From Elusimicrobiota bacterium (lineage in GTDB: Bacteria > Elusimicrobiota > Elusimicrobia > UBA1565), in contig JBDRPD010000079.1 of the NCBI GenBank assembly GCA_043827405.1, forward strand, positions 1 through 12,166: a DNA stretch of 12,166 bases. The letters run 5' to 3'. The position numbers and the translations under genes are program-made. This document shows positions 1 through 12,166 of the stretch, one piece after another. Positions within the stretch are counted from its first letter, which is position 1, and the number at the start of each line of letters is the position of its first letter. The notes beneath the pieces were generated by a model. The model worked only from the letters and a program-made list of their open reading frames with translations. It ran no database searches and was not told the origin of the DNA.

Positions 1-1
1 T

Positions 2-613
2 GTGAAAGTCGGCGCCAATGACGGCGTAACCGGGGATCCCTGTTCCGATATTCTGCTCTCCGGCACGCGCTGGAAGGGGTTGCTCATCGAGCCGGTCCCG
101 CACATCTTCGACCGTCTTAAAGCGAATTTCCCGGATGCGAAAAGGTATTCCCTGGAGCAATCGGCGGTCGGCGCGGCCGCTGGAGAAACCACGTTCTACT
201 ATGTGGACAAAGACGCGATCATAAGTCTGCCCGACCTGCCGCATTGGTACGACAAGATCGGATCGTTCGACCGGAACCATATTGTCAAGCTTTTGGACGG
301 AGTTCTGGAACCGCACATCCGCGAATGCGCCGTTGAGGTCCAGACCCTGACCGCGATTCTCAAGAAGAACGGAATTCGTGACATACACCTGCTGCATATC
401 GATACCGAAGGTTTTGATTTGGAGGTCCTTAAGACGCTTGATTTCGCCGCATACGCTCCATTGCTGATCTTCGCCGAGCATCTGCATCTATCCGCTGCGG
501 ACAAAAAAATCATGATCGAACTGCTGCGCGAACATGGCTACTCCGTACGAGACTGCGGCGGAGATTATTTCGCCGTCCATGAAGAGGCGTACGGCGGCAT
601 GCGAACGCGATAA
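2..613 (+). CDS. FkbM-family SAM-dependent methyltransferase, 5'-truncated by the window edge
   Basis: Motifs VGANDG (SAM-binding motif I), LIEP and LHIDTEGFDLEVL, typical of FkbM/Methyltransf_21 proteins. The frame is open at the window start. Confidence 0.85.
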   Translation: MKVGANDGVTGDPCSDILLSGTRWKGLLIEPVPHIFDRLKANFPDAKRYSLEQSAVGAAAGETTFYYVDKDAIISLPDLPHWYDKIGSFDRNHIVKLLDGVLEPHIRECAVEVQTLTAILKKNGIRDIHLLHIDTEGFDLEVLKTLDFAAYAPLLIFAEHLHLSAADKKIMIELLREHGYSVRDCGGDYFAVHEEAYGGMRTR

Positions 614-634
614 GATTCCACCCATTAATTAGGC

Positions 635-675
635 TTAGCGCCACCCTTGCTTTTTTGTATATTTTGCAGTAGTCT
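635..675 (+). promoter_or_regulatory. Candidate sigma70-type promoter(s) for the pilT-like operon
   Basis: AT-rich intergenic region with TTGCTT(647-652)-17 nt-TAGTCT(670-675), or alternatively TTAGCG(635-640)-17 nt-TATATT(658-663). Confidence 0.4.
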
Positions 676-687
676 TAATTGAAACTC

Positions 688-1740
688 ATGGCCGGTACCG
701 AACTAGAATCCCTGCTCCAAGACTGCATACAGAAGGGTGCTTCCGACCTGCATCTTCTGCACGGTTCTCCGCCGATCTACCGCATCAGCGGGCAAATCGT
801 CGTCACCGACATGCCCCAGCAGGACAGCGGCAGCATCTGGTCCATGCTGCTCCCGTATTTCAACGACCGCCAGCAGCGGGCGTTCCAGGATATGAGCCGG
901 ATCAATATCTCGGTCACCGCCCCCACGGGACGCTTCCGGGTGAACCTCTGCATGACCCTCGGCACGGTAAGCGCCTCGATCCGGGTCGTCCCCAGCAAAA
1001 TCTACCCGCTGTCGGCGCTCGGCCTGCCGCCGATCGTGGGTTCGCTCACGCAGAAGACCCGCGGCATCATTTTCGTCACCGGCGCCACCGGCAACGGCAA
1101 AAGCACGACCATGGCGGCCATGCTGGATCATATCAACCGCAGCGGAAACAGGCCCGGCAAAGTCGTTACCATCGAAGATCCGATCGAAACGCTCTTCAAG
1201 CCGGCGAAATGCGTATTCCTGCAGCGCGAAGTCGGGGTCGACACCCCTTCTTTCGATCTCGGCATCGAGGACGCCCTGCGCCAGGACCCGGACATCCTGT
1301 GCATCGGCGAGATGCGCACGCCGGAATCGATTCGCGCCGCGCTCATGGCGGCCGAGACCGGCCATCTGGTCCTTACCACCCTGCACACTCCGGACGCCGC
1401 CAAGACCGCGCAGCGGGTCATCAGCATGTTCCCCGGCAACGAGCAGGAGACGATCCGGGACCAGCTCTGCAATACGCTGGAGGCCGTGATATCGCAGGAC
1501 CTGATCACGCGGGCGGACGGCAAGGGCCGCATCCTCGCGATCGAGGTGATGCTGGCGGTCCCGGCGGTGCGCCAGCTTATCAAGAAGGGCAACCTGGAGC
1601 AGATTTACGATCTTTTGCAGACCGGCACCAGCCAGGGGATGATCTCCAAGGACGCATCCATAAAAGCGCTCTATCAGCGCAGCCTGATCTCCCGTGAGAG
1701 CGCTTTGTCCCACATGCGAAATCCCCAGTTGTTGGCCTAG
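688..1740 (+). CDS. pilT: PilT/PilU-family type IV pilus retraction ATPase
   Basis: GASDLHL, Walker A GATGNGKST, Asp box TIEDPIE, Walker B region LRQDPDILCIGEMR, His box GHLVLTTLH, and AIRNLIRE-like AVRQLIKK. Start is ATG 688 or TTG 679. May be a paralogue rather than the main pilT. Confidence 0.9.
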   Translation: MAGTELESLLQDCIQKGASDLHLLHGSPPIYRISGQIVVTDMPQQDSGSIWSMLLPYFNDRQQRAFQDMSRINISVTAPTGRFRVNLCMTLGTVSASIRVVPSKIYPLSALGLPPIVGSLTQKTRGIIFVTGATGNGKSTTMAAMLDHINRSGNRPGKVVTIEDPIETLFKPAKCVFLQREVGVDTPSFDLGIEDALRQDPDILCIGEMRTPESIRAALMAAETGHLVLTTLHTPDAAKTAQRVISMFPGNEQETIRDQLCNTLEAVISQDLITRADGKGRILAIEVMLAVPAVRQLIKKGNLEQIYDLLQTGTSQGMISKDASIKALYQRSLISRESALSHMRNPQLLA

Positions 1741-2798
1741 TGTCCCGTTCCGCCGCCTTGCCGTCCATCCTCATCGCATTCTCCACCGCCTCCCCGGTAT
1801 TCGCCGCCACATACGTGAAGCGCTGCCCGCGCGGCACCGTGCCGGTGCGCACGGCGGACGCCCGCATGCCGTGGTCCTGTATTATAGAGGGCGAGCGCTA
1901 CCAAAGCGGCATCGACTGTCCGCAAGGCTTCCGTCCGGTGACGACGACCGACCCCTTGGACCCGTTTCGGTGCGGGAAGACGGATATTCAGCTGAAAGTT
2001 CCGCGGGGGATCTGCCCTCCCGGACACCGCGTCATCCCTACCAATGATCCGGACCGGGATTACGACTGCGAACGGATTAAAAAGGGCTTCGATTCCGGAC
2101 CCCGCTGCCCGCGCGGGACCATTCCCGTGCCGACCCCGGGGGCCCTGCGGCCTTTTCGCTGCGTGCGGCGCGAAAAGTCCGCTGCGACGGAGCCTCTCGC
2201 CGCCCCGGATTTCGGCCCGCAGCAAAACAAAAAAGAACGCAGCGGGGACGTCAAGCCGACGAAAGAAGGCTGCCCCAAAAGCATGCGGCTGGTGCGCACT
2301 GAAAATCCGTTCGACCCCGTCAAATGCGTGCCGCGCAAGCGCGAGCCCGTGCGGCACGGGAGCTCCCAGGTGTTCCGCATCCGCGGCCAGATATCCTTCC
2401 TCTACCCGAAGAAATGGCATCTGACCAATGCCTGGAAGGACGAGGATGTCCCCACCATATTTCTCGCCGCCGATACCGGCGGTGATGGCCGGCCGGTCAG
2501 CATCACGATCAGCCGCCAGCGGCGAGGCAGCCCGTCGTATATCGATTTAGCGACGACCATCCAGCGCGAAAAGGAATGGCATAATGCCGTGGAAAAGGAT
2601 AGCGGCGAAATCGCCGGCCTGCCGGCCAAGTTCCTGATCGTGCCCAACGAATCGAAAACAGCCTTCCTGACTATTCCTGACGGTTATTACGCCATCGCCT
2701 TCAGCGCCGCGCCGGATCAGTACGACAGCTACGCGGACGTCTATGACAAGCTGCTGGAATCGTTCAAGCATTATACGGGGAGCAAAGACGATGATTGA
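1740..2798 (+). CDS. Secreted Cys-repeat protein with a PsbP/DcrB-like C-terminal domain
   Basis: GTG start overlaps the pilT stop by 1 nt. Signal-peptide-like N-terminus (..SPVFA/A). Five Cx17C repeats. ISFLYPKKW and YYAIAFSAAPDQYDSYADVYDKLLESFK resemble the start and end of PsbP/Mog1/DcrB-fold domains. Confidence 0.75.
   Translation: MSRSAALPSILIAFSTASPVFAATYVKRCPRGTVPVRTADARMPWSCIIEGERYQSGIDCPQGFRPVTTTDPLDPFRCGKTDIQLKVPRGICPPGHRVIPTNDPDRDYDCERIKKGFDSGPRCPRGTIPVPTPGALRPFRCVRREKSAATEPLAAPDFGPQQNKKERSGDVKPTKEGCPKSMRLVRTENPFDPVKCVPRKREPVRHGSSQVFRIRGQISFLYPKKWHLTNAWKDEDVPTIFLAADTGGDGRPVSITISRQRRGSPSYIDLATTIQREKEWHNAVEKDSGEIAGLPAKFLIVPNESKTAFLTIPDGYYAIAFSAAPDQYDSYADVYDKLLESFKHYTGSKDDD
1824..2327 (+). 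repeat. Five protein-level repeats C-P-x7-T-x8-C
   Basis: CPRGTVPVRTADARMPWSC, CPQGFRPVTTTDPLDPFRC, CPPGHRVIPTNDPDRDYDC, CPRGTIPVPTPGALRPFRC, CPKSMRLVRTENPFDPVKC. Confidence 0.9.
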
Positions 2799-3555
2799 CA
2801 TCGAGAACAACGACGGAGTTCGCAGCATCTGGCTCAACAGCCCCCCCTCCAACAGCCTGACGCCGGAGCTGCTCGACGCGTTGCGCGGCGCTGTTCGCGC
2901 GGCCGGCGCCGAGCGGAGCGTGCGCTGCCTGCTGCTGGGCTCGCGGCTGCCGAAGTATTTCTCATCGGGCATCGATATCGACGCCATCTTTGCCCCTCCG
3001 CCCGCCCGGCGTATCGAAATATTCATGAACGTACTGGAGACCCACCGCGAACTGGCGGAGCTGCCCAAGCCGACCATCGCCGCGCTCCCCGGCTACGCGA
3101 TGCTGGCCGGCTGGATCATGGCGATGGCCTGCGACTTTCGGATCATGGCGGAAAAGACGGGCCGGGTAGCCCTCAGCGAGATTCGTTTCGGCTTGACGCC
3201 GACGGAGTTTATGCTGCGCCGGCTGCGGGAAATGGGCGCCGGCATGAACGCGGCCAAACAGCTCGTCCTGCGCGGGAAGACGCTTAAAGCTCAGGAAGCC
3301 CTGGACGGCGGCCTCGTCGATCAACTGGTCCCCGCCGCTGAACTGGCGGAGTGCGCGCTCCAGGAAGCCAAGAAGCTCGCAAAGCTTCCTCCGGAGACCT
3401 ACGCTTCCATTAAACGCGATCTCGCGGCATCCGCCGGCGTCCGGGAAGGCCTCTGGGAGAGAAGCATGGCGGAGTTTCGCCGGGTTTATGAAAGCCCGGA
3501 AGCGCAGGCAGGGCTGACGGCCATGCGCGAGAAACGAACACCGGTATACCCCTGA
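2791..3555 (+). CDS. Enoyl-CoA hydratase/isomerase (crotonase) family protein
   Basis: LNSPPSNSL, FSSGID, LPKPTIAA, MACDFR, LSEIRFG and EALDGGLVD motifs. ATG 2791 follows GGGGAG (2777-2782) and overlaps the upstream gene by 8 nt, so it is preferred to 2743. Confidence 0.9.
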   Translation: MIDIENNDGVRSIWLNSPPSNSLTPELLDALRGAVRAAGAERSVRCLLLGSRLPKYFSSGIDIDAIFAPPPARRIEIFMNVLETHRELAELPKPTIAALPGYAMLAGWIMAMACDFRIMAEKTGRVALSEIRFGLTPTEFMLRRLREMGAGMNAAKQLVLRGKTLKAQEALDGGLVDQLVPAAELAECALQEAKKLAKLPPETYASIKRDLAASAGVREGLWERSMAEFRRVYESPEAQAGLTAMREKRTPVYP

Positions 3556-3600
3556 GGAAGCAATGAGCCAATACTTCGCCAACGACCTGAGGGTTCCGCG

Positions 3601-4248
3601 ATGAACATCCGCGCGCTGAAGCGCTACCTGCTCACCGGCTTCATTATCGTCGCGCCGATCAGCATTACGCTGTTTTTGCTGCTCTCCTTCATATCGATCG
3701 TCGATTATTTACTTGGTCCGATCGCCTATACGGTTCTCGGCCGCCAAATTCCGGGGATCGGAGTTATCGTCGCCTTTTTCCTGCTGCTGCTGGCCGGCAT
3801 CGCCGGCTCAAACATCCGGGGACAGCATATCCTGGACTGGATCGAGGACGTTTTCCTGCACATCCCGGTCGTCAACTGGCTCTACAGCACCGTCAAGCAG
3901 CTGACCGACGTTTTCTCGCCCGGCGGCAAGATGCATTTTCAGAGCGTCGTTATGATCGAATACCCGCGGCCCGGAGTCTACAGCCTCGGCTTCGTAACCA
4001 ACGACATTGAAGCGCATCGTCCGGACGGCACCGTGCAGCGCATGTGCGCGGTCTACATCGCGACCAACCACCTCTACATCGGCGACCTCGTGCTGGTGCC
4101 CGAGGACAAGGTACTGACGACGCCCATGACGCTCCAGGAGGGAGTCCAGTGCTTCCTCTCCGCGGGGGCCGCCATCCCGCGCCGGCTGAACCTGGAGACA
4201 AAAAAACCGGGGTCCTCCACGCAGGAGAACCCCGGTATCTCGACGTAA
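3601..4248 (+). CDS. DUF502-family inner membrane protein
   Basis: LKRYLLTG..P..IT N-terminus, two hydrophobic segments, IPVVNWLYSTVKQL and VMIEYPRPGVYSLGFVT, matching the DUF502 pattern. Confidence 0.85.
   Translation: MNIRALKRYLLTGFIIVAPISITLFLLLSFISIVDYLLGPIAYTVLGRQIPGIGVIVAFFLLLLAGIAGSNIRGQHILDWIEDVFLHIPVVNWLYSTVKQLTDVFSPGGKMHFQSVVMIEYPRPGVYSLGFVTNDIEAHRPDGTVQRMCAVYIATNHLYIGDLVLVPEDKVLTTPMTLQEGVQCFLSAGAAIPRRLNLETKKPGSSTQENPGIST
4200..4236 (-). terminator. Intrinsic terminator of the ytxH-like gene, inside the 3' end of the opposite-strand DUF502 gene
   Basis: Minus strand ACCGGGGTTCTCC-TGCGT-GGAGGACCCCGGT (one G-U pair) running into a T7 tract, about 20 nt after the stop at 4256. Confidence 0.8.
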
Positions 4249-4255
4249 AGGTTGT

Positions 4256-4513
4256 TCAGGCTTCGACCTTTTCCGCCGTCACGTGCTCGTTGCGCTTGAA
4301 GACCTTGCGGCTGGCTTCCAAGATTCTTTCCTTGTGCTCGGGAAGGTTCTTGCGAAACTCTTCGACCGCCACCGAACCCTTCTCCCGCTTGTCTTCCAGC
4401 CAGTTGGTGAGCTCTTCCCGGGTTTCCTTGCCCGTCTTCGGCGCGAACAGAATGCCGATCACGGCCCCGGTCGTCGTCCCCAGCAACAGGTACACTAAGT
4501 TTTTGAAGTTCAT
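4256..4513 (-). CDS. YtxH-domain small membrane-anchored protein
   Basis: LLGTTTGAVIGILFAPKTGKETRE matches the YtxH signature (G..LL.AP.SG.ETR). GGGAGG Shine-Dalgarno upstream of the ATG. Confidence 0.9.
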   Translation of the reverse strand: MNFKNLVYLLLGTTTGAVIGILFAPKTGKETREELTNWLEDKREKGSVAVEEFRKNLPEHKERILEASRKVFKRNEHVTAEKVEA

Positions 4514-4568
4514 ACTGCCTCCCTGAAGTTTCCCTAAACCGCCGCTGTGCGCTCGGCGGGTGCCCTTT

Positions 4569-4597
4569 TTTATATCAATACGGGTCTAGGGTGTCAA
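4569..4597 (-). promoter_or_regulatory. Sigma70-type promoter for the ytxH-like gene
   Basis: Minus strand TTGACA (4597-4592), 17-nt spacer ending TGA, then TATAAA (4574-4569): consensus -35 plus extended -10. Confidence 0.75.
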
Positions 4598-4623
4598 GGC
4601 GAAATACCCCTCAACAAATGAGG

Positions 4624-5649
4624 CTATTGGGGACCGGTAGAGATCACCCGCCAGCCCGAACCGGGAGGAGTCGCCACGTCGATCTTGGCATGCAGAGGAA
4701 CAGAATGCAGCAAGCCGAGCCGCGCGGAGAAAAACCCTTTATCGGCATTCACATACACGGATTCGCTCCAGAACTCGTCGCTCTCCGTTCCCGGCCAGAA
4801 GAAGCTGAGCAGATACTTTCCGGACAGCCCGGCGCCGTCCGCATCAGCCAGCAGGCCGTCGAACGCGCGCACTCCCGGCTGCAAGCCGGCGGCGGCCTCC
4901 TCGCCGGGGACGGTAAACAGAACGCTGAGCCGGCCGCCGTTCCAATCCAGACGGAAAGGGACCTCGCGTTCCACATCCAAGACGACGCGCGTATAGGGGA
5001 TGCCCCCGCGTGAAAAGATTCCGCTGCGCGCCTCCCGCAGCACGCCGGGACTATCGGAACGGCGCCGCAGCCAGCGGGCGCGCCGGGTATCCTTGAGATC
5101 GATGATCAGCCGCGGCGGATCGCTCATGTAGAAGACTTCATGCTCGGCCTGCCGGGAAAGCAGCAACGCGGCGCGGTTGCCGTCGATCACTATGTCGCTG
5201 AGCGTAGCGCGGCCGGCCGCGGGCGGCGCCAGCGGCGCGACAGCGTCCCGCAGCTCCTCCGGGTCCGGCCGGGGCGTAAGCCGCAGCGAAATATTGGGGC
5301 CCTCGCGGCGCGCCTCGAAGTCCGCGTCGCGCATCAAATCGACAACCACCCGCGCGGTCCACCCGGGAGCCGAGGCGTACTGATCGGAGCGCACGGTTAG
5401 TATCTGGTCACCGCCCAGATAGAGCCGCCGCGGCTTGCCCTGGTGCCGGGTGCCGTGGAGATCGATAACGATCCGGGGCGGCGACTGCAGCTTGTACGCT
5501 TCATAGGCCGCCGGCCCGCTGAGGCGCAGGTGCACCCCGTTGGAAAATGCCCGCACATGCTCGAGGCTGGCATCGGCGCGCGCGTTCGCGAACGCCGTCA
5601 GCACCAGCAGCACGCTCAAGCCAAAGGTCGACAGGGTCTGCGCTCTCAT
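4624..5649 (-). CDS. Secreted protein with two AMIN domains and a C-terminal domain shared with the LysM protein
   Basis: ATG 5649 preceded by GAGGTG. Signal peptide ending ..ANARA. Two copies of the AMIN pattern (PPRIVIDL..RVVVDL; PPRLIIDL..RVVLDV). No amidase or secretin domain follows. Confidence 0.8.
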   Translation of the reverse strand: MRAQTLSTFGLSVLLVLTAFANARADASLEHVRAFSNGVHLRLSGPAAYEAYKLQSPPRIVIDLHGTRHQGKPRRLYLGGDQILTVRSDQYASAPGWTARVVVDLMRDADFEARREGPNISLRLTPRPDPEELRDAVAPLAPPAAGRATLSDIVIDGNRAALLLSRQAEHEVFYMSDPPRLIIDLKDTRRARWLRRRSDSPGVLREARSGIFSRGGIPYTRVVLDVEREVPFRLDWNGGRLSVLFTVPGEEAAAGLQPGVRAFDGLLADADGAGLSGKYLLSFFWPGTESDEFWSESVYVNADKGFFSARLGLLHSVPLHAKIDVATPPGSGWRVISTGPQ

Positions 5650-5680
5650 TTTACACCTCTTCCGAATTTTTCCCGCAAGC

Positions 5681-5712
5681 AAAAAAGCCGGGTTCCCCCA
5701 AAGGGAACCCAG
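5681..5712 (-). terminator. Terminator-like hairpin upstream of the AMIN gene
   Basis: Minus strand CTGGGTTCCC-TTTGG-GGGAACCCGG then CTTTTTT. Confidence 0.7.
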
Positions 5713-5759
5713 AGGTTGTCATAGCAATGGATGCGGGGTCAGCTCGGCGTGGTCACGTC

Positions 5760-5782
5760 AAAGCTCGCGCCAAAGCGCGAGC
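5760..5782 (-). terminator. Hairpin immediately after the beta-barrel stop codon
   Basis: Perfect 8-bp stem GCTCGCGC-TTTG-GCGCGAGC followed by only TTT: a weak terminator or a stabilising stem. Confidence 0.5.
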
Positions 5783-5786
5783 GCGG

Positions 5787-7442
5787 CTAAAACTCTACGC
5801 GCAGATCCATCGACGTCCGGTCCACGCGAAAATCGTACTGCTCGGGGAAATTGCTCAGGCGCTGCCGATGCTCGTGCCGCAAGCCGGCGGACAGCCATTT
5901 TTTAAAGCGGTAGCTCCCGCCCACGGAAAATGAGTAGGTATCGTCGCGGCGGAATTTGGTCTCGCCGGCGAGCGTCGACGGGTCGGGGTAACGTCCCGCC
6001 TCGTAGCCGCCGCTCATGTCGAGGCGCAGCTTGCTGAAATCCTGCGCCACGCTCAGGGAGCCTCCCGTCGAGATAAAGTAGCGGTTATTGAGCGCCGTCG
6101 ACTCCTGGATGCTGCGCTGCACTTTCAGCCCGACAGCGGTACGCCGGAGCATCTGATAGTTCAAGCCGATATTCATCGCCAGCGTGCTCTGAACCTTGCG
6201 CGCGCCGACCGGGGCCTCGCCGTAGCGGCGCACATGCGCGCCGGCGTCAACGGCGCCTTCCAGCTTCGGCGCCAGCCGCCCCGAGACGCCGAGACCCAGC
6301 CGGTGCGATTTGGAGTGGTCCGTACGCCCGGCGGAATAATGCACGCTCTCGCGGTGATAGTGCATAAACAGCTTGGCCCGCGGCCGCAGCTTGATGCCGC
6401 CATAGCCGCCGAAGGAAGCCTCATAGCGGTTGAGCAGCGCGCTCAGCTCGCCGTCGAGATACTTATGATGCGTATTGCTGGCGTCAAAGCCGTAGACGAA
6501 TATACGGCTGCGCTCATTATCGATGCTGGCCCGCATCGTATTCTGGTAGCGGCGCTTGCGCGTTACCAGCTCACTGAACGCCGGGTCCTCCGTGTTCCGA
6601 TAGTCGTTGTCGAGCCGCGCTTTCAGGCTGCGGCGCGGATTGTACTCGTAATGGGCGCTGACATGCTGCGCGCTGGAATTGTTCGCGCTGGGCTGCCTCG
6701 AGTAGGCCTCGAAATAGAGATCATACAGCGTTTCCAAGCGATGCCGCCGGTTGAGCGGTATGATCACTTTCGAGCCGAACGTATTGCGGGTAATCCACGA
6801 GCCGACAACGCCGCCGCCGACCGTCGTGCCGTCCGCCTTGTCTTTGGGAACGGCGTAGATGTTCGAATCGTATATCTGCGTCAGGGCGTAGAACGGATGC
6901 AGCTCGATGAGGAACTTTATCTCCCTGGGCCGCACCCGCGCCAGCTTATGGAAGGCGTCGCCGATAGCCGTCAGGGGATCACCGGATGGCTCCGTCTCCG
7001 GAACCGCGGGCGCCGGGACCGGCTCGACGACCGCGGTCGGCGCTGCCGGCGGCGCGGCGGCCCCGGTGCGCGCGCCGCTGACCGCCAGGAACTGGCCGGC
7101 GCCGACGACCGCCGTAGGCTTCCCGGGCAAGGTGACGCTCAGCTCACCTTTGAGCACGAGAATCTGCGCGCCGTCATCCGAGGCGAGAAAGCTGAAAGTA
7201 TCCCCCGCATCCGCCAGCACCAATGCCCCGTCGACGCTCATCGTCGCCCGGCCGGAGAGCACCGTGGTCTTCACTCCCTCCGGCACGGAGAAGCCAAGCG
7301 AACCCTCCGTCAACTGGATGAACTGATCGCCCGCCTGCAGCGTCAAAGTGTCCTCAAATCCAATAACCTGCAGCGCCGGTACGGCCGCATGGGCGACCGC
7401 CGCGCAACCGGCCGTCAGAATGACCGCTATTAGCTTTCGCAT
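5787..7442 (-). CDS. Outer-membrane beta-barrel protein (BBP2/EpsL-like) with an N-terminal FecR-like beta domain
   Basis: Signal peptide (..AVAHA), beta-rich region ending VLKGELSV..VVGAGQFLAV, Pro/Ala linker, then ~380 aa of amphipathic strands with an early YDSNIY motif and the BAM-type C-terminal signal MDLRVEF. Confidence 0.8.
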   Translation of the reverse strand: MRKLIAVILTAGCAAVAHAAVPALQVIGFEDTLTLQAGDQFIQLTEGSLGFSVPEGVKTTVLSGRATMSVDGALVLADAGDTFSFLASDDGAQILVLKGELSVTLPGKPTAVVGAGQFLAVSGARTGAAAPPAAPTAVVEPVPAPAVPETEPSGDPLTAIGDAFHKLARVRPREIKFLIELHPFYALTQIYDSNIYAVPKDKADGTTVGGGVVGSWITRNTFGSKVIIPLNRRHRLETLYDLYFEAYSRQPSANNSSAQHVSAHYEYNPRRSLKARLDNDYRNTEDPAFSELVTRKRRYQNTMRASIDNERSRIFVYGFDASNTHHKYLDGELSALLNRYEASFGGYGGIKLRPRAKLFMHYHRESVHYSAGRTDHSKSHRLGLGVSGRLAPKLEGAVDAGAHVRRYGEAPVGARKVQSTLAMNIGLNYQMLRRTAVGLKVQRSIQESTALNNRYFISTGGSLSVAQDFSKLRLDMSGGYEAGRYPDPSTLAGETKFRRDDTYSFSVGGSYRFKKWLSAGLRHEHRQRLSNFPEQYDFRVDRTSMDLRVEF

Positions 7443-7453
7443 TATCTATTTAC

Positions 7454-7493
7454 AAAAAAGCCGAACACCACGACACTTCTCGTGGAATTCGGC
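7454..7493 (-). terminator. Terminator-like hairpin in the 5' leader of the beta-barrel gene
   Basis: Minus strand GCCGAATTCCACGA-GAAGTG-TCGTGGTGTTCGGC (one G-U, one mismatch) then TTTTTT, ending 11 nt before ATG 7442. Confidence 0.65.
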
Positions 7494-7527
7494 GTACGGA
7501 AACAGCACATACATCCCAAGCACGTAC

Positions 7528-7556
7528 AGTATAAGCCAGTTTCCTCTTTAATTCAA
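7528..7556 (-). promoter_or_regulatory. Sigma70-type promoter upstream of the beta-barrel gene
   Basis: Minus strand TTGAAT (7556-7551), 17 nt, TATACT (7533-7528), with an AT-rich UP-like region at 7557-7610. Confidence 0.65.
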
Positions 7557-7610
7557 TAGCATATTTTAATGTCATATTTACTAAGAAACCGGGTGAAATA
7601 AATTCTTATT

Positions 7611-8342
7611 TTATTTAGCTATTTTAGGTATCAATAACCTCTGCCCGGGGACCAGTTCGCCTCCCCGACGAATTCTGTCGCTATTTGCTCGGTAAATATC
7701 GATCCAATGCACCGAGTTGCCAAACAGCTTCTGTGCTATGCTGCGCAGCGTATCGCTGCGCTGAACGACATATAAATTCGCCACCGCTCTCTTGGGTTCC
7801 CCGGCATGCTTAACGGCCTGCTCCAGCACTTCCAACCGGCGTTTGTACTCCGCGATCTCCCGGCGCTCTCCTTGCGCGGGCGGGTCATAGCGCTCTTCCG
7901 CCCGAACCTGCGGTTCGACGGCCGCCGGTTCATAGGACGGGTTCGACGGCGCCGGCGGCACCGAAGGCACCTCGAACGGCGGCGGCGGCGGCGCGGCGTC
8001 ACCGACCTTCCAGTTCGGCGCCGCCGCCAAGCGCACGGCCCAGCCGGTCCCCGCAGGAGGCTCGAATTTCAGACGGTATCCTTTGACCCGCAACTGCTCC
8101 GGAATCGGCTTCTTGTCGCCGATAACAGCGGCGAAGCTTCCGTCCACCGTCCGCACATACCGCGTCTCCTCCCACACTTTCTCACCGCCTACGGCGTCCA
8201 ACAGGCTCACCTTCAGGAGATATGTACCGCTCATGCGATTGCCCGCGGCGTCCTGCAGACTGCCCCGCATCTCCAGGAGCGACCGCGCGTCGGCGGGAAC
8301 CGCGGCCAAGAGCATAATGAGCGGGAAAAGTTTTTTGATCAT
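7611..8342 (-). CDS. Secreted LysM peptidoglycan-binding protein with an N-terminal domain shared with the AMIN protein
   Basis: AAAGGAG Shine-Dalgarno, ATGA overlap with the upstream gene, signal peptide (..VPADA), Pro-rich linker, short coiled coil, and C-terminal LysM YVVQRSDTLRSIAQKLFGNSVHWIDIYRAN..LVPGQRLLIP. Confidence 0.88.
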   Translation of the reverse strand: MIKKLFPLIMLLAAVPADARSLLEMRGSLQDAAGNRMSGTYLLKVSLLDAVGGEKVWEETRYVRTVDGSFAAVIGDKKPIPEQLRVKGYRLKFEPPAGTGWAVRLAAAPNWKVGDAAPPPPPFEVPSVPPAPSNPSYEPAAVEPQVRAEERYDPPAQGERREIAEYKRRLEVLEQAVKHAGEPKRAVANLYVVQRSDTLRSIAQKLFGNSVHWIDIYRANSDRIRRGGELVPGQRLLIPKIAK

Positions 8343-9595
8343 TTTAGTGACACTCCTTTCTCGATCTTGGTGAAAGAGTCCAGCGGACGTATCTGCAGCG
8401 ACTGGGAACCGTCACGCGCCAGCCACAGTTCATTGTCCTTCCAGGTAAATGAGGACAGCGGCGTAGGCCCTTCATCCAGCTGCTCGAGAGAATACGCCGA
8501 GAGAACGCGCAGCTTCTCGTCCAATCGATGCTGGTATATCATGCGCGCTTCGGAGTCGGCGGACCAGAAATAGGAATCATCCTTAAAGACCGCGGTCGGG
8601 GCGTTGCCCGGAGCGCGGTAGGACGCGAGCACGCTCAAATTCGCCTCGGTCTCATGCTGGTAGAAGCGCTTGTTAGCGGAGTCGCTCGACCATAGATAGC
8701 GGCCGTCCCAAAACAGCCCCGACGGGCTGGGGCCCGGACTGTTATAGGTCTGCACCAAGGTAAGATTATCATCGAGCCGCCGCTGCTGGATGACTTTTTT
8801 CCAGGAGTCGCAGACATAGACGTGCTGGTCGGTAACGGCCAGACCCGTGATATGCGTCTGCGGCAGCGGATAGGAACGCACCACCTCGAGCCGGCCGCCT
8901 TCCAGCTTGTTCTCGTAGAGCGTCTGCGTGAGCCAGTCGGCGGTCCACAGCCGGTCGCCGTGCCAGACCAGGGCGGTCGGGTTTTCGTGCGACAGGTTCA
9001 AGCTCCTCCCCCCCCCGCCGGCGAAGATGCTCCAAAAAACCATCAGCAGCACCATCAGCGCCATTACGGCCGCGGGGACGAACCAGGACGCGGGGTCGCC
9101 GCTGATCACGGACGCCGGGACGAGCGCCATGGCTCGCTCAATGACCGCCGGCGGCGCGGACTCCGGGCGCGCGGCCGGAACGCGGACCTTATCGGCGAGC
9201 CGCTTGCTCAGAATGCCAGCCGGCGGCTCGACCATCTTGCCGGAAAGCACGCGCTCCACGGTCTCGCGCAGCTCATGGTTGCTGAAGGGCTTCGCCAGGT
9301 AGTGGCTGGCTCCCAGCTGCATAACCTCAACCGCGGACTCCACGCTGCCGTAGCCCGTGACCATGATAACAGGCGTTGTCCGATCGGATTCGCGCAGCTT
9401 GCGCAGTATCTGTACGCCGTCCATGCCGGGCAGGCGGATATCGAGCAGGATCAGGTCGGCCTTCTCGCGCGCATGGAAATCAAGCGCGTCCGGCCCGTTC
9501 TCCGCCTCGAATACCTGATGCCCCATCCGGTTCAGGACATTGCTGAGAGCCATCCGCATGTCCGCTTCATCATCGACGACCAGGATGCGCGCCAT
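8339..9595 (-). CDS. Membrane-anchored response regulator: receiver, TM helix, beta-propeller
   Basis: Complete receiver (VVDDE, LLDIRLPGMDG, MVTG, LAKPF). Hydrophobic segment WFVPAAVMALMVLLMVFWSIF (aa 171-191). Five blade-like repeats centred on LWTAD, VYVCD, LWSSD, FWSAD and LWLAR. Confidence 0.85.
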   Translation of the reverse strand: MARILVVDDEADMRMALSNVLNRMGHQVFEAENGPDALDFHAREKADLILLDIRLPGMDGVQILRKLRESDRTTPVIMVTGYGSVESAVEVMQLGASHYLAKPFSNHELRETVERVLSGKMVEPPAGILSKRLADKVRVPAARPESAPPAVIERAMALVPASVISGDPASWFVPAAVMALMVLLMVFWSIFAGGGGRSLNLSHENPTALVWHGDRLWTADWLTQTLYENKLEGGRLEVVRSYPLPQTHITGLAVTDQHVYVCDSWKKVIQQRRLDDNLTLVQTYNSPGPSPSGLFWDGRYLWSSDSANKRFYQHETEANLSVLASYRAPGNAPTAVFKDDSYFWSADSEARMIYQHRLDEKLRVLSAYSLEQLDEGPTPLSSFTWKDNELWLARDGSQSLQIRPLDSFTKIEKGVSLK

Positions 9596-9596
9596 A

Positions 9597-12166
9597 TCAG
9601 CCTCTCTTGCCCTGCGCCGGGATCTTCAGGACGGCCCGGGCGCCTTTTCCGCCCTGCGCGGAGAACTCGAAGGACCCGCCGTGCGCCGTCAGGATTCGCT
9701 TGGTTATCGCCACCCCGAGCCCGACGCCTCCGGGCTTGGTCGTAAAGAACGGCTGTCCCACCTGCTTGAGGTGCTCCGGCGCCACCCCCGCGCCCGAATC
9801 CGTCACTTCAACGGACACGGTCTTCGCCTCGGCGTCGAAGCTTCCCGCCACGCGCAGCGTACCGCCCTCGGGCATCGCCTCGTAGGCGTTCATCAGCACG
9901 TTCAGCAGCGCCTCTTCGACGCGCCCGGCGTCCATAGTGACCGCCGGCAGGTCTTCGGGGATATCCGTCTCAATGCGTATTCCACGCGTCTCACACATCC
10001 TCCGTATCTGCGTCACCGCCCCCGCGACGACCTGAGCGAAGCCCGCGGGCTTGGAACTCAGGCTCAGCGGACGCGTAAAATCCACAAGCTGATCGACCCT
10101 CTCTTTGAGGTTGCCTATCGCCCGCATGATCGCGTCCATCGTCTCGCGTTCCTTGCGCCCGACCCAGACCCCGCTAAGGCGGTCCTCCGCCAGGCTCTGA
10201 ATAATGCCCAGCGGGTTCCGAATCTGATGCGCGATGCCGAAGACCAGATCGTTAAGCTCCGCCTCGAACGCTACCTGGGGTATCTTACCTTTCAATTCCC
10301 GCGTTCGGAAAGAGGCCAACAGCCGGTTGCGCAGCTCGCGCAGCTCCTTCTCCTTCTCCCGGACCTTCTCCTCCGAGGACTTCAGCTTTTCGCCGCGGCG
10401 CGCGAGATCCTCCTGCTGCGACGAGAACGCCTGTTCGAGCTCCGCGCTGCGCGCGCGTACCGTCCGCTCCTCTTCTTCCAAGCGCTGGCGCAGCTTGTCG
10501 TCCGAGCCGCGCACCAGGTCCTCGACCTCCTCGCGGCGACGCTTCAGGTCGATCTCTGCTTCCTGCAGCCGGCGCTCGCGCTCATGCAGCCCTTCGGTCC
10601 GCAGGCGTACGGTCTCGTCGATCTGCTGGGCGCTGAGCTTCTCCAGCTCCCGGCGGCGCACGTCGAACTCTCCCTGCAGCGCCTGCCGCTCCGCCTTCAG
10701 CTTCTCCAACCCGGACTCGAGCTGGCTGGCCTCGTTCTCGGTCATGCTCGCCCGCATTTCCTGCTCCAGCTCGGCGCGCCGCCGGGCCAGATCCTCATCG
10801 GCCGCCCGCTGGCTCTCCTTGAGCATCCTTCGTTCCTGTTCGAGACGCATCTCGAAATCGCGCTCCAATGAACTTCGCCGCTCCGCCCATTCGCGTTCCA
10901 GCAGCTCCTCGCGCTTCTTCAGGCTGTCGTTGAGGCGCTCCTCCTGGCGGTGGAAAGCCTTCTCGCGCTCCTTGATGCGTTCGCGCAGCTCCGCCTCCAT
11001 GCGGAAGCGCTCCTCCTCCCTGATCTTGCCGCGCAGCTCGTCTTCCCGCCGCGCGAAATCCTGCTCCAGCGCCTCGCGCTCCTCTTCCAGACGCTGATCC
11101 TTGCGCGCCAGCTCCTGGCGCAAGGCCTGATGCATATCCTCCGAGGATTTCTTAAGCTCCGTGCGGTTGCGCTCCTGCGCGGCGCTGATCTCCAGCAGCA
11201 GCGCTTCCTCCCGCTCGCTCCAGCTGCGCTGCAGCGCCTCATCGCGGTGCAGGAACTCCTTCTGCAGCTTGTGCTCGCGCTCGCGGAACTCCTGCTCGAG
11301 CTTGATCCGCCGCTCCTCCAGCTCGGACTCCCGGCGCCGCAGCGTTTCCGTATCCGCGTCCAGCTTGCGGCGCAGCTCGTGCTGCTCGCTCTGCAGCGCC
11401 TCCCGTATCTTGGCGGTCTGCTCCTCGAGCTTTTCGCTGCGCTCCTGATACGCCGCATTGAGCCGCGATTCGATCTCATCGCGCCGCTTGGCGTATTCTT
11501 CACGCTCGCGCTCAAGCACGCCTTTCGCCTCTTCCCACTCCGCCTCAAGCGCCGCGCGCTCTTCGCTGAGACGCCGCTGACGGTCGGCGTCCGCCTTCAC
11601 CGCCTCCTTGCGGAGACGCTCTTCGCGCTCGGAGATCGTCCTCATCAGACCCGATTCCTTTTCGCGATATTCGGCGACGACCCGCTTCTTGAACTCGTCG
11701 GCGTCCTGCATCTTCCGGGCATGCGCGGCCTCATACGCGGCCCGCTCCTTGGCGGCTTCCTCCTGGCGGACGCGGTAGGCGTACTCCAGCTCATCCTCGC
11801 GCTTGCGGAACTCGCTTTCCAGCGAGGCGCGGCGCTCGGCCAGTTCCTTGACCGAGCGCTCAAGCTCGTCGCGTTTCTTCGCCAGCGAGGCTTCGAGCTG
11901 ATCCCGCTCCTGTTCGAGCCGCGCCGCGGAATCGGCCTCGCGATCGGCGATCACCTGCCGCGCGGCCTGCTCCTGCTCCGCCAGCGCGCTTTTCAGCGCC
12001 GCTTCCTTCTTCTTGTAATCGACCCCCAGCTTTTCGCGGGCGGCCGCCAGCTCGGCTTCGCGCTTCGCCAGCTCTTCGCGCTCCCGCGCGAGCGCCGCCA
12101 GGCCTTCCGCCTCCCGGTCCTTAAGCGCCTGCTGCGCCGCCTTCTCCTCCTCCGCCAAGGCGTTCT
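9597..12166 (-). CDS. Histidine kinase (HisKA/HATPase_c) with a very long coiled-coil N-terminus, 5'-truncated
   Basis: H box IAHQIRNPL, N box NVLMNAYEA, G1 DSGAG, F box FFTTK, G2 GVGLG. More than 600 aa of E/R/K/A/L-rich helical sequence upstream. The frame has no stop up to the window end. Confidence 0.9.
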   Translation of the reverse strand, partial: NALAEEEKAAQQALKDREAEGLAALAREREELAKREAELAAAREKLGVDYKKKEAALKSALAEQEQAARQVIADREADSAARLEQERDQLEASLAKKRDELERSVKELAERRASLESEFRKREDELEYAYRVRQEEAAKERAAYEAAHARKMQDADEFKKRVVAEYREKESGLMRTISEREERLRKEAVKADADRQRRLSEERAALEAEWEEAKGVLEREREEYAKRRDEIESRLNAAYQERSEKLEEQTAKIREALQSEQHELRRKLDADTETLRRRESELEERRIKLEQEFREREHKLQKEFLHRDEALQRSWSEREEALLLEISAAQERNRTELKKSSEDMHQALRQELARKDQRLEEEREALEQDFARREDELRGKIREEERFRMEAELRERIKEREKAFHRQEERLNDSLKKREELLEREWAERRSSLERDFEMRLEQERRMLKESQRAADEDLARRRAELEQEMRASMTENEASQLESGLEKLKAERQALQGEFDVRRRELEKLSAQQIDETVRLRTEGLHERERRLQEAEIDLKRRREEVEDLVRGSDDKLRQRLEEEERTVRARSAELEQAFSSQQEDLARRGEKLKSSEEKVREKEKELRELRNRLLASFRTRELKGKIPQVAFEAELNDLVFGIAHQIRNPLGIIQSLAEDRLSGVWVGRKERETMDAIMRAIGNLKERVDQLVDFTRPLSLSSKPAGFAQVVAGAVTQIRRMCETRGIRIETDIPEDLPAVTMDAGRVEEALLNVLMNAYEAMPEGGTLRVAGSFDAEAKTVSVEVTDSGAGVAPEHLKQVGQPFFTTKPGGVGLGVAITKRILTAHGGSFEFSAQGGKGARAVLKIPAQGKRG

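Follow-up and report, generated by a model that had tools for sequence, protein, structure and literature searches.

A candidate phosphorylation-gated clasp between the inner membrane and an outer-membrane tether in Elusimicrobiota

What could a gene cluster of an Elusimicrobiota bacterium do that encodes a coiled-coil kinase-type protein, a receiver joined to a membrane-anchored beta-propeller, a LysM protein, an outer-membrane barrel and a tandem-AMIN protein? An earlier note, made from the sequence alone, proposed a trans-envelope, non-transcriptional system and did not recognize the combination as a described one; indeed, we found no paper describing such a cluster in the literature. Here we analyze the window, that is, the whole stretch of 12,166 nt, which is the entire contig C79 of the source genome.

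Organization of the gene cluster

The window contains five ORFs, all on the minus strand. The kinase-type gene, represented by its 3' third (9597..12166; the ORF itself, 9597 to 12164, runs off the contig end), is separated by a single nucleotide (9596) from the receiver-TM-propeller gene (8339..9595), which overlaps the Ig-like-LysM gene (7611..8342) in an ATGA at 8339-8342. The co-orientation of the five genes and the tight coupling of the first three, as read in the earlier note, are thus confirmed. The barrel gene (5787..7442) and the AMIN gene (4624..5649) follow. In Pfam searches, the five products match HATPase_c (E 4e-19), Response_reg (E 2e-33), LysM (E 1e-6), BBP2_2 (E 2e-11) and two AMIN domains (E 3e-14), respectively. 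The AT-rich gap of 168 nt upstream of the barrel gene contains a weak sigma-70-like site (7528..7556, minus strand; motif scan). Between the barrel and AMIN genes, a hairpin with a T run resembles a terminator (5688..5712, minus strand; hairpin scan). In scans of the region, neither kind of site exceeds the shuffled sequences (2 promoter-like sites found vs 1.2 expected; 7 hairpins found vs 6.3 expected), and in several relatives the LysM-stalk and barrel genes overlap. Two RNA runs yielded nothing but short off-target pieces, which speak neither for nor against expression.

The kinase-type gene is cut at the contig end, where the assembly breaks in a copy of an internal repeat of about 59 residues (11990..12166, minus strand); the second copy is at the end of contig C56. 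The missing 5' part, which encodes the N-terminal ~1,830 aa, is a 1,837-aa open ORF on that contig (G000:C56:18508-24019). The two contigs match over 198 nt at 91% and share an exact 24-nt terminal overlap that is in frame by arithmetic, and in one sequencing run, from which this DNA may stem, the contig that spans 12026-12166 has a depth of 29.8, compared to 14-16 on the flanks. The joined protein consists of about 2,685 aa, and its relatives of 1,636-2,859 aa. A short kinase was considered and rejected, the apparent shortness being an effect of the assembly break.

The giant coiled-coil protein

The last ~235 aa of the giant protein are an NtrB/AtoS-like kinase core (DHp and HATPase_c), in which the alignment identifies the His box (His-Gln-Ile-Arg-Asn-Pro; His codon 10227-10229) and the ATP-binding N, G1, F and G2 boxes, the latter retained across the cognate kinases; there is no match to Pfam HisKA. 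The rod is free of proline across 620 + 1,837 residues. At lag 11, its hydrophobic autocorrelation reaches 0.36, whereas 1,000 shuffles never gave more than 0.13. No sensor domain was detected in this protein.

The residue that follows the His is acidic in none of the 33 cognate kinases, the window protein (Gln) included: 24 of them carry Q, 4 carry R and 1 carries K, and the other 4 lack an aligned His. Among the kinases of the same genome, 39 of 42 motif matches carry an acidic residue at this position. His+4 is Asn in all 29 cognate proteins that possess the His. According to PMC3510030, the acidic residue after the His is needed for autokinase activity, and the E372Q variant of CrdS is kinase-dead and phosphatase-competent; this rule may not hold generally (bioRxiv 10.64898/2026.02.27.708494). 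Because no acidic residue follows the His in any of the 33 cognate proteins, the motif suggests that the giant protein is a phosphatase or a docking partner rather than a kinase. Hence, of the earlier label 'kinase', the kinase core and the ATP boxes stand, and the activity is doubtful. His-Gln also occurs in two PAS kinases encoded upstream, each ahead of a sigma-54 regulator (L036 and L043), an observation that weighs against the reading proposed below.

The receiver-TM-propeller protein

In the receiver domain (residues 4-113), the DD, D53, T and K positions are intact in the alignment; all 37 receivers aligned across the family retain the phospho-accepting Asp, and almost all retain the acidic pocket. 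A single strong hydrophobic segment (residues ~167-194; TM helix ~171-191), of a kind that 46 of 51 ORFs have ahead of the propeller, leads to the C-terminal domain (~197-412), which is modelled as a five-bladed beta-propeller with a pLDDT of 95.8. From this topology, the propeller is likely periplasmic. The earlier observation that the cluster lacks a DNA-binding output holds: no such domain was found, and the TM helix and propeller stand in place of a cytoplasmic output. The closest folds to the propeller are glutaminyl cyclases (TM-score 0.74-0.77, identity 13-14%); no glutaminyl cyclase signature was found in Pfam (E 0.05) or in a PDB sequence search (E 1).

The LysM, AMIN and barrel proteins

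The product of the LysM gene comprises, in this order, a signal peptide, an Ig-like domain (~19-112), a Pro-rich linker, a short coiled-coil stalk and a Kbp-type LysM domain (residues 191-239) with an Arg-Gly loop (R226-G227), which differs from the corresponding loop of E. coli Kbp and of one non-cassette LysM of the source genome. The AMIN protein consists of a signal peptide, two AMIN domains and a C-terminal copy of the same Ig-like domain (31% identity over 77 aa, pairwise E 1e-7), so that two members of the cluster do share a domain, as was noted before. This domain has no counterpart among the named Pfam families in our scan. In the Atlas, it groups with the N-terminal domains of collagen-like, collar and S74 fibre proteins (TM 0.70-0.77, with a family score under the bar). 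Three fibre-like genes on contig C53 also carry the domain.

The barrel protein contains a signal peptide, a small all-beta N-terminal domain that is cupin-like by a weak Pfam match, a Pro/Ala linker and a barrel of the BBP2_2 family that also matches the EpsL model. The chain ends in Phe and 18 strands were counted in the model, in agreement with the outer-membrane barrel described in the earlier note. Fold searches retrieved only generic porins (TM 0.2-0.45 by query) and no specific homologue, and there was no PorV/PorP match for the window barrel.

A predicted propeller-LysM interface

Complex prediction for the propeller and the LysM protein yielded a score of 0.65, compared to 0.01 for the best of three controls, and placed the Arg-Gly loop of LysM in the propeller face. 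The proposal of an envelope-spanning assembly thereby gains one confident predicted interface. It was reproduced in two of three runs, the remaining run scoring 0.03; the runs share at least 53% of the contacts, with a partner pLDDT of at least 71. In the benchmark, 116 of 157 solved complexes reach the 0.65 mark and 2 of the 215 mismatched pairs do so, counts that are rough with custom alignments, and blind-picked neighbouring genes pass in 7 of 44 cases. In the propeller-LysM alignments, which omit two of the 33 pairs (L046 and L050, incomplete), the inserting LysM residue is Arg in 24 of 32 sequences, Lys in 3 of 32 and Gly in three; on the facing side, W221 is present in 32 of 32 propellers, and the D395 position is D or E in 29 of 32. 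At the interface, polar positions show slightly lower entropy than polar positions elsewhere (1.90 vs 2.22), a difference in conservation that is not significant (permutation p 0.09).

The predicted propeller contact covers the usual glycan-binding surface of LysM. Because of this overlap, peptidoglycan and the propeller would be alternative partners of the LysM tip, and the assumption that LysM binds peptidoglycan, on which the earlier note had relied, may be half the story.

Conservation across Elusimicrobiota

The order of the kinase, receiver-TM-propeller, Ig-like-LysM and 18-strand barrel genes is kept in 12 of 16 relatives' loci; the synteny called for by the earlier note thus holds. Family-level synteny also takes in unrelated neighbours, for example, pilT and DUF502. 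The AMIN gene follows the barrel gene in 5 of 10 informative loci; it was considered as a core member and rejected on this count. The Ig-like-LysM gene occurs without the barrel gene in two loci (L033 and L034). The five genes therefore do not form a fixed unit as previously thought: the barrel type varies, the AMIN gene is optional, and the core extends more widely across the phylum.

In 251 genomes of the phylum, 66 of the 94 propeller matches have a same-strand LysM-family match no more than 11 kb away, and 56 have one within 3 kb, both among the LysM matches listed, with 7 further LysM matches left out. On the same basis, proximity was found for 33 of 44 propeller matches from genomes outside those used to build the alignments. 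LysM is present in 55 of 59 propeller-bearing genomes, and a weaker propeller adjoins LysM in six of the eight LysM-only loci retrieved. Locus L051, a duplicate of L043, was excluded from all counts. Among the LysM matches listed, none lies within 11 kb of 28 of the 94 propeller matches, four paralogues of the source genome among them, which speaks against a propeller-LysM clasp. This genome has six propeller and two cassette-type LysM paralogues.

For 53 propeller ORFs, the nearby LysM protein is a PorV-like barrel-LysM fusion in 21 cases, an Ig-like-LysM protein in 14 and another type in 2, with none found in 16. The LysM stalk is mostly fused to a PorV-like barrel, next to a T9SS-like cargo gene, and it holds its position under differing N-termini. 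The barrels are either PorV-like or BBP2; those of cassettes elsewhere in the phylum are PorV/PorQ-like (NF033709, E 1e-9 to 1e-21, below the cut-off). The kinase-type protein, the receiver-TM-propeller protein and the LysM-tipped stalk make up the constant parts.

The inner-membrane side varies in its build. The coiled coil, TM helix and propeller are fused in one chain on three contigs (C85, C62 and C83), and the C85 fusion has the N-terminal motif of the giant protein (E 2e-8). A class of ~690 aa combines, in order, a coiled coil, DHp-like and receiver-like remnants, a TM helix and a propeller (hhalign E 7e-4 and 1e-4, with low HH probabilities of 27% and 56%). In four loci, the gene pair is retained despite a decayed His and receiver (L059, L069, L070 and L072). 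Across propeller proteins, the N-terminal part can be a receiver, TPR or plain coiled coil. The cassette occurs in many families of Elusimicrobiota and was not found in two large small-genome families (0/79 and 0/70). None of its carriers is cultured.

Comparison with known systems

In polar or trans-envelope scaffolds of the FimV/HubP kind and in long bacterial coiled-coil proteins like Scy/FilP, LysM and the scaffold form one chain, or there is no membrane module. Their likeness to the locus lies in a LysM domain, a membrane anchor, a long cytoplasmic scaffold and an 11-residue hydrophobic periodicity, but these known scaffolds include no receiver-propeller and no barrel. As in NtrB/NtrC and AtoS/AtoC, the kinase-type and receiver genes are adjacent, and their products score best against the AtoS/ZraS and AtoC models. 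Unlike NtrB and AtoS, however, the giant protein has no sensor domain, contains a coiled coil of ~2,400 residues and has Gln after the His, and unlike NtrC and AtoC, the receiver protein lacks an AAA+ or DNA-binding output.

The inside-out receptor LapD of Pseudomonas fluorescens reads c-di-GMP via degenerate GGDEF and EAL domains, with a HAMP domain and a PAS-like output, and binds a protease; Pfam searches found no GGDEF/EAL, HAMP or PAS-like output domains in the window proteins. There is a functional parallel in that a cytoplasmic signalling domain is coupled to a periplasmic output that binds a periplasmic protein and governs a surface protein (PMC3032553, PMC3032545). The two systems are not homologous: the cassette has a receiver as its input, and its five-bladed output propeller is predicted to bind LysM.

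In the Bacteroidota T9SS complex of PorP/SprF, PorE and type B CTD cargo, as outlined in PMC9143113, an outer-membrane barrel holds the cargo, and a periplasmic module with propeller, Ig-like and peptidoglycan-binding parts fastens this barrel to the wall; the likeness extends to phylum cassettes in which a PorV/PorQ-like barrel lies beside CHU_C/FlgD-type CTD genes. PorE, a lipoprotein of the outer membrane, combines TPR, propeller, Ig-like and OmpA_C domains (PMC9143113), whereas the cassette has LysM instead of OmpA_C, distributes the domains over separate chains, and anchors its propeller in the inner membrane behind a receiver, alongside a coiled-coil kinase-type protein. In addition, the window barrel is BBP2-type, and no cargo gene adjoins it. 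The source genome contains 30 PorV-family matches and, on contig C17, a SprA-like 1,936-aa frame (E 8e-20, below the cut-off); searches for SprA_N and GldM gave no match in the genome, the positive controls being equally silent.

Proposed mechanism and alternatives

We propose that the locus encodes a phosphorylation-gated clasp between the inner membrane and an outer-membrane/wall tether, a reading to which we assign a probability of about one half. The propeller would hold the LysM tip of the protein that the next gene encodes, and the kinase-type domain of the giant cytoplasmic rod would dock on the receiver and probably remove its phosphate. For most Elusimicrobiota, this tip would be borne on the stalk of a PorV-like outer-membrane barrel whose gene neighbours a large T9SS-like cargo gene; in the window locus, the separate stalk-LysM protein may attach to the BBP2 barrel via its Ig-like domain. 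Such a clasp would tie the barrel, and perhaps surface cargo, to the inner membrane and cytoplasmic scaffold, with the phosphorylation state of the receiver selecting the LysM partner, peptidoglycan or propeller; a single TM helix would have to relay this state. Given the synteny, the lack of a DNA-binding output and the predicted interface, the earlier trans-envelope, non-transcriptional reading fits.

The same predicted interface could serve outside-in sensing, which we regard as unlikely: the periplasmic propeller would detect the LysM protein and report wall attachment or barrel assembly through altered receiver-kinase binding or phosphate drain, feeding, for example, an upstream PAS kinase or sigma-54 regulator. 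Propellers are common sensor domains, and a PAS kinase gene lies directly upstream of the giant gene in the source genome (on C56) and in 8 relatives' loci, with a sigma-54 regulator in between in two. However, the giant protein has neither a sensor domain nor the kinase-type acidic residue, and the cassette survives with a decayed His and receiver, for which pure signalling would have no need. These decayed pairs, along with the direct coiled coil-TM-propeller fusions and the varied N-termini, would suit a constitutive tether, a permanent strut between the two membranes or a positional scaffold built from the rod, TM-propeller and LysM stalk, in which the kinase-receiver pair is mainly a protein joint and phosphorylation is of little importance; the phospho-Asp present in every aligned receiver, the nearly invariable acidic pocket and the retained ATP-binding boxes make this rather improbable.

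It is highly improbable that the locus is an ordinary two-component pair beside unrelated envelope genes, with the propeller a glutaminyl-cyclase-like enzyme or inert appendage: the nearest folds and the presence of pilT, DUF502 and the like in the synteny agree with this possibility, but the linkage to the LysM stalk is phylum-wide and outlasts rearrangement, and the cyclase resemblance stops at low identity with no Pfam match. Polysaccharide export, with the barrel as an EpsX-type channel that the other genes regulate or anchor, is very improbable and was rejected for want of an OPX gene at the locus: the BBP2_2 and EpsL matches, the 18 modelled strands and a barrel paralogue on contig C8 directly adjoining an OPX gene recall the EpsY-EpsX translocon arrangement of PMC9601211, but a Pfam search of the window detects neither OPX nor co-polymerase nor glycosyltransferase genes, none is recognized beside relatives' barrels in the ORF maps, and the majority of phylum cassettes have a PorV-like barrel instead.

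The clasp may, tentatively, be viewed as part of a phylum-wide trans-envelope clutch, in which a response regulator with a periplasmic output captures or lets go of the LysM tip of barrels displaying giant T9SS-like surface proteins, a dedicated phosphatase at the rod end sets the state, and barrels shift between peptidoglycan and cytoplasmic rods. If true, this would involve coiled-coil rods hundreds of nanometres long and amount to phosphorylation-driven inside-out control of the anchoring or positioning of adhesins, with LysM as a protein ligand. A response regulator is normally expected to work inside the cytoplasm, and a LysM domain to recognize glycans; in the cassette, the predicted output of the regulator is a protein in the periplasm that grips LysM. 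In the barely studied Elusimicrobiota, it hints at how T9SS-like surface display may be anchored or controlled beyond Bacteroidota.

A conserved envelope module of Elusimicrobiota

The window makes up the whole of contig C79. The five co-oriented genes of the earlier note, the first three coupled by a 1-nt gap and an ATGA overlap, were all borne out by ORFs on the minus strand, namely, a kinase-type gene (9597 to 12164, open), a receiver-TM-propeller gene (8339-9595), an Ig-like-LysM gene (7611-8342), a barrel gene (5787-7442) and an AMIN gene (4624-5649). Pfam domains identified in the window are HATPase_c, Response_reg, LysM, BBP2_2 and two copies of AMIN. The claim that two members share a domain holds as well: the N-terminal domain of the LysM protein and the C-terminal domain of the AMIN protein are homologous (31% over 77 aa), and 21 copies of this Ig-like domain from the fetched loci can be aligned on common motifs. 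The named relatives are Elusimicrobiota.

Conservation of gene order was assessed at 16 fetched loci with window-type receiver-propeller genes (those with hits among L031-L046). The Ig-like-LysM gene followed by the barrel gene is found directly downstream in 12 of these, all from the window's own family and hence non-independent kin; in two, the Ig-like-LysM gene is located upstream of the kinase gene and the barrel is absent, and the remaining two end within the kinase gene, with neither gene visible. The AMIN gene comes next after the barrel in only five of the 10 loci that reach far enough, so the five-gene synteny expected originally holds for the LysM and barrel genes but not consistently for AMIN. 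The cluster is flanked by genes for a PilT-family ATPase, enoyl-CoA hydratase, DUF502 and YtxH-like proteins (679-4513), a set seen again next to the cluster in several relatives within the family. Between pilT and the enoyl-CoA hydratase gene lies a gene for a 352-aa protein (1740-2798) whose start is signal-like and whose repeats are rich in Cys and Pro (CP.G..P), and which has no Pfam or NCBIfam match; similar ORFs occupy the same place in three loci (L031, L039 and L042). An FkbM methyltransferase gene is present at 2-613.

Across the phylum, a propeller profile search at E 1e-40 yielded matches in 59 of 251 genomes and in none of the 79 and 70 genomes of two families, one with genomes of 1.2-1.7 Mb among the members listed; at a guess, these are gut-associated lineages. 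In the commonest order among 20 loci from across the phylum, a large gene with a T9SS-like CTD is followed by a PorV-like barrel-stalk-LysM fusion, a coiled-coil kinase-type gene and a receiver-TM-propeller gene, with domain calls backed by Pfam and NCBIfam. The LysM near 53 propeller ORFs is fused to a barrel in 21 cases, to the Ig-like domain in 14 and is of another kind in two, and is absent in 16. A LysM match lies on the same strand and no more than 11 kb away for 66 of 94 propeller matches obtained from two independent searches of the genomes; for genomes that did not contribute to the alignments, the figure is 33 of 44. Among eight loci from LysM-only genomes, a diverged propeller adjoins in six and the other two end after the kinase gene. 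Thus, the constant neighbor of the propeller is a LysM-tipped stalk, rather than either barrel type or AMIN. The original trans-envelope reading pointed in the right direction, but the core comprises fewer parts and has a far wider range. In PMC and bioRxiv, outside subscription papers and supplements, the cassette is described nowhere among the matches listed. The module is real, conserved and apparently undescribed.

A giant coiled-coil rod, probably joined to the membrane protein

Within the open kinase-type ORF, the terminal 198 nt of the window match the end of another contig of the genome, C56, at 91% identity; C56 bears an open coiled-coil ORF of 1,837 aa. The two contig ends share an exact 24-nt overlap that, by arithmetic, keeps the reading frame, and the terminal piece of the window has twice the depth of its flanks in run X1, a possible source of this DNA. 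The overlap and doubled depth indicate that the assembly broke within a repeat internal to the gene and that the protein has ~2,685 aa. The kinase-type proteins of nine complete relatives span 1,636-2,859 aa, and their N-termini match the one on C56. The rod contains no proline and has a hydrophobic period of 11 residues (0.36 vs at most 0.13 in 1,000 shuffles); fully extended at 1.5 Å per residue, it would measure roughly 350 nm.

The genome encodes six propellers, of which three are direct coiled coil-TM-propeller fusions and one has a decayed receiver with an adjoining PorV-like-LysM gene. Among the paralogous loci are those on C82 (L026:2601-9290), where a coiled-coil gene of 1,898 aa precedes a TM-propeller gene; on C85 (L024:8777-13873), where a Wzc-like gene is immediately followed by one for a coiled coil-TM-propeller protein of 1,082 aa; and on C32 (L025:8187-11606), where a PorV-like barrel-stalk-LysM gene precedes a pseudo-receiver-TM-propeller gene. 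In a six-sequence search, the N-terminal motif of the giant was common to the C85 (E 2e-8) and C82 (E 1e-5) rods. A representatives search recovered a ~690-aa class (12 sequences) that combines, in order, a coiled coil, DHp-like and receiver-like stretches (hhalign E 7e-4 and 1e-4, probabilities 27% and 56%), TM and propeller. Four loci retain the gene pair even though the His is gone and the receiver has decayed or been swapped for a TPR-like part. Together, the fusions, the ~690-aa class and the decayed but retained pairs suggest that the kinase-receiver pair forms a joint between the rod and the membrane protein that can be switched where the catalytic residues survive. At L058:7931-10696, a gene for a ComEA-like/metallo-beta-lactamase-fold protein with the same LysM stalk immediately precedes a coiled coil-TM-propeller gene.

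Phosphatase or kinase

Among 33 kinase-type proteins encoded directly upstream of the propeller, including that of the window, the His+1 position is occupied by Q in 24, R in four and K in one, but never by E or D, and four lack an aligned His; all 29 that have the His carry Asn at His+4. Among 56 kinase-like ORFs of the window's genome, by comparison, E or D follows the His in 39 of 42 motif matches. In the cited portion of PMC3510030, the E372Q substitution in CrdS abolished kinase activity and kept phosphatase activity, which needs the Asn. The odds that the kinase-type protein is a phosphatase or docking partner are judged slightly better than even. His-Gln also occurs in two upstream PAS kinases, which counts against a phosphatase, and the preprint text cited cautions that the His+1 rule may not cover all families (bioRxiv 10.64898/2026.02.27.708494). 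The phospho-accepting Asp is intact in all 37 aligned receivers, which calls for a phosphoryl donor, and a candidate is the PAS kinase encoded immediately upstream on C56. Upstream of this kinase gene, on the opposite strand, a 1,846-aa protein without a Pfam match is encoded (L021:1539-7079).

Predicted binding of the propeller to the LysM tip

The propeller was modeled with five blades (pLDDT 95.8, pTM 0.91), and its nearest folds by TM-score are glutaminyl cyclases (13-14% identity). In 46 of 51 ORFs, the propeller lies behind a hydrophobic segment, which, with the receiver in the cytoplasm, would place it in the periplasm. Given that the LysM stalk is its constant neighbor, this pair was chosen for complex prediction, and an interface, as sought in the earlier note, was predicted, at 0.65 vs 0.01 for the best of three controls. 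Among solved complexes, 116 of 157 attain this mark, and among mismatched pairs, two of 215 do; these counts are rough here given the custom alignments. The runs gave 0.65, 0.67 and 0.03, with contact agreement of at least 53% and partner pLDDT of at least 71. The model supports rather than demonstrates propeller-LysM binding, with LysM R226-G227 central on one propeller face, opposite W221, S348, S381 and D395. The contact residues are R/K in 27 of 32 LysMs, and W221 (32 of 32) and D/E395 (29 of 32) in the propellers; interface conservation overall was not significant (p = 0.09). The cassette LysM is of the Kbp/phage-tail type, and its Arg-Gly loop is missing in Kbp and in a non-cassette LysM on contig C63. 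The predicted interface overlaps the wall-binding regions of LysM, so that wall and propeller would compete for it.

The barrel and secretion-related genes

The model of the window barrel has 18 strands plus a small beta domain at the N-terminus, and a fold search retrieved generic porins only. Its C8 paralogue is a split form (L028:1239-4077) with a separate cupin-like gene, the barrel and, directly after it, an OPX gene, the EpsX/EpsY arrangement in the cited part of PMC9601211, and is a candidate ordinary OPX/barrel translocon; the C62 paralogue adjoins an amidase gene. No OPX gene is present at the window locus. By analogy with fused barrel-LysM proteins elsewhere, the Ig-like domain would link the stalk to the barrel here, and the copy in the AMIN protein may do likewise; the two loci without a barrel count against such a link. 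On contig C53 (159277-164087), three tandem ~320-aa fibre-like genes start with the Ig-like domain of the LysM protein and are followed by a PorV-family gene. The genome also has ~28 PorV/PorQ-family genes (30 matches) and, at C17:10240-13182, a frame of 1,936 aa that resembles the SprA translocon below the cut-off, which point to a T9SS-like system outside Bacteroidota.

A proposed gated clasp on an envelope stalk

The cassette would work most like the T9SS PorP-PorE-cargo tether combined with LapD-like inside-out control, but, as these are defined in the cited passages (PMC9143113; PMC3032553, PMC3032545), it belongs neither to the PorP-PorE-cargo tethers nor to the LapD type. We propose, with a probability of about one half, a gated clasp: the LysM tip would be held by either the wall or the propeller, and the phosphorylation state would control the grip.
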